A stretch of DNA of 64,000 nt from the IMG/VR virus record IMGVR_UViG_3300045837_000213, positions 29,432 through 93,431 of that record. The stretch is one strand, 5' to 3'. Shown one piece after another: positions 1-64,000 of the stretch. The notes below the pieces were generated by a model. That model was not told the origin of the DNA. It saw only the letters and a program-made list of their open reading frames with translations, and made no database searches. Within the stretch, counting starts at the first letter, position 1, and the number at the start of each line of letters is the position of its first letter. The DNA comes from a virus (lineage: Duplodnaviria > Caudoviricetes). The translations under genes were made by a program, and so were the position numbers.

Positions 1-426
1 CTCCAGGTCGGCGCGGTCGCTTTGATGGACGCGAGCGGCGGTCATTTTTCCAACGTCGTCGGCCCACTCTCCTCCGGCGGCCTTATCATCCGCGAAGGCG
101 GAAGGATGCGGCTCACCGAAGCCGGTCGCGCGCGCGCGCACGTGCCCGACCGCGTCGCCACCCTCGGCGAGTATCATGACGTGCTGCGCGCGCGCGTCCT
201 GAAGGCACGCTCTGCTTCGAGGCGCACGGTTGACATCCTCAACGTCGTCATCTCGCGCGGGGGCGAACCCGTCTCGAACGAGGAGATCGGCGAGGAGGTC
301 GGAATTGACCACATGGGCGGCCACTTCTCGAACACGATAGGGCCGCTCTCGACGCTCGGCTTGATAAGGCGCTCGGGCGGCCTCGTCTATCCGACAGAGA
401 TTCTTTTCCCGGAGGGGCTGCGATGA
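1..426 (+). CDS. 5'-truncated protein with two C-terminal winged-helix-like repeats (possibly the end of a DUF87/HerA-like ATPase)
   Basis: Frame is open from base 1; duplicated motif GGHFSNxxGPLSxxGLI. Confidence 0.5.
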   Translation, partial: LQVGAVALMDASGGHFSNVVGPLSSGGLIIREGGRMRLTEAGRARAHVPDRVATLGEYHDVLRARVLKARSASRRTVDILNVVISRGGEPVSNEEIGEEVGIDHMGGHFSNTIGPLSTLGLIRRSGGLVYPTEILFPEGLR

Positions 427-656
427 AAATTCTGACGCCCTGCAACGCCGAAGAGCTGACCGCCGACCTCTCGAAGAGGATTCGTGAGCGGGGTCGTGAC
501 GGCCTGAGCCTTTCTTCGCTCGACGGGGTGGACGCCTACCTCGCCGGCGGACTCACGCTGCGCGGTGACGTGAAGCTCGTCACGCGCACGAGCGGACAAT
601 TCCTCGTGTGGCTCGACACGCGTCCCGCCACGCCGCCGGTCTTCGTCGAGGAATGA
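423..656 (+). CDS. hypothetical protein
   Basis: ATGA overlap with the upstream stop; GC-rich codon usage. Confidence 0.6.
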   Translation: MKILTPCNAEELTADLSKRIRERGRDGLSLSSLDGVDAYLAGGLTLRGDVKLVTRTSGQFLVWLDTRPATPPVFVEE

Positions 657-666
657 AAAGAAAAAA

Positions 667-1149
667 ATGAAGGTCATCTTCCTCGACTTCGACGGAGTAA
701 TCATCCTCCCTCACTCGCAGGGCAAGTCCGGCAGCCGCTCGCGCGCCGACGACCGGGCCGTCAAGCACCTCAATTCCATCATCAGTCGCACGCGCGCCAA
801 GGTCGTCGTCTCTTCCGCCTGGCGCGGGCGCTTCAAGGCACCGCTGAAACGGTTACTACAGGGGTGGGGCGTCCGCTGCACCGTCGCGGGCGTCACCCCG
901 CGCAACCGTCGGCGCGCCTGGGTCTATGGCCCTGAAGACGATCTGCGACAATTCAACATATCGGGGCCGCGCGGCGCGGAGATCATCGCCTGGCTGCGCG
1001 GGCACCCCGAGGTCGAGTCCTTCGTCATCCTCGACGACGACTCGGACATGGCTTGCGTCGCGCATAAGCTTGTCAAGACCGATTTTATGACCGGCCTCAC
1101 AGCCGAGCACGAAGAGCGCGCCGTGAGGATGCTACGAGGTGAGTCGTGA
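667..1149 (+). CDS. HAD-family phosphatase (Swiss-army-knife RNA-repair type)
   Basis: KVIFLDFDGV, VVSSAWR, RGAEI and FVILDDDSDM motifs. Confidence 0.85.
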   Translation: MKVIFLDFDGVIILPHSQGKSGSRSRADDRAVKHLNSIISRTRAKVVVSSAWRGRFKAPLKRLLQGWGVRCTVAGVTPRNRRRAWVYGPEDDLRQFNISGPRGAEIIAWLRGHPEVESFVILDDDSDMACVAHKLVKTDFMTGLTAEHEERAVRMLRGES

Positions 1150-1370
1150 AACAGGACTGGACGGTCGAAGGGACGGTCTGGCTCGCCGGCGGCGGGACGA
1201 AGGAGGTCTATCAAACATGGGAGGGCGTCGGCCTTGCCCGAGCCGACGACATGCTCGAACAACTCGCACATGATTACATCCTCAAGCCGAACGTCAAGGC
1301 CGTTGACTTCAAGGCCACGGCGCTGGGCGAAGAAGGGACATCTATTCTGGTGAGGCAGCAGTGGAAGTGA
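1146..1370 (+). CDS. hypothetical protein
   Basis: GTGA overlap with the HAD gene stop. Confidence 0.6.
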   Translation: MKQDWTVEGTVWLAGGGTKEVYQTWEGVGLARADDMLEQLAHDYILKPNVKAVDFKATALGEEGTSILVRQQWK

Positions 1371-1536
1371 AAAGCGAAGGCGGCGGGAATTTTGGGATCC
1401 CCGCCGCCTTCCGATGTCGCGCTCACCGTCCTCACCCCGGCAAGCGCTGCTGCGGATACGTTCAGCACCCGCGCTTGTTGGGAGGGATGATAGCCACATC
1501 CCTCGGCCATGTCAAAGCAACGCGGAGGGATGATAG

Positions 1537-1917
1537 ATGCACTACCAATGCGCCCCCGACCCGGATCAAGTACTCGCGCAGCGCCGGCTTTCAGACGGGC
1601 GCGTGCTCGCCGTCTTCCACGACCCCCGCACCGAGCAGCGCGTCGTCACCGAGCGGGCCGTCCACGAGGTCGAAGCCTCGGGCGGGCGCGTGCTCCTCGA
1701 ATACGAGCGCCCCCGCGTCGCCACGTTCAAGCTGCCGGGCGACGACTATTTTCTCGTCATCACCGACGACGCCGGGGAGCCGGAGAAGTGGCGGACTCTT
1801 TGCTCCCGCGCCACGGAAGACGCGATCCGCCGCGCGTTCTTACATTTCAGGGAGGGGGACGATGAAAGACGCATTAACCAGGCCGAAGTTCACCCGCGCC
1901 GCCGCGCTACTGACTAG
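1537..1917 (+). CDS. hypothetical protein
   Basis: Most protein-like of the three overlapping frames; GGAGG upstream. Confidence 0.5.
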   Translation: MHYQCAPDPDQVLAQRRLSDGRVLAVFHDPRTEQRVVTERAVHEVEASGGRVLLEYERPRVATFKLPGDDYFLVITDDAGEPEKWRTLCSRATEDAIRRAFLHFREGDDERRINQAEVHPRRRATD

Positions 1918-2320
1918 CCTCGCGCCGCTGGCCGACTACCGGCTCGTACCGCACGCGTTTCTATTCTGCGCGCTCATGTTCGCGCCGATGGGGCAGCCGT
2001 TCGTCGCCTGGTGCTGCGTCGTCTTCGCATTCCTCTTCCGATACGACGCGGGACGATGCCGGCACCGGCGAGCGACGTTCGTGAGGAACATCTACGGCGA
2101 TGAGATCAACGCGACGGGCGCACGCAGTTGGTGGGAGTGCGACGGCTGCGGCGAGTTCTTCACGCGGGATGTGCTGGTCGCGACGGAGTGCGAGATGAAA
2201 GCGGTCGGCGCAACCGCCGAAGAGAGCGAGGCGAAAACAGCCTCGCTCGCCGAGTATGTGCGGATGGACGCTTCTGGAAAGATGTCCTTCCTGCGAGGGG
2301 GTGGGAGGATCATAGACTGA
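1862..2320 (+). CDS. hypothetical membrane protein with CxH/CxxC motifs
   Basis: GGAGGGGG RBS before ATG; hydrophobic stretch; WECDGCG. Confidence 0.5.
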   Translation: MKDALTRPKFTRAAALLTSLAPLADYRLVPHAFLFCALMFAPMGQPFVAWCCVVFAFLFRYDAGRCRHRRATFVRNIYGDEINATGARSWWECDGCGEFFTRDVLVATECEMKAVGATAEESEAKTASLAEYVRMDASGKMSFLRGGGRIID

Positions 2321-2369
2321 CCCTCCCGCCTCTGCGATTCACGGCGGGCGCGGCGAGCGCCTTCCCGGC

Positions 2370-2894
2370 TCACGACGCCGGCTGCTGCGAAACCTTCACC
2401 TGCTTCGCCTCGTCCGTATAGACCTTGATCTCAGTCCCCGGCTTGATCTCGGCCTGCTTGCCGTGCTTCAGAAGCCCGACGGGGCCGAAGAGCACCACGA
2501 GCGCGATGGTCGCCCCGGTCTTGTCGTCGCCCGACTTGCCCTTCGACGACCGGAGCTTCACCGACTGGCCGTCGGCGGTCGTGGTCGATTCGACGCGGAG
2601 TTGGAGCTGGCCGCCCCGGCCCATCATGCCGGCCTTCTTCGCCTTCACGATGACGCCCTTGACGAGCGCCCCCTTGGCGATCACGACCTGGCCGTTGACC
2701 CGCACGTCCTCGACCACCTTGAGCGTGACGGAGTCGCCCTCCGTCGAGGTCTTGCTCGAAAGCGCCTCGGTCGTCGCCGCCGTCAGCTCCGTCCCTTCAG
2801 GCACGGCGACTTCGCCCGCGTCCTGTGCGCGTGCGGCGGCGAGGGGCGCGGAGAGAAAAGCGAGCAGCAGAAAGAGTGTGACTAAGTTTTTCAC
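2370..2894 (-). CDS. secreted beta-rich protein (moron)
   Basis: GTG start after AAAGGA; signal peptide; PEGTEL...LSSKT...VVIAKGA pattern. Confidence 0.7.
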   Translation of the reverse strand: MKNLVTLFLLLAFLSAPLAAARAQDAGEVAVPEGTELTAATTEALSSKTSTEGDSVTLKVVEDVRVNGQVVIAKGALVKGVIVKAKKAGMMGRGGQLQLRVESTTTADGQSVKLRSSKGKSGDDKTGATIALVVLFGPVGLLKHGKQAEIKPGTEIKVYTDEAKQVKVSQQPAS

Positions 2895-3167
2895 GGGGGA
2901 TGTTCCTTTCGCGGTTACGCTGAGGTCAAAGGTGGGCGCCGCCCCTACCGAGGCGGCGCCGGATTCAGTACGGTCGCGGCGCAGGAATGTAGCAGAGGGA
3001 GGTCGGAAAGGGAAGGCCGCGCGGGGGCGCATGACGAGCCAAACATTTTGCATAACGAATTGCGCCCGGCGTGGTATCATCGCCGCCGTTCGCAAGTACG
3101 CGCGCCGGCTACCGATACGCAGGCGCTTCCCCATTCCACTTTGCTTAAACGAAAGGAGCTTTCACGG

Positions 3168-3452
3168 ATGAAGTACCAAGCAGCTTTCCTCGCGCTCGTT
3201 GCGCTGATCACTGTCAGCCTGCACGCCAACCCCGTCATCATCGAGACGGGCGGCGACCGCCTCGAGGTCAACGGCGTCGACGAGGAGAACGCCCTCTTCA
3301 CCTGCCGCGCCGTCGACCGGGTCGGCCAGACGGTGCAGGGCGGCCCGACGACGCTCCCCTTCGAGCGCCAGTACTGCGACCTGATCCTTCCGCGCATCAA
3401 GTGGGCGGAGACGGAGCGCGCGGCTGCCGCCGGGGCGGGCAACAACACCTAG
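3168..3452 (+). CDS. small secreted protein
   Basis: AAGGAG RBS; N-terminal signal peptide MKYQAAFLAL. Confidence 0.65.
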   Translation: MKYQAAFLALVALITVSLHANPVIIETGGDRLEVNGVDEENALFTCRAVDRVGQTVQGGPTTLPFERQYCDLILPRIKWAETERAAAAGAGNNT

Positions 3453-3547
3453 CGCCCTCGCACACCCACGGACGAGGCACGCGCGGGCGCGGCGCCACGT
3501 CAACCGTTCGATCAACACTTCAGCGAAAGGAGCATCAGGCGAAGGAC

Positions 3548-3670
3548 ATGGCCGACAAAAAGAAGACCGGCGGTCAGGGCGCGAAGAAGCCCCAGGCCCA
3601 GGGCACGCAGCCGAAGACGGGCAAAGGCACCGGCGGCAAGATGAAAGGCACCGGCGGCAACAAGAAGTAG
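3548..3670 (+). CDS. 40-aa Lys/Gly-rich basic peptide
   Basis: AAGGA RBS; followed by a terminator. Confidence 0.55.
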   Translation: MADKKKTGGQGAKKPQAQGTQPKTGKGTGGKMKGTGGNKK

Positions 3671-3698
3671 CCGCGCGGGGCTAAAGGCTTCCACACGC

Positions 3699-3745
3699 GA
3701 AAGAGGGGCGACGCCGTCGGACACGGCGTCGCCCCTCTTTCTTTC
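3699..3745. terminator. probable bidirectional intrinsic terminator
   Basis: 19-bp stem GAAAGAGGGGCGACGCCGT/ACGGCGTCGCCCCTCTTTC between convergent genes. Confidence 0.8.
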
Positions 3746-3760
3746 ATCAGCCGCGCCGCC

Positions 3761-4318
3761 TCAATCCGGCCGCGCGGAAGATTTACGCACGCGTTTCACT
3801 TTGGGCTTCTCGCCAGCGGAGGCGCGGGGGAGTTTACGCCTGGCGGGAGGAGCGTCTGAAGGCGTCTGTGGCGGCTCGCTCTCGACGGCAGGTGCCGGGG
3901 CCTGCCCGTCTGAAGCTTCGAGCGCGAGCATACAATCCGGGTCGTAAGAAATCGTCACCCAGCGCTCCGCGCCGATAGACCAGGCGGCGATCTTCTCGCC
4001 GGCAAGAGGGTCGCGGCTCCAGTCGTACCAGAACCAACGCCGCTCGCCCCCCACAGCGACGCATACCGTGTTGCCGTAGAAAATGTTGCCCGGGTTGTTC
4101 GTCGCGTCGTCGAGGAGCCACCTGCCGCAGTAGAAGCCGGTAAGTGTCACGGGCGCGGAGTGCTCGTGTGACTTGGCGGCGGCGAACGTGAATCCGCCAG
4201 CCGGAGTGCAGGCGATGCCGGCGGGGTCGGAGGGCGAGGCACACTGAGCGGAAGCTGACGTGACCGCCAGCAGGAAGAGCGCGGCCAGTAAGGCCGGGCG
4301 CTTGAAAAGGTTCGTCAA
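3761..4318 (-). CDS. secreted hypothetical protein
   Basis: Signal peptide ending ASA-Q; AGGAG RBS; Cys/Trp-rich core. Confidence 0.65.
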   Translation of the reverse strand: MTNLFKRPALLAALFLLAVTSASAQCASPSDPAGIACTPAGGFTFAAAKSHEHSAPVTLTGFYCGRWLLDDATNNPGNIFYGNTVCVAVGGERRWFWYDWSRDPLAGEKIAAWSIGAERWVTISYDPDCMLALEASDGQAPAPAVESEPPQTPSDAPPARRKLPRASAGEKPKVKRVRKSSARPD

Positions 4319-4403
4319 GGGGATATTTCTCCTTTCGGCTAGGCGCGGACGGACGGCGCACGCCTTCAGGCGCGCGGGCGGAATTGTCGGAGCCGGGAAG
4401 GGT

Positions 4404-4859
4404 TCAGGACTGCGGGGCCGCTTCGGCGGTTGCTTCGGCGTCGCCCTCTCCGGAGAGTTCGGGGAAGAGCCAATAGAGTGCCGCCATGCAGGCCGGCAGC
4501 GGCGCGGGGTCGAAATCTTCGGCCTTGAGTCTGACCGCCGGCAGCGTCACCTCCTCGTCGCCGAGCGCTTCGATCTGCGCCTCCCACTCCTCGCGCTTCG
4601 CGCGGTCGGGGAAGCGGAAGTTCTGGCCGTCGTCGGTCTCGCCCAGGGAGCGCGCGAGCTTGATCTTCTGCTCGTCGTAAGACTCGAGTTCGACCGTCGC
4701 GCCGCGCGCGAGGCGCGCGAGGCGGATCGAAGTGGCGGCCTGCTTGGGTTGGGTGTTGGCGAGGGTGTTCAGCCAGTTCCTCGCGCCCACCAGCTCCTTC
4801 ATCTTCAGCGTGTCTGTGCCCGCCTTCCGGTTGATCGCCTCCTGCAGTTTGTCGCCCAC
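4404..4859 (-). CDS. tail-fibre-associated protein
   Basis: GAGGAGG RBS; directly downstream of the tail fibre gene. Confidence 0.6.
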   Translation of the reverse strand: MGDKLQEAINRKAGTDTLKMKELVGARNWLNTLANTQPKQAATSIRLARLARGATVELESYDEQKIKLARSLGETDDGQNFRFPDRAKREEWEAQIEALGDEEVTLPAVRLKAEDFDPAPLPACMAALYWLFPELSGEGDAEATAEAAPQS

Positions 4860-4926
4860 GTCCGCCTCCTCAGAAATAAGATGGCCGCGCCGGCGCGCAG
4901 CACGTTATTCAAAATAGCACACGGAG

Positions 4927-7900
4927 CTATGCGGGCGGCAAGTCCGCCGCCGTTAATGTCCCGGAGGTGCAGCGTCTGAGTTCCCGGACCTGACGCTCCA
5001 ACTTCGCTACCCTACTTTCGTGGTCGAAGAGATATAGGTATGCCTCTTCGACCGAGGCCAGTAGCGCGTCGCCGCCACTGAAGAGTCCGTGTCCGGCGGT
5101 CTGCCCGAAACGCGGCAGGTGCCACCAAGTGCGCGCGAACTCTTCGACCGCTTCGAGCGGCCTCAATCCGGCGTACTCTCTCGCCCCGTCATGATCAATA
5201 AACCTCTCCACCTTCCCCGTGGCCCAGTGCTCCAACACGTAGTCGGGGTTCGTATAACTCGCGCCGTTTTTGTACATGTCCCCCGACACGTTGACGGTCC
5301 CCGCGCCCTTGCTGCTCCCCGTCGCCGTACCCAGGAACACCCCGCCGTCCTGCGCGATGGTCAGGTCGGCGTGACCCCTGGAGTTGTTGTCGCAGAAGAA
5401 CGCGATGGCGTTATTGCCGCCGCTGACTTGCGACTGGTTGAAAATCTCCAGGTTGCCCCGCCGCGTGGAGAGAGCGCTGGTGCTGTTGATGACCTCAAAC
5501 AGCCCACTGCCACGTGAGGTCGTGCCGTCGCCCAGCTGGAAATACTGAAAGCTCGCCGTGTCGGTCGTATAGATTTGGACGTATGCCGTGCCGGAAGAGG
5601 CGCTGAAAGCGCCGTCGCCGCGCACGTCGAGCATGGCGATGGGCGCGGCGTTACTCCCTACCGTTAATCCCGATAGGGAACCCGCGTCAGCGTACACCCG
5701 TGCGTCAGACGAAGTGCCGCCGCTCAACTTGAGCAGAGCGGATTGCGTGCCCGCGTAATTCCACGCCTTCAGGACGAGCGCGCCCGTCGTGTTGGTGCTG
5801 CTGCCGGCGGCGGTGATACTGGCCTGAGAAATTACGTTGGTCGAGTCGTCTTTTGCCTGAATGGCGAGTATGTTCGCTCCGCCTGAGTTTTGCCAATAAG
5901 CGGAGCCAAAGCCGCTATTCGTCGGGACGTTAACGATCAGCGCGCCACTCGCCGAGTCCGTACGACCCACGACGAGATTTCCGCTCGTCGCGTCAATCTT
6001 GAGAAGCTGGTTGCCCGATGAGAGACCATAGAGACCCGTGCGATCCATCCAGACGCCCGTCCCGGCGCTTGCGGAAGTCGGCGGCGTCGTGCCGAGGGCG
6101 AACGAGCCGCTTGACGAACTGATCGTGACCGCGCCGGTGAAGCTGCCGGACGTGGCTGTGATCGCGCCGGAGATGGTCGCGCTTGTCGCCGTCAGATTGC
6201 CCGACGAATCCAGCGTGAAGTTCGCCGCCTTGATGAGTACCTTAGACGAGTCCCATTGCAGATAATTGTTAGCGTCTTTATAAAGAGACAGACGGCCCGA
6301 ATTCGCGCCCTCAAGATAAACGCCCGCGTTCGCGCCGTAAGAGGTGGGTGGAGTCGCGCCCATCGAAATGTACTCGCCAGTGTTGTCCACATAGACGTGC
6401 GTTGACGAGATGCGGCTACTGCTCAACGTCCACCCGGCTATCGAACCGCCGCTGGCTATGACGTTTCCGCTGGTCGCGTCAATCCTGAAGATTCGGAGGC
6501 CGCCGTTCAGCGCGTACAGACCCGTCCTGTCGAGCCACAGGCCGGTGCCGTGGAGGGAGTCGGTGGGCGGGAGCGACCCGATAGAGATTGAGCCGCTTGA
6601 CGAACTGATCGTGAGCGGCCCGGTGATCGAGCCTGACGTGGCGGTGATCGCGCCGGAGACGGTCGCGCCCGTGGCCGTGATCTGCCCGCTCGTCGCGTCA
6701 AGGATGAAATTCTGAGTTCCCGCGTTGAGTCCGAAGATGCCCGTGCGGTCAACCCAGATGCCCGTGCCGTGTGTCGCATCAGTGGGCGGCGTCGTGCCTA
6801 ATGTGAAGGCCGCGCCCGAACCGGACACCTGCATCTTGCCGACGAGGAACATCCCCTGCGAGGCATCCAACTGAATCATGTTGTTGCCCGCAGAGTCGTT
6901 GATGTTCAGCACGCCGGCGGACGTGAGCTGGATGCGGTTGGTCGTGTTGAGGCGAATGTCAACCTCGCCCGACGAGATGCGGACGTTGCTCTGCCCCGCC
7001 GCGACCTGCCCGACCGTGATGTTGCCGGCGGCGTCTATCTGCTGGACGACAGTAGAGAGTCCGTTGATAGTGCGGTAGCCGTTCGTGCTGTCAATCGTGA
7101 CGTGAGTCTTGCCCGCGGCGTATTCGCCCAGCGCGATGCCGACGGTTGAAGCCGTGTAACCGTAGAAGCCCACCAATTCGCCGAACGCGGCGTGCTCCGT
7201 GATGTCATTCCACGTAGAAGAATTTCTCTTCCAGAGAACTTGAGTTGGCCCGACCTGCCCCTTGTTGTAATAGACGCGCCGCGCGGATTGTTGAGGCGTC
7301 GTAGCCCATGAGGTGAAGGCGGAGATTCTGACCCTGACCCAAAACGCGGATTGAGAGTTGACCGTGCTGCTCGCCCAGCTTGTGAGACTCGAAGCCGTCC
7401 ACTCGAACCCTTGCCAGCCGGTCGCCTTCCAATCTCCGTTCGTGTTGCCGACGAAGGTAGGGGTAAAGCTCGTCCAGGCCGAACCGTTCCAGTACTCCCA
7501 CACGAGAGTCGCGCTGTAACTCGCGGCGGTCGTGACGTTGAAATACAAGTTGTTCCAACTCGTATTCTGGACGCCGAAATAGATAGCGCCGTTGAGGACG
7601 TTCGCCGAATCGCCGAAGGGCGACCAGTTGGCGGAGGCTGCGTAGTTTGACGAGAACGCGGGCGCTGCCGTGGCGTTGTAGATGAAGTCGGGCGCGACGC
7701 TGACGGTCGAATGAAGGGAGAAAATGTCCCAGTAGCCGTTACCGGCCTGGCCCGTGTCCAAAGCGGCGTCGCCCGCGTTCCACGCGTTCGCGCCTGTGCC
7801 GTCCAGGTTGCGCGCGACTGAATACTGATACCCCCCGGTGACAGTCGAGGGGCCGGAGGTGACCCGCATGAACTCAAGGCTGCCGGACTCCTCGAAGCGA

Positions 7901-10080
7901 AGGATGTCGCCGCTCTGCAAATTGTTGCGCTTGACGTTGACGGTCGTGTCGGAGGTGGCGACCGCCGCGATGAGTTGTGCGGAAGGGGCGATTAAGAATG
8001 CTCCGTCCGTCGTCACTTGGCTGTCCAGGGTGACGAGATTCTGCACGACGAGTTCGGCGGCGTAGATTGATTTGAACTTCTTTGAGAGTTGGCCGAGGTC
8101 GGTGTTGTAGGCCGTGACAACGCCTAACCGTGTGCCCGCGAGAGAAACGGTCGCGTTGTTGAGCGTCGCCGTTCCGGTCGCGGCTCCTATGTTCAACGTC
8201 GTCGCCGCGCCCGCGAAGTTCAGCGTCGTCGTCACGGTGTTATAGAGGTTGAGCGACGCCGAGTTGCTCTGAATGGTCGAGGCGTTGAGGTTGATGGTCG
8301 GGTTGTTGACAGTGAACGTGCCCGAAGACGCGCCGACGTTGATGGCGGTCGCAGCCCCGCCGAAGTTCAGGGTCGTCGTCGCCGTGTTGTAGAGCGCGAG
8401 CGTCGCCTGGTTGGTCTGGATTGTAGATGCGTTGATGGAGACGGTCGTCGAAGCGCCCGCGCCCATCGAGAGCGACGTGGCCGCGCCCGCGAAGTTCACC
8501 GTGGTCGCGGTCGTATTGATGAGGTTGAATGTTGCGTTCAGGGCGAGAAGGTCGGCCAGCGTCGTCTGGCTGCTCGCGTTGGTCGCCAGAATTGTCGAGG
8601 CCGCGCCCGCGCTCGTCGTCGTGACCGCGTGGACGTGGTCGCGGTGCGCGAAGACTAAAGACGTGCCCGGCGACGCCGCGCCCGTGGAGAGAGTCGCGGG
8701 GTCGGACGCGTCCAGAACGGTCTTCCACGCAGGCTCGGTGTCTCCGTTCGCCACGCCCAGCACGTTGAGGACGTTCGCCGCCGGGACGCTGATAGCCAGG
8801 CGCGACCACTTCGGCGTCGCGCCCTGACCCGTGATGATGTCGCCGCGCACCACGGACGCGGCGGTCGTGTCTCCGTGGTAGGCCGACAGAAGATTGACTG
8901 TGCCCCACGCAGGGTCTGTGCCGTTGCTCGTGAGCAGAGTATTCGCCGCACCGACACCGAGCCGCGCGTTGTCCGTGGCGTTGCGCGTGAGTAGATCGCC
9001 GCGCGCCGTCAATGGAGAGAGCGCGTTGAAGGCGGCGAGCGCCGTGGCCTGACCCGTGCCGCCGTAGGCGACGGAGACGGGCGTCGCCTGCCACGTGCCG
9101 GTCGTGATGGTGCCGACCGTGGCGATGTCAGTGCCGACGAGCTTGCTCGCCGAGATTGAGCCGGCGAGCATCGCGTTCGTCACGCCGCCCGTCGAGATCG
9201 AAAAAGAGTTGCCCGTCAGCGACAGCCCCGCGCCGGCGACGTAGGTGCCCGCGCCGCCCGTCTGCGTGAACTGAAGCGCGGTCGTGCCGACCGTGATCGT
9301 GTCGTTCGTGCAAGTCCACCACGTGTCTTGATTGACTGTGCCCGCGCGCACGGGGAACGTCGCCGAGACCAACTCCGCGCCCGTCTGGCCGTCCGCCGCG
9401 CGCGTCAAAGCCGAGCCCGCGCCGCCAAAGACATAGACGCCGTTCTCGCTCGCCGTCGCCTGGTTCTTCAACAGCACGCGGTCGCCGCTGTTGAGCGTCA
9501 CGCCGTCGAGAGACGACGGCGCGGAGGAGAGGGTGACGTTCGCCGTCGAGGCGGCAACCACGTCCTGCTTCCACTTCAACCCGACGATTGAATTGTCGAC
9601 GTAGGTCTTCGTCGCGTGCTGCGACGCGGCGCGCGTCGAGGAGTTGGCCGAGAGCGTCACGTCGTCATCCAACTGTGAAGATTGCAGGCAGGCGTTCAAC
9701 TGCGCCTGCGCGTCCGAAGTGAGGTTGGCGACGTAGCCCAGAGCGGTCGTCGTCACCGGCGAGGACGTGACGTTCTTCGAGCCGTCCGTGACGACCACGC
9801 GCGAGGCCGTGCCGGAGGCGAGCACCGGCGAGACGCCGAAAGTGGCCGCCGAGTTGAAAGTGTGCGGCGCCGTCCACGTCGGCGAGATGCCCTGGTCGAG
9901 CGCGAGGCGCGCGTCCGACCTCAGCGCCGTGCCCGCCGTGCCCGGGTCGGCGGTCAGCCCGACGGCGACGGAAGGCGTGCCGAAGGAGACGTCGGTCAGC
10001 ACGCCGGAAGGGGCCTTCCAGACGCCGCAGTTGTTCGAGGCGTCCCACGTGTAAACGTAGCCGTCGGATGAGAGAGGCAT
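4927..10080 (-). CDS. long tail fibre / receptor-binding protein
   Basis: 1717 aa, Thr/Ser/Gly/Ala-rich; DRVLLKNQ...ENGVY motif; internal repeats; C-terminal PDYV...HLP...EEAYLYL chaperone-like domain. Confidence 0.85.
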   Translation of the reverse strand: MPLSSDGYVYTWDASNNCGVWKAPSGVLTDVSFGTPSVAVGLTADPGTAGTALRSDARLALDQGISPTWTAPHTFNSAATFGVSPVLASGTASRVVVTDGSKNVTSSPVTTTALGYVANLTSDAQAQLNACLQSSQLDDDVTLSANSSTRAASQHATKTYVDNSIVGLKWKQDVVAASTANVTLSSAPSSLDGVTLNSGDRVLLKNQATASENGVYVFGGAGSALTRAADGQTGAELVSATFPVRAGTVNQDTWWTCTNDTITVGTTALQFTQTGGAGTYVAGAGLSLTGNSFSISTGGVTNAMLAGSISASKLVGTDIATVGTITTGTWQATPVSVAYGGTGQATALAAFNALSPLTARGDLLTRNATDNARLGVGAANTLLTSNGTDPAWGTVNLLSAYHGDTTAASVVRGDIITGQGATPKWSRLAISVPAANVLNVLGVANGDTEPAWKTVLDASDPATLSTGAASPGTSLVFAHRDHVHAVTTTSAGAASTILATNASSQTTLADLLALNATFNLINTTATTVNFAGAATSLSMGAGASTTVSINASTIQTNQATLALYNTATTTLNFGGAATAINVGASSGTFTVNNPTINLNASTIQSNSASLNLYNTVTTTLNFAGAATTLNIGAATGTATLNNATVSLAGTRLGVVTAYNTDLGQLSKKFKSIYAAELVVQNLVTLDSQVTTDGAFLIAPSAQLIAAVATSDTTVNVKRNNLQSGDILRFEESGSLEFMRVTSGPSTVTGGYQYSVARNLDGTGANAWNAGDAALDTGQAGNGYWDIFSLHSTVSVAPDFIYNATAAPAFSSNYAASANWSPFGDSANVLNGAIYFGVQNTSWNNLYFNVTTAASYSATLVWEYWNGSAWTSFTPTFVGNTNGDWKATGWQGFEWTASSLTSWASSTVNSQSAFWVRVRISAFTSWATTPQQSARRVYYNKGQVGPTQVLWKRNSSTWNDITEHAAFGELVGFYGYTASTVGIALGEYAAGKTHVTIDSTNGYRTINGLSTVVQQIDAAGNITVGQVAAGQSNVRISSGEVDIRLNTTNRIQLTSAGVLNINDSAGNNMIQLDASQGMFLVGKMQVSGSGAAFTLGTTPPTDATHGTGIWVDRTGIFGLNAGTQNFILDATSGQITATGATVSGAITATSGSITGPLTISSSSGSISIGSLPPTDSLHGTGLWLDRTGLYALNGGLRIFRIDATSGNVIASGGSIAGWTLSSSRISSTHVYVDNTGEYISMGATPPTSYGANAGVYLEGANSGRLSLYKDANNYLQWDSSKVLIKAANFTLDSSGNLTATSATISGAITATSGSFTGAVTISSSSGSFALGTTPPTSASAGTGVWMDRTGLYGLSSGNQLLKIDATSGNLVVGRTDSASGALIVNVPTNSGFGSAYWQNSGGANILAIQAKDDSTNVISQASITAAGSSTNTTGALVLKAWNYAGTQSALLKLSGGTSSDARVYADAGSLSGLTVGSNAAPIAMLDVRGDGAFSASSGTAYVQIYTTDTASFQYFQLGDGTTSRGSGLFEVINSTSALSTRRGNLEIFNQSQVSGGNNAIAFFCDNNSRGHADLTIAQDGGVFLGTATGSSKGAGTVNVSGDMYKNGASYTNPDYVLEHWATGKVERFIDHDGAREYAGLRPLEAVEEFARTWWHLPRFGQTAGHGLFSGGDALLASVEEAYLYLFDHESRVAKLERQVRELRRCTSGTLTAADLPPA

Positions 10081-10087
10081 GTGCTTG

Positions 10088-13000
10088 TTACCCGGTGGCG
10101 GTCGAGGCGAGACCCGGCGAGCCGTCGAACATCTCGCAGACCTCGACGGTCAATGCGGAGGGGATCGTGCCGCCGCCCCCCGTGTTGAAGTCCTGCTGCT
10201 GCATGGCGCGCGTGTAGGTGAAGGAGCGCGCCTGCGTATGATCCACGCGCGCCTGGAGAGCGTCCTGCGCCTCGCCCGAAAGCTGACCGACGGTGGCCTG
10301 CGCCTGGTAGGGCCAGCGCACGGGCGAGACGTTGGCGACGAAGATCGGCTTCGAGAGGTCTCCGACGTAGAAGCGGATGACGCCGCTGGCGACCTCAATC
10401 GCGCACGGGGTACCTGCCACGGCGATGCGCTTCGATGAGTCGAAGGCGACTGAGCAGGGGCGCAGGTAGAGCACGCCCGACGCGACCACGGCGTCGAGAG
10501 AGCAGAAGGCCGGCGAGGGGACGAGAGCGGGGTAGCTCATCGTGAAGCTCGCGGGTGTGCCCGAGAGAGAGACAGGCGTGCCGTTCGGGATGAGCGCGAT
10601 CTGAAAGCGCCCCTCCGTGGCGTTCACGACGTAGTAAGCGCCGCTCAGGGGTGAGGCGGAGTTGAAGACCACCTGGTCGCCGTTCTGCCAGTAATGATCG
10701 GGCGCGACGATCTCATTCGTCGCCGTGTCGCGCCCGCACGCCACGGTCGCGCCCACAAGGCGGAACTGGAGCGGCGGGTAGTGCGTGCCGAGCGTGAAGT
10801 GGACTAACGAGTCGCCGTAGATGATCTGGCCGGCCTGGAAGTCGCACGTGTGCGTCGCGTCGCCCGCGGTCGAGAGCGTGCCGTCTTCCGCGACCGAGGC
10901 GATTGAGGACGTGCCGAAGAGGTACTGCCACGCGAGCGGTTCGGAGTAGCCCGTCTCGACGTAGTGCGTGCGAATCAGGGTCGCGCCGTTGAAGACGCGG
11001 ACGCGATAGACCTCGGCGACGCCGCCCGGGCCGAGCGAGCCGCGCCGGCCCTTATCCCAGGAGGCCGTCAGAGGCGAGCCGTTCGACGCGTCGAGTCGCG
11101 TGAGCTTGAGGTTCGACGGCTGCGGCAGGAAGGCGTCGGCCTGGAACGTGTACGAGGTCGCGGGCACGGTCGCGATGTCCGCGCCGGCGGCGACGAACTT
11201 ATGGTCGCGCGCGACGAGCGCCTCCGACGCGTCCACCGGCAGGAACTTGAGCGCGTCGTCCAGGACGAGCAGCCGCTCGCTCGACGAGTGCCCGCTCATC
11301 GCCGTCTGGTCTTGCGCGCGGTTGACGAGGTTCGAGAAGCGCCAGCGGTTCGCGTAGCCGCCCAGTTGCGTCGCCGTCTTGTATTGCAGGCGCTCCGACC
11401 CGACCATCAGGCGGCCCAAACCGGCCGCGATGTCCGCGTCAGTGAAGCTGGCCGTCGGCTGCACCGTCCCGTAGATGTCGGCGTCTATTGTCTCGCTCCC
11501 GGTGTTCGTCGCCGCCAACGTCGTGGCGCAGACGCCGACGCACGCGTAGCGCGTCAGGTCGCACTCCTTCCTGTAACCCGCGCCGCGGTCGACATTGACC
11601 GCGCAGCCGCGGAACGGGGCCTGCTCGTAAGAGGCGACGCCTACGTAGTAGCCCTCCTTGCCCGTCGCCGCGTCTTCCGCCGTGAGGTAGTCGGTCTCGG
11701 CGAACTGCCCGACGAGAGTCGGCGGGAAGAAGACGGCGGGCGGCGTCCACGTCGGGGGCAACAGGTTCACGGGTTCGTGGTACTGCGCGCCGGCGACGAA
11801 GACGCCCTTGAAGGCGAGCGAGCCGGGCACGGGCCCCGTCCGCTCGGAGACTCTCACCGTGTAGGTCGTGTCGCCGTCGTCTAATTCGAGAACGGTCGCG
11901 GCGGTCGCGACGAGGTACTGGTGCGGCAGGTCGAATTCGACGGCGTAGCGCCCCTCCGTCCACGCGGTCTCGCCGAGGCGCCGGGCGACCGCCGCGACCT
12001 CGTCGGGCGAGAGCGCCATCAGCGTCGTCGCCTGCTGCGGCGTCTGCGAGGTCGTCTCGTCGCGCATCCACGAGCGCGTGACGTTCATAAATTCCGCGTT
12101 CGGGTCGTAGGCCGTGAGGTCTATGCGGCGCGGCAGCTCCACGTCGTTGAGCTTGACGCTCGTTCGAACCAGCTTCGGCGCGTCGTTCGACTGCGAGTCG
12201 CCGCCCGCCTTCTGCGCGCCGAAGCCGAGGTGGTCGGGCGGCACGTGGTAGCTGGCCGCGCCCCCGCGAAGCACGGCAGTCACCGCGCCGCCTATGTGCG
12301 CGAAGTCGAAGCCCCACCGAATCTGGAGCGTCTGCGCGGCGATCTGTTTCAGCGAGGCGGGCTGCGTGACGGCCATGCCGCGCACGTAGAGAGAGGAGAG
12401 AGCCGAAAAGTCGTAGTCGGCGGTGAGCGCGCCCGAGCGCACGGCGAGGTCGTCGAGGACGGCCTGCGCCGTGATGATTGATTTCGAGCGCAGGACGGCG
12501 GTGAAGTTCGGCACCCTCTGATAGTTCGTGAGGTTGAAGCGCTCCAACACGAGGTAGCAGCGCCCCTTGTACGCGGGCGCGACCGGAAGCCCGGAGCCGT
12601 ATTCGACGGGGAACTGTGTCTGCCAGTAGGCGTCAATTATGGGGTCGGGGAGTTGCGCCTCGTTGCCGGGGTAGAAGCGGAGTGCGGAGAACGCGCCGCC
12701 GACGACCGTGGCCGAGACCATGCCCGTCGTGTCGGGCGCGGGGACGATCGAGAAGTTGGCCGCCGGGTTGTCACGGTAAACCGGGTCGAGCGGCGAGGGC
12801 GGCGCGAGGTGGTTGATCGTGGGCGGCGTGACGGGCGTCGGGTTGACCGCGCCCGTCACGCCGGGCACGCTCACCGTCAGCTTGTCGAGGAGCAGCGTCG
12901 TCGAGGAGAGATTTGTGACCTTAATCGTGTTGAGCGCGCCGGAGGCGAGCGCGAACGGCGCGGAGAAGTAGCCGAGCGCATAGACGCCGCCCGTCGAGTT

Positions 13001-13693
13001 CAACGTCGTCGTGAAGGTCGAAGTGCCGGCCGCGCCCGACCAGTCGAACCTGACCGAGACCGCCGCCGCCGCCGAGTAGAAAAAGTTGAGGCGGTAAGCA
13101 GCGCCGTTGCCGACGACGCCGTTGAATTGCAGCGACGCGTTCAGCCCCATCGAGACGGCCTTGCCGCCCGACGCCGCGGCGTCCGTGATCGTGGTCGCGC
13201 CGCCCGCCGGGGTGTTCCCCACGTATTCGGCCTCGTATGAGCCGAAGGCTTCGGGGATGCCCAGTTGCGGGCGGATGTCGTAGATGAGGTCGGCGTCGGC
13301 GTAGAGCGCGAGCAGTTCGCACTCGGTGTCGGCGAACATGATGCCGATGTCGGCCTCGTAATTGTCGTTGATGATTTGGGTCGAGCGCGCGCCCTTGCCC
13401 GACCCTTGCGTCTCGGTCGTCGTCGTCTGGAATTTCCTGATGTCGCTTAAATAGACGACGTTTCCGGCGATGCGAAACCCGTGCGCGCTCCCGTCGGGCT
13501 GCACGCCCCCATAAACCAGCGGGATCATCGAGCCGTATTCGCTATCCTGTATCTGAACAGAGCCGGAGAGTTGGCCGCGCTCCTGGGCTTTCGGCTTCGG
13601 CGTTAATAAATAATTTAATGTGAACTCCGCCGCTGAGGTTGCGGCTGCGACCGCAGCAACGAGGAGTATACTTCCTGAGATCGGATCGGCCAT
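10088..13693 (-). CDS. tail tip / host-specificity protein (GTA-like), with a CBM-like YEAE insert
   Basis: YGSMIPLVYG...RIAGNVVY, PAYKGRCYLVLE and RVPNFT motifs; follows DUF2460-DUF2163-NlpC. Confidence 0.85.
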   Translation of the reverse strand: MADPISGSILLVAAVAAATSAAEFTLNYLLTPKPKAQERGQLSGSVQIQDSEYGSMIPLVYGGVQPDGSAHGFRIAGNVVYLSDIRKFQTTTTETQGSGKGARSTQIINDNYEADIGIMFADTECELLALYADADLIYDIRPQLGIPEAFGSYEAEYVGNTPAGGATTITDAAASGGKAVSMGLNASLQFNGVVGNGAAYRLNFFYSAAAAVSVRFDWSGAAGTSTFTTTLNSTGGVYALGYFSAPFALASGALNTIKVTNLSSTTLLLDKLTVSVPGVTGAVNPTPVTPPTINHLAPPSPLDPVYRDNPAANFSIVPAPDTTGMVSATVVGGAFSALRFYPGNEAQLPDPIIDAYWQTQFPVEYGSGLPVAPAYKGRCYLVLERFNLTNYQRVPNFTAVLRSKSIITAQAVLDDLAVRSGALTADYDFSALSSLYVRGMAVTQPASLKQIAAQTLQIRWGFDFAHIGGAVTAVLRGGAASYHVPPDHLGFGAQKAGGDSQSNDAPKLVRTSVKLNDVELPRRIDLTAYDPNAEFMNVTRSWMRDETTSQTPQQATTLMALSPDEVAAVARRLGETAWTEGRYAVEFDLPHQYLVATAATVLELDDGDTTYTVRVSERTGPVPGSLAFKGVFVAGAQYHEPVNLLPPTWTPPAVFFPPTLVGQFAETDYLTAEDAATGKEGYYVGVASYEQAPFRGCAVNVDRGAGYRKECDLTRYACVGVCATTLAATNTGSETIDADIYGTVQPTASFTDADIAAGLGRLMVGSERLQYKTATQLGGYANRWRFSNLVNRAQDQTAMSGHSSSERLLVLDDALKFLPVDASEALVARDHKFVAAGADIATVPATSYTFQADAFLPQPSNLKLTRLDASNGSPLTASWDKGRRGSLGPGGVAEVYRVRVFNGATLIRTHYVETGYSEPLAWQYLFGTSSIASVAEDGTLSTAGDATHTCDFQAGQIIYGDSLVHFTLGTHYPPLQFRLVGATVACGRDTATNEIVAPDHYWQNGDQVVFNSASPLSGAYYVVNATEGRFQIALIPNGTPVSLSGTPASFTMSYPALVPSPAFCSLDAVVASGVLYLRPCSVAFDSSKRIAVAGTPCAIEVASGVIRFYVGDLSKPIFVANVSPVRWPYQAQATVGQLSGEAQDALQARVDHTQARSFTYTRAMQQQDFNTGGGGTIPSALTVEVCEMFDGSPGLASTATG

Positions 13694-13903
13694 TTTGTGA
13701 GAAAAAGAAAAATGCCAGTGGGCAGACGTAGAGGTCTGCCCCCGCTGGCATTTTCGAGGTTCCGTTTTTTCCTTGATTATAGGTCGCGGTTCGCCGTCGC
13801 GGCCCGATCAGGAGTGACGCGCGTTGCGCGCGCTGTTAATACCATGCATTATAGCCGCGCCACTTGTCAATTTGTTTCTCACGAATGGTAAAGGAGGCGA
13901 AAA

Positions 13904-14356
13904 ATGACGCGAATTTTTGCGATGGCCCTACTTTTCTCAGCCTTCGCCCTGGCGCATGGCGCTCCGCAAGTCGCCGACAGGCCAGCAGGTAAGGCCACGG
14001 TCTATTTTTACAGGCTCAAGGAGTCGGGGCCCTACATCAAGACCAAGACGAGTGTTTACTGCGACGATGAAAAGCTGGCGGAGATAGGGAACGAGAGATA
14101 TTTCGCCGCCATGCTCGAACCCGGCATTCACACGTTCAGGTCAACAGATAAGCAGAGCGGCATCGAGAAAGAATTGAAGGCTGGCGAGGTCTATTATGTG
14201 AGAATCGAAATGAATTTGACCCGGATTAAATTATTCCGCAAGCCACCTTTCAGGGTGGCGACCGTCGAGCCTGAGCAGGGTAAGTATGAGGTAAAGCGAT
14301 TGAAGCCCATAAGTGAAGGTGATGTTAAGAACCATGAGAAGGTGACATTGCGGTAA
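13904..14356 (+). CDS. DUF2846-like secreted/envelope protein (moron)
   Basis: Signal peptide; ATVYFYR...LEPGIHTF...LKAGEVYYVRI; low GC; AAGGAGG RBS. Confidence 0.7.
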   Translation: MTRIFAMALLFSAFALAHGAPQVADRPAGKATVYFYRLKESGPYIKTKTSVYCDDEKLAEIGNERYFAAMLEPGIHTFRSTDKQSGIEKELKAGEVYYVRIEMNLTRIKLFRKPPFRVATVEPEQGKYEVKRLKPISEGDVKNHEKVTLR

Positions 14357-14596
14357 TTACAATTTAGGCTCGCGCTCGTGGACGTATCTCTCAAGGCAAG
14401 TGTAGCCGTCCGCTTTGGCTTGTGCGGCGTAGCCCCTGAGCCTGGCGATGATCTGCTCCGGCGTGCCCCGCGTCGTGTCATTCAAGATCGCCGCCGCCGA
14501 GAGCACGTCACCCCGCGTAAACTCGAACTCGTCTATGACGAGGAGTAAAGCGTCCTCCAACTCCGGCCTGCCCGTGTAGTAAAACCCCCCGCTCAC
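14357..14596 (-). CDS. hypothetical protein
   Basis: GTGA overlap with the upstream HTH gene. Confidence 0.55.
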   Translation of the reverse strand: MSGGFYYTGRPELEDALLLVIDEFEFTRGDVLSAAAILNDTTRGTPEQIIARLRGYAAQAKADGYTCLERYVHEREPKL

Positions 14597-14805
14597 TTCT
14601 TCCCGCCTTTCTTTGTTGATGGCCGCCCGCCCTTATCAGGCGTGAACTCTTGAAGGTCGCGGCGTGAGATGAATTTCTTTCCCGCGATTTCAATGAATGG
14701 GAGTTTACCTTGTCTTACTAGATGGCTAATCGCCTGTTTGGTAGTGCCGCGCTCTTCCGCGGCCTGCGTGATTGTAAGGAGTTCTTCGGGGTCTATTTTC
14801 ACCAT
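14593..14805 (-). CDS. helix-turn-helix DNA-binding protein (excisionase/MerR-like), probable cassette regulator
   Basis: LLTITQAAEERGTTKQAISHLVRQGKLP; basic GGRP tail; start chosen downstream of a -10 box. Confidence 0.8.
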   Translation of the reverse strand: MVKIDPEELLTITQAAEERGTTKQAISHLVRQGKLPFIEIAGKKFISRRDLQEFTPDKGGRPSTKKGGKK

Positions 14806-14811
14806 ATACCT

Positions 14812-14932
14812 ATTATACATACCTTTTGCCGGATGACAATATGTTATGCAAATTAAATATGCGGCTTGGCAATAAATCTCTTGCCTTCCGACAAAAGGTT
14901 ATTTATAATCCTTTTGTCGCTAGACAAAAGGA
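14812..14932. promoter_or_regulatory. divergent sigma70-type promoters with repeated operator-like motif
   Basis: + strand TTGCCT(14881)-17-TATAAT(14904); - strand TTGTCA-16-TATAAT (14839 to 14812); four CCTTTTGYC/GACAAAAGG copies. Confidence 0.7.
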
Positions 14933-14945
14933 AAGGCGGGCGAAC

Positions 14946-15074
14946 ATGGAAGACAAGAAAGAGCAGAAGCAGGAGACGCCGGAGGAGCGGGCCGAGCGGC
15001 AGGAGCTTAACCGGCGGATGTTCGAGTGGTTCTACGGCTACTGCGGCCAGATGGAGACGACGGTTCTATGTTAA
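14946..15074 (+). CDS. small hypothetical protein
   Basis: First ORF after the promoter; purine-rich RBS. Confidence 0.45.
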   Translation: MEDKKEQKQETPEERAERQELNRRMFEWFYGYCGQMETTVLC

Positions 15075-15427
15075 GGAAATTTCGTCCCATTACGCTCATC
15101 ACCCCTTTACAGGCGGCCACGCTTCTCGGCGTTGACCGCGCGGAACTCTTCAGGCGTTCGGGAGTCGCGGCGCACCTGGCGAAGGTGCGCCAAGGGAAAC
15201 GCTTCTCTTTCGTCCTCGAAGAAGTCGAGGCTCTCAGAAAGGAGTTACTTATGGATTACGTGATTCTATTGGCCCGCGACCCAAGCTCGCTCGCCTCTCA
15301 GGTAAACGACCTTATCAAGCGCGGGTGGCAGCCTCAGGGCGGCGTCGCCGCGAGCGAAGTTCACGAGGAAGGGACGGCGGCAGCGACGCAGTGGGCGCAG
15401 GCGATGGTTAAGCCCCAGTCGGAGTAA
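15068..15427 (+). CDS. HTH-like domain in frame with a DUF1737-like domain (internal start at 15251)
   Basis: QAATLLGVDR; AAGGAG before ATG 15251; VNDLIKRGWQPQGGV. Confidence 0.6.
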   Translation: MLRKFRPITLITPLQAATLLGVDRAELFRRSGVAAHLAKVRQGKRFSFVLEEVEALRKELLMDYVILLARDPSSLASQVNDLIKRGWQPQGGVAASEVHEEGTAAATQWAQAMVKPQSE

Positions 15428-15458
15428 ACGAACATTCCTCAGGAAGGGAGAGGGATTC

Positions 15459-15872
15459 ATGGCACAACGGGAAAGCACGGACGATATGTATTCATTACTC
15501 AAGAGGCGTTTCGACTGCTCGGAGCGGGCCGCGCTCGTCAGGCGGAAATTCGAGGTGCTGACGGTCGGGCGCGTCTCTTACCTGATTCAGTCAATCGTCT
15601 CCGAGGAGCAGGACACCTTCAAAGAGAGGTTCAACCGCCCGATCACCTTCGAGCAGGCGAAGGAGTTGGCGTCGCGGCTCCTGACGGGCGACTTCGGCGG
15701 CGGCGACGGGCAGATTCACGCCCTCATCGAGCTAATCGTCGGGATCGCCTACGAGGAGGATCACGTCGAGCGCGAACGGCTTGCGATGAGCGCTATCCGC
15801 GAGGCGTTCTTTTTCTCGGAGGCCCACGACGAAGCTTTGAACCAATTTTTCCATTGCGGGCCGAAGCAATGA
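15459..15872 (+). CDS. hypothetical protein
   Basis: GGAGAGG RBS; coupled to the HNH gene. Confidence 0.65.
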   Translation: MAQRESTDDMYSLLKRRFDCSERAALVRRKFEVLTVGRVSYLIQSIVSEEQDTFKERFNRPITFEQAKELASRLLTGDFGGGDGQIHALIELIVGIAYEEDHVERERLAMSAIREAFFFSEAHDEALNQFFHCGPKQ

Positions 15873-16174
15873 GGCGAAGATTGACTCAGGCGGAAAAGTT
15901 GCGACGGCTCTTCCAAAGGCGTCGTATGGCTACGGCCCGGCGGATGCTACGCCGGGCCGCGTCATACGGCGTAAGGGCCGAACATGTGACCCTCGACGAG
16001 ATCATCGAGCGCGACGGAACGCGCTGCCACCTTTGCGGCTTAGAAACAGACGTGGACGATAGGACTCACGACCACGTTGTGCCTCTCGTCAGGGGCGGGG
16101 AGCATACGACTATCAACTTACGCATCGCCCACAGGCGGTGTAATTCAATGAAGGGCGGTAAGAGTCACGCCTGA
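15869..16174 (+). CDS. HNH endonuclease
   Basis: RDGTRCHLCG...DHVVPLVRGGEH...NLRIAHRRCNSMKG. Confidence 0.9.
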   Translation: MRRRLTQAEKLRRLFQRRRMATARRMLRRAASYGVRAEHVTLDEIIERDGTRCHLCGLETDVDDRTHDHVVPLVRGGEHTTINLRIAHRRCNSMKGGKSHA

Positions 16175-16193
16175 TTCTAAAACGAGTTTTCTT

Positions 16194-16273
16194 GGGCGGG
16201 CATGGCTCGGTGAGGTAGGGCAACGCATGGAACGGTTTGGCCCGGCGCAGTATGGCCTGGCAAGGCATGGTTC
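16194..16273 (+). repeat. GGY-NN pentamer array 1 (16 units; putative guide RNA)
   Basis: GGGCG GGCAT GGCTC GGTGA GGTAG GGCAA CGCAT GGAAC GGTTT GGCCC GGCGC AGTAT GGCCT GGCAA GGCAT GGTTC. Confidence 0.9.
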
Positions 16274-16288
16274 AAACGCAAAAGGAGC

Positions 16289-16918
16289 ATGAGAATGTCA
16301 AACATCGTCAAGGCGAAAATCACGATCAGGGGTATGCGTCCGCTCTTACAACATCATTTCGGGCCGGACGCGTTGCCTTTGGAAAAGCAGGAGAAAGACG
16401 GCGTGGCGGGGAACTCGCCCAACGAGTGGCGGAAGACGGCGATGGTCACTAAAGACGGCCAGCTTTACCTTGAGCCGACCTACGCCTTTGCCACAATCCG
16501 CGACGCGGCGAAGTACACGAAAAAGGGGAGAGGCTCACTCCAAACCGCCGTCGCCGCCACCCTTCAAGTGCTGGACGACAGGATTTTGATTGATAGGTTT
16601 TTTCCGGGCTTCCCGAACGGACATGCCTTCGACATCCAGAAGGTCGAGCCGCCTTCGCTCGACAGGGAGCTTCCGGTTTACCTCGACGTGCAGTCTGTGA
16701 GGAATCCGACCACCAAAGCCCGCAACGTCAGGTACAGGGTGGCCGCATCCTCCGGCTGGTCGTGTTCGTTTACGATCATGTTCGACAAGACAGTCGTTGA
16801 CCGTAACCAGATGCAAGCTGTCCTTAATGACGCCGGCACTCTCGTCGGTATTGCCGACGGCAGAAGCGTTGGGTTTGGCAGGTTTTCCGTTGAAGCTTTC
16901 GACTTCTTAGAGTCTTAA
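16289..16918 (+). CDS. stand-alone Cas7/RAMP-like RNA-binding protein
   Basis: N-terminal strand ITIRGMRPLL; WSCSFTI; C-terminal Gly-rich loop GIADGRSVGFGRF; AAGGAG RBS (start 16289 or 16295); no other cas genes in the window. Confidence 0.8.
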   Translation: MRMSNIVKAKITIRGMRPLLQHHFGPDALPLEKQEKDGVAGNSPNEWRKTAMVTKDGQLYLEPTYAFATIRDAAKYTKKGRGSLQTAVAATLQVLDDRILIDRFFPGFPNGHAFDIQKVEPPSLDRELPVYLDVQSVRNPTTKARNVRYRVAASSGWSCSFTIMFDKTVVDRNQMQAVLNDAGTLVGIADGRSVGFGRFSVEAFDFLES

Positions 16919-16921
16919 CGC

Positions 16922-16987
16922 GGTGAGGCGGGGCAGGGTTCGGTATGGCGGGGCTTGGCGGTGGCCGGGCTTGGCGAGGCAAGGTCA
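16922..16987 (+). repeat. GGY-NN pentamer array 2 (13 units; putative guide RNA)
   Basis: GGTGA GGCGG GGCAG GGTTC GGTAT GGCGG GGCTT GGCGGT GGCCG GGCTT GGCGA GGCAA GGTCA. Confidence 0.9.
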
Positions 16988-17057
16988 CATACTGAAATCT
17001 GCTTCGGTCGCTCCACGGTCGAGGGCTTCGAGTTCATAGATTCATAAAGTTCCACTC

Positions 17058-17144
17058 GGCTTGGCTGCGGCTTGGCTGGTCATGGCAGGCTTCGGCTCGG
17101 TAGGGCAAGGCGATGGCAGGTTTGGGCTTGGCTAGGCGAGGAAC
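17058..17144 (+). repeat. GGY-NN pentamer array 3 (17 units; putative guide RNA)
   Basis: GGCTT GGCTGC GGCTT GGCTG GTCAT GGCAG GCTTC GGCTC GGTAG GGCAA GGCGAT GGCAG GTTTG GGCTT GGCTA GGCGA GGAAC. Confidence 0.85.
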
Positions 17145-17146
17145 GA

Positions 17147-17443
17147 ATGCCCAAGAAGCGACAGCCGCGCGAAATCTGGCTTAAGACGAAGCGCAGAATC
17201 TACGAGCGAGACGGGGGCTTATGTCAATACCCGTCTGGCAAGCATCCTGTCGCATTTGAGGAATCACATTGCGACCACATCCAGAGCGGGAAGCGAGCAA
17301 CGAACGCCGATAGCAACCTCCGAACTCTCTGCCGGATGCATCACGTCTTGAGAGCAGATAAGCGGCACAGGGGGCTAGTTGCCGCTGCCCTCCGAGATGG
17401 TATTATTGATGCCGGCTGGCGCAGTCAGGTATGGGAAGATTGA
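17147..17443 (+). CDS. HNH endonuclease
   Basis: RDGGLCQYP...HCDHIQSG...NADSNLRTLCRMHH; GAGGA RBS before MPKKRQ. Confidence 0.85.
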   Translation: MPKKRQPREIWLKTKRRIYERDGGLCQYPSGKHPVAFEESHCDHIQSGKRATNADSNLRTLCRMHHVLRADKRHRGLVAAALRDGIIDAGWRSQVWED

Positions 17444-17452
17444 ATTTCACGG

Positions 17453-17522
17453 GGCATGGCAGTGTTCGGCTAGGGTAGGTTAGGTTCGGCAAGGCGTGGC
17501 TCGGTAAGGCGTGGCAAGGAGA
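17453..17522 (+). repeat. GGY-NN pentamer array 4 (14 units; putative guide RNA)
   Basis: GGCAT GGCAG TGTTC GGCTA GGGTA GGTTA GGTTC GGCAA GGCGT GGCTC GGTAA GGCGT GGCAA GGAGA. Confidence 0.9.
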
Positions 17523-17553
17523 AAGGGCGGATGAACTCCGCCCTTTCTATTTT
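17520..17553 (+). terminator. intrinsic terminator closing the RAMP/HNH operon
   Basis: AGAAAGGGCGGA-TGAAC-TCCGCCCTTTCT followed by ATTTT. Confidence 0.85.
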
Positions 17554-17637
17554 GAAGTGATCGGGGCGCGTTGGCTATGGCGAACCCGCGCCCCTCCGGT
17601 GATAAGAAAATGCCAGCACAACCTTACCACCAAAACT

Positions 17638-18120
17638 TCACACGTCTTCTAGCGCGGCTATTTCGCGGACTCGGAACGCCGAAACATTAAAAATCGGATC
17701 AGTCCAGCGGCCTTCCGTCACACACCGCGTGGCGCGATAACGGTAGGCGTGAACGCAGCGCAGATTGTCCACCTCGTTAAGCGTCACGACTCCACAATGC
17801 TTTGCCGGTTCATTCAACCTATAGCAACGGGTCACTACATCGCCGGGCCTTGCGTCCCGCCAATGTTGCAGCCTCACCATGTGCTCGGCGAGTTTCGTAT
17901 CTAACAAGTCGCCTTCGGGAACGATATGGTATTCATAATCGTGTAGCTCGAAACCGCAGATGTCTGCCGCCGCCAGCAATACGCCCAAACAATCAAAGCC
18001 GACATCGCGCGAGCGACCCCGGTAGGCATACGGCGAGCCGACGAGGGAGCGCGCCGCGGCGACGAAGGCCGCGCGCAGCTCGTCCGCCGTCGGGTTAGGT
18101 GTGAGGGTTATTTCGGCCAC
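17638..18120 (-). CDS. NlpC/P60 tail-associated peptidase
   Basis: AARSLVGSPY...GFDCLGV...KHCGV...VHAY; GTG start overlapping the DUF2163 stop. Confidence 0.85.
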   Translation of the reverse strand: MAEITLTPNPTADELRAAFVAAARSLVGSPYAYRGRSRDVGFDCLGVLLAAADICGFELHDYEYHIVPEGDLLDTKLAEHMVRLQHWRDARPGDVVTRCYRLNEPAKHCGVVTLNEVDNLRCVHAYRYRATRCVTEGRWTDPIFNVSAFRVREIAALEDV

Positions 18121-18920
18121 GAGTAGAGTTTGTTTCTGCCGGGGATGGCCGGCTCGCCGCGGAAGAATTCTGCCCGCCCCTTCTTGATGCAGGCGGGGAA
18201 GGTGTGCGCGCAGCCTTCGGAGAGGACGACCGTGTCGCCTATGGCGACGGCGTGCCTCATGTTCTCGACGAGCTGCACGGTGAGCGTCCCGCCCGACTGA
18301 GAACTGTTGCTGATCTGACCCGACAGGCCGTTGTTCGCGCCGGACGTGAAGGTGATCTTGCCGCGCTGGTAGTAGTTGTCTTCCGGCTCGGTGAGCGTAA
18401 ACGTCACGACGTCGCGCGCGGTGAAGCCGGTCACGGTCGCCGTCGCCTTGTTGGGCGTCGCGCCGCACTGTGTCGAGCCGAAACCCGTGCGGCACGTGTC
18501 CTGGTAGGTGTCCCCGACCGGCTGGTTGAAGAGGAGCGCCACGTCGAGGATTTCGCACTTCATCGCGCCGGCGTCATAGACGACCGAGTTGAGCACCCCG
18601 CGCCACGTCTCCTCGACCGTCCCCGTGTCCCAGCGGTACTTCCTGATCTCGACGCGCGCGCCGTCCCACTTGCCGCCCAACAGGTCTTCCTTCGTCACCC
18701 CGGCTGCGCTCATCGAAAGCCCGATCTCCATGTTTCCGGGTTCGAGGTTTTCGACCTGCTGCTCCTGCGAGGGGCGCAGGTCGGCGACCGCGTATGTGAC
18801 TCCCGCGTAGGTGACCGGGCGCGTCGCGCTCGTCACGTCCACGCCCGAACCGTCCAAGGCGATCAGGCGCCAGAGCGTCGTGTACCGGGAGAGCTGCGTG
18901 ATGTCTATGGTCGCGGGCAT
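18108..18920 (-). CDS. DUF2163 / BR0599-type tail hub protein
   Basis: CRTGFGSTQCG, FTSGANNG and GCAHTFPAC...FRGEPAIPG motifs. Confidence 0.85.
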   Translation of the reverse strand: MPATIDITQLSRYTTLWRLIALDGSGVDVTSATRPVTYAGVTYAVADLRPSQEQQVENLEPGNMEIGLSMSAAGVTKEDLLGGKWDGARVEIRKYRWDTGTVEETWRGVLNSVVYDAGAMKCEILDVALLFNQPVGDTYQDTCRTGFGSTQCGATPNKATATVTGFTARDVVTFTLTEPEDNYYQRGKITFTSGANNGLSGQISNSSQSGGTLTVQLVENMRHAVAIGDTVVLSEGCAHTFPACIKKGRAEFFRGEPAIPGRNKLYSWPK

Positions 18921-18934
18921 GAGGGAACGGCGGG

Positions 18935-19017
18935 TGGTATCAAACCGGCATCAAACTGGTATCAAACTGGTATCAACCAAGGTTTATCAAGAGAGCTTTA
19001 TCAACATTGGTTGATAC
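18935..19017. repeat. 11-bp tandem TGGTATCAAAC repeats plus further TATCAA sites
   Basis: Four tandem units at 18935-18978, two TTTATCAA, one inverted copy at 19007-19017. Confidence 0.8.
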
Positions 19018-19671
19018 TCATTCCCGGTCTTCTATCAGCAGAAGTTCGGGCTGCTCGCCGAGCGCCTTTTTGGTCGAGACGGCGAGCTTAAACAACTCCC
19101 AATCGACCTCGTCGTCCTTGAAGCGGACGGGCACGTAGAAATTCCCGTCCCACGTCGGAGCTGCCGCCGGCGGCGAGGTGAACGTCACCAGCCCCGTCGT
19201 GTAATCAATCGAGTAGCCGGAGGTGACGAGCGCGTTGGAGTCGTAGATGAGTACCGTGCCCGATTGAGGGCGAGTGATCTTGCGCGCGTGCGTGCGGTAG
19301 GAATTCGAGTAGAGCTTTTGCAGTTGGAAGACGGTCGTCGAGCCGCCGTAGCTCTCCGCGACGCCCTGCTCGAAGCAGCCGCCCGAATTCGGTATCACGT
19401 CCTGCGTGTGAATGACCGAATAGTCCGACCAGTCGGTCAGCAGGAAAGAGATCTCCGGCCCGTTGCAGGCGTAGAAGAAGGCGCGCACCAGGCGCACGTG
19501 GTCGAGCGTGCGGATGCCCGGCGTGCAGTCGAACGTGTGGCGCGAGTCCTGCCACAGCGGGGTGCGTACCTCGACGCCCGACGTGCCCTCCTGGATGTCG
19601 GTCGAGAACTGCACGCCGCCGCCGATCTTCTGCACGTTGTTTAAGGGGAAGACAACGGGATCCACAGCCAT
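19018..19671 (-). CDS. DUF2460 (TIGR02217-like) distal tail protein
   Basis: SGVEVR..LW, FLLTDWSDY, FQLQKLY and FYVPVRF motifs. Confidence 0.85.
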   Translation of the reverse strand: MAVDPVVFPLNNVQKIGGGVQFSTDIQEGTSGVEVRTPLWQDSRHTFDCTPGIRTLDHVRLVRAFFYACNGPEISFLLTDWSDYSVIHTQDVIPNSGGCFEQGVAESYGGSTTVFQLQKLYSNSYRTHARKITRPQSGTVLIYDSNALVTSGYSIDYTTGLVTFTSPPAAAPTWDGNFYVPVRFKDDEVDWELFKLAVSTKKALGEQPELLLIEDRE

Positions 19672-19700
19672 CTCAAATCACCTTCATGCGTTTGTATGCA

Positions 19701-22700
19701 TTAAGCGGGTTGGAATTGGAGGAGCTGCGCGCGGGCGGCGCGCCCGATCTGGCGGCCCGTCTTGCGCGCGCGCCCGCGCCCGGCTGACGTGTCCTCGTCG
19801 GCGCGGACGAAGACCTGCACGGCCCCGACCGAGACGCCGCCGCCGAAGGAAGAGCGCGACGCGTAAGACGGCGGCGTGTAGCCGGAGGCGAAACCGCCCG
19901 CGGCGAACGACCCGCCGCTGAGGCCCGTCATGCCGAGATAAGCCGCGAGCAGTTGCCTCATGCGACCGCGCTGCGCCGGGTCGGTCGTCAAGACGACCTC
20001 GTCGTAGCCGCCCTCGGCCACGCGGATGAAGCGCCCGCCCGGTCGCGCGCCGAAGATGCCGCCCGACGCGGCGTAGCCCGACGACGTGTCGGGATTGATG
20101 CCCGTCGGGTCGTCGGCCATCGTGCCGCCCGACGAGTCGTGCGGCTTGAAGAGTCCGTTGGTGAGTCCCGAAATGAAGCCGATGCCGGCGGCGGCGAGCA
20201 AGCCTTTCCAGAACGACCCTTGCGCCGCGCCCGCCGCGAGAACAGCCGCGATCGAGAGCATCGTCGAGACGATTGACTGCCCGACGCTCATCAGCGTCTT
20301 CGACTGCGCCTCGCCGGTCTTGCCGATCTGCGCGACCGAATTCTTCCACCCGTCGTTGATGGCCGTCGTGGCGGCGTGCCCCGCGCTTGAGACCGCTGAG
20401 GCGTCGGCCTTCTGAGAGTTGTTGTTGCCGCCGAGGTTGAAGAGTCGGCTGATCATCGCGCCGAACAGGCCGAAAGGCCCCAGCGCGCTCTGAACGCCGC
20501 TCTGCTGTCTCGGCTGTTGCGTCGTGCCCGTCGCCGAGCCGGGCAGCGGCGTGTTCGTCAACTGTCGGAGCAACGTCATCAGCTTCGATTCGAGCAGGTT
20601 CTCTTCCATCTTGATAATCATGTTGAGGAAGTCCTGCCCGATCTGCTGGAACATCGCCTTCCAGCCCTTCGTCCGAAGGGTCTGGAGCGCGCCGTCGATC
20701 AAGGAGATGGCCTTGTCGGCCATCTGCTTGAGCCGGTCGTTCTGCTTGGCGATTAAATCGTCCAACAATGCCAACTGACGGACGTTAGAGGATTGGCGCA
20801 CCGCCTCCATCTCGTCATCAAGGGCCTTCAACTTTTCGAGTTTTTTAACTCCGTCCTGTTCGGTCGCCTCAGTCGTCTCGCGCTCAAGTTGTAGCTCGCG
20901 TAACTTTCTCTCCTGCTGCAACTGCTCGCCTTCGAGGTCGAACTGGTACTGCTTCTGCCAGAGCGCCTGCTTGTTCTTACCCGACGCCTCCATCACCTTC
21001 AACAGCGCTTCCTGCGCCGAGCGCTGGTCTTCGGCGGTCGCGTCGGTGATCTCGGCGAGAGACTTCCTGTAGTTCTGCAACGTCGAGAGGTCGTCGGCGA
21101 CCGCCGTCTGCTCGTCCTTGTTGAATTGGGCGAACGCCTGCTTGCGTTGCAGGAAGAACGCCTTGATCTGGTCGATGGCCTCCTGCGCGGCCTCCGGGTT
21201 CGACGCGTTGGCGAGGATGGTCTTGAACGCGTCCTGCATCCCCTCGCTGTTCGTCGCGTTCACCGCGTCGTTGACCGCCTGCGAGATCATCTCCGCGAGG
21301 TCGAGGTCGGGGCCCGAGAGCGCCGACACCTCGCCCGCCCCGCCCATCGCGTGCGTGAGCGCGCCTTCGAGGACTTTGCCCTGCGCCTCGGCGACGGCGC
21401 CTAAGGCCGTGAAGCGCGCGCGCATCGCGGCGACGTGCGTCGTCGTTCCCGCCTCGATCTGGAGCTGGAGTTCCGCGTCCTGCGCGCGCTGCGCCTCTTC
21501 GAGTAAAGAGACCGCCGATTGCGCGAACTTCTGCTGTATGTCATAGCGGTGTTGTTCGCCCTCGGCGGTGTACTGCGAGAGTTTGTCCTGGTGCTCGCGC
21601 TCGGCGGCCTGCTCGCGCTGGCGGATGTCTTTGAGCTTAACGTCGCGCTTCGCGCCGTCGAGTCCGGCGGCGGCCGCCTCTTCCGCCTTGAAGCCGGCCC
21701 GCACGGCCTTGTAGCGCTCGTCTTCGAGTTGTTTGAGCGTCGAGACGTAGGACTCGTAATCGGTGAGGTTCTGGTCGAGGAAGCGCTTGGCGATCTGGTT
21801 GCCCTGCTGATAGACCGACTCTGCCTCGCGCAAGTCTATCTGCGCTGATTCCAGCGCGGCGTCGGCCATCTCGTTGCCGGCCTTGCGCCCCTTGCGGCCG
21901 CCGCCCGACTTCTCGCCCATCAGCCCGGAGACGTGTTTCGCATAATCATCTTGCGCCTTCTTCGTCGCGGCTTTGACAGCGGCATCGGCCTGCATCAGCC
22001 CGAGCATGAAAGGCGACGGCGGCTGCGCCAGGCCCCGCGCGAGCGCCGAGCCGACGCCCGCGTTGCCGCGCGCGTAATAGTCCTGCGCCGCCCTCTCGCG
22101 CATCGCGTATGGCGCGGTGAATTTGCCGCCCGAAGCGGCGCGCTCTTCCGACGTGCGCCCGTCGCCCGACGCGTAACCGCTGACCGCCTGAATGACCGAG
22201 AGTGCCGCGCGCCACGCGACGGCCACCTCGTGCGCCTTCTCGATGACGGCCAGCGCGACGCCGCCGACGATCTGCCCCCACGTCCTGAAATCGTCGCCGT
22301 TCTGAGAGAGCCACTTCGAGAGGTTGTCGAAGAGCGCCTCGAAGATGGGCATGACCTCCTCGCCCACCTTGACTTTCATCACGTCGAACTGCGCGGCGAG
22401 CAACTTCTGCTTGGCCTCGAACTCCTGCGCCGCCGCCGCGTCCTTGTCCGACAGCACCGCGCCGAGGTCTTCGAGGTGCTTGATGAACGTCGGCAGGTCG
22501 CCGTGCGCCTGCGCGATGATCGCCAGCATCGCCTTGCCGCCGCGCCCGAACGCCTCCATCGCCAGTGCCGTCTTCGTCGTGCCGTCAGGCAGCTTCGACA
22601 GGACGGTGAACATCCCTTCGAGCGCCTTCTGGTTGTCGCGCACGTCCACGTTCGCGTCCTTCAAAACGCGCGACAGTTTCGACGACTTCTCGGCGCCGGC

Positions 22701-23699
22701 CTCTAACTTCTTCTCGAAGATGCCGAGGCCTGCGCCGATCTGATTGAACGAGACGCCGACCTGTGAGGCGGCCACGTCGAGCGCGTTCAGTTCGTGCGCC
22801 GTGTAGCCCGTCTCCATCGAGAGGTCTTTGTATTTCGCCCCGACCTCGGCGGCTGAACTGGCGAGCTGATAAGCGCCGTACACGACGCCGACAGACGCGG
22901 CGGCGACCGCCGCGAGTGCCGCGACGACGAGGAGTAGCGGCCCGGAGACTTCGCCCAGCATGGCGACGAGGCCGCCGCCGGCGGAGGCCAGCCCGGCCAG
23001 CCCCTGCTCTGCCGTCGAGGCCGCGCCCTTCAGAGACGCCAGTTCCTTCTCCGTGTCGGCGATCTGAACTTTCGTGTTGCCGAGCGCGCGCGTCGCGCTG
23101 CGCTCCATGTTCCCGAACTTGGCGGCGGCGCGGTCGACCTCGTTCGCCAACTCCTGCGAGATGCCGCCCGTCGCGCCGAGAATGAGCGCGTCACGTTCTT
23201 TCGCGCCCGCCGTGTTGTTGTAGTTGCGGAGAAAATCGGAGGAGAAGCTCTGCCCCGTGCGGCGCTGGAGGTCGTCGACCAGCCGCTGCGTGCCGCCGGC
23301 GAAGTCCGACGTGATGAGCGACGCCTTGGCGCGCAGCGAGGCGAGTTTCGATTCGAGGCCGACTATCGACATACCCAACTGCTCGACCTGCTTGCGCGCC
23401 GACACAATCGCCGTCTCGCTGGCCTGCCCCGCCGTGAAGAAGCTCTGTCGCAGGGATGAGGCGCGCCGCTCGACCTGCGCGAGCACGCCGCCGACTAAGG
23501 GCACGCGCTGGAGTATGCGCGCCGTCGCCTGGTCGAGTCCGGTGAACGCCTGCGAGCCGACGCGCGAGTAGGTGCGGTCAATTCTGGCCGCCGCGTCGCC
23601 GAGGCTGCGCTCCATGCGCGCGAGCTTGGCCTCGACCGGCGTGATGTCGGCGTCGGCGGTGACGAGGATCGAACCTATTTCGTTACCGGCTAAGTCCAC
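19701..23699 (-). CDS. tape measure protein
   Basis: 1332 aa, Ala-rich helical; C-terminal AEGGYDEVV...FAAGG; position in the tail operon. Confidence 0.9.
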   Translation of the reverse strand: MDLAGNEIGSILVTADADITPVEAKLARMERSLGDAAARIDRTYSRVGSQAFTGLDQATARILQRVPLVGGVLAQVERRASSLRQSFFTAGQASETAIVSARKQVEQLGMSIVGLESKLASLRAKASLITSDFAGGTQRLVDDLQRRTGQSFSSDFLRNYNNTAGAKERDALILGATGGISQELANEVDRAAAKFGNMERSATRALGNTKVQIADTEKELASLKGAASTAEQGLAGLASAGGGLVAMLGEVSGPLLLVVAALAAVAAASVGVVYGAYQLASSAAEVGAKYKDLSMETGYTAHELNALDVAASQVGVSFNQIGAGLGIFEKKLEAGAEKSSKLSRVLKDANVDVRDNQKALEGMFTVLSKLPDGTTKTALAMEAFGRGGKAMLAIIAQAHGDLPTFIKHLEDLGAVLSDKDAAAAQEFEAKQKLLAAQFDVMKVKVGEEVMPIFEALFDNLSKWLSQNGDDFRTWGQIVGGVALAVIEKAHEVAVAWRAALSVIQAVSGYASGDGRTSEERAASGGKFTAPYAMRERAAQDYYARGNAGVGSALARGLAQPPSPFMLGLMQADAAVKAATKKAQDDYAKHVSGLMGEKSGGGRKGRKAGNEMADAALESAQIDLREAESVYQQGNQIAKRFLDQNLTDYESYVSTLKQLEDERYKAVRAGFKAEEAAAAGLDGAKRDVKLKDIRQREQAAEREHQDKLSQYTAEGEQHRYDIQQKFAQSAVSLLEEAQRAQDAELQLQIEAGTTTHVAAMRARFTALGAVAEAQGKVLEGALTHAMGGAGEVSALSGPDLDLAEMISQAVNDAVNATNSEGMQDAFKTILANASNPEAAQEAIDQIKAFFLQRKQAFAQFNKDEQTAVADDLSTLQNYRKSLAEITDATAEDQRSAQEALLKVMEASGKNKQALWQKQYQFDLEGEQLQQERKLRELQLERETTEATEQDGVKKLEKLKALDDEMEAVRQSSNVRQLALLDDLIAKQNDRLKQMADKAISLIDGALQTLRTKGWKAMFQQIGQDFLNMIIKMEENLLESKLMTLLRQLTNTPLPGSATGTTQQPRQQSGVQSALGPFGLFGAMISRLFNLGGNNNSQKADASAVSSAGHAATTAINDGWKNSVAQIGKTGEAQSKTLMSVGQSIVSTMLSIAAVLAAGAAQGSFWKGLLAAAGIGFISGLTNGLFKPHDSSGGTMADDPTGINPDTSSGYAASGGIFGARPGGRFIRVAEGGYDEVVLTTDPAQRGRMRQLLAAYLGMTGLSGGSFAAGGFASGYTPPSYASRSSFGGGVSVGAVQVFVRADEDTSAGRGRARKTGRQIGRAARAQLLQFQPA

Positions 23700-23719
23700 G
23701 GCGCTCCCTTATTGAGGCG

Positions 23720-23817
23720 GTCATGAGTGATGGGTAATGAGTGATGGGTGATGAGTGATGAGTGATGGGTAATGAGTGATGGGTGACGGGTGATGAGTGA
23801 TGAGTGACGGGTGACGA
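23720..23817. repeat. heptamer tandem repeat (GTRAYGR) x14
   Basis: GTGATGA/GTGATGG/GTAATGA/GTGACGG units, intergenic. Confidence 0.9.
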
Positions 23818-23838
23818 GTCGGAAATGAGGCGCGGGCC

Positions 23839-24467
23839 TCACTCTCCGGCGTCTTCGCTTTCGAGGTCGGCCCGCTGCTTCTCCAGCTCGAGGGCGATCC
23901 TCTCGCCCTCGGCCTCCGCCCAGTCGGCGGCGAGCGCCCACTGGGTGATGTAGGCGGGCGCGCCGGCCAGCTCCTCGACCGTATAGGCGCCCTTGTAGTA
24001 ACGGCACGCGCGAACCAGCGGGTACCAGTCGGGGACGCTCCCCACGTCCCCGCCGGTGCCGAGGTAATTCGCTAGCTCTGCGCGCTCGGAGGGTTTGCCT
24101 GCGCGCCCAAAAACGTCGTCACGTCCTTGAGGAGCGTGATCAGCAGCGGGTAGGAGAGCTGCGCGAGGTTTTCATACGTGGGCGGGAAGGGCGCGTCGTG
24201 GAGCGTGACCTCTTCGCCGTCGCCGTCCTTCCACGACTCGATGAGGTCGGCCAGAAGCTGCGCCGACTCGTCCTTGACCTCCGGCTCGTGGTCGGTGCCG
24301 GCCTCCGCGCCCTGCTCGGCCTCGGCCTGCGCCTTCGAAGCGAGCAGGATGGCCTTCGCCTTGTAAGCGGGCGTGAGCTTCTCGGTGAAGACCTGCATCA
24401 CGAAGGTCAGATTTTTGTAGGTCGAGCGCGCCTCGGCGGTGCTCTTCAAAAGGTTTGCTAAGTCCAC
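23839..24467 (-). CDS. tail assembly chaperones G (24072-24467) and GT (via -1 frameshift)
   Basis: Between tail tube and tape measure genes; slippery A AAC CCT at 24096-24090 leads in frame into the 23839-24045 ORF. Confidence 0.75.
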
Positions 24468-24585
24468 TATCCGTTTCTCCTTGGTTGTGGTGAGTGGTCG
24501 GGTGAAGCGACGGGGCCGCGCCGGCGGCGAGGACGAGGAAGTCATGCGCCGCCGGCGCGCCGGGCCGCGCTATGGGGTGCGGGCT

Positions 24586-25005
24586 TTAGTAAGTCGCGCG
24601 CGTGACCGCGCCCGAAATCTGAAAGTCCGCCGTGAAGGAGACGAGCGCGTTCTGCGCGCCCGACTTCTTGAACGACGTGCAGTAGCAGTTGCCCGTGTAT
24701 TTGACGTTGCCCGTGGCGCTCCCCTGCGGCCCCAGCTCGAACGCGACCGGTGTGGCGAAGCCGAGGAGCGCGCCGAGGTGGCCGTCGAGCGCGGCTGTCC
24801 AGTTGCCGCCGCCCGAGAACTTGTTGTCCTTGAAGCCGACCTCGAAGGTCTTGTCGGTGTCCTGGAAGGCGGTCGATTCCGCCATGTCCACCGCCTCGTC
24901 GAAGTCGAGCGTCTTGAAGTTGTTGCTGCGGTCGGTAACCACAGACGGCGCGCCTTGCGTGCCGATCTTGACGACGTATTTGCGTGAGTGAACAGCGCTG
25001 CCCAT
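24586..25005 (-). CDS. major tail tube protein
   Basis: AGGAG RBS; KYTGNCY...VSFTADFQISGAVT. Confidence 0.8.
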   Translation of the reverse strand: MGSAVHSRKYVVKIGTQGAPSVVTDRSNNFKTLDFDEAVDMAESTAFQDTDKTFEVGFKDNKFSGGGNWTAALDGHLGALLGFATPVAFELGPQGSATGNVKYTGNCYCTSFKKSGAQNALVSFTADFQISGAVTRATY

Positions 25006-25101
25006 GTTGAGGTTCTCCTGTTGAGGGTTGAGGGTTGAACGGGGCGGCGCTCGTCGGCGTGGGCGAGCGCCGGATGCTGGCGGCTGGGGTTCGTGCGCCC
25101 C

Positions 25102-25860
25102 TTAGAACGGGTTGAGCGCGAAGGAGACGGCGAAGGTCGCGCCGTTCGTGCCGGTGAAGGTCCAGGTCGCGCGGACGTAGCGGCGCACGTTTCCGGCGAC
25201 CGAGATCGGCTGGCCGCCAAGGGCGGTCACGGCGTTGAAAGTGCCGACGGTCGCCCAGCCCGTCAGCCCGTCCGCCGAGTCCTCGATCTGGACGGCGAGC
25301 GTGGTGGCCGAGCCGACGACGGTCGCGTGCAGGTTGGCGCGAAAGCCGACCTGGGAGGCCGCCCCAAGGTCGAGGACGGCGGACGAGGCGTTCGTCGTGC
25401 GGGCGAGCAGTCGCGCGAGCGTGTAGCCGTAGCGAAGGCCGCCGTCCGCCTGCATGTCGGCCATGCAGGAGATGAGGTTGTCCGCCGGCGCCTGCACGCT
25501 GTAACGCGTGAGCTTCGTCGAGAAGAGCGTCGCCGAGACGCCGTCCGCCGCCATCCCCTCGTGGGCGACGGTCACGGCGTAGGCTTGCGTGGCGACGCCG
25601 ATGATCTGCGAGAGGACGTCGTCGACCAGGTCCCGGTTGAGCGGGTTGGCGTCGCCGGCGTTCGCGGAGAAGAGGCCGGAGAGCGACGCCTTGCCGTCGG
25701 GCACGGCGGGCGCGAACGACTTGTCGTTTGTCGGCTCGTCGAAGCAGGTCGAGTCGAGCGCCGCCGCGCTGCCCTCCGTGTCGACTTTGTTGAAGAAGTT
25801 CGAGAGGTCGTAGCCGTCGACGAGGACTTTCGTCTTCCGTGAGTGAATTGCGCTGCCCAT
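25102..25860 (-). CDS. second tail-tube-like protein with C-terminal extension
   Basis: Starts MGSAIHSRK like the adjacent tube gene; AGGAG RBS; C-terminal RRYVRATWT. Confidence 0.65.
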   Translation of the reverse strand: MGSAIHSRKTKVLVDGYDLSNFFNKVDTEGSAAALDSTCFDEPTNDKSFAPAVPDGKASLSGLFSANAGDANPLNRDLVDDVLSQIIGVATQAYAVTVAHEGMAADGVSATLFSTKLTRYSVQAPADNLISCMADMQADGGLRYGYTLARLLARTTNASSAVLDLGAASQVGFRANLHATVVGSATTLAVQIEDSADGLTGWATVGTFNAVTALGGQPISVAGNVRRYVRATWTFTGTNGATFAVSFALNPF

Positions 25861-25901
25861 CTTTGAGGTTCTCCTGTTGAGGGTTGGCGGTTTCGAGCTG
25901 C

Positions 25902-26372
25902 TTACGGCCTGTCCACCAGGATCTCGAAGCGAACGCCCTGGCTCACCTGGTCGCGCGCGTTCGGCCCCTGGCTCGCCGCGGGCGGGACTCCCGTGTAGGG
26001 GCGGCAGTTGAGGAGTTCGTACCCGGCGATGGAAAGCTGCGCGTCGGTGAGGACGCGCCGGACGTGGCCGACCAGAGTCGAGCAGATCTGCTCGCCCGTC
26101 ATCACGCCGTCGCGGTCTTCGGCCCAGGCCGTGAACTCGTAGGGGTATCGCTCCTCGGCCGGGCCGCCGAACGTGTAGCCGTATCCGGGCGTGAGCGCGC
26201 GGAAGGTGACGAACGGGAGCGGAGTCCCGTCGTCGGCCTGCACGTTCCAGACTCCGCCCTGCGGCGCGCCCTGCTGCCCGAACAGCGAGACGTAGAACGC
26301 GCCGAGTTGCAGGTCGCCGGCGAGCGCCGCGTAGAGCGCTTCGTTGATCGGGTCTGTCGCGTCGTCGGCCAT
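25902..26372 (-). CDS. tail terminator (DUF3168-like)
   Basis: ALYAALAGD...PLPFVTF...GVRFEILV; gene order. Confidence 0.7.
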   Translation of the reverse strand: MADDATDPINEALYAALAGDLQLGAFYVSLFGQQGAPQGGVWNVQADDGTPLPFVTFRALTPGYGYTFGGPAEERYPYEFTAWAEDRDGVMTGEQICSTLVGHVRRVLTDAQLSIAGYELLNCRPYTGVPPAASQGPNARDQVSQGVRFEILVDRP

Positions 26373-26774
26373 TTAGTTGAGGGCGAAGATTTGGGCGAGG
26401 TCGCGGTTGAGAGAGTCGCGGCACGCCTCGAAGGCGGCCAGGAGGAAGGGGTTGCCGGCGTAGTGGCCGTTGCCGTTATGTACCCACAGCGCGTAAGGCG
26501 CGGTATAGGCGACCGACTTGGCGACGCCGGACTGCCGCCCGTCGCCGACGGTGCTGGCGTAGTCAATGATCTGCCCGGACTTCTTGAGGAAGTCGGGGTG
26601 AGGGTTCCCCTGCGCGTCAACGTATTGGCGGTCGCCGACGTTGACTAACTGCTGCGAGATGGCGAGGACGTTTCTGGCCCACGCGTTGATGCATCGGCCC
26701 GCGCGCGGCCTCAGCTGCTGACGCAACTCCGCGACGCGGTTGCGCTGCGTGACCTTGTACTGGATGAAGGGCAT
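26373..26774 (-). CDS. HK97 gp10-like neck/tail completion protein
   Basis: YTAPYALWVHNG...NPFLLAA. Confidence 0.7.
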   Translation of the reverse strand: MPFIQYKVTQRNRVAELRQQLRPRAGRCINAWARNVLAISQQLVNVGDRQYVDAQGNPHPDFLKKSGQIIDYASTVGDGRQSGVAKSVAYTAPYALWVHNGNGHYAGNPFLLAAFEACRDSLNRDLAQIFALN

Positions 26775-26814
26775 CCCTCGTCACCACGGCTTTTTCAAAC
26801 ATCGCCCCGCGCCC

Positions 26815-27240
26815 TCAGCGCGCCGCGCTGTTCTGCTCCTCGACCGTGACGATCTCGCGCACCACGCCGTTGAGGATGACGGAGCGCACGACCTCGACCT
26901 CCGTGACGGCGGGCTGCTCGCCGCGGGCGAGGATGGTCAGCTTGTCGAGGGTCGTGCAGTCGACGGAGGCCGCGCACAGCACGCGGCGGAAGATGACGGG
27001 AACTCTTCGCTTGGCGGCGATCTGCTCGAGTTCCAGCCCGCGCCGCTCCATCGTCGAGACGGCGAGGGCGGAGAAGGGGGTCTGAGTCGTCGCCGTGTAG
27101 CGTTTGATCGTGCCGCCGCGACCGTCGGAGACCGGGGCCGCCGAGCGAAGCACGTAGAAGGAGTCGGTGCCTTCGGCGGCGGCCAGCGCCGCGACGGTCG
27201 GGGCGAGGCGGTCGAGGAGTTTTCCGAGTGCGAGCGACAT
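26815..27240 (-). CDS. head closure protein
   Basis: SDGRGG motif; position after the adaptor. Confidence 0.6.
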   Translation of the reverse strand: MSLALGKLLDRLAPTVAALAAAEGTDSFYVLRSAAPVSDGRGGTIKRYTATTQTPFSALAVSTMERRGLELEQIAAKRRVPVIFRRVLCAASVDCTTLDKLTILARGEQPAVTEVEVVRSVILNGVVREIVTVEEQNSAAR

Positions 27241-27246
27241 TTCCCT

Positions 27247-27774
27247 TTACGCCCTCACGATGCGCACGCCGCCCGGCCCGGCGGTCAGCCACGGCGCGAT
27301 GAAGTTCAGCACCCGCGGCGGCAGGTCGTCCTCGTTGGGGAGTTGCTCCCTCATCTCGAATTCCAGGACGTTCGCGACGTGGAGCGACTTGAACTGCCTG
27401 AGGGCCTGGTCGACGACGAGCGTCGGGTCCTGCCTGAGGTAGAAGAGCGCCAGCTCGCAGCAGGCGAACTTCACCGGCGGGATGACGTTCTCCTGCGGGT
27501 AGAAGTAGCCGTGGTCGTCTTCGAGCCAGAAGCGCGGGTGCTTCAGGGCCTGCGTGACGTGAGTCGGGAGCGAAACCCACTGGAGGCGTTCGAGCCTGCG
27601 CGTCGCCTTGCACAAAGCCTGCTCCTTCTTCAGGAGGTCGGGCGGGTTCGTGTTGACGAGCGCGTTCCACTCCGCCGCGTAGAGTTCGCCGCCGAAGTAG
27701 TCGTCGGCGAACTCCACGGTGCAGTAGCTGTTGGAAGTCGTCCCGCCTTCGGTCGCGTCAAAGAGGAATGCCAT
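27247..27774 (-). CDS. head-tail adaptor (DnaT-like phage family)
   Basis: NSYCTVEFADDYF...QALKHPR...IPPVKFACCELAL. Confidence 0.8.
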   Translation of the reverse strand: MAFLFDATEGGTTSNSYCTVEFADDYFGGELYAAEWNALVNTNPPDLLKKEQALCKATRRLERLQWVSLPTHVTQALKHPRFWLEDDHGYFYPQENVIPPVKFACCELALFYLRQDPTLVVDQALRQFKSLHVANVLEFEMREQLPNEDDLPPRVLNFIAPWLTAGPGGVRIVRA

Positions 27775-27898
27775 CTGCCGGTACCCGGATGAGAGGAAGC
27801 GGGGCGCGTCAAGGAGAGGAACCCGCGCCCCGGCGGCGCCGACCTGGTGGGGGAGCGCGCGCGGTGTGTGGCGCGCGCGCAGCCAGCGCCGGAGAGGT

Positions 27899-28219
27899 TT
27901 ACTTAGCCGCGGGCGTTTCGGCCTCGGCCTTCGCCTCGGATTCCTTCCTGGCCTTCGCCTCGGCGTCTGCCTTAGCTTTGGCTTCCGCCTTCGCCTTGGC
28001 CTGCGCCTCGCGCTTCGCTTTGGCCTCCGCCTCAGCCGCGGCCTTGGCAGCCTCTTCAGCCTCCGCCTTAGCTTTCGCTTCAGCCTCGGCGCGCTCGCGC
28101 TCGGCGTCCTCGAAGAGCTTGTGCGTCGAGGCGTCGAAGTCGCTCTCGTTGATCGTGGCGAAGCCGCTCGGCGCGCCTTCGTGCGCGATCCTTACTGTCG
28201 GAACCTTCATGGTCGTCAC
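27899..28219 (-). CDS. small capsid-associated protein with Ala/Glu/Lys repeats
   Basis: INESDFDASTHKL followed by AEAKAK repeats. Confidence 0.7.
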   Translation of the reverse strand: MTTMKVPTVRIAHEGAPSGFATINESDFDASTHKLFEDAERERAEAEAKAKAEAEEAAKAAAEAEAKAKREAQAKAKAEAKAKADAEAKARKESEAKAEAETPAAK

Positions 28220-28378
28220 GTCTCTCCCTTGTTGAGTCGAGTGGGTGAAATTCCTGCGCGGAAGTTAAGGCCCAGCGTCTTCCGGGAATCGCTTACGTTT
28301 TCTCATATCACCGTGGGGTTAATGAGAATACAAAGAACCCCCGGAAGACGATTGCCTTAACCTATTCGCCGGAGGCTG

Positions 28379-29512
28379 TTAACCCAGAAGGATGGCGGCG
28401 TGGTCGGGCTTGATGAGGGCGACCCCCCAAGCAAGGCTCAGCTCGTAACGCACCCTTCTATATTGCGGATAAACCGCCACCTCAAATGAGAGGCCGGAAC
28501 GCGGATCGGTAATGATCTCGCGGTCGGTCGCCATGTCGCCCTCCTCGGGGAGTGCGGGCGGCCTGGCGACGAGGATCACGGCGCTGCGGTGGAAGGCCAT
28601 GTTCGCCGTGTAGGAGTTGCCCACGGTCAGGGCGTCCGACGCCGAGTGCGCCAGGCGCAGGCCCGGCGAGTTCAGCACGATTGAGCCGGGCGCGTTGATG
28701 CCCGTGCCGACCACGTACTTGTTCGCGTCGCCCGCGATGGTCACGATGTCGCCGGCGTTGACGTTGCCGGTGCCGGTGATGAGCGCGATGGACGTGTCCT
28801 TCACGGCCTGGTTGGCGGAGAGGACGTAAGAAGCGCCGTTGCCCTTCGTGACCTGCTTGATCTGCGCGGACTCGCGGATCTGCATGCCGAAGAGGTTCAG
28901 GAGGACGCCCTGGCGGAGCAGCTCGTCGCCGCCCGCCTCGTTCGCCTTCGTCAACTGCGTGTTCGAGCGCATGTTGGCGCCGGCGTTCGTGTCGATGATG
29001 AGGTGCACGTCGCCCTCGGGCGCGCCGTTGTCCTTGAGGATCTTGAGGACCTGCGCGGCGTCGCCGACGCCCGTGGCGAACGGGGTCGTGCCGGCGGTGC
29101 CGTAGGCGCGGGAGGCGCGGTTGAAGAGGCCGGCCAGGTCAGACTCGACCTCGTTGCAGGCGGCGCGCATTGCCTGCGCGATCTGCTGCACCTTGATCGA
29201 GCGGTAGCCGACGCCGGTGTTCATTCCCTTCTGCTCCTCACCCTGCCAGCGGAAGGGGAAGGTGCGCGACTTGGTGATCGAGAGCGTCGTGTTGCCCACG
29301 GTCTGGTCGCCGGTGTCGGGCGGTAAGCTTCCGGGCGTGGTGTTCTCGCCCGTCGAGGCCGGCGTGACGGGCACGCGGATCGTCTGGTTGAGCGCGGCGC
29401 GCTCGGCGGATGCGTCGAGCGTGACAGCCGGTATGAAGCCGACTAATTCACGACTCACAATGTCCAGGGCCTCGTAAAGGTCCGGAAACATATTCGACAA
29501 ACTGTTGGCCAT
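28379..29512 (-). CDS. major capsid protein (P22 coat-like)
   Basis: 377 aa after the scaffold gene; ALDIVSRELVGFI...NMAFHRSA...LAWGVALIKP. Confidence 0.85.
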   Translation of the reverse strand: MANSLSNMFPDLYEALDIVSRELVGFIPAVTLDASAERAALNQTIRVPVTPASTGENTTPGSLPPDTGDQTVGNTTLSITKSRTFPFRWQGEEQKGMNTGVGYRSIKVQQIAQAMRAACNEVESDLAGLFNRASRAYGTAGTTPFATGVGDAAQVLKILKDNGAPEGDVHLIIDTNAGANMRSNTQLTKANEAGGDELLRQGVLLNLFGMQIRESAQIKQVTKGNGASYVLSANQAVKDTSIALITGTGNVNAGDIVTIAGDANKYVVGTGINAPGSIVLNSPGLRLAHSASDALTVGNSYTANMAFHRSAVILVARPPALPEEGDMATDREIITDPRSGLSFEVAVYPQYRRVRYELSLAWGVALIKPDHAAILLG

Positions 29513-29639
29513 GTTGAGGTTTCCTTTTTGGTGGGTTGAGGTCGGTTGGTGTCGTGGGGGGCGCGCGCGCTATGCGGACGCGCCCCGCTTTCACGAACTC
29601 GTGGGCCGCGGTCTATGGAAGGCCGCGGGCGTTCTTGTT

Positions 29640-30419
29640 TTAGTCTTCGACCTTGCCGCCTTCCTTGAAGAAGGTCATGCGCTCCTGCGCGCCCATCTGC
29701 TCGAACTCCTGCCGCTTGACAGACTTCTTCGAGGAGCCGCCCGCCGCGCCGCCCGCCGGCGAGCCGGAGCCGGAGCCGCCGGTCGGCGCGTAGAACTTGG
29801 GCTTCTGCTCCTTGAACTGCTTGCCGAAGAAGTCTTCGAGCGAAGAGCCGGAGTCTTTGCCGTCCGCGCCGAGGACGACGACCTGGCCCTCCTGCGAGAG
29901 GTCGAAGCGCGAGGCGGTGAGGGTCATCACGTCCTCGATGTCGTCGGCGAGCACGCCCGCGTGGAGCGCGGCGGCCCGCACCTTGTCGTCGAGTTGAAAC
30001 TTGCGGAGCGCGCGGTCGCGCTCGGCGATCGTCGCGTCGCGCGCCTCGATCTCCTTGATCTTGGCGTCGAGGGCCTTCTGCGCCTTATCGCGCTCGGCGG
30101 CGAGCAGCTCTTCGAACTTGCCCTTGTCCTTGAGCTTCTTCTCCTCGGCGTCGGCGAGCGCCTGCAAGGCCTCGCGCGCTTTGTCGGGGTCGATGTCCTT
30201 GTAGCGCTCGTAATCGCCCTTGAGCCGCTCGATCTCTTTATTCGCCGTCCGGCGGGCCTCGCGCTCGCGCTCCAGCGCCGTGCGCAGCTCCGCGCCGTCG
30301 TCGATCTCGATCTCGTCGAGGTGGAACTTCTTGTCTTCTCCTTCGGTGTACCTGCCGCGATATGCCTCCGGCACGTCGTTCAGGCTGTCGACTACTGACT
30401 TGAGTGTGATTTTCGGCAT
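29640..30419 (-). CDS. capsid scaffolding protein
   Basis: Charged coiled coil; GSGSG linker; upstream of the capsid gene. Confidence 0.8.
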   Translation of the reverse strand: MPKITLKSVVDSLNDVPEAYRGRYTEGEDKKFHLDEIEIDDGAELRTALEREREARRTANKEIERLKGDYERYKDIDPDKAREALQALADAEEKKLKDKGKFEELLAAERDKAQKALDAKIKEIEARDATIAERDRALRKFQLDDKVRAAALHAGVLADDIEDVMTLTASRFDLSQEGQVVVLGADGKDSGSSLEDFFGKQFKEQKPKFYAPTGGSGSGSPAGGAAGGSSKKSVKRQEFEQMGAQERMTFFKEGGKVED

Positions 30420-30833
30420 TGTGAGCACCGCTCCTTTGCGCGGGGTCGCGACGGGCGCCGCCCGGTCGCTTTGTGGTGGGTAATTGGTGGGTCGTCTTGC
30501 GGGCTAAAGAAAAACCGCCCGCCATTAACGAAACTGCCCCGTGAGTCATCCCGACTCTTGGGCGGCTTGGTTAATCGCGGGCGGAGCGGTTTTCCGGTCG
30601 GCCCGTCTGTGCTGGAGCGCTCTCGTCAGCTCTGCCGCCGCGCCGGCCTGCGCGAGGCTCGTGCGGCGGAGGCGTTCGAGCGCCTTAATGACCTTAGCAT
30701 AGTCGGCGTCCGATCCGTCAAGCAAATTATTCAAATCGCATTGCTCGTTGTGCATGGCGGGCGCGGGAAGTCTCTTTCCGTGAGGCCCTTAACTTGGGAA
30801 AGAATTTTTGGAAGGAGGGGAGTCGGGCCGCCT

Positions 30834-31130
30834 TCAGGCGGCGGCCTGCGGTTCGAGGTCTGCGGCCTTGGAGAAGGAGAGGAGCGTCACGGGGAGGCCT
30901 TTCTTATCCCAGTCCGTCAGCGTGGTGAATTCCGCCGTGTCGCCGACCTTGAGGGCGCGGTACAGGCGGTCGAAGTCTTCCGCGGGGATGATGGCGGAGA
31001 GCGTGGCGTGCCTGGTCTGGCCTTCAACGTCACGGCCCGTGACGATGTAAACGACGCGCGCGGGGCGGTCGCCCTCCGCGGCCTTGATGGCCGTGATCCT
31101 TCCTCGGCTTGTGGCCCGCGTTTCGCTCAT
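30834..31130 (-). CDS. hypothetical protein (possible partner of the MuF C-terminal domain)
   Basis: ATGA overlap with the upstream gene. Confidence 0.6.
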   Translation of the reverse strand: MSETRATSRGRITAIKAAEGDRPARVVYIVTGRDVEGQTRHATLSAIIPAEDFDRLYRALKVGDTAEFTTLTDWDKKGLPVTLLSFSKAADLEPQAAA

Positions 31131-32188
31131 CGCTTCCCCCTCGGCGGCAGCCGTCGATTAAGAGGCGGCAAATCTGGAGGGGCTACTCCGGTGCCTCCGG
31201 TTTGGACATTCACCCCCCGCAATAGATCGTAAATGGCTATCTGATTATAACGGCGCGCGAGGTCCTCGGCGACTGTTTTTTCGACCGTGGCGACCAGGTC
31301 GAGGTAGGTCAACTCTTCAGTCGGGTTGAACCAGCTCCCGACCGAATAGCGTGAGTCCTTCAAAAGCTCCAGGTTGTCGACGATGAAGGATTTGACTTTC
31401 CCTGTCGGGAGGGCGCGACCGGGATATTGCCGGGTGATCTCGCCGTTCGGGAAAGGGGAGACGGCGAAAAGCGGTAGCCCTCGCATGTCGCCTCTGAACG
31501 GGTTGACGGTCGCGCCGCCTTTCGACTCGTGAAGCGTGACCACCTTCTCGGCAATCGCGCCTATGTTGACGGAGCGGAATTCGACCTCGCACCGGCAAAA
31601 CTGCATACACTCCTGCGAGCCGATCTCTTCCAGCTCGTCGAGCGGCACCCACGAAAGCGCCTCCTGCTCCACACACCCGTCGCAGTGCTCGGTCGCGACC
31701 GCGCCCGTCTGCCGCCGCGCCTCTACCAACTGCTCCGTGTCAGCCATGCGCCCGGCCATCGTCCGCCAGAAGGCGACGCGGGCGTTCGCCGCGTAGGAGG
31801 CGGCGCGCGACCGCACCAGCCCCGAAGTGATCCTCAGGCGACCGGAGCTGAGGTCGCGGGCGAATGATTCGAGGTGCGTGTACTCCTTCTTCAGTCTTGC
31901 GCCGACCCGGCCCCAGTCCGCCTTCGTCATCTGACTGAAGCCGCCGGCGGCAGCCGCCGCGCTCACGGCGTGGAGCGAGCGGAGTTCGGCGCGCATCCCC
32001 TGCTGAAACTCTTTCGTGGTGATCGCGCCACGCTGGAGGTCGGCGGCGAGCGCGCGCATCCGCGAGGCCGCGCGGCGGTTCACGGAGTCGAGCGCGCGCA
32101 TCACGTCCGGGCGCGGCACGTACCGGCCCGTCGAAGTGTCGCGGTAGCGCAGCGAGAGTCTGTCCCAGGCGTAGCGCGGATTAAGCAT
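31127..32188 (-). CDS. minor head (MuF-like) protein with C-terminal extension
   Basis: HCDGC...CMQFCRC motif followed by about 150 extra aa. Confidence 0.65.
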   Translation of the reverse strand: MLNPRYAWDRLSLRYRDTSTGRYVPRPDVMRALDSVNRRAASRMRALAADLQRGAITTKEFQQGMRAELRSLHAVSAAAAAGGFSQMTKADWGRVGARLKKEYTHLESFARDLSSGRLRITSGLVRSRAASYAANARVAFWRTMAGRMADTEQLVEARRQTGAVATEHCDGCVEQEALSWVPLDELEEIGSQECMQFCRCEVEFRSVNIGAIAEKVVTLHESKGGATVNPFRGDMRGLPLFAVSPFPNGEITRQYPGRALPTGKVKSFIVDNLELLKDSRYSVGSWFNPTEELTYLDLVATVEKTVAEDLARRYNQIAIYDLLRGVNVQTGGTGVAPPDLPPLNRRLPPRGKR

Positions 32189-32199
32189 CGGAGACTGTG

Positions 32200-32766
32200 T
32201 CAGGTGTGGAGGACGGTGAAGGGCGAGCGCACCGACGCGTTGCAAGCCTCGGAGCATTCGAGCGCGATCTCGAGCTTGCGCCGGGCCGGGATCTCCTTGA
32301 ATGGGAGGAGCGCGAGAAGTGCGCCCCGCGCTTCCGGGCCGCCCGACCCAGCGGTCGCTATCTCGCCGGCGTTAAGGCCGACGTTGTAATCGCTCTCGAG
32401 GGTGAAGAGGCGCGCGCCGCAGGCGACGACCATCTCCGACTGCTGGTTGCTCCGTTCGGAGCCGACCTGCACGATCTCGGCGACGCCCTCCTCCTTCAGC
32501 ACGAACCGCAGGGCCGGGATGAACTTGCCGACGAGAAAAGCCTCGAACTCCGAATCGGTCTTCAGGCCGCGCGGTAGGGGCGGCGGCTGGAAGAGGTGGC
32601 GCAGCACCTGCATCTGGCGGTAGCTGCCGGCGCAGCCGAAGACGTAGCCGCGGTTGAAGAAGACCTTCGGCTGGCGGCGCACGATGAGGTCGTTGTTGTA
32701 AGTGGCCGCGGCGTCGCCCCCCACGTAAGCTTTGCCGCCTTCGACGAATGCTGCGATACAAGTCAT
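32200..32766 (-). CDS. HslV/proteasome-beta-like Ntn peptidase
   Basis: N-terminal (M)TCIAA, GGDAA, PKVF, GCAGS and AGSGG motifs. Confidence 0.75.
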   Translation of the reverse strand: MTCIAAFVEGGKAYVGGDAAATYNNDLIVRRQPKVFFNRGYVFGCAGSYRQMQVLRHLFQPPPLPRGLKTDSEFEAFLVGKFIPALRFVLKEEGVAEIVQVGSERSNQQSEMVVACGARLFTLESDYNVGLNAGEIATAGSGGPEARGALLALLPFKEIPARRKLEIALECSEACNASVRSPFTVLHT

Positions 32767-32951
32767 CAGTTTTCAGGTTCGGCTTCGAGAAGGGCCGCGA
32801 GGAAGGGGCTGGCGCGGCGCACGTAAGCGCGCGCCTCCGACGGGTCGCGCGACAGTTTTTCGGCGTCCTCGCGCGCGAGCCGTTCGATCTGTGCGGGAGT
32901 CCACTGCTCGCCCTTGCCCGGACGCGCCGGCGACTCAGGTTCTTTCTTCAT
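32766..32951 (-). CDS. hypothetical protein
   Basis: TGATG coupling to the next gene. Confidence 0.5.
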   Translation of the reverse strand: MKKEPESPARPGKGEQWTPAQIERLAREDAEKLSRDPSEARAYVRRASPFLAALLEAEPEN

Positions 32952-33000
32952 GTCCGAGGGCTATTTGCGGAATGCGGAATCGAGACGTTGAAAAAAAAGT

Positions 33001-34575
33001 TCACGACGCTGGCACGCCGTCCTCTTCCTCCTGCTCGGTCGGCCCGGGCGGGTCGCCGTTCTCGGCCTGCGCCTTCCGCACGACGGCAGGCTTCGCCGAC
33101 GCGCCCGCGCCGAATAGGCGCTCCATCTCCTCCACGGGGTCGAAGTCTGCCGGTAGCGCGTCCGCGTTCTGCATGATCGACCAGAGGGTTTCCAGCGAGA
33201 GCTGCGATTCCATGACCATCTGGCTGTAGGCCTGTACCTGCTGCGGCGTGAGCAGGAGGCTGCGGAGGTGTCCGCCCCAGGTGGCCGTCCCGCCCGACTT
33301 CTCGCCGAGGTAGGCGGCGTGGAACGAAAGACACGCCTCGAGCGCGTCCCGGCCCGAACGCACGATGGTCTCTAACTGCGAGGACTCCTGCGAGAAGTCG
33401 ATGACCGTTTCGGTGGCCGTCGCCGCGGCCTCGGGGCGCGAACTTAAGACCGAGAGGCCGAGCGCGGCCATCTCGGCGCGCACGTCCTGGAGGTCGGTGC
33501 GCGCCACCTCGAGCGACTTGCCCTGCGGCTCCATGTACTTCGCTTCGCCGCCCATCGGGATGTCGAGTCCGAAGCCCGAGCCGACCGCCTGCTGCGGCGA
33601 CTGCGTGTTGCGCCCGATGAAGACCGGGATCGGGAACCCGGCCTTGTGGAGCGACGCGTCATAGTCCGAGCGCTTCTGGTAATACTTGATGTTGATGAGC
33701 GCGAGGTCGAGTAAGACCGGCTGGCTCGTGAGGAAGCCCGTCTGCTGCCCGTACACGACGGCGACGGGGATGCGCTCGAACGGCACGCGAGGACCGCCCG
33801 TCTTGCTGCCGCGCATGCAGACGCCTTCACCGGCGTCGGCGAACGTGACTTGGCCCGACTTAGGGTCGACGACCTTCCTCTTCAGCTCCCAGCGCGCGCG
33901 GTACTTCTGCCCGCCAGTCACCGAGTCTTTGTATTCTTCGAGAAAGAACGTCCGATACTGGTAGGCAGGCGCGGAGCCGTAGCGGCCCTGCCGCTCGCTC
34001 ACCTGCTCCTCGAAGGTGATCTGACCGATCTCCAGCTCGCCGTTGATAATGACGGGAATGAAATTGACCGCCTGGTTTGCCTTGTATTTCGTCCAGTAGG
34101 GTCGGAGTCCCATCTTCTGCTCGGCCTCGGCGTTCGCCGCCTCGCCCTGCTGCATGTCGACGAGAATGAAGGCGTGCCCCTCGAAGGCGTCGGTCAGAAC
34201 GCGCTTCATGAAGACGTCGAGGTGGGTGCCGGCGAGGTCGATGTTCTCGACTTGACCCTCGACGCCGGCCTCCTCGTCGCCCCTGATCGCCGCCGGCACG
34301 TCCTCCCCGAGGACTGGCCCCTTCTTACATGCCATGCCGACGAGGCCGCCGACGGTGCGGTTGTAGGCGTTGAAGAAAGTGGCCGTCTTCAGCCGGTCTT
34401 CGTAATCGTCCTTGTGCTCGGCGGGGAATTTGGGGAGGTATTTCTCCCGCTTCGAGCGCATGTGGAGCGTGCCTGCCGCGACGTCCGAGCAGATCTGCCA
34501 TGCGGGCTGCATCTGCGCGTAGGCGGGCGACTGGTAATCGGGCTTGTCGTAAGGCTGTTTAATCTCTTCTGTCAT
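33001..34575 (-). CDS. portal protein (DUF4055 type)
   Basis: YLPKFPAE...YEDRL..ATFFN; LLDLALINIKYYQ; follows the terminase. Confidence 0.9.
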   Translation of the reverse strand: MTEEIKQPYDKPDYQSPAYAQMQPAWQICSDVAAGTLHMRSKREKYLPKFPAEHKDDYEDRLKTATFFNAYNRTVGGLVGMACKKGPVLGEDVPAAIRGDEEAGVEGQVENIDLAGTHLDVFMKRVLTDAFEGHAFILVDMQQGEAANAEAEQKMGLRPYWTKYKANQAVNFIPVIINGELEIGQITFEEQVSERQGRYGSAPAYQYRTFFLEEYKDSVTGGQKYRARWELKRKVVDPKSGQVTFADAGEGVCMRGSKTGGPRVPFERIPVAVVYGQQTGFLTSQPVLLDLALINIKYYQKRSDYDASLHKAGFPIPVFIGRNTQSPQQAVGSGFGLDIPMGGEAKYMEPQGKSLEVARTDLQDVRAEMAALGLSVLSSRPEAAATATETVIDFSQESSQLETIVRSGRDALEACLSFHAAYLGEKSGGTATWGGHLRSLLLTPQQVQAYSQMVMESQLSLETLWSIMQNADALPADFDPVEEMERLFGAGASAKPAVVRKAQAENGDPPGPTEQEEEDGVPAS

Positions 34576-34580
34576 GGTCG

Positions 34581-36329
34581 TTAAATCCTGAACTGGGATA
34601 CTCCCCAATCCTGGTTGGGGAAGATGAAATCCGGGGCGACGCAGAGGACGAACCCGTCCCCGTCGTCGGGGCTGCGGCCCAGGCGCTTCGGCTTGCGGAA
34701 ATCGACTTTCGATTCGAGCTTCTTGACGTCCACGCCCTTGTGGTTGACCCAGCCGTACTGGCGCTCGCACAGGTCGGCCTCGAGTGTCTCAGGCGGGTTC
34801 TCGACGCGGACGGCTTTCAGGGTCTCCGCGGCCTGCGCGTGCATCTCGGTGACGAGGTCGGCGAAGGACTGCTCGTCGTGCGCCGCGGCGTTGAAGTGGA
34901 CTTCGAGGACGCGGAAGTCCGTGAAGGCGCGCAGCAGCTCGGCGTCCGCCTTCACCTTGTCGATGACGCCGCCGCCGAAGCCGCCGCCGCCGTCGACGCG
35001 GACGTGGAGGCTGCGGACGCCGAGGCGGGCGAGCGCGAGCGCGTGTTCTCGAATCACGCGCGCGTACTCGTTCGTGTCCTGCTTCCGGAACTGCGCCGCG
35101 CGCCAGACGGAGCCGCGGTGGCGGACGAACAGCGTCCCGTAATCACGCCCGAAGCGCGCCACGTCTACGCCCATGCGCGCGCGCGCCGGGTCTTCTGACG
35201 GGGCCGGGCGCTTGCAGGCTGACTCGAAACGACCGACGGTGATGAGGGTGTTGTCGGAGATGTTGGCGGGGGCGACGCCGAGCACGCGGAACATGAATTC
35301 CGCGTCCGGCTTGAAGACGGTTCCCGGCGCGTGCGTCTCGCCCTTGAGGGTGACCGGGTACCCGAGCGCGAAGGTGAGGTCGTCGTCCGAGTGCGCGGCG
35401 GCGACCTCGCAGTGCTTCTCGATCATCTCCTCGACGTACTGGCGGCGCACCGCGCCCGGCACCTCCTCGCGGCCCTCGACGACGTTCGGGTGGTGGAGGC
35501 AGGAGATGCGGAAGGACTTAACGTTCGTCGCGCCCTTGAGCTTGTGGAAGCGCGAGGAGCGCGTGCGCGGGTTCGCCAGCATGACGACGACCGAGATGCC
35601 GCCCGATGTCATCGAGTCGACGGCGTTGAAGACGTAGTCGTCAATGCCCTCCGCCTCGTCGAGGACGAAGATCTGGTACCGCTCGTGCTGGCCGTGGATG
35701 CGCTCCGTGCCCTGGCCGCCGGCGTTGTTGGTGGCGCGCCCCTTGATGAAGTGGTTGTCCGCGAGGTGGAGTTCGAGGTCGAGTATTCTGCCGGGCAGTC
35801 CCTTATCGCGCCGGTCGGCCTTGACCTCCTTAAACAGCAGGTCGTGGATCTGCGCGTAGCCGGGCGCGAGGCAGTAGCCCGTGACCGGGGAGAAGTGGTC
35901 GAAGAAGTGGTTGACGATGCCGGACGCGAGCTTGGTCTTGCCGACGGTATGGCCGGCCTCGACGCGGATGCGGTTCTTGATGGTCTGGCCGGGCTGCCAG
36001 TATCGCAAATTTGCGATGTCGATTTGGCCGGCCTCGAAGGCGGCGCGCTCGTGCTGCTGCCGCAGGCAGAGGACGTAAGCGTCGAGGACTTCCTGCTGGC
36101 CCGGGTGTTCTGCGTCGCCGCGCCACGGCTCCCAGCCGAGGTGTCGCTTGATGTAGGCGCGCGGGTCGTAGCGCGTCGCCTCGAAGCGGCGCGACTGGTC
36201 GCCCGGCCCGTACACCTTCAACGCGTGTTGAGCCGCCGCCTCGCGGAACTGGGGCGGCAGCCGTTTTATCCGGTTGATAACGTCTTCCCTACTTAGAAGA
36301 GCCATCAGCAGGGGGGTCAGGAAGGTCAT
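34581..36329 (-). CDS. terL: terminase large subunit
   Basis: AGHTVGKT (Walker A), FVLDEAEG (Walker B), GVDVARFGRD, SPDDGD. Confidence 0.9.
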   Translation of the reverse strand: MTFLTPLLMALLSREDVINRIKRLPPQFREAAAQHALKVYGPGDQSRRFEATRYDPRAYIKRHLGWEPWRGDAEHPGQQEVLDAYVLCLRQQHERAAFEAGQIDIANLRYWQPGQTIKNRIRVEAGHTVGKTKLASGIVNHFFDHFSPVTGYCLAPGYAQIHDLLFKEVKADRRDKGLPGRILDLELHLADNHFIKGRATNNAGGQGTERIHGQHERYQIFVLDEAEGIDDYVFNAVDSMTSGGISVVVMLANPRTRSSRFHKLKGATNVKSFRISCLHHPNVVEGREEVPGAVRRQYVEEMIEKHCEVAAAHSDDDLTFALGYPVTLKGETHAPGTVFKPDAEFMFRVLGVAPANISDNTLITVGRFESACKRPAPSEDPARARMGVDVARFGRDYGTLFVRHRGSVWRAAQFRKQDTNEYARVIREHALALARLGVRSLHVRVDGGGGFGGGVIDKVKADAELLRAFTDFRVLEVHFNAAAHDEQSFADLVTEMHAQAAETLKAVRVENPPETLEADLCERQYGWVNHKGVDVKKLESKVDFRKPKRLGRSPDDGDGFVLCVAPDFIFPNQDWGVSQFRI

Positions 36330-37002
36330 CGGGGGAAATGCCCAGCAGCGCCGCGAGCGCGTTCCGGGAGTTGACGTTGACGTTTATGGAGCCGAGGTTG
36401 TAGAGCGCGTCGATGCGCTCCAGTGGTTTGGCGGCGGCCTGGAGGAAGCGGGGGTCGCCGACGAGCTGCGCCTTCTTCCGCCTGAGCTTGACCTTGGTCG
36501 CGCCGGAGATCTCGACGCGGCGCGAGCGCTCGCGCGTCGAGAGGAGTTCCGAGAGCGGGCCGTCTATTTCCTCGGCCAACTGGCCGACGGTCGTCTGGAG
36601 GCCGACGGTCTCCTTGTCCTCCTGGATTTCGCTGACCTCGCCCTTCGAGCGCTCGTAGTCGTTGCGCGCCGTCTCGTAGAGGTCTTCGTAGCGCGCGAGC
36701 TGTCTGGCGCGCACGGTCTCCATCGCGTCGAGCGAGCGCTCCCGCAGTTCCTTCAGGATCGCCCTGACGTCGTAGTCGATCATCTGGCGCGTGAGCGCGT
36801 ACGGCTCACGCACCGCCGGGATGGCCTCGTCGGCTTCTAGTTCGGCGAGTGAGGCCAGCGCCTTCTGGTATTCGTCCTTCCGCCGCTGGTTGAGGATGTC
36901 GGCGACGCGCTGGTGGGTGATGGAGCGGTGGCGCACGAGGAGTTGTGCGATCTCCTCGCGGTCGCGCTCGACCTCCCATTTTTCGCGTTTGGTCTCGGCC
37001 AT
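36289..37002 (-). CDS. probable terminase small subunit
   Basis: HTH-like N-terminus; directly upstream of terL. Confidence 0.65.
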   Translation of the reverse strand: MAETKREKWEVERDREEIAQLLVRHRSITHQRVADILNQRRKDEYQKALASLAELEADEAIPAVREPYALTRQMIDYDVRAILKELRERSLDAMETVRARQLARYEDLYETARNDYERSKGEVSEIQEDKETVGLQTTVGQLAEEIDGPLSELLSTRERSRRVEISGATKVKLRRKKAQLVGDPRFLQAAAKPLERIDALYNLGSINVNVNSRNALAALLGISPDDLPDPPADGSSK

Positions 37003-37010
37003 GAGGTGTT

Positions 37011-38270
37011 TCAGGCGACTTGCGCTGCCGCGTGTGGGTCATTCTTGTGGCGGAGGAGGTGCTGCTGGAGCGAAGCCACCGAGACGGCTGCCTCCGCCCT
37101 CTCGGAGAAGGCGGTAGCCAGCCCGGGCGCGTGGCCGGGGAAGAAGTGTGAGAAGAGGCGCGCGGCCTGCTCGCGCGTCGCGTTGCCGAATTCCACCTCG
37201 ACGTCCACCCTGCCGGGCCGGATGAGAGCCGGGTCGAGGCGCTCCTTGTGGTTGGTCTTCATGACGACGATGAGGCCCTCGCGCGCCGCGACGCCGTCGA
37301 GCGCGTTCAGCAGCCCCGAGAAGGTGATCCCGCGCTCCGAGTCCTTACCCTCCTTCAGCTCGCGACGCGCCGCCGCGTCCACGTCTTCGAGGAGGATGAC
37401 GGCGCCCTCCCTGGCCGTCGAGAAGAGTTGCGCGAGCGACTCGTCCGAGGGCACGCCGGCGAGCGAGAGCGCGTAGAGGTGGAGGCCCAGGTGTGAGGCG
37501 ACGGCGGCGATGACCGAACTCTTGCCGGAGCCGGGCACGCCGTGGAAGAGGTAGCCGCGCCGGTAGGGGATGCCGCGGCGCGTGTACCACTCGCGCGAAA
37601 CGAGGAACTCGTGCACGTCGGCGACGAGCATTTCGGTCGTGCCGCCGGGCAGGATGACGGAGTCGAGCGGTCGCGGCGGCACGGGCCCCGTCCGCTCCCA
37701 GCAGCCCCAGTTCGACGCGAACAGTTCCGGCTCGGCCTTCGCCGCCGACAGGAAGGACTCGCGCGCGTCCTCGATGATCTGCCTCGCCACCGACTGCGAA
37801 CGACCTATGACACGGATGTTATAAGTCTCGCGCCGCCGAAGTGCGGCGAACGCGCCCTCCTCGTGGGCGGGCCCAGCGCCGCCGCCCGACTGTTCGCGGT
37901 CACGGTGGAACCAGACGAGCCGCCCGCGGTAGACGAAGAAGTGATTGCCGGGGGCCGGCGTCAGCACCACGACCGGCTTCTGACCTTCTTTGCCGCGCGA
38001 AGTGGTCAGCGAGAGGCGCGTCGCGCGCCGCGAATAGGGGTGAGCGTCGAGCCACGCGGTCAGCCACTCGAAGGCCGGGTCGGAGTTCATCACGTCGACG
38101 GAGACGGTGAACCGCAGCTTGAGCCAGTTCCAGAGGTCGTTAGGCGCGCGGCGGAAGAGCGCCATCAGCGCGCCGACGGCCATCATGATGAGGCCGCCCG
38201 AAAGGAACGGGTTGCCGGCTGACGACGTGATTTCTGAAATTCCGTTCACCGAAGCAAACTCCTGAGGCAA
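37011..38270 (-). CDS. BCS1-like AAA+ ATPase
   Basis: TM segment; PAPGNHFFVYRG; GIPYRRGYLFHGVPGSGKSS, LLEDVD, TFSGLLNALDGV, LDPALIRPGRVD; start uncertain. Confidence 0.85.
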   Translation of the reverse strand: MPQEFASVNGISEITSSAGNPFLSGGLIMMAVGALMALFRRAPNDLWNWLKLRFTVSVDVMNSDPAFEWLTAWLDAHPYSRRATRLSLTTSRGKEGQKPVVVLTPAPGNHFFVYRGRLVWFHRDREQSGGGAGPAHEEGAFAALRRRETYNIRVIGRSQSVARQIIEDARESFLSAAKAEPELFASNWGCWERTGPVPPRPLDSVILPGGTTEMLVADVHEFLVSREWYTRRGIPYRRGYLFHGVPGSGKSSVIAAVASHLGLHLYALSLAGVPSDESLAQLFSTAREGAVILLEDVDAAARRELKEGKDSERGITFSGLLNALDGVAAREGLIVVMKTNHKERLDPALIRPGRVDVEVEFGNATREQAARLFSHFFPGHAPGLATAFSERAEAAVSVASLQQHLLRHKNDPHAAAQVA

Positions 38271-38328
38271 ACCGGCGGTGAGGGAGCAGTCCCGTCGGGG
38301 ACGGCGTGAGAAGTGCGCGCGGTGAGAG

Positions 38329-38973
38329 CTATGCCGCCGAAGGCAGCGGCCTGACCTCTATCCCGTCTCCCGGCAGACGCGTGACGGTCGCGCCCTTCCA
38401 CCCGTGTATGTCGCGCTGTGTTTCCACGGGTTTGCGGTACGGGACGCGGTCTGACTGCGACGCGATCAGCCTCTTGCGGCGGATGATCGCCTGGAGGAGG
38501 CGCAGCGACTTCGAGCGGAAGGCCGGGCAGACCCGCTTGAGGAAGGAGCGCGAGGCGCGCCCGGCGAGCAGCCCGTCTTCAACGGGGTCGGGCGTAAGCC
38601 GTGCGCGCGCTGCGGCGCGCATCCGGTTGCAACGCTTCTCGTCGTCGATGAAGGTTTGCGCGGCGTACAGCTCCGTCAGGGTCGCGCGGTCGCGGTGCTT
38701 CTTCGACCGGGCGAGAAGGCGCGCGCGCTTCGCCTGGTGGGCGCCGTACCCTTTGGGCAGCCCGCGCGTGTTCTTGCGCGCGCCGCCGAGTTCGGCGTTG
38801 CGGATGTCGCGGACGAAGCGGGCGGCGATCGCGCCCTCGAAGGTGCCGGGCCGCGCGCTCACCTCCGCGTCGAGGCTCTCGCGCGCGGCCTTCGTGCGCC
38901 CGTCAGAGGCGGCCTGGCCGTAGAGCGACGAGACGGCGTGCTTGAATTTGGAGAAGAGTTGTTTGAGCTTCAT
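38329..38973 (-). CDS. hypothetical basic protein
   Basis: GAGGAG RBS; operon orientation. Confidence 0.5.
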   Translation of the reverse strand: MKLKQLFSKFKHAVSSLYGQAASDGRTKAARESLDAEVSARPGTFEGAIAARFVRDIRNAELGGARKNTRGLPKGYGAHQAKRARLLARSKKHRDRATLTELYAAQTFIDDEKRCNRMRAAARARLTPDPVEDGLLAGRASRSFLKRVCPAFRSKSLRLLQAIIRRKRLIASQSDRVPYRKPVETQRDIHGWKGATVTRLPGDGIEVRPLPSAA

Positions 38974-39030
38974 CGGGCGGGGTTGCTCCTCTGTTGGTCT
39001 TGCTGAAGGGAAGGTCGGGGCGGAGTGAAT

Positions 39031-39726
39031 CTAGCGGCGGCTCCTGCTCCTCTGGATGAGGTTGTAGAACTCGGCGCGCGCCGACGGGCGGAGCAGGAAC
39101 TGGCCGCGCAGCACGGCGTTGTTCATCGAGCCGGGCGTGCGGATGCCGCGCATCGTCATGCAGGTGTGCATGCCGTTCTCGCAAAGCACCGCGACGTCGC
39201 GCATCCGCGTGACCGCCATGACCTCGTCGGCGATCTGCTCGGCGATTGACTCCTGAGTCTGGAGCCGGTGGCAGACCTGGTGGGCGATGCGCGCGAACTT
39301 CGAGAGGCCGAGCACGCGCCCCTGCGCGATGTAGCCGACCGAGATGTCGGTGTAGAAGGGGAGCATGTGGTGCGCGCAGATAGACCACATCCTCATGTCG
39401 GAGACCGTGACCATCTGGCCGGTGACTTTCTCCTCGGCGAACGAGGTATCTACAGTGCCCGGGTCCCAGCCGAGGAATTCCTTGTAGAAGCGGGCGACGC
39501 GGCGTGGCGTGTCGCGCAGGTCTTCGCGCGAGAGATCCTGGCCGGTCGCTTCGAGGATCATGCGGACGGCGATCTCGATGGTCGTCGTGTCAACCTGGCC
39601 GGACTCTTTGGCATAGTCGTCGTAGCCGTCTTCGATTTCGCCGGTGTCGCGGGCCTCGTCGATTCGCCCCGTGAACAAAGAGGCAAGGTGCTCGACGTTG
39701 ATCTCGTTTCTTTTCTGCTTGTCCAT
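39031..39726 (-). CDS. folE: GTP cyclohydrolase I
   Basis: DTPRRVAR, SICAHHMLPF, GLSKFARI, RLQTQE, HTCMTMRG. Confidence 0.95.
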   Translation of the reverse strand: MDKQKRNEINVEHLASLFTGRIDEARDTGEIEDGYDDYAKESGQVDTTTIEIAVRMILEATGQDLSREDLRDTPRRVARFYKEFLGWDPGTVDTSFAEEKVTGQMVTVSDMRMWSICAHHMLPFYTDISVGYIAQGRVLGLSKFARIAHQVCHRLQTQESIAEQIADEVMAVTRMRDVAVLCENGMHTCMTMRGIRTPGSMNNAVLRGQFLLRPSARAEFYNLIQRSRSRR

Positions 39727-39762
39727 CAGTCCGTGAATGGGGTGTGGCGCGGTGTGGGTGAG

Positions 39763-39960
39763 TCAGTCTTGTCTTGTAACGCGCGGGTCGGGCCGGAGGA
39801 GGTTGTTGCGGACTTCGTAGTCGCGGGTTTCGCCGTCCGTGTTCGCGGGGTGGATGTAGAAGCTGACGCGCCCGCGCTCGTCAATGCCGGCGCGCAGCGT
39901 GTGGTCGATGACGCCGCGCGCCAGGGCGTCTTTAAGATACTTTTCGAGCGTCTTGTCCAT
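39763..39960 (-). CDS. hypothetical protein
   Basis: Operon orientation; AAGGAG upstream. Confidence 0.55.
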   Translation of the reverse strand: MDKTLEKYLKDALARGVIDHTLRAGIDERGRVSFYIHPANTDGETRDYEVRNNLLRPDPRVTRQD

Positions 39961-39974
39961 CGGAGGAGTGCTCC

Positions 39975-40526
39975 TTAGCGGCGGATGATCACTTCGCCTT
40001 CGGCGTCAATCTCGACGTCGGCGACGGCCTCGAGGGAGATCACGGGGAGTTCGCGGGCGTTGACGTCAACGGTCACGCGGCGGAGGAAATTTGTGATCTC
40101 GGTCTCGCCGACGAAAACGCGCGTATCCTTGCCGTGCGCCCCGACAAAGACCTTCATGCGCGCCCGCGCATGAAGGTCTTTGTCGGGGCGCCTCCTCGAC
40201 GATCTGGCGGTGCTGGGGTTGTCACTCGCCGCGAGCGCTTCGACGAGGCGCGGGCAGTCGGCGATCTCGACCTCTTCCGGCTCGGCCCGTTTCCTTTTCT
40301 CGACCTCGCGCCGCTCGAAGCGGAGCATGAGCAAATAGCTCGTCTGATCTATTTCGCACTCGACGGCCTCAGCTCCGAAGGGCGTCGTGTCGAGCAGGTT
40401 TAAGCTCACGTAGATGTCGGTGACCTGCGCCGCGCCGCTCTCGATGTCGTCGGCAAGTTTGCGCAGTTGTGAGGCGGCAGCACTCTGCGCTTCCGGCTCC
40501 AATGCGTTGATTGAAGTTTTTCTCAT
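39975..40526 (-). CDS. hypothetical protein (contains a 56-bp palindrome)
   Basis: ORF in operon orientation. Confidence 0.5.
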   Translation of the reverse strand: MRKTSINALEPEAQSAAASQLRKLADDIESGAAQVTDIYVSLNLLDTTPFGAEAVECEIDQTSYLLMLRFERREVEKRKRAEPEEVEIADCPRLVEALAASDNPSTARSSRRRPDKDLHARARMKVFVGAHGKDTRVFVGETEITNFLRRVTVDVNARELPVISLEAVADVEIDAEGEVIIRR

Positions 40527-40554
40527 TCTGAGCCCTTTACTTCTTCGCCGCGCG

Positions 40555-40701
40555 TCATCGGTTGTTTTCGGAGAGGAGGTCGCGCCAGAAAGCGGCTGTC
40601 TCCGACAGTTCGTCGGGTCGCGCGACCTCGTGCGAAAAGGCCAGAGTGCCGTCGAGGTCGACGCCGATCCACCCGCGCTCGCTATCGTTTTGGTTTCCCA
40701 A
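40555..40701 (-). pseudogene. truncated HAD-phosphatase-like remnant (48 aa)
   Basis: Hand translation MGNQNDSERGWIGVDLDGTLAF...; HAD motif I only. Confidence 0.55.
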
Positions 40702-40707
40702 AGTAAC

Positions 40708-41499
40708 TTACCTGCCTTGCTCGTTCTTCCACAGCAACGTGTGCAACTGCGGGATTATCGAGACGTCATGCCAGCGGTCTTTCGCCGCGCGCTCCACGAC
40801 CCAGCGGGCGCGCTCGAGCACGCCCTCCGTGTCGAACTCGTGTTCGCCGTCCCTGTTCCACCGCGCGCCGGCTGGCGGCGTATGGTTGCCCGGCGTGACG
40901 AAGAAGGGGATCGAGAGCGGGCGCGCGAAGTGCTCGCAGACGGCGCGCGCGAACTCGTAATCCTCCTCGCTCATCACGACCACCTTCAGCGACAGGTGCG
41001 TGTGACGCGGCTCCGCGCCGACTATGCGGATGCGCGCCGCGTTGACGCAGTCGCGCAGGCGCCACGGCCTGAAGAGGACGCCTGAGCTGGGCGGCTTCGG
41101 GCTGAGGACGATGTGGTCGAGCCGGTTGAACCAGGGCTTCGCGACGTTCCCCTGAGTCTCCATCGAGAAGGCGTAGCCGAGTTCGCGCCCGACGTCTAAG
41201 AGAGCGTGCAGAGGCTGGAGCGCGGGATTGCCGCCCGAGAGCGTGACCAGGCACGGGACGCCCCCGGAAAGGCGGCAGACTTCGAGCATGACCTCGTCAG
41301 CCGTCATCGGCTTCCAGTCGCCTTTGTGAGCGGGGTCGACGGCGTGCATCGAGTCGCACCAGGCGCAGCGGTCGTTGCAGCCGCCCGTGCGGACGAAGAC
41401 CGTCATGCGCCCGGCCTGGGCGCCTTCGCCGCTCAGAGTCGGGCCGAAAATCTCGGAGATTAAAATCGTGTCTCTCACTTCTTGAGGCACCGCTTGCAC
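40708..41499 (-). CDS. queE: 7-carboxy-7-deazaguanine synthase (radical SAM)
   Basis: EIFGPTLSGEG, FVRTGGCNDRCAWCDS, SGGNP, METQG, LSPKPPSS, PQLH. Confidence 0.95.
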   Translation of the reverse strand: MQAVPQEVRDTILISEIFGPTLSGEGAQAGRMTVFVRTGGCNDRCAWCDSMHAVDPAHKGDWKPMTADEVMLEVCRLSGGVPCLVTLSGGNPALQPLHALLDVGRELGYAFSMETQGNVAKPWFNRLDHIVLSPKPPSSGVLFRPWRLRDCVNAARIRIVGAEPRHTHLSLKVVVMSEEDYEFARAVCEHFARPLSIPFFVTPGNHTPPAGARWNRDGEHEFDTEGVLERARWVVERAAKDRWHDVSIIPQLHTLLWKNEQGR

Positions 41500-42107
41500 G
41501 TGACGAGCCTTTCTTCCCTCGTGCCGGTGATCTGCATTGATGACCAGCGCCGCCAGCGCCGGCGGTCGTCAATGCCGCAGGCCGTGCGCGGCGGCCTGCC
41601 GACCAATTTATGAATCGCGCCGAGTTTCATCGGAAAAGGAAAGTCCATGCCGGCGCTGACGGGTGCTGGAGCCGCCAGAGGGCGAAGTCGATCAGCCACG
41701 AGGCGGCGAGGATGATTGCAGCCGCGAGCACGACGCGGGCGGGGCCCAGATTCGCGGCATGTCTTCTCATTTGTGGAAGCTGTTAAAGAGCGGCGAGACG
41801 CAGAGGCCGTTGATGAAGACGGCGACGATGGGGAGGCCGACCCCGTAGTCGGGTATGGCCTGGACGACGTGGACGCTCTCGCGCCTCCATTCGGCGGTGC
41901 AGAACTCGACCATCTCCTCGCGCGACTTCACGGTCGCGACAGCCTGGTAAGCGCCCGTGCGCTTGTCGAAAGTCTCGATGCTGTAAGTGGTCATTCGTTC
42001 AGGCCGCAATAAACGGTCACGATCTCGCAAAACGCCGTCGGGGCCGACGATGAAGCGGCGGCAGGGGACGAGGGTCGGCAGTCGGGTGGCTACGGCGGGC
42101 ATCGGGT

Positions 42108-43094
42108 TCAGCCGAGGAATCGGGCCCACGCCTTCGCCGAGGCGCGGTCGTAAGCGCGGAGCGCGCGCCGGTTGAGCCACGCTCCGAAGCGCCCGAAGGA
42201 GAGGGCCGTCCGCAGCGCGGCGACCTGGTCGCCGACGTCGTTCGGGTCGGCCTGGAACAGCCACGGCACCCAGGAGATCGCCGGGCTGACGACGACGGGC
42301 GTGCCCGCGGCGACGGCGTCAGCCGTGACGATGTTGAAGGTCTCCGTGTAGCTGACCTGCATCAGCACGTCCATCTCCGCGAGCACGGAGAGGAACTGTT
42401 CGTGCGGGTACCACTCGTGCTCGACGAGACGGTGGGGCCCCGCGGCGAAGAGCGCGCGCAGGTTCTTCAGCGCCTCGGCGCCGCGCTGCTCGACCCTCGC
42501 CGCGTTGACGTGGAAGCGGAGGGTTTTACCTTCCTCCTCGGCGAAGTGGATGGCCGCTACCGCCTGGTTGAGCTGGTTCTTCAGCGGGCGGATCGCGCCG
42601 AAGCAGCCGACATCGAGGGCGCGGGAATCAGTGAAGCGGCGCGGGAGTCTACCGGCGGGCGCGGGGTAGCGGTTCGGCAGGTACGTGACCTCGCGCGAGA
42701 GGACGAGGGAGAGTTCGCGCGCCGTGTCCGCGGCGTTCGCGGCGACGGCGACTTTCCGGTCGTAGCGGCGGAGCCAGTCGAGCGCGATCCCCTCCTCGGC
42801 GAGGAACGGCGTCTTGCTGTGCACGCGCACGACCCAGCGGACGCGCGGGTGCAGCCGGACGAGCACGGCCATCTTTTCGGGGACGACCCACAGCGCATCG
42901 ACGACGACCACGTCGGGGCGCTCCCGCGCGACGAGGCCGTCGATGGAGTTGTTGTCGACGACTTCGCGCACCAAAGCGAGGTGCCCTTCGCAGTTGAGCG
43001 CGAAGGCGGCGAGCCGCGCCGAGTTCAAGAGGCCCCATGAGTTGCCGGAGCCGGCCATGCGCCGGTGCTCTTTGATGATGAAAAGAATCTTCAC
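42108..43094 (-). CDS. glycosyltransferase (GT-B, family 4-like)
   Basis: GCFGAIRPLKNQ; QVSYTETFNIVTADAVAAGTPVV. Confidence 0.8.
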   Translation of the reverse strand: MKILFIIKEHRRMAGSGNSWGLLNSARLAAFALNCEGHLALVREVVDNNSIDGLVARERPDVVVVDALWVVPEKMAVLVRLHPRVRWVVRVHSKTPFLAEEGIALDWLRRYDRKVAVAANAADTARELSLVLSREVTYLPNRYPAPAGRLPRRFTDSRALDVGCFGAIRPLKNQLNQAVAAIHFAEEEGKTLRFHVNAARVEQRGAEALKNLRALFAAGPHRLVEHEWYPHEQFLSVLAEMDVLMQVSYTETFNIVTADAVAAGTPVVVSPAISWVPWLFQADPNDVGDQVAALRTALSFGRFGAWLNRRALRAYDRASAKAWARFLG

Positions 43095-43152
43095 TTGCTG
43101 TCCCTTGAAGGCGGGCGGAGGAAAGTCGGGGCGCGATTACAGCGGGCGGCGG

Positions 43153-43635
43153 TTAAAGGATGGAGTCGGAGAGAAGTTCCTGAAGGCTGAAGATGAAGTC
43201 GTCCGACCTCGCGCCGCGGAACTGGACGACTGTGCGAGAGTGCTCCTCGCAGACGACGATTCGGGACGGGAGGTCGGCCCTGAATTCGCTCACGGTCTTC
43301 CCCGGCGTCTCGCTGACGCGCACGGCGACGACCGGCCACGCCTGCGTCCCCGCGACCCACTCGAAGATGTGGCGCGCGAGGTTCTCGGCGGTCGGGTTGA
43401 AGGAGAACTGCTCGTTCAGGTCGCGGTGATCCATGCGCGACGTGAGGTATTCGGCGAGCGGATTGAGGCCGCCGTAGTCGACGACGAAGCCGTGCTCGTT
43501 AAGCTCGTCGGACGAGATCTCGACCTCGACCTCGTAATTATGCCCATGCTTGCGCCCGCACTGGTGGCCGTCGGGCATACCGACGAGCTGGTGCGAGGCG
43601 GCGAAGGGGCCCAATTTTTTTATGATCGTGTACAT
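43153..43635 (-). CDS. queD: 6-carboxytetrahydropterin synthase
   Basis: FAASH, CGRKHGHNY, DHRDLN, PTAENLA, VSETP. Confidence 0.95.
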   Translation of the reverse strand: MYTIIKKLGPFAASHQLVGMPDGHQCGRKHGHNYEVEVEISSDELNEHGFVVDYGGLNPLAEYLTSRMDHRDLNEQFSFNPTAENLARHIFEWVAGTQAWPVVAVRVSETPGKTVSEFRADLPSRIVVCEEHSRTVVQFRGARSDDFIFSLQELLSDSIL

Positions 43636-43732
43636 GAGAGTGAAAGGGATGCCGAGTCTTCTCCGACTATCGGCGTCACGGTCGCCCCGGTACGGCCTCG
43701 TGCAGCGTGTGCGGGGCGCGGTGATCTCAATT

Positions 43733-44503
43733 TCAGTCCAGGCCTCCGAGGACGGCCATCTCCCTGCGCCAACGGAAGCGCGCGCGGCGCTCAAGTTCCA
43801 GGTACCAGTCGACTTCCGCGCGCAAGTTCGTGTTCTCGCTCCCGCGCACGCTCATCCTCCCGCCGTATGAGAGCCAGCGCCCGAACTTCGACGGCCCCAC
43901 GAGCCACGTCGTCGCGTCCACCGAGTGCCAGGGGAGCGCCATCAACTGGCGCTCGCTGCCGAAGCCGAAGCCGTGAATCTTTTTGGGCCAGACGCGTGCG
44001 AAGCACTGCTCGGCCCACTGGAGCTTCGAGGCGGCGTTGGCGTAGGCGACGCCTCCGAGGGCGATGCGCGGGTAGTCGCGCGCCATCTGCTCGAGTGCCT
44101 CCCACGGCTCGCCGGCGTGGAAGCAGGGGATTGCGGGGACGCCCTGGCGCCACATCTCCTCTGTGTTGCGGAGTGAGGCTTTCCAGTCGCCGATCACGTC
44201 GAGCGCGAAGACGCCGGTGAGTTGTTTGTCTTCCGCGAGCAGTTTTTTGGCGAGGTCGATGTAGTCCTGGAGCTTGATCTCCGTGCCGCTGTTGTAGGCG
44301 GAGAAGGCCCCGGAGTCGAGCACGTAGTCGCGGAAGGTGATGTCGGGGCGGGCCAGCTCGAACTGGTGGAGATAGACGTAGGAGACGAGGAGCGCCGGGA
44401 CGGGTTCGCCCGCTGGCCGCGCGCAGAGTCCCGACTTGAGGACCTGGTTCGCGCCGCCGAAGGCGAGGCGTACTGTCGGGGCTTGTAACTCGTCACTCAT
44501 CAC
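43733..44503 (-). CDS. TGT/DpdA-like transglycosylase
   Basis: LDSGAFSA, LDVIGD, PCFH.GE, IALGG, KIHGFG, SVDATTW; adjacent to queD. Confidence 0.75.
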   Translation of the reverse strand: MMSDELQAPTVRLAFGGANQVLKSGLCARPAGEPVPALLVSYVYLHQFELARPDITFRDYVLDSGAFSAYNSGTEIKLQDYIDLAKKLLAEDKQLTGVFALDVIGDWKASLRNTEEMWRQGVPAIPCFHAGEPWEALEQMARDYPRIALGGVAYANAASKLQWAEQCFARVWPKKIHGFGFGSERQLMALPWHSVDATTWLVGPSKFGRWLSYGGRMSVRGSENTNLRAEVDWYLELERRARFRWRREMAVLGGLD

Positions 44504-44557
44504 TCGTCACTCGTCGCCTGTGGCTCTTATGCAAATATGCGAGTCGAATTCGCATAA

Positions 44558-45439
44558 TCATTCGCAGCCGGGCGTGTCTTCTTCTTCCGACTCCGGCAGT
44601 GTCCCGCGCACGCGCTCGAACTCGGCGAGCGCCTCGTCGCGCGACGGTGCGCCGCTCAGATAATCCGCGGCGAACAATTCCACGCAGCGCCCTTCGCTCA
44701 AACTCATATCGCCGCTGACGAGCCGGACGCGCTCGACGGCTTGGTCGATCACAGTTCTCATGTTTGGGGTCACTATGATCGGAGCGCAGCGGTCGGCGCG
44801 GTCGCCCTCTTCCAAATCAGTATGGGGGTCTTCGGAGCCGCGTTGCTTCGGCGCGCGCTGGCCCTCCAACACTTCGGCGGGCTTCCACTCGGCGTTGAGG
44901 AGCGGCTTCAGCTCGTGATCGTCGAAGCCGAACTCTTCGCCCGAGAATTCGAGATCGCCGCCGTCGAACTCGTCCTTGGAAGACTGGATGTTTTCGGCGA
45001 GCTGCCTGTAGTCCCACTGAGAGGAGAGACCCGTGGCGTTGTCGGCCACGGCGTAGGCTGTCGCCTCCGCGCCTTCGAGGTTCGAGACCTCGTACCAGAT
45101 GTGCGACCAGCCTTCGAGTTCGGCGGACTCGTGCGTGCCGTTGCCCTTCAGAATCTTCCCCGCGCGGTCGACGATGATCGGCGACTGCTGGCCGCGCGCG
45201 CCGCGCCGCAGCGAGGCCCTGATGTGGCGGAGGTTTTTGTCCTGGTGAAGCCTCGCATTCTGCGGGTCGCGCGTGAAGGCGGAGAGCGGCGCGATCAGCC
45301 GGCGCGGGTCCGGGTGCGTCGGCTCGCCGTGGTACGGCGGATAGACGAGCACCCCGAAGTCGACCGCCGGCGTCTCGACCGGGGCCGAATCTTCTACGCG
45401 AGCGCTCACGTATTCTTTTTCTTCGCCGCTTCTCTTCAT
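44558..45439 (-). CDS. ParB/Srx-like N-terminal domain protein
   Basis: DPQNARLH...GQQSPIIVD...GNGT...AYAVADN. Confidence 0.8.
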   Translation of the reverse strand: MKRSGEEKEYVSARVEDSAPVETPAVDFGVLVYPPYHGEPTHPDPRRLIAPLSAFTRDPQNARLHQDKNLRHIRASLRRGARGQQSPIIVDRAGKILKGNGTHESAELEGWSHIWYEVSNLEGAEATAYAVADNATGLSSQWDYRQLAENIQSSKDEFDGGDLEFSGEEFGFDDHELKPLLNAEWKPAEVLEGQRAPKQRGSEDPHTDLEEGDRADRCAPIIVTPNMRTVIDQAVERVRLVSGDMSLSEGRCVELFAADYLSGAPSRDEALAEFERVRGTLPESEEEDTPGCE

Positions 45440-45771
45440 CGCGTCTTGGCGCGCCCGTCGAGGAGCGCCTTTCTCACCTCGCGCACGTCCGCCTGGATGG
45501 ACTTGAGCTGGTCTTCTTCGGACTGCCAGTGCGCCTCCTGCTCACCGCGCGGGACGATCTCGCGCTTCAACTCCTCGCGCTCCCGGACGCGGTCGAGCCG
45601 GTTCTGCTCGATGTTGTGTTCCGCCGTGCCGAGGCGCGAATAAAGCGTGCCGTAAGTGGCGCCGATGGTGACGAGTGTGCCCACGACGGCGATCAGCAGG
45701 GTGATCACAATGTGGGCCAGCTTGAGGTGTGAGGCGGCTGTGTGGCTGCCGGTCAGGTGAGTGCTTTCCAT
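45436..45771 (-). CDS. single-TM coiled-coil lysis-region protein (holin-like)
   Basis: One TM segment then coiled coil; in the lysis cassette. Confidence 0.5.
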   Translation of the reverse strand: MESTHLTGSHTAASHLKLAHIVITLLIAVVGTLVTIGATYGTLYSRLGTAEHNIEQNRLDRVREREELKREIVPRGEQEAHWQSEEDQLKSIQADVREVRKALLDGRAKTR

Positions 45772-45814
45772 GAGGTCGAGGGCCTTTCTTGAGGGGTCGT
45801 GCGGCGGCCTCCGG

Positions 45815-46264
45815 TCAGAGGCCGTAAATCTTGAGGAGGATGAGCGCGGCGTATCCGGCTTCGAGGAGGAGCTTCTGCTTCCGCAACTTCTTCACCTGCG
45901 CCCGTGCCTGGTCGCGCTCCGACGTCACTTCCCCGAGCTGCTGCTTCAACTCCGCGACGGCATCGTTGAGGCTCTTTACCTCCGCCTTCAGGCCGCCCAG
46001 TTCGAGCAGAACGTCCTTGTACGCCTCGGAGAGAGTCTGGCCGGAGCGCTCCATCGCGGCGACCTGCTCGTCGAGCGCTGAGATGCGCGCAGTCTTGACG
46101 GCGATCAAATCCTCGTCGGCACGCACGCGCTCGGCGAGGACTTTGATTACCTTATTTTTCTCGGCACCCGACAGGACGGACGTTGACTGACTTGAGTTCT
46201 GTGCAAACGTCGTCGTCAGTAATAGCAGGCTCGTCAGAAGTAGAGCGGCGGCTCGCTTCAACAT
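45815..46264 (-). CDS. secreted coiled-coil protein (spanin-like)
   Basis: Signal peptide; overlaps the upstream gene by about 110 nt. Confidence 0.5.
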   Translation of the reverse strand: MLKRAAALLLTSLLLLTTTFAQNSSQSTSVLSGAEKNKVIKVLAERVRADEDLIAVKTARISALDEQVAAMERSGQTLSEAYKDVLLELGGLKAEVKSLNDAVAELKQQLGEVTSERDQARAQVKKLRKQKLLLEAGYAALILLKIYGL

Positions 46265-46628
46265 AGCGGCGCGTGGCCTCCTCGTCCTTTATGCGCGCGT
46301 CTACCGCGCGGCTGCGGGCGCGCGTGACGGCGCGCTCCTGTTCCTGGTAGCGGCCTTCCGCCTCGCGCCGGTCGGCCTCCGCGTTCGCGGCGTCTCCGGC
46401 GGCCTTGTCCGCCGCGCCGAGGTCGGCTGAGACGTTCGCGTTGTGCTGAGAGTCGCGCCTCTCCGACGCGTTGCCCTGGAAGACGGCGCGCGCGGCCCCG
46501 AAGAGGAAGAGCGCGACGAGCACGAGAACAACGAGCGTCACGCCGACCGCTTTCCACTCGGTCGGGTTGAGGCTGTGCACGACGCGGACGACCTTCGAGG
46601 CGTCCGACTTCACGTCTTCAGCTTGCAA
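46152..46628 (-). CDS. i-spanin-like membrane protein
   Basis: N-terminal TM plus helical domain after the endolysin. Confidence 0.55.
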   Translation of the reverse strand: MQAEDVKSDASKVVRVVHSLNPTEWKAVGVTLVVLVLVALFLFGAARAVFQGNASERRDSQHNANVSADLGAADKAAGDAANAEADRREAEGRYQEQERAVTRARSRAVDARIKDEEATRRYVEASRRSTSDEPAITDDDVCTELKSVNVRPVGCREK

Positions 46629-47625
46629 GTGCGCCCTCCTTGGCCGCGCTCAGGGCGACGACCGCCCAGCGGCGCAGGTCGGCGCGGTTGCGCCAGGCGA
46701 CGTACAGGAGGAAGAGCGCGAGGACGGCCACGAGCAGGTAGGCCGAAAGCTCTCCGGCCTTGAGCGCCGAGCCGAGCCACGCCCCCGCCTCGACGACGCG
46801 CGAGCCCGACTTCGCCCAGAGCGATTTCGACTGCTCGGCGATGGCCGAAGACGGCGTCGCCTCGGCGAGGTCGATGTAGCTCGCCGCCTTCGACTGCTCG
46901 GCGACGTGCGCGGCCTCTGCCTGGGCCTGCACCTCCGGCGACTTGTCGGCGATCTTCAGCTCGATGGGGTCGTGCGTCTCCGGGGTCGGGATGACGGGCG
47001 AGGCGGCGATCCGGTGGGCGAGAACCTGAGAGGCCGTCACCGCGGATGGCGCGCGGTCGAGGACGGCCAGGCAGCGCCAGTAGTTCTGGACGCGCTCCGC
47101 TAGCCCGTTCGTGCCGCCGTTAATGCGCCGGCAGATCGAGGTGAGCGTGCGCTGCTCCGCCGCGTCGCGCACCCCGCGCAGGCAGTCGGCCAGCTCATTC
47201 AGGTGCTTGTCGCTCCAGAAGAAGGCCGCGGAGAGGCAGGCGTTGTCGGTCTGTTCGAGTAGCTCCGGGTGGTCGAGCAGGTCGAGGCCGAGGGCCTTTC
47301 CCACGCGCGCGTAGTTGGCGCGGCCCGTGGTCTGGATGTAGCCGCGCCCCATGAACTTTTCGCCGTCGCCCGGCTGCGTGTTGCCGAGGTCTTTGCGCCC
47401 TTCGTAGCGCTCCTGCGTCGGCGTCGGGCCCCAGATCTCGCGGGCGTAGCGGAACCCTTCCGACTCCTTGAGCAGGTTGGCGACGAAGGCGGCGACGCGC
47501 ACGCGCGTAGTGATCCCGAAGCGGAGCATCGCCGCGTTCAGGGCCGGCAGGAGTTGGGCGCGCTTCGCCGGGCCGACGGTCGGGGCTATGAGGCGGAACT
47601 GTTCGTCAGTAAGCTGAATGTCCAT
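46618..47625 (-). CDS. endolysin, glycoside hydrolase family 19, with C-terminal TM
   Basis: LGNTQPGDGEKFMGRGYIQTTGRANY; INGGTNGLAER. Confidence 0.9.
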   Translation of the reverse strand: MDIQLTDEQFRLIAPTVGPAKRAQLLPALNAAMLRFGITTRVRVAAFVANLLKESEGFRYAREIWGPTPTQERYEGRKDLGNTQPGDGEKFMGRGYIQTTGRANYARVGKALGLDLLDHPELLEQTDNACLSAAFFWSDKHLNELADCLRGVRDAAEQRTLTSICRRINGGTNGLAERVQNYWRCLAVLDRAPSAVTASQVLAHRIAASPVIPTPETHDPIELKIADKSPEVQAQAEAAHVAEQSKAASYIDLAEATPSSAIAEQSKSLWAKSGSRVVEAGAWLGSALKAGELSAYLLVAVLALFLLYVAWRNRADLRRWAVVALSAAKEGALAS

Positions 47626-48002
47626 CGGGTGTTTACTCTCTTCGCATGACCTTTACCTTGAGAAAATGACCGGTCGCGCGCGCCGCACGAATCGTCAGTG
47701 AACTTCGGCAGGCTCGAAGAAATCTCGGAGTCTTCAAGGTTCGGAAGGTGACGGGTTTGGCGGGTCGCTCTTTAGCGATGGTAAGACGCGCGGTCGCGCG
47801 CGAAATTGAAAGGAGCGCCGTCGCACACCGCATTATGCGATGTGACTAACACGTTAAACAACATAGCAGAGCGGCGTGGGTGCGCGCAACTGGCTTTTTT
47901 TCGGAGGTACGGTCTGAGAGGGGATTGCCTGATTTTCCCGCCCGAATGAGGGCGAAAGGCGGGCGATCATAAAATCATATGATTCTATGATTTTGCATGA
48001 TT

Positions 48003-48335
48003 TCAGCCGATCAGGTCGTCGGCGAACATCTTCCCGATGTCCTCGTCGGAAGACGCTTCCCGTCGCCGCTCGAATTCCTGATTAACCACGTCGAGCGCCG
48101 CCCTCGTCGCCGGAAGCGCCGAGGCCATCGCGTCGTTAAAGAGCCGCACCAGCTCGTGGTAGGGAGACGACAGGAGTTGTTGTATGAGGGCGTTTCGGTC
48201 TGCCACGTTTTCAGCGCGCGCAACGATGAAGTCGGTGCGAGCGCCGACCGCCAGGCCCTGACCGGCTAGTTCTATCCAGAAGGCCTCCTGGACGGTCAGC
48301 TCGCTGGTTGAAAATTTCAGTTCGATCATCGTCAA
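48003..48335 (-). CDS. hypothetical protein
   Basis: GAGG RBS; protein-like composition. Confidence 0.5.
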   Translation of the reverse strand: MTMIELKFSTSELTVQEAFWIELAGQGLAVGARTDFIVARAENVADRNALIQQLLSSPYHELVRLFNDAMASALPATRAALDVVNQEFERRREASSDEDIGKMFADDLIG

Positions 48336-48407
48336 ACCTCGGTCATTGTCCCGGCGTCGAGAATCTTCATGCAGTCCTCACAGACGAAGACACGCCTGCG
48401 CCTCTTA

Positions 48408-49523
48408 TCAATCCCAATTGGCGGTAGAGAGAAAAAGTTGCTCGTCGGATTTGAGCATGAGCATCTGCGCGATGAGCTGGTCGGCCATCGGGAGGGCGTA
48501 GGCGTTCGGCGGCAACGCGCAGAGTCGCACCGGGCGTTTGAGACCTTTGCCCATCATCGTGACGTTATATGACCGCGCGCGCGCAGATAGTTGATAGCGA
48601 TAACCCGACTGCCCGGTGATTGTGAAATGCCCGTGGCGGTCGAGTGATTCGCGCTGCTCTTCGGTAAGAAGGGATCGAAGGAGGGCGTCGGCGCGTTCTT
48701 CCATCGCGGGCGTGATAGCCGATGTCTTCTCACGACCGAAGTCCATGCCGACGAGAGCATGAAGATGCCTCTCCGTCTCAGGATTCATTCGGTGCGTGAA
48801 GCCGCCGCGTGTACGCAAGTCGTGACGATCGATGGCCGGGCGCGCGGCGTAATTCAGCGCGTCGGTCGGGTCATCATGTTGCGCTCGCGGTATCCCGACG
48901 TGCGGCTGGCCGGGCTGGCGACGGCCCATCTCGACGAAGGCGGCGTACTGCGCCGCAGAGCGCAACGTCCCACCCTCGATTGTGATTTGTGGCAGGCGCA
49001 GATCTTCGACGCGCGGCATCTGGACGCGCGCTCCTCGACCGAAGGGAGCGTCGGGCCGGCGAAGCGCAGTCATCACGCGCGACGCCTCGACGGCCTGCGC
49101 CGCGAACTTTTCGAGCGCGCTCGACATCTCGGCGCGCAGACGTTGCGTGATGGTAAGCACGAGTCCCGCCATGACCTCGAAACTGTGACGCGCCGCGTCA
49201 GCGGAATGAATCTGCTGTCGGGCGAGCATCGTGAATTCTTCGGTGAACTCCCATTGCTCGGCGCGGTCGCCGCAGTCGAGCCGCGCCGTCACCGTATAAG
49301 GGCCGTATGCATAAGGCTCGGCGCGCGTCTCCAGATCGGTGAGAATGGGCGCGTGCGGCGGCGGGTCTGGCTCGACATACGCCGACGGCTCGCGCCACGC
49401 GCGGGCGTCGAAGACGCTCACGTCGTGAATCGCGCCGCGCCGCCCCCTGACCTCGACGGAACTCACCATCGGCAGCGCCGGGATGTCGGGGTCGAGATCA
49501 GCGGGCCGGCTGATTTCTCTCAT
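48408..49523 (-). CDS. hypothetical phage protein
   Basis: Long ORF; C-terminal LCALP...ADQLIAQMLML; start uncertain. Confidence 0.6.
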   Translation of the reverse strand: MREISRPADLDPDIPALPMVSSVEVRGRRGAIHDVSVFDARAWREPSAYVEPDPPPHAPILTDLETRAEPYAYGPYTVTARLDCGDRAEQWEFTEEFTMLARQQIHSADAARHSFEVMAGLVLTITQRLRAEMSSALEKFAAQAVEASRVMTALRRPDAPFGRGARVQMPRVEDLRLPQITIEGGTLRSAAQYAAFVEMGRRQPGQPHVGIPRAQHDDPTDALNYAARPAIDRHDLRTRGGFTHRMNPETERHLHALVGMDFGREKTSAITPAMEERADALLRSLLTEEQRESLDRHGHFTITGQSGYRYQLSARARSYNVTMMGKGLKRPVRLCALPPNAYALPMADQLIAQMLMLKSDEQLFLSTANWD

Positions 49524-49844
49524 GTTGTAGGCGCGGACGGCCACTGCGACGATTAACCGCCGACGAGCGTGCGAAACATGAAGACCGACTCGGCGGCGCG
49601 CGCGTCCTCTTCGCAACGCAGCACGCGACCGGCGGGTATCTCGGCCTCGCCGCCCTTGAAGTCCGCGGGCACTTCGACGGCGGTGAATCCGTTGCCGAAC
49701 AGAGTCGCGAGGACGCCCGATTGCACGGCCTCCGTGACGGGCAGCGTCGTGTGACCGGCGTCGGGGAGGCCGAAGCGGTTGGCGTCCGCCTGCGAGAGCA
49801 GGACGTGGAGTTTTCTATCGCTCATCATTTGCTCCCTGGAATGG

Positions 49845-50129
49845 TTAAAGCACGATCTCTTCATGGTCGAATACGTCATGACCATCAGGACGTGCGACGC
49901 CCGAAAAGCCCGTGCGTAGAATCTTCACGTCGGCGCGATCTCTCGCCGCCGGCGTCCAGTAGGCGAAGCAGGACTGCCACCAAATCGAGTCGCCGGGCCT
50001 GATCAATTCGGAGTCTGCGTTGCGCTCGACGTAGATCGTGCAGGTGTCCTTCGGGTAAGTCTTATCGCGGATGTTGAGCCAAATCCTCTCGCCTACCTCG
50101 ACGACTTCGATGACGGTTCCTCCGACCAT
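49845..50129 (-). CDS. hypothetical protein
   Basis: GGAGAGG RBS. Confidence 0.6.
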   Translation of the reverse strand: MVGGTVIEVVEVGERIWLNIRDKTYPKDTCTIYVERNADSELIRPGDSIWWQSCFAYWTPAARDRADVKILRTGFSGVARPDGHDVFDHEEIVL

Positions 50130-50529
50130 GACCTCTCCCTTCGCACGGCTCGAAAATAGAAGCCCCCGCAGTCGCTATCCTGCCTGGAAGCCGCGAACCT
50201 CTTTAACGGGGAGGGGCGGCGGTCGGGTGCCACCTATGTGTTCAGCGACACCAGGGGCCCAGTTGTCAAAGGTCGGGACTCGCGGGTGCAGCCCTCGCAT
50301 CGGCATATAGCCCGCTGCGGCGCGCGCGGGAATTCCCGCGGACGCCCGCCAGGGAGTTGCATCGCGCGGCCACCCTTGGCCTTCGGGAGCCGCCCTGGCC
50401 CTGACGCCTGACCGGCGAGCCGTTGTTCTCGGGATGCCACGAGCGTCGCCAGCCCGGTTGCCGCCGCGAAGAGTAGCCCCAGGCTCGGACCTCGATGCAG
50501 GTCTCGCGGCGGCCAAACTCAAATACCTC

Positions 50530-50913
50530 TCAAGGAGCCTCGACGAGTTCGACCACCGGCTCGTCGGCGGAAGGGTAGGCGTCATAGACGCCGAACTCAT
50601 CCTCGAAGGCGAAGAAGCTGACGCGCAAATCTTTCGCCTCCTCCTCCGACATACCTTCCGACTCGACGTAGCGCCTCTTCGCCTCAGCCGGCTCCACGTC
50701 GAGGTAGGCGCGCTTCACGCCCATGTGGCCGATGATGACCAGCGTGTGCTGGCGCGACGGCCTGCGCTCGAGGTGGCGCGTCAGGATCATCTCGACCTGC
50801 TGCATGAGAGTGCGGTGATCCTGCACGGCCTCAGCCTTGAGCCGCCGCTTCAGCTCTTCGGTGATGTATCCGCCGATGTAGCCGGTCTTCCTTCTCATGC
50901 CCTCGCCGCTCAA
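50530..50913 (-). CDS. ribbon-helix-helix-like DNA-binding protein
   Basis: YIGGYITEELKRRLKAEAVQDHRTLMQQVEMIL. Confidence 0.6.
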   Translation of the reverse strand: MSGEGMRRKTGYIGGYITEELKRRLKAEAVQDHRTLMQQVEMILTRHLERRPSRQHTLVIIGHMGVKRAYLDVEPAEAKRRYVESEGMSEEEAKDLRVSFFAFEDEFGVYDAYPSADEPVVELVEAP

Positions 50914-50948
50914 TCACTCCGCCGCCAGGCGAAAAGTTAACTTGAAAT

Positions 50949-53522
50949 TCAAGCGCCGTTTTTGTGCGCGAACTCGTCGTGGTCGAGCGCAAGTATTCGC
51001 CGCCGCGACGCCTCGAAAAGCTTGGCGATGTTGTTGTTCTCGTGAGTGCGAAGCCTGCCCGTGAGGAATTTCTTTTCGACCTCGGCGACGACGTTCGACG
51101 CCTCGACCTTCAAGTCGATCATGCTCTGGCGCGTAAACTCGCGCGTGTCGGTCTGCGCTGTCCGTTGCGGCGAGTGCGGGCAAGCTTTCGAGATGGGTAT
51201 TACCGTCGTATCGCAGTCGAACCCGACCGATAGATGGCAGATTGCGTGCAGGTTGACGTTGGGAGTCTGTACGACTCTGAGCGTCGCCCCGACGAGGACG
51301 CTCGCGCAGTAGCCGATGGGCGTCGGCCAGTTGAAAGTAATCGTCTCTTGGAGGTCGTAGCAATCCGCCGCTTGGTTCGGCCCCGGCTGCGTCGCGCCAG
51401 CCGAGTTGTTGACGTAGCCGCCTGACGCGTAAATGTGCGTCGCCGCAATCGCGTCGCGATAAGAGGCGGCGACCTTCGAGCGAAAAAGCGGCGCGTCGAA
51501 CTGCCAATAACCTTGCCGCGGCGAGACGGAGGGCGCTTCAACCCAACGGCTCGCGGCGTCGTAGCAGCTCTGCACGCGGTCGGCGAACTCTTCGGGCGAG
51601 ATCGGGGTCGCGGCGCTAGAGAGCGCCGGTCTATCTTCGGACAGCTTGAAGTCCTCGACGAGGGCGTATGCCATGCCGCGGTATGCTGGCTGCTCATCAC
51701 ACTTGTCCTTCATGCTGAGAACGAGGCGTGGGGAAGATACCACCTGCTTCGAAGCCGTGAGCTTCTTTTCCAGATCTTCGTTGCACTGCCGCAGGTACTT
51801 GACCTCATCCTGTGTCTTCTTGAGCTGTTGATGTAGCTCGTTAGCATCAACGAAGCCGCCGCGCCCGGCGAGACGCATGACGACGTGCTCGGTGTAGAGG
51901 TCGGCGAGCATCGCACGCACGTTTGACTCGCTGAACCCGTGTTCGGCAATCTCCGGCACCAACCTCTCGAAAAAGGCTTCGACGAACATGCCGGGCGAGA
52001 TAAGGCCGGGACTCGGCAACGTCATCTCGGAGAAGAGCGCGGCCACCTTCTCTCGAAACATGCCGGAGTTGAAGGTCGCGCCGCTGCGGGTGAAGGATTC
52101 GAGGCGCGCGAGGTCTATGAGTTTGGCGAAGTGTTCGCCGCTGACGACCGTGAAAGGTCGCCCGTCCTGCCTTGGAAGCCCCGACGGATAACACACCGGG
52201 CAATAGATGCCCTCGAAGTCGCCGTGCATCTGACAGCGCAGGCCGGGGCGAGGCGTCTGGTCGGGGTTGCCGTGTCGCGTGATGCCGGCACAAGAGATGA
52301 TTGACGCGGGTGTGTTGCAATAGAAGCAGGCGAGATCGGGGATGCGCCCGTCAACACACCACACAGTCTGCTCCCTCTGCAAACGGCAATTCTCGCAGCG
52401 GGCGACCAACTCGGCGCTGTATTCGTCGGACGGCTTGCCACAGGTCGTGACGTAGAAAATTGCGGGGCGCTGACCGGACAGAAAGCCGGTCATGTCGAGA
52501 TATGCGTTGCGTCGCGGCAGAACCTTGAACCATTCGGGCGACTCGGCTAACCCTTCGCCCTCAAGCCCCAGCGCGCGCGCCTCGGCCTTTGAGACTTCGA
52601 GAATCGCGCTCAGATCGCCGGTCGCCACCGCCTCATCCATCATCGCGTTGAAACGAGAGAGTGCGAGCGATAGATCATCGCGCACTTTCGGGTCTGTCGG
52701 GTCAATAGCCACTAATCTGTCGCGCGCGACGAGCGCAGACTTCTCGGCCTCTTCGATTATCGCGACCATGCGTTGCTGGCGTTCGACGGCCTCGGCGATC
52801 TCGTCAACGCGGGAGAGAGAGTCGGCATCCATCGCGTCGCGCAGCTTGGCCTTGATGGCGGCGACGCGCTCGGCTTCGGTCATCGCCTTCGCTTCGTCCC
52901 CATAGCCGAAATTGACGGTGAAAGACCCGTCTCTAAGGCCGGGATAGAGGTCGCCGTGATGCCCGTCGCAGACGCACTCCTCAAGGTTATGGCCGTTGGC
53001 GCACTGGCCGATGACAACGAAGCCGGAGCACTTGCAGCCGGGCGCGGTGCAGGCACGCCCGCGTGCCGTCTCTTCGCCGGTGTGACGCGAGCGGTAGTGC
53101 TGGCAGGAGATGAGGCCGCAGCCGGCGTCCTCGGCGAATTCAGGCGCGGGCACGAACACGCCAACATCTCTGAACACCATCCCCCCGCCGTCACATTGAA
53201 CATCGCCCGCGCCGGCAGTAATGCCGCCGTGCGCGTCCATCATCGCGACCGCCTTCGTCTGGCCGTCTCTGAACACAAGCACGTCGCCGTCCTCGGCCTC
53301 GGTGAGTGCGTGCACCACATCTTCGCCGCGCGCCGGTCTGTTCTGCGCATCCCAAAAGGTCAGCGTCAGAAACTCGGGCTTGAGCGCGCCGTTAGGGTCG
53401 TGCGCGTCAACAACACGCGAGTAGCCGCGCGGAGGTTCTGTGCCCTTCGGTACGCGAAACGCGATGCCGTCGCGCTCGCGCATGATCACGTCGCTATCTT
53501 CCGGTCGCTTCTGTTCGCCCAT
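50949..53522 (-). CDS. large hypothetical protein with several Cys clusters
   Basis: 857-aa ORF; multiple CxxC/CxC motifs. Confidence 0.65.
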   Translation of the reverse strand: MGEQKRPEDSDVIMRERDGIAFRVPKGTEPPRGYSRVVDAHDPNGALKPEFLTLTFWDAQNRPARGEDVVHALTEAEDGDVLVFRDGQTKAVAMMDAHGGITAGAGDVQCDGGGMVFRDVGVFVPAPEFAEDAGCGLISCQHYRSRHTGEETARGRACTAPGCKCSGFVVIGQCANGHNLEECVCDGHHGDLYPGLRDGSFTVNFGYGDEAKAMTEAERVAAIKAKLRDAMDADSLSRVDEIAEAVERQQRMVAIIEEAEKSALVARDRLVAIDPTDPKVRDDLSLALSRFNAMMDEAVATGDLSAILEVSKAEARALGLEGEGLAESPEWFKVLPRRNAYLDMTGFLSGQRPAIFYVTTCGKPSDEYSAELVARCENCRLQREQTVWCVDGRIPDLACFYCNTPASIISCAGITRHGNPDQTPRPGLRCQMHGDFEGIYCPVCYPSGLPRQDGRPFTVVSGEHFAKLIDLARLESFTRSGATFNSGMFREKVAALFSEMTLPSPGLISPGMFVEAFFERLVPEIAEHGFSESNVRAMLADLYTEHVVMRLAGRGGFVDANELHQQLKKTQDEVKYLRQCNEDLEKKLTASKQVVSSPRLVLSMKDKCDEQPAYRGMAYALVEDFKLSEDRPALSSAATPISPEEFADRVQSCYDAASRWVEAPSVSPRQGYWQFDAPLFRSKVAASYRDAIAATHIYASGGYVNNSAGATQPGPNQAADCYDLQETITFNWPTPIGYCASVLVGATLRVVQTPNVNLHAICHLSVGFDCDTTVIPISKACPHSPQRTAQTDTREFTRQSMIDLKVEASNVVAEVEKKFLTGRLRTHENNNIAKLFEASRRRILALDHDEFAHKNGA

Positions 53523-53526
53523 CTGC

Positions 53527-54042
53527 TTATAGCTCCTCGCTCTCGTGTTTCTCTTCGCGCGTGTTGCTTGTATAACCCGTCATCGTCGTCGGCGAAGAAT
53601 TGTACGGCGAGGGCGGCGCGACGCCGGCCGGGGCTTGGCCGGTTTCGTTGATGAGTAAATGCTCGCGCAGGATGCGGTTGCCGAAGGGGATTTTGAACAA
53701 CTCGACGGCGAGCGCGAGTTTCTCCTCGGCGCACGTCCGTTGCAGCTCCAGAAAGCGCGCGTCGGACTCGCGCAAAGAGATGGCGCGCTCGCGCTCGGCG
53801 CACTTCGCCTCTCTCTCGGTCATGCGCTTGTCGCGCTCGACGAGTTGCGCGTTCTCCGAACGCAGGCGTTCATTCTCTTTGGCGAGCGACGCGTTGCCTT
53901 GGTACAGTTCTTTGATCTGGACTAACGCCTCGTCGGCGCGGCGAAGGTACATCCGCAACTCGCCCGAAAGCATCCCCGGCAGATGTTTGTTGATGGCCTC
54001 GCTCAACTCGGCGCTGAGCGTCGGTTTATTCTCATCACTCAT
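53527..54042 (-). CDS. coiled-coil hypothetical protein
   Basis: AAGGAG RBS. Confidence 0.65.
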   Translation of the reverse strand: MSDENKPTLSAELSEAINKHLPGMLSGELRMYLRRADEALVQIKELYQGNASLAKENERLRSENAQLVERDKRMTEREAKCAERERAISLRESDARFLELQRTCAEEKLALAVELFKIPFGNRILREHLLINETGQAPAGVAPPSPYNSSPTTMTGYTSNTREEKHESEEL

Positions 54043-54057
54043 GGCAATCGCTCTCCT

Positions 54058-54426
54058 TTATTTAGCTTCCGGCTCTTCGGTCGCTTGAGCTTCCTCGCCT
54101 TCCGCCGCCTTACCTGAAGCCAACACCTGCGCCGCCGGCGCGGTCGCCTCAGGCGCAGGATCTTTCGTCGCCTTCGCCTCCTCGCGCTTAATGAGCTGCG
54201 CGACCGCGACCATCTCAGAGCGCGGGCCGTAAGAGACGAGCGAACTCGTCCCGACGACGGCTACCGTGCCGTCACGGTATTTGATCGCGTCGCCTACTTC
54301 CGGCGAGTGTGGCCCCGGCGGCTGCCAGTCGAGGCCGTCGAAGAGCGCGAAGGAAAATGTCTTCGGCGCGTCCACGGTTGTTCGCGCCGAGCCAATGCTT
54401 AGATTGCCCTGTTCTTCTGCCCCCAT
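54058..54426 (-). CDS. hypothetical protein
   Basis: GAGGA RBS before MGAEEQ. Confidence 0.55.
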   Translation of the reverse strand: MGAEEQGNLSIGSARTTVDAPKTFSFALFDGLDWQPPGPHSPEVGDAIKYRDGTVAVVGTSSLVSYGPRSEMVAVAQLIKREEAKATKDPAPEATAPAAQVLASGKAAEGEEAQATEEPEAK

Positions 54427-54440
54427 CGTCTCTGTCCTCC

Positions 54441-55061
54441 TCAGGCTGCCTTTCGATCTATGAAGCCGGCGAACCCGCCGATCAGCGCGGGCGCGTAATG
54501 AAACCGATAGCCGTCGCACCTGCCGAGTACTCGAATACGCCCGTCCACGACCTTCGAGAAGTTGATCGACTTCACCACGCCTGGCATTGCGCGCTTGACG
54601 TTCGTGTGCCAGATGTAGGCCCAGTCGGCCTGCACCCAATACACGTTCATCGTGCGCTTCTCCAGCACCATGAAGCCGCTGTAAGGGTTGCCGCCGGCGA
54701 AAGACGAATAAAGGTCTTCGATCTGCTTCGGTTTGAAATTCTCGTAAGAGATCGAAGCCCCGGCGAACTCCTTGGCGTCGAACTGCACGGCCCAGCAGCC
54801 GACCGAGCCGACGTAGTCGGGCGCGCTCTTCCGCCTCATCAGCAGTCCGCCCTCGGCGGTGCGCGCGCGGCATTCGGGCGTCTGCTTCTCCCACAGCCAT
54901 CGGTCGGCGAACGCCCACTCGTTGCGGACGGAATAGACCTTGCCCCAGCGCCGCGACTCGTACCACGCGTGAGTCCGGTCGAGGATGTCCTGCCAGATGC
55001 GCCCGCGGTTGCCCTGAGGCTCGCGCCGGTTCACGCCGGCGAGTTGTAGCTGTTCGCCCAT
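54441..55061 (-). CDS. recU: RecU-like Holliday junction resolvase
   Basis: NRG...KSAPDYVG...FDAKE...Q pattern. Confidence 0.75.
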   Translation of the reverse strand: MGEQLQLAGVNRREPQGNRGRIWQDILDRTHAWYESRRWGKVYSVRNEWAFADRWLWEKQTPECRARTAEGGLLMRRKSAPDYVGSVGCWAVQFDAKEFAGASISYENFKPKQIEDLYSSFAGGNPYSGFMVLEKRTMNVYWVQADWAYIWHTNVKRAMPGVVKSINFSKVVDGRIRVLGRCDGYRFHYAPALIGGFAGFIDRKAA

Positions 55062-55071
55062 TCACTCTTCC

Positions 55072-55767
55072 TCAGGCGGCCACCGGCTGCTCACTACCTG
55101 CCCTTCGCGGAAAGAAGCCCGCCTGCGGCTCGGCGTCCGTGGCGGCCTCCTTGATGAGTTCTCCAAGCCCCAGCGTCGGCACCGGCGTGTCGTTGACCTC
55201 CTCGACGAGCGCGGAGTGGTAGCGCACGAACTTCCGCACCAGGTCGGGGTCGTAGAAGGAGCCGCTGCCCTGCACGATGATCTCGAGCGTCTCCTGCGCC
55301 GACATCGCCCCGCGGTATGGCCGGTCGTTGGCGAGCGCGTCATAGCAGTCGGCTATCGAGATGATCCGGGCGAGGAGCGGTATCCTCAGCCCGTTCAGCC
55401 CGTCCGGGTACCCGCCGCCGTCCCAGCGCTCGTGGTGCGCTCGCACGGCCTTCCAGACCTTTTCACTGAAGCCGGCGGCCCGCGCCAGCTCGCCGCCGTT
55501 CGCGGCGTGCGCCTGCATCTCACGGAACTCTTCCGGCGTCAGGCGGTCGGGCTTGTTCAGGACGTATTCGCTCACACGCACCTTGCCGATGTCGTGCAGC
55601 GTCGCCGCTTGCGCTAAATACCGGCGGTCGCGAAGCGTCAGGCTGTCCACCTGCCTACCCAGTCCCACGGCCATCACCGCGACGCGGTGGGAGTGCGCGC
55701 GCACCGACTGGTCTTTCGCCTCCAGCGCCAAACTGAGGGCGTTCAATACCTGAGTGTTCCTGGGCAT
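55072..55767 (-). CDS. HD-GYP cyclic dinucleotide phosphodiesterase
   Basis: HSHRV, LHDIGK, HHERWDGGGYPDGL, IADCYDAL...RPYR. Confidence 0.9.
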   Translation of the reverse strand: MPRNTQVLNALSLALEAKDQSVRAHSHRVAVMAVGLGRQVDSLTLRDRRYLAQAATLHDIGKVRVSEYVLNKPDRLTPEEFREMQAHAANGGELARAAGFSEKVWKAVRAHHERWDGGGYPDGLNGLRIPLLARIISIADCYDALANDRPYRGAMSAQETLEIIVQGSGSFYDPDLVRKFVRYHSALVEEVNDTPVPTLGLGELIKEAATDAEPQAGFFPRRAGSEQPVAA

Positions 55768-56157
55768 AACGGGGCGAACTTGTCTTCAGTCATCGGTCGA
55801 AACCACGGGCAAGAACGGGTATCTCAGCGCCGCCTCGGTCATCGCGGGAGGGTTCGGGCGGCTGGGAGCGAGGGGAACATCCCCCCTAATTAAGATGAAG
55901 GATTAATAGTCGGCTGTCAATAAACTATGCAAAACGGTCGGTAAATTATGCGGACTTGAGATGAGACTTTAGAGGGCGGGGATGCAATCAGGCCGATGGA
56001 GGCGGCCTTTGTGCGGAAATCTTACGCGCGTGAAATGCAAACTCTTGAGGCAAACTGAAGGACATTCAGTCAGGCGTGACAAAACATAGAAATATATTCA
56101 GAGAATCAAAGGCCGTGAAAATAATTCGGCTATTTCAAAAATAGTGTTGAAGGGCAG

Positions 56158-57465
56158 CTAAAAGCGCCCTTCCTCAAGTTCGGTGGTCAGTGTTGATATG
56201 TCGGTCCCGAAGTTGAGCGTATGAGGAGGAAGCATCTCAAGCGAGGTACTAGAGGGCCAGCCGTCGCGCTGGTAGCGTGGCTTGCGCGTCTTGTGCAGGC
56301 GGCGCGTGTGGAGGGCCTTGGCGCGGATCACGTCGAAGGAGTAGCCGCGACCGAGTTTGTTCGTCAGTTTAATGAGTCCGTTCAGGCACTCGGTGAAAGC
56401 ATTGGTAACGCCGCCGGTGCCGAAGTAGTTGAAGATGTACTGCTCCCAGTTTTTGACCGCCCTCCGCAGCTCCGCGAAGTCGTCGCGCAACTCTGCCGGG
56501 ATACGCTCAGACCACTCGCGGTAGATGCGCCTCGCCTCGTCAGAGGTCTCCGCGTCGTAGATCGCGTAGAAGTCCTCCTTGAGCCTGTGCGCGACTCCCA
56601 AGACGGGATAGCTCTTGACGAGCGCGTCAACCTTGATGAGTTGCTCAGCCGTCAGGTCTTTCTCTCGCTTCTCGAAGAGCCTGCGCGAGCCGGTGAGACG
56701 CCGGCGCTGGCGGTCTGGCAGTGCCTTACCGACTCTCTTCCTCACGCCGTCGAAGGCATAGTTGGCGTAGCGGACGACGTGGAACTTGTCTATCACGATG
56801 ACGGCACGGGGCAGGGCTTCGCGCGCGGCGTCGCGGTAGCCGGGCCACATGTCTATCGCCACGTAGCGCACTCGCTCGTAGTCGTCCATCCTCAGCAGCC
56901 TGTTCTTGACCGTCGCCTTGTTGCGGTCGGGCAGGAGGTCGAGGATGGTGCGCTCTGCGACGTTGGCGAGGACGGCGCACGGTCGCCTCAGCAGCGTCAA
57001 CTCGTCGAGGCCCAAGATTTCTGGCGTCTCGAACTTCACGCTCTTGTCGAGTTCGGCGACGTGCTCGGCGAAGAGGTTGATTATCGTCTGGTAGCTGTAG
57101 CCGGTCTCGCGCGCAACGTCAACGAAGGTGCGGTCTCGGGCCTCTCGCCCGATGTACTCGACGAGTCGGTCGGTCGCGGAGTGAAGCTTCGAGACTCCGG
57201 GCAACTCAGGCGAGAAGGTCTTCTGACACTTCTTGCACTGATACCTTTGACGCTTGGTGTGGATGCCGACGCGCTTCCCGTGCGCCGGCAGGTCCATGAT
57301 GATCTGGTCGTAGGTGCCGAACTTGCGATTCTCGGTGTAGTTGGAGCAATGAGGACAGATGACGAAGGCAGGCTCGTTGGCCTGCGCCGTCACCTTGTAG
57401 TCGTGTTCATTCTGCTCGACGGGTGGGGTGACAGTCCAGCCCGGAAGGTTGAGGATGTCAGTCAT
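56158..57465 (-). CDS. ISL3-family transposase
   Basis: CPHC...CKKC zinc finger; LGLDE, AIDMW, DKFHVV, TNAFTECLN. Confidence 0.95.
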   Translation of the reverse strand: MTDILNLPGWTVTPPVEQNEHDYKVTAQANEPAFVICPHCSNYTENRKFGTYDQIIMDLPAHGKRVGIHTKRQRYQCKKCQKTFSPELPGVSKLHSATDRLVEYIGREARDRTFVDVARETGYSYQTIINLFAEHVAELDKSVKFETPEILGLDELTLLRRPCAVLANVAERTILDLLPDRNKATVKNRLLRMDDYERVRYVAIDMWPGYRDAAREALPRAVIVIDKFHVVRYANYAFDGVRKRVGKALPDRQRRRLTGSRRLFEKREKDLTAEQLIKVDALVKSYPVLGVAHRLKEDFYAIYDAETSDEARRIYREWSERIPAELRDDFAELRRAVKNWEQYIFNYFGTGGVTNAFTECLNGLIKLTNKLGRGYSFDVIRAKALHTRRLHKTRKPRYQRDGWPSSTSLEMLPPHTLNFGTDISTLTTELEEGRF

Positions 57466-58396
57466 GCTTGAGTCCTATCAGCATCGGCTCTATCCAGATC
57501 GTCTTATGCCGCGTTCGGCCCGCGCCCACGGCCTGCCGGCGGAAGTGCCCGCGCCGCCAATGGGGCCGCGGGCTGGCGTGCGTGCCGCCCTGCGCGGTGG
57601 CTTCGGCGCGCGCGATGCGGTAGTCGCGCCCGACGACGTTGGGCGTCCACAACTCGACGCCGCTCTTCTTGTGCGTGCCGTCGCGCGCCCCGCGCGCGAG
57701 CAGTGCCGGCCTCGCCTCAAGCCCTAGCAACACGCGGAACACAACTCCGCTCAGGTCGCGCAGGAACTCGCCCTCGGAGGCGGCGAGCGGCAGGTCGAAG
57801 ACCCCGCTGCGCGTGTGTGTGCCCAGGAGCAACTCGTCCGTGGCGACGTAAGGCGCGGTCGCGGCGTTAAGCACGCGGTCGAGCATCGGCATCGTCTCGG
57901 CCTCGTGGCAGGCCGTGAAGACGATGAACACGTCCCCGTCGAGCGCGACCTGCCCGCCGCCGGGAACCGAGAGGCGCTCGCCCGCCCTGACGCGGGCGTA
58001 CCCGGCGAAGGCAATCTCGCCGTCCGTGGGGTGGCGCATGAAGCCGCGCGGGAACATGAGGAGGGCCGCCTCGAAGGGCAAATGGATGTCCTGCCAGCGC
58101 GTCTCTGGCGGCGGCTCCGACTGTGCGAGAGCCGCGAGCAGCTCCGGCGCGAGGAAGAGCGCCGGCGTCTGGTAGCGCGCCAAGACGCACCCCGCGATGG
58201 CGATGTCTCGCGCCGTCGCCGCCGAGCTGCGGTAGCCCCGCTCGCGCACCATCATGGCCGCGCTTGTGAGCGCCGCGGCGGCCACTTTGGGGGAGCCCCA
58301 CGCTTCGGCGCGGCGGTACATGCGCGGGTAATAGAGCCGCCACAGTTCGTGCTCCAGCCGCGGCGCGCTCTCAACGATAGTTTGGTAGATGGTCAT
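57458..58396 (-). CDS. hypothetical passenger protein
   Basis: C-terminal SPRPHWRRGHFRRQ...IWIEP. Confidence 0.7.
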   Translation of the reverse strand: MTIYQTIVESAPRLEHELWRLYYPRMYRRAEAWGSPKVAAAALTSAAMMVRERGYRSSAATARDIAIAGCVLARYQTPALFLAPELLAALAQSEPPPETRWQDIHLPFEAALLMFPRGFMRHPTDGEIAFAGYARVRAGERLSVPGGGQVALDGDVFIVFTACHEAETMPMLDRVLNAATAPYVATDELLLGTHTRSGVFDLPLAASEGEFLRDLSGVVFRVLLGLEARPALLARGARDGTHKKSGVELWTPNVVGRDYRIARAEATAQGGTHASPRPHWRRGHFRRQAVGAGRTRHKTIWIEPMLIGLKHD

Positions 58397-58623
58397 TCAT
58401 CCTCCATCTGCCAATCGGCGCGCAGACGCCGAGCTATCTCACGCAGGTCGTTGCGGCCATCCTTCTCGGCTCGGCGCTCTACGGAGAGGACGAAGCTGAG
58501 GCGCATATTCGCCAGCATGTGCGGCGGGGGCGGACTCGCGCCGGCGCGCAGCACGGAAAGGAAATATCTCCACCATTCGCGGCGGCACTTCCACGCTTCC
58601 ATCCAAGTCTGTTGTGCGTACAT
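58393..58623 (-). CDS. hypothetical passenger protein
   Basis: ATGA coupling. Confidence 0.45.
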   Translation of the reverse strand: MYAQQTWMEAWKCRREWWRYFLSVLRAGASPPPPHMLANMRLSFVLSVERRAEKDGRNDLREIARRLRADWQMEDE

Positions 58624-58756
58624 GAGATTAAGGTTGGGCGCGCCCGCCCTCCCGTGGAAAGTAACGACCGCTTACGCGACCGGCGTCGCACGTCAGACGC
58701 TCATACGACCCTTGCGGGTCGGGCGGAGCCACAGGAGGACAAGGCGCATAAGAAGC

Positions 58757-59536
58757 TTACACCCCCTGACCGGCGGAGGCCAGCTCAACGGCCTCGTCAA
58801 TAAGAGACGGGTCGGGCGCGGGCCAGCCGTCGTCGTCAAAGGGATTACTCTCGCAGCCGTCGCTTTGGGTGTCGCACTCAAGTTCGCCTTCGGAGTCCAC
58901 GTCGAACATCGCCCCGGCGACCTTCTCTCCGAGCACGTAGGCGTCCACCGTGATGAGCGCGTGCCCCGCATTGACGCTCTCCGTCACTTCGTAGCGGTAC
59001 TCCGGTGCCACCTCGTCGGCGTACTTGCCCTCCTCGTACTCCACCGAGTTGAGCCCCTGCTCGCCGTTGGCGGGGTTCTGCGCCCACGTGTCGGTGACGC
59101 GCTCGGTGCCGCAGTAGATGCAGACCTCGTGGATACGGACGCCGCCGCCGTGCCCGAACACGCCGGGGTTCTCCTTGATGCCGCCGACCAGCTCAATCGG
59201 CGACTGCCAGTCATGGTCATCGCCGCGGGAGTCGGTGCAGGACGGCTCGTCCGGCTCAATCGTGATGGTGATGTACTCGCGGTCGGCCTCAATCCTGCCG
59301 GTGCCGTCGCACGAGACGCACTCCTTTTCCTCATCCGTCGCGTCGTCAGCGGCGTTTTCGTCTTCGCCGCTGCCCTCACACATGACGCAACGCGGAGTCA
59401 CGCATACGCTGACCCACGTCGTCTTCTCGCCCTCGCCCCAGTCGCCGCCGTCAACGTATTCCTGCGCCGCGTCCTGCGCGCTCTCGGCCTCGATCTCCAG
59501 TTCGGCGTTGCCGTCGTTGCAATAGTATGTGGTCAT
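58757..59536 (-). CDS. acidic Cys-rich passenger protein
   Basis: AAGGAG RBS; CVMCEGSG and CVSCDGTG (DnaJ-type zinc motifs). Confidence 0.7.
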   Translation of the reverse strand: MTTYYCNDGNAELEIEAESAQDAAQEYVDGGDWGEGEKTTWVSVCVTPRCVMCEGSGEDENAADDATDEEKECVSCDGTGRIEADREYITITIEPDEPSCTDSRGDDHDWQSPIELVGGIKENPGVFGHGGGVRIHEVCIYCGTERVTDTWAQNPANGEQGLNSVEYEEGKYADEVAPEYRYEVTESVNAGHALITVDAYVLGEKVAGAMFDVDSEGELECDTQSDGCESNPFDDDGWPAPDPSLIDEAVELASAGQGV

Positions 59537-59620
59537 TGTCTCCGCTCCTTCTGTGGGGCCATAGCCCCTGTCGCCCCTTCGGATCGCCGTCGCCCGGCCT
59601 CGCTTAATTGCGATGGACTA

Positions 59621-59648
59621 ATTATACAGATTTCCCGGAGCGTGTCAA
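59621..59648 (-). promoter_or_regulatory. consensus sigma70 promoter driving cargo and transposase
   Basis: TTGACA-16-TATAAT on the minus strand. Confidence 0.7.
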
Positions 59649-59723
59649 CACTTATTTTGAATTTTTCTTATGACTGTACAAAGCGGAATTTAGAGGATGG
59701 TCAACAGGGATTTTGAAATAGCC

Positions 59724-60027
59724 CAACTACTTCGGCACGGGTGGAGTTACCAACGCCTTTACCGAGTGCCTGAACGGACTCATTAAACTGACGAACAAAC
59801 TCGGTCGCGGCTACTCCTTCGACGTGATCCGCGCCAAGGCCCTCCACACGCGCCGCCTGCACAAGACGCGCAAGCCACGCTACCAGCGCGACGGCTGGCC
59901 CTCTAGTACCTCGCTTGAGATGCTTCCTCCTCATACGCTCAACTTCGGGACCGACATATCAACACTGACCACCGAACTTGAGGAAGGGCGCTTTTAGCTG
60001 CCCTTCAACACTATTTTTGAAATAGCC
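59724..60027 (+). pseudogene. inverted 304-bp copy of the ISL3 transposase 3' end and IR
   Basis: Reverse complement of 56128-56431. Confidence 0.9.
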
Positions 60028-60138
60028 AAAATTAGGGACGACGCAGAACACGATTTTCCAGATGGGAGCTTGAGACGCTTCCAATCGAGAAACCGGCAAT
60101 GCTCGACTTGGCATTACAGGCGTTGGAGGCACGGCAGA

Positions 60139-60567
60139 ATGGGACTCAAACCAAAAAGCGGCGCACATAGTGTCCACGCTCTGGCGTACCATCTCGTCTG
60201 GTGCGTGAAGTATCGCCACACGCTCCTGACCCGCGAGATTGGCGATAGGGCGAAAGAGATAATCTCCGAGATAGCGCAAGAAATTGATGCTGAGATTATC
60301 GAGATTGAAACGGACACAGACCACGTCCATGTGGTCGTGAGACTCAAGCCGACGCACACACTGTCGAGCGTATTCCATCGCTTCAAGGGCGGTTCGGCGC
60401 GCAGACTCTTTCAGGAATTTCCACACCTCCGCAGAAGACTTTGGGGCGGGCATCTGTGGAGTCCATCGAAGTACGCCGTCACGGTCGGCGGCGCGCCTAT
60501 CGAAGTGCTCAAGAAATATGTTCGCGAACAACGTGCTCAAATGGAAGACCTCCCAAGCGTCGAATGA
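60139..60567 (+). CDS. tnpA: IS200/IS605 HUH transposase
   Basis: YHLVWCVKYR, DHVHV, FKGGSAR, LWSPS, KYVREQ. Confidence 0.95.
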   Translation: MGLKPKSGAHSVHALAYHLVWCVKYRHTLLTREIGDRAKEIISEIAQEIDAEIIEIETDTDHVHVVVRLKPTHTLSSVFHRFKGGSARRLFQEFPHLRRRLWGGHLWSPSKYAVTVGGAPIEVLKKYVREQRAQMEDLPSVE

Positions 60568-60638
60568 TTCAAGTTATCGTTCAAGCCTCGCCCGCCTTCT
60601 GAGAAGCCCCGCCGCTTTCTTGGAAGGCGGGGAGAGCT

Positions 60639-60839
60639 TCACTTCCTGCCCTTCTTCGTGCTCTTGCGCGGCCTTCCCATCTGAGGCGGCTTAAACGTTT
60701 TCAGGTCTGATTCTGGAATAACCCAGTCTCGTCCGACCTGCTGGGCGTTAGGGAAACGCCCCTGCCTGCACCACAGCCTCACGGTCGAAACGTCCACGTT
60801 AAGGCGCGCGGCAACTTCCGAAGTCGAATGTAGCTTCAT
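60639..60839 (-). CDS. HTH DNA-binding protein (excisionase/MerR-like)
   Basis: STSEVAARLNVDVSTVRLWCRQGRFP...GRDWVI; GRP tail. Confidence 0.85.
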   Translation of the reverse strand: MKLHSTSEVAARLNVDVSTVRLWCRQGRFPNAQQVGRDWVIPESDLKTFKPPQMGRPRKSTKKGRK

Positions 60840-60847
60840 GGGAGTGA

Positions 60848-60938
60848 ATGCTAACCAGTCAGGAATGTTTTGTCAATAAAAAGTTTCTCGCATGCGCGAA
60901 ATTAGAGGTTGCACAAAGTTTCTCGCGTGCGTTATACT
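60848..60938. promoter_or_regulatory. divergent promoters with two 17-bp operator-like repeats
   Basis: - strand TTGACA-17-TAGCAT; + strand TTGCAC-18-TATACT; AAAGTTTCTCGCRTGCG at 60880 and 60915. Confidence 0.7.
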
Positions 60939-60982
60939 TCGCATTGTCAGTTGGTTATGCAAAACAAACAAGGAGCTACACG

Positions 60983-61600
60983 ATGAAAAAGACGGCGAAA
61001 GCGAACAAGACGACGGCGGCGGCGGAGAAGGCCGCGCGCGAGGCGCGCAACTCGGGCAAACCGGCGCGCAAATCAAAGGCGGCGCGCGAGGCCGCCGAGC
61101 AGGTCAGGGCGCTGACGGGCGCGAATGACGGCGCGGAGGCCGCCGGGGAAGGGCAGGCCGCGCAGGTTGAGTCGCGCGAGGCCGAGGTCGCGCGCGCGGC
61201 GGAGATGGGAGTCACCCTCGCCGAGAACGAATACCTGACGCGCCCCGAAAACCTGCCCGAAGGCGCGACGGTGAAGAAGGTCGTCCGGCGCGACGGCCAG
61301 AAGCTGCCGGAGCCGATCTACAAGGTCGAGTTTCCCGAGGCCGCGCGGCAGTCCGCGCCTGAGAAGCGCGCGCGCAAGGCCAAGCAGGACGCCTCGCCGC
61401 GCAAGGGCTGGGCGGAGCAGTCGGTCGAGGGCGAGCGCGCGCAGGCCGTCCTCAAGAAGCTCCAGAAGGGGACGCGCCAGAAGCCGGTCTTCGCGGCGAA
61501 GGAACTCAACGACCACGAGCGCCACCTCGCGCGCCGGCTCTTCGCGCACGGCCTCATCCGGCGGGACAAGTTCGAGCAGGGAATCGGCTACTTCGCGTGA
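60983..61600 (+). CDS. basic Ala/Lys-rich hypothetical protein
   Basis: AAGGAG RBS; first gene after the promoter. Confidence 0.7.
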   Translation: MKKTAKANKTTAAAEKAAREARNSGKPARKSKAAREAAEQVRALTGANDGAEAAGEGQAAQVESREAEVARAAEMGVTLAENEYLTRPENLPEGATVKKVVRRDGQKLPEPIYKVEFPEAARQSAPEKRARKAKQDASPRKGWAEQSVEGERAQAVLKKLQKGTRQKPVFAAKELNDHERHLARRLFAHGLIRRDKFEQGIGYFA

Positions 61601-61672
61601 GTGGCCGCCGGCGGCGCGGCGCCCTCTTTTGTTGCGCGCCGCGCCGCGTTATCTCAACCGTGGAGGTGAATC

Positions 61673-61876
61673 TTGGAAGTTGAGGATTACGTGGTGCTGC
61701 TGGCGACCGACCCGTCGAGCCTGAGCAGCCAGGTCAACAAACTCATCGCTCAGGGGCGCGATGACAAAGGACTCAGGTGGCAGCCGCAGGGCGGCGTCGC
61801 CATCAGCGAGATTCACGAGGAAGGGACGGGGGAGTCCACGCAGTGGGCGCAGGCGATGGTTAAACGCACCGAATAG
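61673..61876 (+). CDS. DUF1737-like protein
   Basis: Paralog of 15251-15427 (WQPQGGVA.SE.HEEGT....QWAQAMVK). Confidence 0.7.
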   Translation: MEVEDYVVLLATDPSSLSSQVNKLIAQGRDDKGLRWQPQGGVAISEIHEEGTGESTQWAQAMVKRTE

Positions 61877-61990
61877 CCATGCGCTCTGCAACACTCCCCC
61901 CGAAAGGGGCAAGATAGCACTCAGGCCGAATCGTTGGAGCGATTCGGCCTTCGAGTTTCAGGCTAATGGGTTAGCCGGAAAGTAACCACA

Positions 61991-62815
61991 ATGAGGAAAC
62001 ATTACCAGAAGAAGAGTAACGCGACAACAGCCGCGCAACCTGCTTGGGCCGACCTCCTCAAGGAGGCGGTCGAGAAGCCGGGCCGCATCCTCGAGGCTTA
62101 CAGCTACTTCCACAACTACAGCCTCGGCAACCAGCTCCTCGCGCTCCACCAGTGCGCGCTGCGCGGACTCAGGCCCGGCCCGGTCTCGACATATCAGGGC
62201 TGGCAGAGCCTCACGCGGCAGGTGCGAAAGGGCGAGCGCGCGATAGTGCTCTGCATGCCGGTCACACGCAAGGTAGGCGCCGAAGGCGTGGCTGAAGGCG
62301 CCGACGACGCCCGCGTCGTTATCAATTTCATCTACCGCCCCAACTGGTTCGTGCTCTGCCAGACCGACGGCGAGGAGCTTCCGCCGGCGGAGACGCCCCG
62401 GTGGGACAGGGCACGCGCCCTCCGGTCGCTCGGCGTCGAGGAGATTCCTTTCGACGAGACGAACGGCAACATTCAGGGCTACGCGCGCAAGCGGCAGATC
62501 TCCGTCTCGCCCATCGCGGCGCTTCCCCACAAGACGACCTTTCACGAACTGGCTCACGTCCTCCTCGGGCACACGGGCGACGCGTCCTTCGCCGACTCCG
62601 AGCACACGCCGCACAACCTGATGGAGGCGGAGGCCGAGGCGGTCGCGCTGCTCTGCTGCGAGAGCCTCGGCCTCGAGGGCGCGGAGTACGCGCGCGGCTA
62701 CATCCAGAACTGGCTCAAAGGCGACGTGATACCGGAGAAGAGCGCGCAGAAAATTTTTCGCGCCGCCGACTCTATCCTGAAAGCCGGCGCGTCGGGCGGG
62801 AAGGAGGTCGCATGA
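61991..62815 (+). CDS. ArdC-like ssDNA-binding antirestriction protein
   Basis: FHNYSLGNQLL, WQSLTRQVRKGERA, HELAH, EAEAVA, YIQNW. Confidence 0.8.
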   Translation: MRKHYQKKSNATTAAQPAWADLLKEAVEKPGRILEAYSYFHNYSLGNQLLALHQCALRGLRPGPVSTYQGWQSLTRQVRKGERAIVLCMPVTRKVGAEGVAEGADDARVVINFIYRPNWFVLCQTDGEELPPAETPRWDRARALRSLGVEEIPFDETNGNIQGYARKRQISVSPIAALPHKTTFHELAHVLLGHTGDASFADSEHTPHNLMEAEAEAVALLCCESLGLEGAEYARGYIQNWLKGDVIPEKSAQKIFRAADSILKAGASGGKEVA

Positions 62816-63429
62816 CCGTGAAGACACGAACGCGAAACAACGTCGCACTGACGACCGAGTTCGTCTATTACGACCGCGCGACTGGCCGACCACACTTCGG
62901 CCCCGGCTCTGTCAGGAAGTACACGGCGCAGGAGGCCGCGGCCATCGAGCGCAACTTCGCCGACACCGGCACAGGCTTGCGCGAAATCACCCCCTTCGAC
63001 CGCGTCATGCTTGCGCTCGGTCGGGCCGCTCTCGAAGACGCGGACATTCACCGCGTGACCTTCAAGGGGCGGCGCGGCTACCACGAACACCTGAACGGCC
63101 TCGAAGGATTCGTCGCCGTGCAGCGGGGCGGCGGCGGCCCTCAATGCTTCCGCGCCGACGGCTCGAAGATGTGCGTTGTGATCATTGAGGGCGAGTTGAA
63201 GTACTCCGTCATAGAGTCGCTTTGGCCGCGCGAGCGGAAGGCGCCGGACGGCGAAGAGGTTAAACCTCGGAAGCCGCGCGCCTCGAAGAAGGCCGTCAAG
63301 TTCAACACCAAACACAAGGCGGCCAAAGGCAGGCGCGCGACTAAGGGCGGTGAAGAGATAACACGCCAGCCGGACGCGTCTTCGGCGCTCAAGCGCAACG
63401 CCGAGGCGGGAAGGGGGTTGAAGCGATGA
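62812..63429 (+). CDS. hypothetical protein
   Basis: AGGAGG RBS; ATGA coupling. Confidence 0.6.
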   Translation: MTVKTRTRNNVALTTEFVYYDRATGRPHFGPGSVRKYTAQEAAAIERNFADTGTGLREITPFDRVMLALGRAALEDADIHRVTFKGRRGYHEHLNGLEGFVAVQRGGGGPQCFRADGSKMCVVIIEGELKYSVIESLWPRERKAPDGEEVKPRKPRASKKAVKFNTKHKAAKGRRATKGGEEITRQPDASSALKRNAEAGRGLKR

Positions 63430-63719
63430 ATCAGGCTCGCGTTTTCCCTGAGCAATTCTCGCCGGGCCGCATATCCATCACGCCCGGCGCGCGCGACGCG
63501 ATAGCCAAGTCCGGCGAAGACCCGCTCTCCTTCCTTGGGCGACACGTCACCGGCGACTGGGGCGACCTCTGCGACGAGGACAAGCGGCAGAACGACTTCT
63601 CGCTCGAGAACGGCTTCCGGCTTCTGAGCGCATACCACACACGCGCCGGCGTGAAGCTCTGGATTATCACCGAGCATGACAGGAGTACGACGACGATCCT
63701 TCTGCCCTCGGAGTATTAG
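63426..63719 (+). CDS. conserved plasmid/phage-type hypothetical protein
   Basis: RHVTGDWGDL...RLLSAY...WIITE.DRS.TTILLPSEY. Confidence 0.8.
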   Translation: MNQARVFPEQFSPGRISITPGARDAIAKSGEDPLSFLGRHVTGDWGDLCDEDKRQNDFSLENGFRLLSAYHTRAGVKLWIITEHDRSTTTILLPSEY

Positions 63720-63763
63720 CTGTCAGGTGTTAGCTGTCAGACGTCAGATGTCAGTTAAGAGAT

Positions 63764-63797
63764 GAAAGAGGCGGCCCCAATGGGGCCGCCTCTTTTC
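63764..63797. terminator. intrinsic terminator
   Basis: AAAGAGGCGGCCCCA/TGGGGCCGCCTCTTTT. Confidence 0.8.
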
Positions 63798-63880
63798 GTG
63801 AGCGGAGCCTTGACGTGGACAAAATAGCCCACCCCAATCGTGCAAGTTTTTTATCCGCGCAATATACGAAACCGGGTTCA

Positions 63881-63930
63881 TACCGGGGGCGGGACTCGAA
63901 CCCGCACGGCCCTCAGGGCCAACGGATTTT
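63881..63930 (-). tRNA. tRNA-Leu (NAA) 3' exon
   Basis: Reverse complement AAAATCCGTTGGCCCTGAGGGCCGTGCGGGTTCGAGTCCCGCCCCCGGTA: long variable arm, T-loop, discriminator A. Confidence 0.85.
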
Positions 63931-64000
63931 CTTACCACCACGGCTTTCGCCGCCCGCCGCGAACGGCGGTTTGTGGTCTGGACTATACCTTCACCTTTTT
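63931..64000 (-). ncRNA. group I intron 3' part, inserted in the tRNA-Leu anticodon
   Basis: S element GAAGGTATAGTCC, P9-like hairpins, terminal G at 63931. Confidence 0.8.

What the first reader, a model, noticed from the sequence alone, without database searches (positions are those of the whole stretch)
15869..17553. Stand-alone Cas7/RAMP-like protein with four GGY-NN pentamer arrays and two HNH nucleases: candidate non-CRISPR RNA-guided system
Seen: a 209-aa protein with a RAMP-type C-terminal Gly loop (GIADGRSVGFGRF) is flanked by four intergenic, same-strand arrays of 13-17 units. Each unit is a near-constant GGY plus a variable dinucleotide. All arrays end near GGC(A/G)AGG and the last abuts a terminator. 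There is no cas1/cas2 and no CRISPR repeat-spacer array. Established: Cas7-family RAMPs polymerise on guide RNA with a fixed nucleotide period. Inference: one subunit binds each pentamer, holds GGY and displays NN for target pairing. This resembles my recollection of recently reported phage 'VIPR' systems, which I cannot verify here.
Basis: partly seen in the sequence, partly recalled or inferred. Interest (0 to 1): 0.97.

Follow-up and report, generated by a model that had tools for sequence, protein, structure and literature searches.

The report
Phage VIPR RNA-guided system, HNH-linked
This is a real member of the recently published VIPR family: a small Cas7-like protein, four guide RNAs made of GGY-NN pentamers, and one conserved HNH nuclease, carried by a soil phage and apparently aimed at the tail genes and VIPR genes of rival phages.

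Summary
The system is not new: VIPR was described in 2026 preprints (10.64898/2026.04.26.720920, .720927, 2026.10.15.759431).

Four same-strand GGY/NN arrays of 13-17 units are the only such signals in 64 kb. The 207/209-aa protein folds as a single-RRM RAMP (pLDDT 94). Its best solved-structure matches are Csm3/Cas7, and a family profile hits the solved SUSP1 Vipr (PDB 36pp, E 1e-8).

Of 80 distinct homologous loci, 77 carry adjacent period-5 arrays: 67 GGY and 10 GTY. The downstream HNH gene (17147-17443) is the conserved partner, present in 84 of 90 loci. The upstream HNH gene (15869-16174) is not conserved.

Decoded with the published one-base-skip rule:
- vr2 spells the G-loop codons of rival vipr genes, up to 22/22 bases.
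- vr1, vr3 and vr4 hit the tail-tip, tape-measure and NlpC/P60-like tail genes of a related island-less phage contig (L104) at 85, 77 and 88%. No match came from 1000 shuffles or from other skip values.
- The phage's own copies score lower, partly because they use the other Ser/Arg/Leu codon family.

The roughly 4-kb island sits inside a conserved tail module, and the vr1 and vr4 sites flank the empty site in L104. Expression and activity are untested.

The parts
16199..16273 (+). vrRNA1 repeat tract: 15 GGY/NN units. The guide is probably units 1-13, and the last units form the GGCRAGG-type end.
   Evidence: It decodes to the tail-tip gene of relatives at 22/26 bases.
16289..16918 (+). vipr gene, a single-RRM RAMP. 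The probable start is ATG 16295 (207 aa). The G-loop is encoded at about 16847-16888.
   Evidence: phrog_4652, E 5e-15. 1314 homologues. Profile hit to PDB 36pp SUSP1 Vipr, E 1e-8. AF2 pLDDT 94. Foldseek top hits are Csm3/Cas7.
16922..16987 (+). vrRNA2 repeat tract: 13 units, one of them 6 nt. It is an anti-vipr guide. Units 1-11 spell codon positions 1-2 of the Vipr G-loop motif DGRSIGFGRF(E).
   Evidence: Match is 22/22 to L031/L040/L050, 20/20 over the first 10 units (20/22 over units 1-11) to L004, and 19/22 to L092. Over all 13 units the own gene scores only 17/26.
17003..17047 (+). Relic of a second vipr 3' end (last 14 codons plus stop) in the spacer between arrays 2 and 3, followed directly by array 3.
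Evidence: in-frame translation aligns with the intact C-terminus, 29/45 nt identical.
17058..17144 (+). vrRNA3 repeat tract: 16-17 units, two of them 6 nt.
   Evidence: It decodes to the tape-measure gene: 23/30 in L104 against 20/30 in the own gene.
17147..17443 (+). vap, a 98-aa HNH protein and the conserved accessory gene of this VIPR clade.
   Evidence: A homologue lies directly downstream of vipr in 84 of 90 loci. The DH...N...H motif is kept, but two of the four family-conserved Cys are replaced here. PHROG HNH 8e-10.
17453..17522 (+). vrRNA4 repeat tract: 13-14 units.
   Evidence: It decodes to the NlpC/P60-like tail gene of L104 at 21/24.
17521..17553 (+). Intrinsic terminator: GC-rich hairpin plus U-tract, closing the cassette.
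   Evidence: fold. Also visible by reading the sequence.
17379..17406 (+). Promoter-like site (extended -10) inside the vap 3' end, about 45 nt upstream of array 4.
   Evidence: This is a consensus match only.
15869..16174 (+). Second HNH endonuclease gene (101 aa). It is not a conserved VIPR partner and is probably independent phage cargo.
   Evidence: Pfam HNH 4e-9. No homologue beside vipr in the other loci.
14593..14820 (-). HTH_17/Cox-like small regulator. It is divergent from the + strand operon that ends in the VIPR cassette, and the same arrangement occurs in relatives.
   Evidence: Relatives L092-L095. Divergent promoter-like sites at 14812-14909.
13658..17744 (.). Extent of the inserted island. 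DNA homology to the island-less relative L104 stops at these coordinates, and about 140 nt stand in its place in L104.
   Evidence: blastn collinearity, 73-78% identity on both sides. Gene order of L104 and L105.
13439..13477 (-). Own tail-tip gene site homologous to the vr1 target. It matches 20/26, with Arg, Leu and Ser in the other codon family.
17920..17955 (-). Own NlpC/P60-like tail gene site homologous to the vr4 target. The protein sequence has diverged here, and the match is about half.
20739..20783 (-). Own tape-measure gene site homologous to the vr3 target. It matches 20/30, with three Leu codons in the TTR family where the guide reads CTN.

Best explanation
This is a VIPR (Viral Interference Programmable Repeat) system of the clade whose accessory gene is a small HNH nuclease. 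It is carried on a roughly 4-kb island inserted in the tail-gene module of a siphovirus-like phage, probably of Acidobacteriota.

Four vrRNAs are made from the GGY/NN tracts. Vipr protomers polymerise on each, one per pentamer. They hold GGY and display NN, which reads double-stranded DNA two bases at a time with one base skipped.

Here the guides point at competitors. vr2 points at the G-loop-coding end of other vipr genes. vr1, vr3 and vr4 point at the tail-tip, tape-measure and NlpC/P60-like tail genes of closely related phages. The resident phage's own copies escape through the alternative Ser/Arg/Leu codon family or through amino-acid change.

Binding would silence the target, as shown for the SUSP1 system. 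Alternatively, the HNH Vap would cut it.

Shown here: fold, homology, array-gene linkage, in-silico targets and the island insertion. Taken from the literature for other members: filament assembly, the skip rule and silencing. Inferred: expression, HNH activity and the effect on rivals.
For: Literature definition of VIPR.

Protein:
- Profile of 25 homologues hits PDB 36pp 'SUSP1 Vipr protein', E 1e-8. The G-loop aligns, with Asp and Arg contacts kept as D190 and R192, and thumb Arg R150 (with residue roles).
- AF2 pLDDT 94, pTM 0.88.
- Foldseek top hits are Csm3/Cas7 of type III and VII complexes: prob 1.0, E about 1e-8, TM 0.5-0.56.

Arrays:
- Unique in the window.
- GG fixed and NN near-random.
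- Not more structured than shuffles.

Linkage:
- 67 of 80 distinct loci have GGY arrays next to the gene on the same strand.
- 10 more have GTY arrays. The last 3 are truncated genes.
- HNH homologue directly downstream in 84 of 90 loci.

Viral context:
- Portal, capsid, tail, tape-measure and hub genes surround it.
- The record is a virus contig.

Targets:
- In an all-against-all search, hits of at least 20/24 numbered 0, 32 and 7 for skips 0, 1 and 2. Of the 32 skip-1 hits, 23 were vr2 on vipr G-loop codons.
- vr2 scores at least 19/26 in 54 of 90 loci, against 17/26 for the own gene.
- On L104, vr1 scores 22/26, vr3 23/30 and vr4 21/24. None of 1000 unit-order shuffles reached these values, and other skips gave only background.
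- vr1 scores 22/26 in-frame in all four fetched homologues.
- No site of at least 80% on the phage's own 93 kb.
Against: - No expression data. No small-RNA, binding or cleavage evidence exists for this clade in what I could read.
- The HNH here lacks two of the four cysteines conserved in its family, so it could be weakened.
- vr3's best natural match (77%) is below the 80% cut-off used in the papers.
- Exact 10-unit seeds of vr1, vr3 and vr4 found nothing in IMG/VR. The four metagenome hits for vr1 were chance.
- Apart from vr2, arrays of other loci showed no skip-1 excess in the small database I could build.
- The type number in the published scheme cannot be assigned, because the figures and data tables are not held.
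Confidence: 0.87

Rival explanations
1. RNA-guided homing or marker exclusion. Vipr-vrRNA brings the HNH Vap to island-less relatives during co-infection and cuts on both sides of the empty insertion site. Repair from the island-bearing genome then copies the island and flanking markers into the rival. This is an addition to the main reading, not an exclusion of it.
For: - The island is a clean insertion between two conserved tail genes.
- In L104 the vr4 site lies about 300 nt before the empty site and the vr1 site about 250 nt after it. The two are roughly 540 nt apart.
- The resident copies of both sites are mismatched.
- The conserved partner is a nuclease.
- The relic vipr 3' end in front of array 3 shows recombination between VIPR loci.
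Against: - In 89 other loci, guides show no excess of matches to their own flanking genes within 4 kb.
- vr3 lies 3 kb away and vr2 targets vipr, so flanking is two guides out of four.
- Tail genes are also simply the best conserved targets among relatives.
- HNH cleavage is untested.
Confidence: 0.15
2. Autoregulation. The partial matches of vr1, vr2 and vr3 to the phage's own tail-tip, vipr and tape-measure genes are the real targets and tune the phage's own late-gene and vipr expression.
For: Own-gene sites are compatible at the amino-acid level far above shuffles: 11/13, 9/11 and 11/15, reached by 0, 0 and 1 of 300 shuffles. vr2 matches 16/20 over its first ten units.
Against: - Relatives match better than self for all four guides.
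- Mismatches fall on Ser/Arg/Leu codon-family switches. Those are the only synonymous changes a wobble-skipping guide can see.
- Own matches are 67-77%, below the published 80% cut-off. The papers report no self-targets.
Confidence: 0.07
3. Decayed or inactive cassette. The arrays and genes are remnants that no longer act.
For: - 8 of 57 units are not GGY, and there are three 6-nt units.
- Two Zn-ligand Cys are lost in the HNH.
- A relic gene fragment is present.
Against: - Both ORFs are intact, and the Vipr contact residues are kept.
- The papers describe internal degeneracy as usual.
- Guides keep highly significant matches to contemporary relatives.
Confidence: 0.04
4. The repeats are a protein-titrating sRNA of the CsrB/RsmZ kind, or a TRAP-like binding tract, with no guide function.
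For: A weak sub-threshold Rfam resemblance of array 4 to PrrB/RsmZ: 17.5 bits against a gathering score of 44.
Against: - The match is far below threshold.
- The partner protein is a RAMP homologous to Vipr.
- The NN positions carry decodable, in-frame matches to rival genes only with a one-base skip.
Confidence: 0.01

Closest known systems
VIPR systems (Vipr protein plus vrRNA; bioRxiv 10.64898/2026.04.26.720920, 10.64898/2026.04.26.720927, 10.64898/2026.10.15.759431). The founder is Escherichia phage SUSP1, type II.
   Same: - Small single-RRM RAMP with G-loop and thumb.
- Flanking same-strand GGY/NN tracts of 13-17 units.
- One vrRNA upstream and several downstream of the genes.
- A two-gene core.
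- Phage-borne.
- One-base-skip decoding with the skip on the wobble position.
- Guides against competitors' structural genes and against other vipr genes, with the own locus spared.
   Different: - Only distant sequence similarity to SUSP1 Vipr: the profile gives E 1e-8 over the C-terminal 90 residues.
- The stacking Trp of the SUSP1 G-loop is Gly here.
- The accessory gene is an HNH nuclease, not the DNA-binding Vap1.
- The 3' end is a short GGCRAGG-type motif, not the pseudoknot tail.
- The guides aim at related whole phages rather than a satellite.
Nuclease-bearing VIPR types (types III and V of the same paper). The legend of fig. S21 lists an HNH-domain Vap among types II, III and VII.
   Same: Vipr plus a predicted nuclease Vap. 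GGY/NN guides whose matches lie in viral DNA.
   Different: The paper places these types mainly in host defence islands. This one sits inside a phage tail module, and 26 homologous loci are in IMG/VR contigs. Equating this clade with 'type III' is my inference and could not be checked, because the figures and tables are not held.
Cas7/Csm3 backbone subunits of class 1 CRISPR-Cas effectors
   Same: RRM core, G-loop and thumb. Polymerisation on a guide with a fixed period. These are the best structural matches.
   Different: - 10-16% sequence identity.
- Period of 5 nt rather than 6 nt.
- Three guide bases sequestered per unit.
- No CRISPR array, cas1/cas2, Cas5/Cas6 or large subunit.
Free-standing homing endonuclease genes of T-even phages (marker exclusion)
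   Same: A nuclease-bearing cassette inserted between conserved genes. Recognition sites flank the empty site in relatives. The resident sites are immune.
   Different: Recognition would be RNA-guided through Vipr, not protein-encoded. Cleavage and homing are untested. This is an analogy only.

Membership tests
VIPR | Vipr protein: single-RRM RAMP fold with glycine-rich loop and thumb | tested here: met
   AF2 pLDDT 94. Foldseek top hits are Csm3/Cas7, prob 1.0. The G-loop aligns to that of SUSP1 Vipr.
VIPR | Sequence homology to an experimentally validated Vipr | tested here: met
   The profile of alignment A1 against PDB chains gives 36pp_D 'SUSP1 Vipr protein' as the only hit: E 1e-8, 38.7 bits, covering the C-terminal 90 residues.
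VIPR | GGY-contact residues reported for SUSP1 (H17, R138, D177, W178, R179, K33) | tested here: inconclusive
   D177, R179 and R138 align to D190, R192 and R150, all invariant or nearly so in the family. W178 aligns to Gly191. The N-terminal half was not aligned, so equating His22/23 and Lys33 with H17 and K33 is only a guess.
VIPR | Tandem YNNGG (GGY/NN) tracts of about 9-16 units in intergenic DNA flanking vipr, on the same strand | tested here: met
   Four tracts of 13-17 units, unique in 64 kb. The same holds in 77 of 80 homologous loci, counting the GTY variant.
VIPR | GGY conserved, NN hypervariable | tested here: met
   Entropy is 0.38, 0.35 and 1.09 bits for positions 1-3 against 1.79 and 1.98 bits for positions 4-5, over 57 units.
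VIPR | Invariant 3' tail after the repeat tract (a pseudoknot in the SUSP1 clade) | tested here: inconclusive
   A short end motif (GGCAA GGCAA GG, or GACAAGG) is conserved across the clade. No extended conserved structure was seen, and pseudoknots were not modelled.
VIPR | Conserved accessory gene (vap) beside vipr | tested here: met
   A 98-aa HNH gene lies directly downstream in 84 of 90 loci.
VIPR | Targets read with one skipped base per NN, skip on the wobble position, and no self-target | tested here: met
   In silico only. vr2 scores 22/22 on rival vipr. vr1, vr3 and vr4 score 85, 77 and 88% on L104, in frame, with none of 1000 shuffles reaching these values, and skips 0, 2 and 3 give only background. 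The own contig reaches at most 70%.
VIPR | vrRNAs are expressed and co-purify with Vipr; the RNP binds dsDNA | not testable with these tools
   Needs small-RNA sequencing, pull-down and binding assays.
VIPR type II (SUSP1-like) | Vap1-type DNA-binding accessory protein and pseudoknot tail | tested here: not met
   The accessory gene is an HNH. The tail is a short motif. The protein is only distantly related to SUSP1 Vipr.
VIPR nuclease-bearing type (type III by inference) | Predicted nuclease Vap; location in host defence islands | tested here: inconclusive
   Nuclease Vap: met. Defence-island context: not met here, since the island is in a phage tail module. The paper's type tables are not held.
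CRISPR-Cas class 1 | CRISPR repeat-spacer array and cas genes (cas1/cas2, Cas5/Cas6, large subunit) with the Cas7 | tested here: not met
   Tandem Repeats Finder found no CRISPR-like repeats. No Cas1 in the contig, with positive controls working. Neighbouring genes are phage genes.

The most novel reading that the evidence does not exclude
The Vipr-HNH cassette is an RNA-guided homing element. Two of its guides mark sites about 250-300 nt on either side of the empty insertion site in island-less relatives. The HNH cuts there, and recombinational repair copies the 4-kb island into the rival phage. The resident alleles are protected by switching Ser/Arg/Leu codon family, the one kind of synonymous change that a wobble-skipping guide cannot tolerate.
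Probability: 0.15. Interest if true: 0.85.

Novelty: new member of a known kind. Interest (0 to 1): 0.45.

Why it matters
The main point is a negative one for novelty. The 'non-CRISPR RNA-guided system' is the published VIPR family, so the discovery claim is already taken.

The locus is still a useful specimen, for four reasons.

- **Nuclease-linked VIPR in a phage.** It shows a nuclease-linked VIPR inside a phage rather than a host defence island.
- **All four guides decoded.** All four decode to plausible natural targets. This gives independent in-silico support, in a distant clade, for the one-base-skip rule and for guides aimed at rival vipr genes.
- **A concrete self-versus-rival rule.** The resident genes differ from the targets by six-fold-degenerate codon-family switches.
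- **Suggestive geometry.** Two guide sites flank the empty site, and a relic vipr end precedes one array. This suggests how such cassettes move and gain guides.

These are cheap to test in E. coli with the assays already used for SUSP1.

Tried and rejected
- **Rfam.** No family. There was only a sub-threshold RsmZ-like resemblance and no hammerhead between arrays.
- **Protein family libraries.** Pfam, NCBIfam and PADLOC have no family for the protein. Only PHROG 4652, of unknown function, matches.
- **Exact 10-unit seeds.** Seeds of vr1 (two windows), vr3 and vr4 gave 0 hits in IMG/VR. vr1 in the metagenome collection gave 4 hits in low-GC contigs. None extends beyond the seed, so they are chance.
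- **vr1 pattern in 401 Pyrinomonadaceae-family genomes.** Allowing up to 3 mismatches gave one hit, at the chance level of about 0.8 expected. It lies in an unpublished genome (G132), and nothing in this report rests on it.
- **Peptide-pattern search for relatives.** Searching for relatives of the tail-tip and tape-measure proteins in IMG/VR found none. The protein database search did find them.
- **Generality of 'guides match own flanking genes'.** In 89 other loci there was no excess over shuffles. The pattern is specific to this phage, or lies outside the 4-kb flanks.
- **Extra array candidate.** A candidate upstream of the window, at contig 15791-15875, scores 6/10. It lies inside a coding region and was judged chance.
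- **Type assignment and seed proteins.** The paper's supplements are not held, and cluster look-ups gave no seed accessions.
- **Rest of the L104 and L105 records.** They could not be searched for vipr.
Full report
**What is there.**
The + strand between 15869 and 17553 holds, in order:
- an HNH gene (15869-16174);
- repeat tract A1 (16199-16273);
- a 207/209-aa ORF (16289/16295-16918);
- tract A2 (16922-16987);
- a 70-nt spacer;
- tract A3 (17058-17144);
- a 98-aa HNH gene (17147-17443);
- tract A4 (17453-17522);
- a strong terminator hairpin.

A period-5 GGY scan of both strands of the 64-kb window finds these four tracts and nothing else. Of 57 units, 49 are exact GGY. Positions 1-2 are almost invariant G, position 3 is C or T, and positions 4-5 are close to random. 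The tracts fold no better than shuffled sequence. Rfam has no family for them.

**The protein.**
Pfam, NCBIfam and PADLOC have no model for it. Only PHROG 4652, of unknown function, matches.

It belongs to a large unannotated family. The family has 1314 hits in the 90%-clustered database and 354 representatives at 50% identity. It spans Acidobacteriota, Armatimonadota, Chloroflexota, Cyanobacteria, Bacillota and Chlamydiota, plus 26 IMG/VR contigs.

A profile of 25 members hits exactly one solved structure, PDB 36pp 'SUSP1 Vipr protein' (E 1e-8). The Asp and Arg that contact GGY in SUSP1, and the thumb Arg, are conserved. The stacking Trp is Gly here.

The AlphaFold model is confident (pLDDT 94, pTM 0.88). 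Its best structural matches are Csm3/Cas7 subunits of type III and type VII effectors.

**What is known.**
VIPR systems were described in 2026 preprints. They consist of a Vipr RAMP plus vrRNAs of 9-16 GGY/NN repeats with a 3' tail. One protomer binds each repeat, GGY is flipped out, and NN pairs with dsDNA while every third target base is skipped. The systems are mostly phage-borne, fall into seven types with different accessory vap genes, and use guides against satellites, prophages and other VIPR loci.

**Linkage in relatives.**
I fetched 90 loci around homologues.
- Among 80 distinct loci with enough flank, 67 carry same-strand GGY tracts directly beside the gene.
- Ten more, a cyanobacterial clade, carry GTY/NN tracts in the same place.
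- The remaining three are truncated genes.
- A homologue of the downstream HNH gene follows vipr in 84 of 90 loci, either before or after the tracts. It is the clade's vap.
- Its DH...N...H catalytic pattern is kept here, but two of four conserved cysteines are replaced.
- The upstream HNH gene has no counterpart elsewhere.
- Tract ends are conserved across the clade as GGCAA GGCAA GG or GACAAGG.

**Context.**
The record is a 93-kb linear virus contig, estimated 82% complete. Portal, capsid, major tail, tape-measure, hub and tail-tip genes lie on the minus strand around the cassette.

Two related metagenomic phage contigs (L104, L105) have the same tail module without any island. DNA homology to L104 (73-78% identity) runs up to window 13657 on one side and resumes at 17745 on the other. 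About 140 nt stand in L104 in place of about 4.1 kb here.

The island also carries a DUF2846 gene, an HTH_17/Cox-like gene divergent from the + strand operon, a DUF1737 gene and the extra HNH.

**Targets.**
Each tract was read as NN plus one skipped base.

*vr2.* In an all-against-all search of 93 tracts against 1.6 Mb, hits of at least 20/24 numbered 0 for skip 0, 32 for skip 1 and 7 for skip 2. Of the 32 skip-1 hits, 23 were this phage's vr2 on the 3' end of vipr genes in other loci.
- The vr2 dinucleotides are codon positions 1-2 of the G-loop motif DGRSIGFGRF(E).
- Three Bacillaceae prophages match 22/22.
- A Pyrinomonadaceae MAG (L004) matches all 20 bases of the first ten units, 20/22 over units 1-11.
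- Other close relatives match 19/22.
- Over all 13 units, 54 of 90 loci reach at least 19/26.
- The phage's own gene reaches 17/26. It has Ser AGC where the guide reads TCN, Arg AGG where it reads CGN, and Val where it reads Ile.

*vr1, vr3 and vr4.* At the amino-acid level, vr1 and vr3 are compatible with the phage's own tail-tip gene (11/13) and tape-measure gene (11/15). Only 0 and 1 of 300 shuffles reach these values.

| Guide | Target gene | L104 | Own copy |
|---|---|---|---|
| vr1 | tail-tip | 22/26 | 20/26 |
| vr3 | tape-measure | 23/30 | 20/30 |
| vr4 | NlpC/P60-like tail gene | 21/24 | about half |

- I fetched four homologues of the tail-tip gene. In each, the best vr1 match in the whole gene is the homologous in-frame site at 22/26. 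The own copy differs at Leu TTA versus CTN and Ser AGC versus TCN.
- The own NlpC/P60-like protein has diverged at the vr4 site.
- None of 1000 unit-order shuffles reaches these L104 values. Skips 0, 2 and 3 give background.
- The phage's own contig has no site of 80% or more.

**Geometry and history.**
In L104 the vr4 site lies about 300 nt before the empty insertion site and the vr1 site about 250 nt after it. Together with a nuclease partner and immune resident alleles, this recalls homing endonuclease genes. I rate RNA-guided homing at about 0.15, because guides of 89 other loci show no excess of matches to their own flanks and nothing is known about cleavage.

The spacer between tracts 2 and 3 contains, in frame, the last 14 codons and stop of a second vipr gene (17003-17047; 29/45 nt identical to the intact end). 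This points to guide gain by recombination at the conserved vipr 3' end.

**Verdict.**
The locus is a new member of a known kind: VIPR of the HNH-Vap clade, most likely the paper's nuclease-bearing type, though I could not verify the type number.

Expression, RNP formation, DNA binding and HNH activity are inferred from other members, not shown here.

The scan's first readers had already noted the array-to-gene decodings on this same DNA. I reached vr2, vr1 and vr3 independently before reading those notes. The evidence from relatives (L004, L031, L100-L105) and the vr4 target are new here.

Noticed in passing
L034, L037-L039, L041-L043, L045, L055, L087, L090 (about 4630-5360 in locus coordinates): A cyanobacterial sub-clade of the same Vipr-HNH family has NN-GTY pentamer tracts instead of GGY. 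The second guanine of the fixed triplet is replaced by T. L087 carries five such vrRNAs, each ending in the same tail. This may be one of the non-canonical repeat classes mentioned in 10.64898/2026.10.21.760802.
   Followed up: partly
window 16165-16198, 16900-16921, 17030-17057, 17430-17452: Each tract is preceded by a similar short leader of the form GA(G/T)TC(T/A)T(A/G)A followed by a T-rich stretch. In vipr, and in some vap genes of relatives, this leader overlaps the last codons and the stop. The protein C-termini may therefore be constrained by an RNA or DNA signal such as a promoter -10 or a processing site.
   Followed up: partly
window 14593-14909: An HTH_17/Cox-like gene on the minus strand and a pair of divergent promoter-like sites head the + strand operon that ends in the VIPR cassette. 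The same HTH_17 gene stands upstream of vipr in relatives L092-L095 and in the contig of P0010.
   Followed up: partly
window 15869-16174: The extra HNH endonuclease has no counterpart beside vipr in the other loci. Its sub-threshold NCBIfam matches are to Cas9d and IscB. It may be a free-standing homing endonuclease.
   Followed up: partly
window 23723-23819: A 7-nt tandem repeat (about 14 copies, with a 21-nt super-period) lies just beyond the start of the tape-measure gene. It is unexplained.
   Followed up: no
L092, 10624-11221: A close relative (83% Vipr identity) has about 600 nt of uncalled DNA after vipr and no called vap gene. There the island sits next to the tape-measure gene rather than the tail-tip gene, so the cassette occupies different sites in related phages.
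   Followed up: no
contig 15791-15875 (upstream of the window): A GGY period-5 score of 6/10 inside a coding region. Judged chance in 64% GC coding DNA.
   Followed up: partly

Follow-up and report, generated by a model that had tools for sequence, protein, structure and literature searches.

A phage-borne VIPR guide array that probably spells a conserved tail-tip site of sibling phages, with the resident copy putatively spared by silent codon swaps

Described VIPR systems and the locus in the tail module

Vipr is a lone RAMP protein that polymerizes on vrRNAs made up of GGY-NN pentamers; in reading double-stranded DNA it passes over one base per unit, generally the one at the codon wobble position (bioRxiv 10.64898/2026.04.26.720920, 10.64898/2026.04.26.720927, 10.64898/2026.10.15.759431), and this one-nucleotide-skip rule corresponds to a gapped NN-x reading of the target (bioRxiv 10.64898/2026.04.26.720920, 10.64898/2026.04.26.720927). 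The vrRNA genes flank vipr as tandem runs of 9-16 GGY-NN (YNNGG) pentamers in which GGY is conserved and NN variable, and the systems characterized are those of Escherichia phage SUSP1 and a Pseudomonas fulva prophage. Most VIPR systems are carried by phages and directed against competing elements, with predicted targets called at an NN match of at least 80%, a level that no self match reached (2026 preprints). The residues of SUSP1 Vipr that bind GGY are H17, R138, D177, W178, and R179. A long 3' pseudoknot tail characterizes the SUSP1 clade, or type II vrRNAs; since other VIPR types have other array architectures, this tail is best regarded as a type II feature and not as family-defining.

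The window analyzed here is a stretch of 64,000 nucleotides taken from a virus record of 93,431 bases. An island of ~3.9 kb (13694-17637), mostly on the + strand, splits its minus-strand GTA-like tail module, composed of DUF2460, BR0599, and NlpC/P60 genes and then a 1201-aa Phage-tail_3 tail-tip gene. The island contains the vipr gene (16295..16918, + strand; alternative ATG at 16289) encoding a lone RAMP/Cas7-like protein of 207 aa, around which lie four + strand arrays of 12-16 units each. Array 1 begins at 16194 upstream of vipr, followed on its other side by arrays 2 (16922..16987, + strand), 3 (17058..17145, + strand), and 4 (17453..17522, + strand), and a GC-rich hairpin and T-run at ~17520-17553 ends the operon. 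An HNH endonuclease gene (15854..16174, + strand, 106 aa) is located directly upstream of array 1, and an HNH-like accessory gene that is a candidate vap (17147..17443, + strand, 98 aa) is located between arrays 3 and 4. The 98-aa protein matched PHROG HNH families at an E of about 1e-9 and displayed a D-H ... N ... H-H motif by eye, with a Pfam HNH score under threshold. A gene of the same size stands beside vipr in related loci, occupying the same place downstream in L006, L008, and a third contig (three of four close homologues). The 106-aa HNH gene was not seen beside vipr in the related loci examined and therefore may be island cargo instead of part of the system.

Several lines of comparison identified the 207-aa protein. 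It matched PDB entry 36pp (36pp_D, 'SUSP1 Vipr protein') with a phmmer E=1.3e-6, in an alignment that placed H20, R148, and the G-loop Asp and Arg opposite SUSP1 H17, R138, D177, and R179, with Gly at the W178 position and a weak N-terminal stretch placing H17. A tblastn search returned Felixounavirus proteins with 30% identity over 94-97% of the length, an AF2 model (pLDDT 73) matched Csm3/Cas7 chains with a probability of 1.00 and an E of about 1e-8, and metagenomes contained 1572 homologues. Judged from alignment and predicted fold, the 207-aa protein is a Vipr homologue. Four close homologues (81-84% identical) were found in other phage contigs, again with flanking GGY-NN arrays, and such arrays flank the Vipr homologues in L006-L009, where the surrounding backbones are unrelated and include HTH_17 genes, an integrase region, and different tail modules. 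The presence of Vipr proteins with 81-84% identity in unrelated phage backbones suggests that the vipr-vap-array cassette moves between phage lineages.

Arrays of this Vipr clade (the window, L006, L007, and L008) share a short AAGTTTYC-like 5' leader, whose final C takes the place of the Y preceding the first NN, together with a 3' end that is semi-conserved (GGYAA GGCAT GGTTY); a long pseudoknot tail is absent. In the window, arrays 2 and 3 contain one-base frame slips, resulting in units of 6 nt.

The locus fits the defining features of VIPR except for the long 3' pseudoknot tail. In common with the SUSP1 and P. fulva systems, it has a lone RAMP protein of ~200 aa, GGY-NN guide genes on both sides of vipr, one skipped base at the wobble, carriage by a phage, predicted targets in competing relatives, and a self match below the non-self match. 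Compared to SUSP1, the Vipr protein is only about 30% identical and has Gly as the W178 equivalent, the arrays conserve just the last two or three units and the short 5' leader in place of the long pseudoknot tail, and the accessory is a 98-aa HNH-like protein and not a DNA-binding vap1. Whereas known VIPR systems are directed at a satellite recombinase or lysogeny regulators, the targets predicted here are sibling-phage tail genes, and the putative self-avoidance by Leu/Ser/Arg codon-family switching described below also sets this locus apart from published VIPR. A likeness extends to the Cas7 family of Class 1 CRISPR-Cas (Csm3, Cmr4, Csf2, Cas7-11), including the RRM/RAMP fold, a G-loop and thumb, and oligomerization on a guide RNA whose bases are flipped at regular intervals; the predicted Vipr fold matched Csm3 chains at an E of about 1e-8. 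In contrast to Class 1 CRISPR-Cas, the locus has a period of 5 nt with two read bases compared to 6 nt with five, and no other cas genes.

Two further identities were considered for the arrays and rejected. A CRISPR-Cas system (type III/IV-like) was discarded on the absence of a repeat-spacer array and of cas families among the neighbor genes. A 5-nt-phased protein-binding RNA (TRAP- or CsrA-sponge-like), in which NN decoding would arise by chance, was dropped on the SUSP1 Vipr match in the PDB, the test on relatives given below, and the Rfam result, the sole match of the arrays being PrrB/RsmZ over array 4 (E=0.94, with 17.5 bits where the threshold is 44). Nor did the nearby genes include a homologue of CsrA or TRAP.

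The array 1 guide and its matches in resident and related phages

The + strand from 16194 to 16273 is composed of sixteen 5-base units with a constant GG(C/T) and two variable final bases. Units 1-14 read GGGCG GGCAT GGCTC GGTGA GGTAG GGCAA CGCAT GGAAC GGTTT GGCCC GGCGC AGTAT GGCCT GGCAA. The predicted guide part comprises 13 GGY-NN units (16194..16258, + strand) with the NN series CG AT TC GA AG AA AT AC TT CC GC AT CT. The initial annotation had given a guide series of 14 units, and a re-reading of the units from 16194 returned the identical letters; its fourteenth unit is probably not guide, however, as the last three units (GGCAA GGCAT GGTTC; 16259..16273, + strand) resemble the semi-conserved 3' end of related-locus arrays and so probably form a handle, leaving units 1-13 as the guide. 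Units 15-16 matched no homologue. A putative extra 5' unit, TT at 16192-16193, is preceded by the conserved leader ending in C and also agrees with TT at 13434-13435 on the target side. A promoter scan upstream of array 1 revealed nothing useful.

The resident counterpart of the guide lies in the tail-tip gene, of host-specificity type (10088..13693, minus strand, 1201 aa, Pfam Phage-tail_3). Read two bases on and one off, the + strand from 13437 gives CT AT TC CT AA TA AC AC TT CC GC AT CG AA, i.e., eight of 14 units exact and 21/28 matching bases, the bases passed over being without exception third codon positions of the minus-strand gene. Both the gapped match and its register had been proposed in the initial annotation and were reproduced. 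Including the TT unit, the partial match (13434..13477, + strand; codons F73-K87) reaches 23/30, and over units 1-13 alone it amounts to 19/26. The site encodes FRIAGNVVYLSDIR, tail-tip residues 73-86 (F73-R86), and the mismatches fall into the classes first described, namely Arg, Ser, and Leu family switches, V/I, Y/F, and, facing Arg CGC, an AGx codon that could also stand for Ser. In the window the score of 21/28 was the top non-self match at gaps 0-5 on both strands (runners-up 20 and 18), and it was also the top match across the whole virus record of 93,431 bases. The comparison with shuffled unit orders and other gap sizes that the annotation had suggested yielded, over 1000 shuffles, a probability for a maximum of at least 21 of 0.005 at gap 1 and 0.012 at gaps 0-5. 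Given four arrays and several possible readings, the in-window match of array 1 is suggestive and by itself not conclusive. The resident target patch (13449-13478) has a locally high A+T content at its silent positions (GGA, TAT, TTA, and AAA), which is unusual in a genome of 64% G+C.

Eight tail-tip protein homologues were found, and the DNA comparison covers five of them (L001-L005), which are not independent of one another. None of these five relatives has a cassette between the NlpC/P60-type gene and the tail-tip gene, which directly adjoin each other. In all five the guide matched the homologous site, with frame and strand unchanged relative to the tail-tip gene, and the wobble register with codon position 3 skipped was kept in the resident and the five relatives (6/6 genomes). 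Over units 1-14 the scores were 24/28 in L001, L002, L003, and L004 and 22/28 in L005, compared to 21/28 in the resident; over units 1-13 they were 23/26 in L002, 22/26 in L001, L003, and L004, 21/26 in L005, and 19/26 in the resident; and with the extra unit (units 0-14) they were 26/30 in L001-L004, 24/30 in L005, and 23/30 in the resident. The L002 site differs from the guide by one base over units 0-11. The highest score among 2000 unit-order shuffles over the same 59 kb was 21, and scores did not exceed 19 when the gap size was changed, the unit order reversed, or the whole string reversed, so that native order and gap 1 were both needed. Control guides of at least 10 units from four other VIPR loci (L006-L009) reached at most 76% on the whole sequence set, with no meaningful matches. 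The published criterion of at least 80% NN was passed by four of five relatives (24/28, or 86%) and failed by the resident (21/28, or 75%). The true target had been postulated from the window to be the homologous tail gene of a related phage, a proposal against which equally good scores from shuffled arrays or the lack of a better-matching relative would have counted. The comparison supported it, as shuffles stopped at 21 and the relatives reached 24/28 (four) and 22/28 (one) against the resident 21/28.

A perfect target was sought by the pattern search that the initial annotation had recommended, and the exact pattern (20 specified bases) gave 0 matches in viral, genome, and metagenome contig collections; these scans were a superset of any perfect target, and the pattern was validated on the retrieved loci. 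Likewise, none of 108 tail-tip homologues contained a fully guide-compatible peptide, a search with a single N-terminal tail-tip protein in genome and viral contig collections retrieved no relative, and tblastn of the tail-tip N-terminus retrieved no cultured-phage relative. The mismatches of the relatives to the guide are situated at unit 6 and at units 12-13, close to the 3' end, and SUSP1 filaments begin assembly at the guide 3' end (2026 VIPR preprints). A match of 75% may not fully protect the resident, and one of 86% may not suffice for targeting.

Among the remaining arrays, units 1-11 of array 4 matched 21/22 at a wobble-aligned site (CGFETFDYFYDLI) in the ~160-aa NlpC/P60-type gene of L001 (about 1290-1330) and L002 (about 5537-5577), with a shuffle maximum of 18. 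The resident homologue of this target (17920..17961, minus strand), in the NlpC/P60-type gene right of the island, scored 14/22 with six amino-acid changes. The 306-aa open reading frame at this place (17638-18558, minus strand) is probably over-called; the relatives have ~160 aa, and homology starting at residue 147 (VAEITLTPNPT...) suggests a GTG start near 18120. The top match of array 2 was the vipr gene of L007.

Silent codon switches in the carrier

Wobble skipping has been argued to block synonymous escape from VIPR (bioRxiv 10.64898/2026.04.26.720920, 10.64898/2026.04.26.720927, 10.64898/2026.10.15.759431). The six-fold codons of Leu, Ser, and Arg form a concrete exception to this argument by permitting silent change at read positions, and the text of the 2026 VIPR preprints makes no mention of such a loophole. 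The resident tail-tip gene encodes Leu82 as TTA, Ser83 as AGC, and Arg86 as AGG, compared to CTC, TCG/TCC, and CGC, respectively, in four close relatives and to the guide-type codons. Within the resident tail-tip gene, TTA accounts for 6 of 98 Leu codons and AGG for 4 of 54 Arg codons. A total of 68 Leu/Ser/Arg tail-tip sites were comparable, i.e., conserved in the five proteins with the four relatives agreeing on the codon family, and the resident carried private switches at nine. Inside the target all three comparable sites were switched against a background of 9.2% outside (P=0.0008).

At the protein level, with the best codon choice allowed, the resident peptide was the most guide-compatible of the 108 homologues (28/30), yet its codon families differ; the guide therefore appears to spell a peptide almost identical to that of the carrier, using the codon families of the relatives. 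Silent self-avoidance by Leu/Ser/Arg codon-family switching in the carrier phage is supported statistically by these codon comparisons, although the recoding may predate the cassette as an escape from the guide of a rival. Other tight clusters of private Leu/Ser/Arg switches were observed at codons 413-420 of L002 (Leu413 TTA, Arg419 AGA, and Ser420 AGC), codons 201-202 of L004, and resident codons 26-30, and these clusters may mark sites recoded against other guides.

Proposed action and competing interpretations

Array 1 is, with good probability, the gene for a VIPR guide RNA that spells a conserved tail-tip site of sibling phages, the resident copy being spared by silent codon swaps. By analogy with SUSP1, array 1 would be transcribed and its vrRNA would load Vipr, with one protomer per GGY motif and the NN pairs presented for binding to double-stranded DNA in an xNN register that coincides with codons and ignores wobble bases. 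The guide would spell the N-terminal motif F-R-I-A-G-N-V-I-x-L-S-D-I-R-K of the tail-tip gene, as encoded by sibling phages of the GTA-like-tailed group, and vrRNA 1, having + strand sense, would pair with the coding strand of the minus-strand tail-tip gene. In a co-infecting or resident sibling, the most likely consequence would be silencing of the tail operon; given the HNH-like accessory gene, the sibling DNA may be cut instead. The carrier tail-tip copy would be shielded by TTA, AGC, and AGG at Leu82, Ser83, and Arg86, which alter read positions and not the protein and bring the self match down to 75%.

The best match in the carrier genome falls in its own tail operon and in the wobble register, as would be expected if vrRNA 1 bound the resident tail-tip gene via the 75% match and timed or damped late-gene expression. 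Such self-regulation is nevertheless very unlikely, as the relatives match better and the resident differences are silent changes at read positions, opposite to selection for self-binding; array 4 follows the same pattern, and published surveys found no self match of at least 80%. A chance resemblance, with array 1 aimed at an unsampled target unrelated to tail genes, could be argued from the moderate in-window P of 0.005-0.012, given four arrays and several readings, and from the absence of a perfect target in the collections searched. It would leave unexplained the relatives at 24/28, a score never approached in 2000 shuffles, as well as the wobble-frame match in all six genomes and the recoding cluster (P=0.0008), and is thus considered extremely improbable.

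A third interpretation concerns the spread of the island itself. In the resident, the counterpart of the array 1 target is 216 bp to the left of the island and that of the array 4 target 283 bp to its right, so that in cassette-free relatives the two targets would stand on either side of the insertion point, separated by about 530 bp. This placement of the targets of the outer guides is a homing-like geometry. A short direct repeat, CTGGCATTTT, followed by (T)CTT in gene sense, is present at both island edges (about 13700-13745 and about 17600-17625), and at the left edge a long hairpin, AAAATGCCAG ... CTGGCATTTT, is located just upstream of the tail-tip start codon. In RNA-guided homing, the outer guides (arrays 1 and 4) would recognize the alleles of cassette-free siblings, the HNH-like accessory would cut, and recombinational repair templated by the carrier genome would copy in the 3.9-kb cassette together with recoded flanks, making the Leu/Ser/Arg switches co-converted immunity markers. 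The locus would then be functionally analogous to the free-standing HNH homing genes of phages, where a nuclease-bearing insertion also lies between two conserved genes, the recognized sites are near the insertion point in cassette-free alleles, and the carrier allele is immune by sequence changes, with the difference that recognition here would be RNA-guided via Vipr. Besides the positions of the two target homologues and the direct repeat at the two edges, the abutting flanking genes of the relatives without the island, the two HNH genes (the 98-aa one having the HNH motif, a PHROG match, and a conserved place beside vipr), and the nuclease-type vap genes of some VIPR types (2026 paper) are consistent with this. 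However, array 2 points elsewhere, at vipr itself, the close Vipr homologues in unrelated backbones gave no sign of the same flank logic, the 98-aa protein scored under the Pfam HNH threshold, and VIPR cleavage is not reported in the 2026 VIPR preprints, leaving homing an unlikely interpretation.

Natural VIPR targets are few so far, comprising a satellite recombinase, prophage regulators, and other VIPR loci. To these the locus adds an uncultured soil-type phage whose guide can be compared directly both with the better-matching targets in rivals and with the spared copy of the carrier. The points that are new here are the putative silent self-avoidance via six-fold-degenerate codons and the guides predicted to be aimed at both genes flanking the cassette. 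If homing were true, guidance by wobble skipping would have a natural synonymous loophole, and the flanking-target geometry and the HNH genes offer a lead toward RNA-guided cassette spread. With siblings as the probable target, the carrier would use six-fold-codon switches at all three available sites, suggesting a simple model of self versus non-self for VIPR.

What the first reader, a model, noticed from the sequence alone, without database searches (positions are those of the whole stretch)
16922..16972. Array 2 decodes to the Gly-loop codons of the RAMP gene itself (16856-16884): a guide against rival copies of the same system
NN series: GA GG AG TC AT GG TT GG CG TT, compatible with DGRSIGFGRF. 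Resident codons GAC GGC AGA AGC GTT GGG TTT GGC AGG TTT encode DGRSVGFGRF. That gives 7/10 exact dinucleotides and 16/20 bases. Mismatches are Ser TCn/AGC, Arg CGn/AGG and Ile/Val. This guide is sense to its target gene, whereas arrays 1 and 3 are antisense, which suggests a dsDNA rather than mRNA target. Inference: it silences or cuts homologous systems in competing phages; weak autoregulation is an alternative.
Basis: partly seen in the sequence, partly recalled or inferred. Interest (0 to 1): 0.92.

Follow-up and report, generated by a model that had tools for sequence, protein, structure and literature searches.

The report
Phage guide RNA aimed at rival vipr
This 66-base repeat is a guide RNA of a recently described CRISPR-like phage system (VIPR), and its variable letters spell the most conserved motif of the system's own protein gene as closely related phages carry it, so it is most likely a weapon against rival copies; this kind of guide was already described in 2026 preprints.

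Summary
Array 2 (16919-16987) is one of four same-strand GGY-NN pentamer arrays. They surround a 207-aa gene (16295-16918) that is a full-length homologue of the solved SUSP1 Vipr protein (E 2.2e-24), and a conserved HNH partner gene (17147-17443).

- **Own gene:** the first 11 dinucleotides spell codon positions 1-2 of A-D-G-R-S-I-G-F-G-R-F, the Vipr G-loop. The phage's own gene matches 18/22.
- **Closest relatives** (72-84% protein identity): 18-21/22, mean 20.2. No shuffle in 20,000 reached 21.
- **IMG/VR:** the only perfect 20/20 site lies in the G-loop of another vipr gene.
- **Other arrays:** of 141 distinct arrays in this clade, only this one hits vipr above the shuffled null.
- **Published criterion (at least 0.8, 13 units):** rivals pass (0.81-0.92) and self fails (0.69).

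The rival-targeting reading is supported. It is not new: vipr-targeting guides with lower self-match are in print (10.64898/2026.10.15.759431). This scan has also noted VIPR on other DNA (242 notes in at least 181 genomes), including a vipr-targeting guide. Self-avoidance by codon swaps is not statistically shown. One extra point: a relic vipr 3' end (16997-17047) begins inside the target site.

The parts
15854..16174 (+). HNH endonuclease gene 1, upstream of array 1. It is not a conserved part of the system.
   Evidence: Pfam HNH E 4.7e-9. A homologue next to vipr is seen only in L132 (47%), with a few weak hits elsewhere.
16194..16273 (+). Array 1, a candidate vrRNA of GGY-NN pentamers, directly upstream of vipr.
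   Evidence: Pattern hits. Its NN series has its best in-genome match at 13437-13480 (21/30; 1% of shuffles reach it).
16295..16918 (+). vipr gene (207 aa), the RAMP protein that polymerises on GGY-NN RNA.
   Evidence: A family profile matches the SUSP1 Vipr protein (PDB 36pp) at E 2.2e-24 over its full length. The GGY-contact residues H17, R138, D177 and R179 of SUSP1 align to H20, R148, D188 and R190 (residues from 10.64898/2026.04.26.720927). It also matches phrog_4652 and has 1314 homologues.
16853..16885 (+). Resident copy of the array 2 target: codons A187-F197 (GCC GAC GGC AGA AGC GTT GGG TTT GGC AGG TTT), the G-loop.
   Evidence: It matches the guide at 18/22 read positions. Mismatches are at Ser191 (AGC vs TC), Val192 (GT vs AT) and Arg196 (AG vs CG). 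R190, G195, R196 and F197 are invariant or nearly invariant in the 56-sequence alignment.
16919..16972 (+). Array 2, guide part: eleven NN dinucleotides (GC GA GG AG TC AT GG TT GG CG TT) with one 6-nt unit (extra T at 16962).
   Evidence: It matches vipr G-loop codons at 21/22 in L127/L128, L131, L044, L045 and L133, and at 20/20 in L041. None of 20,000 unit shuffles reaches 21/22.
16973..16987 (+). Array 2, terminal units GGCGA GGCAA GGTCA. This is the semi-conserved array end and is probably not target-specifying.
   Evidence: In 149 arrays of this clade the last three units carry NN = AA in 41%, 39% and 27% of cases, against 13% overall. These units do not match the closest relatives' genes.
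16997..17047 (+). Relic of a second vipr 3' end (ICFGRSTVEGFEFIDS*), truncated at the Ile192 codon, which lies inside the array 2 target site.
   Evidence: It aligns codon by codon to vipr 3' ends, with the stop in the same place. It is the only such duplicate among 104 distinct loci (BLOSUM score 47; no other hit at 38 or more). Its first 27 nt match relatives at 20-22/27 and the resident at 13/27.
17058..17139 (+). Array 3, a candidate vrRNA with irregular units, directly upstream of the vap gene.
   Evidence: Its best in-genome match is at 20740-20777 (20/26; 0.3% of shuffles reach it).
17147..17443 (+). vap gene: a 98-aa HNH nuclease, the conserved partner of vipr in this clade.
   Evidence: PHROG HNH endonuclease families at E 8e-10. 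tblastn matches were recorded in 38 of the 40 viral loci. In 35 the match begins downstream of the vipr match on the same strand (3-490 nt in 34 of them, 767 nt in L034); L019, L032 and L036 were not placed against vipr in the same coordinates. Its identity tracks vipr identity.
17453..17517 (+). Array 4, a candidate vrRNA and the last element of the operon.
17515..17554 (+). Intrinsic terminator hairpin followed by AUUUU, closing the operon.
   Evidence: Fold energy -24 kcal/mol, z -5.1, and none of 200 shuffles folds as well.

Best explanation
Array 2 is a vrRNA gene of a VIPR system that has an HNH accessory nuclease. The transcript would be coated by a helical filament of Vipr, one protomer per pentamer. 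The filament hides each GGY and presents each NN. The NN series pairs with double-stranded DNA by reading two bases and skipping one.

The first eleven NN of array 2 spell codon positions 1-2 of A-D-G-R-S-I-G-F-G-R-F. This is the Vipr G-loop, which holds the residues that grip the GGY motif. The guide is therefore aimed at the 3' end of vipr genes. It fits the alleles of the phage's closest relatives better than its own allele (up to 95% against 82% of the 22 read positions). By the published 13-unit score only the non-self copies pass 0.8.

The most likely function is to disable the VIPR system of a co-infecting or resident rival. It could do this by blocking transcription through the end of vipr into the downstream guides and vap, or by HNH cleavage.

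**Shown here:** family membership, the array anatomy, the code match and its statistics, and the difference between self and non-self matches.

**Inferred:** expression, RNP formation, binding, silencing or cutting, and any fitness effect.
For: **It is a VIPR system**
- The Vipr profile hits PDB 36pp 'SUSP1 Vipr protein' at E 2.2e-24 over its full length.
- The GGY-contact residues are conserved (with the paper read).
- GGY-NN arrays lie on the gene's strand in 36 of 40 IMG/VR loci carrying homologues.
- An HNH partner gene matched in 38 of 40 loci, beginning downstream of vipr on the same strand wherever it could be placed.

**The code is the published one**
- The 1-nt skip rule is wobble-aligned, works on either strand and targets dsDNA.

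**The match is real**
- The best hit in the window is the vipr G-loop.
- Unit shuffles reach 16/20 or more inside vipr with P = 5.5e-4.
- The closest relatives score 21/22, and none of 20,000 shuffles reaches that.
- Match falls with distance. The mean is 20.2/22 for 8 distinct alleles at 72% identity or more, 17.9 at 60-72% and 17.2 at 50-60%. The resident, at 18, sits at its clade's minimum.
- Two exact-pattern scans of 2.9 million viral contigs gave four hits, all in vipr G-loops, including the single perfect 20/20.
- Of 141 distinct arrays from this clade only array 2 exceeds the shuffled null against a panel of 99 vipr genes (20, against a null maximum of 17).

**By the published criterion**
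- With the YNNGG 13-unit guide, rivals score 0.81-0.92.
- Self scores 0.69, which is no better than shuffled guides in its own genome (fraction reaching it 0.37).

**Precedent**
- vipr-targeting vrRNAs with lower self-match are described in 10.64898/2026.10.15.759431.
Against: - There is no expression, processing or binding data for this locus.
- The mature vrRNA ends are unknown, and no conserved 3' tail like the SUSP1 pseudoknot was seen.
- Three terminal GGY-NN units do not match the nearest relatives. Counted that way, those relatives score 0.77, just under the published 0.8.
- The single perfect target (L041) is an AT-rich phage with only 40% Vipr identity, which may never meet this phage.
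- Because the G-loop is conserved, most family members score 16-19/20 whatever their relation. The resident's 16/20 is near the family median.
- In a 730-kb search, shuffled 13-unit guides reach 21/26 at the extreme.
- The resident's own 82% match over the 11 informative units may be enough to bind, so self-silencing is not excluded.
Confidence: 0.7

Rival explanations
1. Autoregulation. The guide's working target is the resident vipr itself. An imperfect 18/22 match would give weak, tunable repression of read-through from vipr into arrays 2-3 and the HNH vap gene.
For: The resident site is the best match in the phage's 93-kb genome and scores 0.82 over the 11 informative units. It lies 34 nt upstream of the array in the same operon, with no terminator in between.
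Against: The guide fits relatives' alleles better than its own, up to 21/22 against 18/22. Over the full 13-unit guide the self score is 0.69, no better than shuffled guides. The published surveys found no self hits at 0.8 or more, and found self-match below non-self match. Only 1 of 141 arrays in the clade hits vipr, so this is not a general regulatory design.
Confidence: 0.1
2. RNA-guided allele replacement (homing). Vipr plus array 2 directs the HNH Vap to cut rival vipr alleles at the G-loop codons. Repair from the attacker's locus then copies the resistant vipr allele and array 2 into the rival. The relic at 16997-17047 would be the scar of such an event.
For: - A relic vipr 3' end follows array 2 after a 9-nt gap and is truncated at codon 192, inside the 33-nt target.
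- It is unique among 104 distinct loci.
- Its G-loop part carries target-type codons (ATC, CGC) and resembles relatives (20-22/27) more than the resident (13/27).
- The partner protein is an HNH nuclease conserved with vipr.
- The preprint proposes target destruction for the nuclease-bearing types.
Against: - This is one case only.
- A breakpoint falling by chance in a 33-nt stretch of a 624-nt gene has odds of about 5%.
- vipr and HNH identities to relatives are broadly concordant, so there is no clear mosaic boundary.
- A tandem duplication of '3' end plus array' followed by decay would give the same picture.
- No cleavage activity of any Vap has been shown in the texts read.
Confidence: 0.1
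3. A guide whose present target is elsewhere or gone. On this view array 2 is an inherited or decaying guide, and its likeness to vipr reflects past rather than current conflict, or is a by-product of G-rich composition.
For: The array has one 6-nt unit. No perfect target occurs among close relatives; all carry CGn where the guide reads AG at Arg190. G-loop codons are GG-rich, as is the NN series.
Against: Shuffles that keep the NN composition do not reproduce the match. The four exact-pattern hits in IMG/VR all lie in vipr G-loops. The register holds across the 6-nt unit, with units 9-10 matching relatives 4/4. One mismatch in 22 is above the published threshold.
Confidence: 0.1

Closest known systems
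[quoted passage not shown]
   Same: It is a GGY-NN guide whose NN series matches the vipr coding sequence of other phages. [quoted passage not shown]
   Different: - It lies in a VIPR+ phage from a different and distant Vipr clade. A single-sequence search matched SUSP1 Vipr only over the C-terminal third; the full-length match needed the family profile.
- The accessory gene is an HNH nuclease rather than the DNA-binding vap1.
- The hosts are environmental; the closest homologue found in a MAG is in a Pyrinomonadaceae assembly.
- The footprint is specifically the G-loop codons.
- No pseudoknot tail is evident.
- A relic target-type allele lies next to the guide.
Type II VIPR of Escherichia phage SUSP1 (Vipr + vrRNA + vap1; structures PDB 36pp/36pk), bioRxiv 10.64898/2026.04.26.720920 and 10.64898/2026.04.26.720927
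   Same: It has a homologous Vipr with conserved GGY-contact residues. The vrRNA arrays have 13-16 GGY-NN units upstream and downstream of vipr on the same strand. The natural target obeys the 1-nt skip code.
   Different: - W178 of SUSP1 is Gly here.
- The partner gene is an HNH nuclease; the preprint's figure S21 legend mentions HNH among type II, III and VII Vap examples. The type assignment could not be checked because the tables are not held.
- In place of a pseudoknot tail, the arrays end in a semi-conserved GGCAA GGCAA run.
Class 1 CRISPR-Cas Cas7 backbone with crRNA
   Same: A RAMP protein with a G-loop and thumb polymerises on a guide RNA and periodically flips bases. There are weak profile hits to Csm5 and Csm4 (E 0.03-0.9).
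   Different: There is no CRISPR repeat-spacer array and no Cas1/Cas2. The guide has a 5-nt period with only 2 read bases, and the target has a 3-nt period. The element is viral and minimal.

Membership tests
VIPR system (Vipr + vrRNA) | A Vipr protein: a small single-RRM RAMP homologous to characterised Viprs | tested here: met
   A profile of 56 family members matches PDB 36pp 'SUSP1 Vipr protein' at E 2.2e-24 (positions 3-191 of 195 against residues 1-191 of 202). The single sequence gives E 1.3e-6.
VIPR system (Vipr + vrRNA) | Residues that read the GGY motif (SUSP1 H17, R138, D177, W178, R179) | tested here: met
   They align to H20, R148, D188, G189 and R190 (roles from the paper). Four of five are conserved and W178 is Gly. 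R148 and R190 are invariant in 56 sequences.
VIPR system (Vipr + vrRNA) | Tandem GGY/NN (YNNGG) pentamer tracts of about 9-16 units flanking vipr on its strand, with GGY conserved and NN variable | tested here: met
   There are four tracts of 13-16 units at 16194-17517. The same holds in 36 of 40 homologous viral loci. All 16 NN values are used across 149 arrays.
VIPR system (Vipr + vrRNA) | An adjacent vipr-accessory (vap) gene with a DNA-related function | tested here: met
   The 98-aa HNH gene at 17147-17443 has homologues in 38 of 40 viral loci, beginning downstream of the vipr match on the same strand wherever they could be placed.
VIPR system (Vipr + vrRNA) | Natural targets obey the 1-nt skip rule, gapless, at 80% NN match or more, and mostly wobble-aligned in coding sequence | tested here: met
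   Array 2 scores 0.81-0.92 on vipr genes of other elements, with the skipped base at codon position 3.
VIPR system (Vipr + vrRNA) | vrRNAs are expressed as roughly 100-nt RNAs, co-purify with Vipr, and the RNP binds dsDNA | not testable with these tools
VIPR system (Vipr + vrRNA) | An invariable structured 3' tail after the repeat tract (a pseudoknot in the SUSP1 clade) | tested here: inconclusive
   The four arrays share no downstream sequence. Arrays of the clade end in AA-rich units (GGCAA GGCAA). There is no Rfam match. The preprint says array architecture varies by type.
VIPR system (Vipr + vrRNA) | RAMP fold (RRM core, G-loop, thumb) by structure comparison | tested here: inconclusive
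   The AF2 model has mean pLDDT 54. Its secondary-structure order fits an RRM with the G-loop between the last helix and the last strand.
Anti-VIPR (vipr-targeting) vrRNA | The guide matches the vipr coding sequence of other elements at 0.8 or more and is wobble-aligned | tested here: met
   Over 13 units, L041 scores 24/26, L117 scores 23/26, and L127, L131, L133 and L126 score 21/26. All hits are at the G-loop and in frame.
Anti-VIPR (vipr-targeting) vrRNA | The self-match is lower than the match to other phages' copies | tested here: met
   Self is 18/22 (0.69 over 13 units). The clade at 72% identity or more has a mean of 20.2/22. Whether selection caused this is not shown: codon-family switches at conserved Arg/Ser/Leu codons occur at 3/3 sites in the target and at about 40% of sites in the rest of the gene.
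Anti-VIPR (vipr-targeting) vrRNA | Carried as a solo guide by a phage that has lost vipr-vap (the main published class) | tested here: not met
   This phage keeps intact vipr and vap genes. The preprints also mention anti-VIPR guides on VIPR+ elements.
VIPR type with nuclease vap (type III or V of the preprint) | Placement in the Vipr phylogeny, and identity of the vap cluster, according to the authors' tables | not testable with these tools
   The classification tables are not held. Only the presence of an HNH partner is shown.

The most novel reading that the evidence does not exclude
The VIPR-HNH cassette acts as an RNA-guided homing element. Array 2 directs cutting of rival vipr alleles in the G-loop codons. 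Repair then copies the attacker's partly mismatched vipr allele together with the guide into the rival. This leaves the truncated target-type vipr 3' end seen at 16997-17047, whose break lies inside the target site.
Probability: 0.1. Interest if true: 0.8.

Novelty: new member of a known kind. Interest (0 to 1): 0.38.

Why it matters
This extends a phenomenon so far described in enterobacterial SUSP1-family phages and a Pseudomonas clade. Here a VIPR guide aimed at vipr itself appears in a distant, HNH-nuclease-bearing VIPR clade of environmental phages. It also pins the footprint to the G-loop codons, which encode the residues that hold the guide RNA. Amino-acid escape there would disable the rival's own system.

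The locus offers a compact test set for mismatch tolerance and for whether HNH-type VIPRs cut or only silence: a perfect target, a 21/22 natural allele, an 18/22 resident allele, and a half-site relic.

If the relic marks a guide-directed replacement event, it would be the first hint of VIPR-driven gene conversion between phages.

Tried and rejected
- **Chance or composition:** rejected by unit and base shuffles and by the survey of 141 arrays.
- **Self-avoidance by six-fold-degenerate codon swaps as a demonstrated adaptation:** not supported.
  - AGR is the majority Arg codon of the resident vipr (10/15), so AGG at Arg196 is unremarkable.
  - Only the AGC at Ser191 stands out, as the sole AGY among 12 Ser codons.
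  - Codon-family switches against relatives occur at about 40% of conserved Arg/Ser/Leu codons gene-wide.
- **Mosaic test for recombination between vipr and vap:** identities are broadly concordant, so there is no clear boundary.
- **Other relics of vipr 3' ends in 104 loci:** none found.
- **Nucleotide search of GenBank phages with the cassette:** no match.
- **Pfam on Vipr:** no family.
- **PADLOC:** nothing for Vipr.
- **Rfam:** only a sub-threshold RsmZ hit over array 4.
- **PDB search with the HNH protein:** nothing.
- **Structure:** the first AF2 model was of low confidence (pLDDT 54).
- **My first idea** (before), that the arrays were TRAP-like binding sites for a ring protein, was superseded by the Vipr match.
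- **VIPR type assignment:** not possible, because the tables are not held.

Full report
**1. What is there**

The window is part of a 93,431-base IMG/VR virus record. Between two minus-strand tail genes lies a plus-strand cassette of lower G+C, 0.563 against 0.643 for the window. The cassette holds these elements in order:
- an HNH gene (15854-16174);
- array 1 (16194-16273);
- a 207-aa gene (16295-16918);
- array 2 (16919-16987);
- a short spacer;
- array 3 (17058-17139);
- a 98-aa HNH gene (17147-17443);
- array 4 (17453-17517);
- a strong terminator hairpin (17515-17554; -24 kcal/mol, z -5.1).

The four arrays are runs of GGY-NN pentamers on one strand. A five-unit pattern with one mismatch allowed hits 23 times in the window against 0.53 expected, and 22 of those hits lie at 16194-17520.

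**2. The observation**

Units 1-10 at 16922-16972 give GA GG AG TC AT GG TT GG CG TT. Against 16856-16884 this is 7/10 dinucleotides and 16/20 bases.
- It is the best-scoring site in the window on either strand; the next best scores 14.
- Shuffling the order of the units gives 16 or more somewhere in the window in 4% of trials.
- Shuffles give 16 or more inside the 624-nt gene in only 0.055% of trials.

Two refinements follow.
- In the published YNNGG framing, the array starts one dinucleotide earlier (GC at 16920-21). That dinucleotide matches the preceding Ala codon, so the resident match becomes 18/22.
- The array continues for three more GGY-NN units (GA AA CA), which do not match.

**3. 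What it is**

The 207-aa protein has no Pfam family. It belongs to phrog_4652 and to a family of more than 1300 metagenomic proteins.

A profile of the family matches one solved structure, PDB 36pp 'SUSP1 Vipr protein'. The score is E 7e-8 with 20 sequences and E 2.2e-24 over the full length with 56 sequences. Weak hits to the CRISPR RAMPs Csm5 and Csm4 follow.

That led to three 2026 preprints from one group:
- bioRxiv 10.64898/2026.04.26.720920 (discovery and code);
- bioRxiv 10.64898/2026.04.26.720927 (cryo-EM);
- bioRxiv 10.64898/2026.10.15.759431 (competition).

They describe VIPR systems as follows.
- A small RAMP protein (Vipr) polymerises on vrRNAs built of 9-16 GGY/NN repeats.
- Each GGY is buried by protein, and each NN pairs with double-stranded DNA.
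- One base is skipped per unit in the target, usually the wobble base of a codon.
- Targets are found on either strand.
- The outcome is transcriptional silencing.

The SUSP1 residues that read GGY (H17, R138, D177, R179) align to H20, R148, D188 and R190 here. W178 is Gly.

In 36 of 40 IMG/VR loci carrying a homologue, GGY-NN arrays lie on the gene's strand. A homologue of the 98-aa HNH gene matched in 38 of 40, beginning downstream of vipr on the same strand wherever it could be placed. So the HNH gene is the accessory (vap) gene of this clade. The upstream HNH gene is not conserved.

**4. Is array 2 really aimed at vipr?**

The eleven leading dinucleotides spell positions 1-2 of the codons for A-D-G-R-S-I-G-F-G-R-F. 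This is the family consensus of the G-loop.

*Related vipr genes.* Across about 100 distinct related vipr genes the aligned site scores up to 19-20/20. In the eight distinct alleles closest to the resident (72-84% protein identity) it scores 18-21/22, with a mean of 20.2. Five of the eight reach 21/22, and their only mismatch is CG for AG at Arg190. None of 20,000 unit shuffles reaches 21/22 on the closest relatives' genes.

*Trend with distance.* The match falls as Vipr identity falls: the mean is 17.9 at 60-72% identity and 17.2 at 50-60%. The resident, at 18/22, sits at its clade's minimum.

*Exact-pattern scans.* The exact 20-base pattern occurs once in 2.9 million viral contigs, in the G-loop of a 40%-identical vipr (L041). 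That site also matches 24/26 over 13 units. The one-mismatch variant occurs three times, each in a vipr G-loop.

*Survey of the clade's arrays.* Conversely, I tested 141 distinct arrays of this clade against 99 vipr genes. Only array 2 exceeds the shuffled null, scoring 20 against a null maximum of 17.

The likeness is therefore a real targeting relationship. It is neither composition nor chance.

**5. The unmatched 3' units**

In 149 arrays of the clade, the last three units carry NN = AA in 41%, 39% and 27% of cases, against 13% overall. Arrays typically end in GGCAA GGCAA GG. Array 2 ends in GGCGA GGCAA GG. So its last units look like a shared array terminus rather than guide letters.

With the 13 NN of the YNNGG framing, the published score (matches over all informative positions, threshold 0.8) gives:
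- 0.92 for L041;
- 0.88 for L117;
- 0.81 for L126, L127, L131 and L133;
- 0.69 for the resident, which is no better than shuffled guides in the phage's own genome.

Counted as 13 GGY-NN units instead, the nearest relatives score 0.77. The result therefore depends on where the mature RNA starts and ends, which is unknown.

**6. How it most likely works**

Array 2 is transcribed with the operon, and no terminator lies between vipr and vap. It would then be coated by Vipr and bind the template DNA at the 3' end of a rival's vipr.

The guide has the same sense as the vipr mRNA, so it cannot pair with that mRNA.

Binding at that site would stop transcription before the stop codon of vipr and before the downstream guides and vap. 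With an HNH partner, cutting is also possible. The preprint proposes destruction for the nuclease-bearing types but the texts read show no assay.

The targeted codons encode D188 and R190, the counterparts of two GGY-reading residues, along with invariant Gly and Arg residues. Escape by amino-acid change would therefore be costly. The same logic is in print for a satellite recombinase and for vipr.

All steps from transcription onward are inferred.

**7. Self-avoidance**

The resident differs from the guide at Ser191 (AGC against TC), Val192 (GT against AT) and Arg196 (AG against CG). I could not show that selection produced this.
- AGR is the majority Arg codon in the resident gene (10 of 15).
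- AGC is the only AGY among 12 Ser codons, which is a weak hint.
- Against relatives, codon-family switches occur at about 40% of conserved Arg/Ser/Leu codons across the gene, and at 3 of 3 in the target (about P 0.06).

The pattern (self below, non-self above) is present. Its cause is open.

**8. Context**

Arrays 1 and 3 also have their best in-genome matches at sub-threshold level in the phage's own tail genes:
- array 1 scores 21/30 at 13437-13480, reached by 1% of shuffles;
- array 3 scores 20/26 at 20740-20777, reached by 0.3% of shuffles.

This is what one expects if all the guides are aimed at homologous genes of close relatives.

Homologous Viprs occur in assemblies labelled Pyrinomonadaceae, Armatimonadota and several cyanobacteria. 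The host of this phage is not established.

**9. The relic**

Array 2 is followed, after a 9-nt gap, by 17 codons (16997-17047, ICFGRSTVEGFEFIDS*). They align codon for codon with the end of vipr, stop codon included.
- Such a duplicate is found in none of the other 103 distinct loci.
- Its first 27 nt resemble relatives' alleles (20-22/27) more than the resident's (13/27), and they carry target-type ATC and CGC codons.
- Homology starts at the Ile192 codon, inside the target of array 2.

One reading is that an incoming vipr-array 2 segment replaced a target-type allele, with a junction at a break in the target. That would be RNA-guided homing with the HNH partner. It is a single case. The chance of a breakpoint falling in the target is about 5%. 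vipr and vap identities to relatives are concordant. A local duplication would look similar. I give this reading about 10%.

**10. Novelty**

The system, its code, anti-VIPR guides and the lower self-match are all in print. This scan has already noted VIPR on other DNA (242 notes in at least 181 genomes), including an orphan guide against vipr.

Three things are new here. The clade is an HNH-type VIPR of environmental phages. The guide lies in a VIPR+ phage and is aimed squarely at the G-loop codons. A relic lies next to the guide. That makes this a new member of a known kind.

**11. What failed**

No expression data could be obtained. The VIPR type could not be assigned.

Noticed in passing
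window 16997-17047: A relic of a second vipr 3' end (ICFGRSTVEGFEFIDS*) sits 9 nt downstream of array 2. It is truncated at the Ile192 codon inside the array 2 target, it carries target-type codons, and it is unique among 104 distinct loci.
   Followed up: yes
window 16194-16273 and 17058-17139; matches at 13437-13480 and 20740-20777: Arrays 1 and 3 have their best in-genome matches in the phage's own tail-tip and tape-measure genes. Array 1 scores 21/30 (1% of shuffles reach it) and array 3 scores 20/26 (0.3%). Both are below the published 0.8 threshold, as expected for guides aimed at relatives' copies.
   Followed up: partly
149 arrays in loci L001-L124 and the window: Arrays of this Vipr clade end in a semi-conserved GGCAA GGCAA GG run: NN = AA in 41%, 39% and 27% of the last three units, against 13% overall. 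Where a gene follows, this run often doubles as the ribosome-binding site of the downstream HNH gene. No pseudoknot-like tail is evident.
   Followed up: partly
window 16295-16918 compared with 10088-13693 and 19701-23699: The resident vipr uses AGR for 10 of 15 Arg codons, whereas the phage's tail genes use AGR for 5 of 54 and 7 of 72. The whole cassette at 13700-17637 has G+C 0.563 against 0.643 for the window, which suggests a recent arrival.
   Followed up: partly
window 15854-16174: The upstream HNH gene is not part of the conserved vipr-vap pair. Only L132 has a homologue next to vipr (47%), where two HNH genes precede it.
   Followed up: partly
L041 5581-6147: An AT-rich viral contig encodes a 40%-identical Vipr whose G-loop codons are the only perfect 20/20 match to array 2 in IMG/VR (24/26 over 13 units). 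Whether the two phages share a host is unknown.
   Followed up: partly
window 23723-23819 and 18935-19006: A 7-nt tandem repeat (ATGAGTG, about 14 copies) lies just past the start of the tape-measure gene. An 11-nt repeat (TGGTATCAAAC, about 4 copies) lies between tail genes. Their function is unknown.
   Followed up: no
L133-L145: Vipr homologues of this clade occur in assemblies labelled Pyrinomonadaceae (73% identity), Armatimonadota, Peptococcaceae, Parcubacteria and several cyanobacteria, which is a broad host spread for one Vipr-HNH clade.
   Followed up: no
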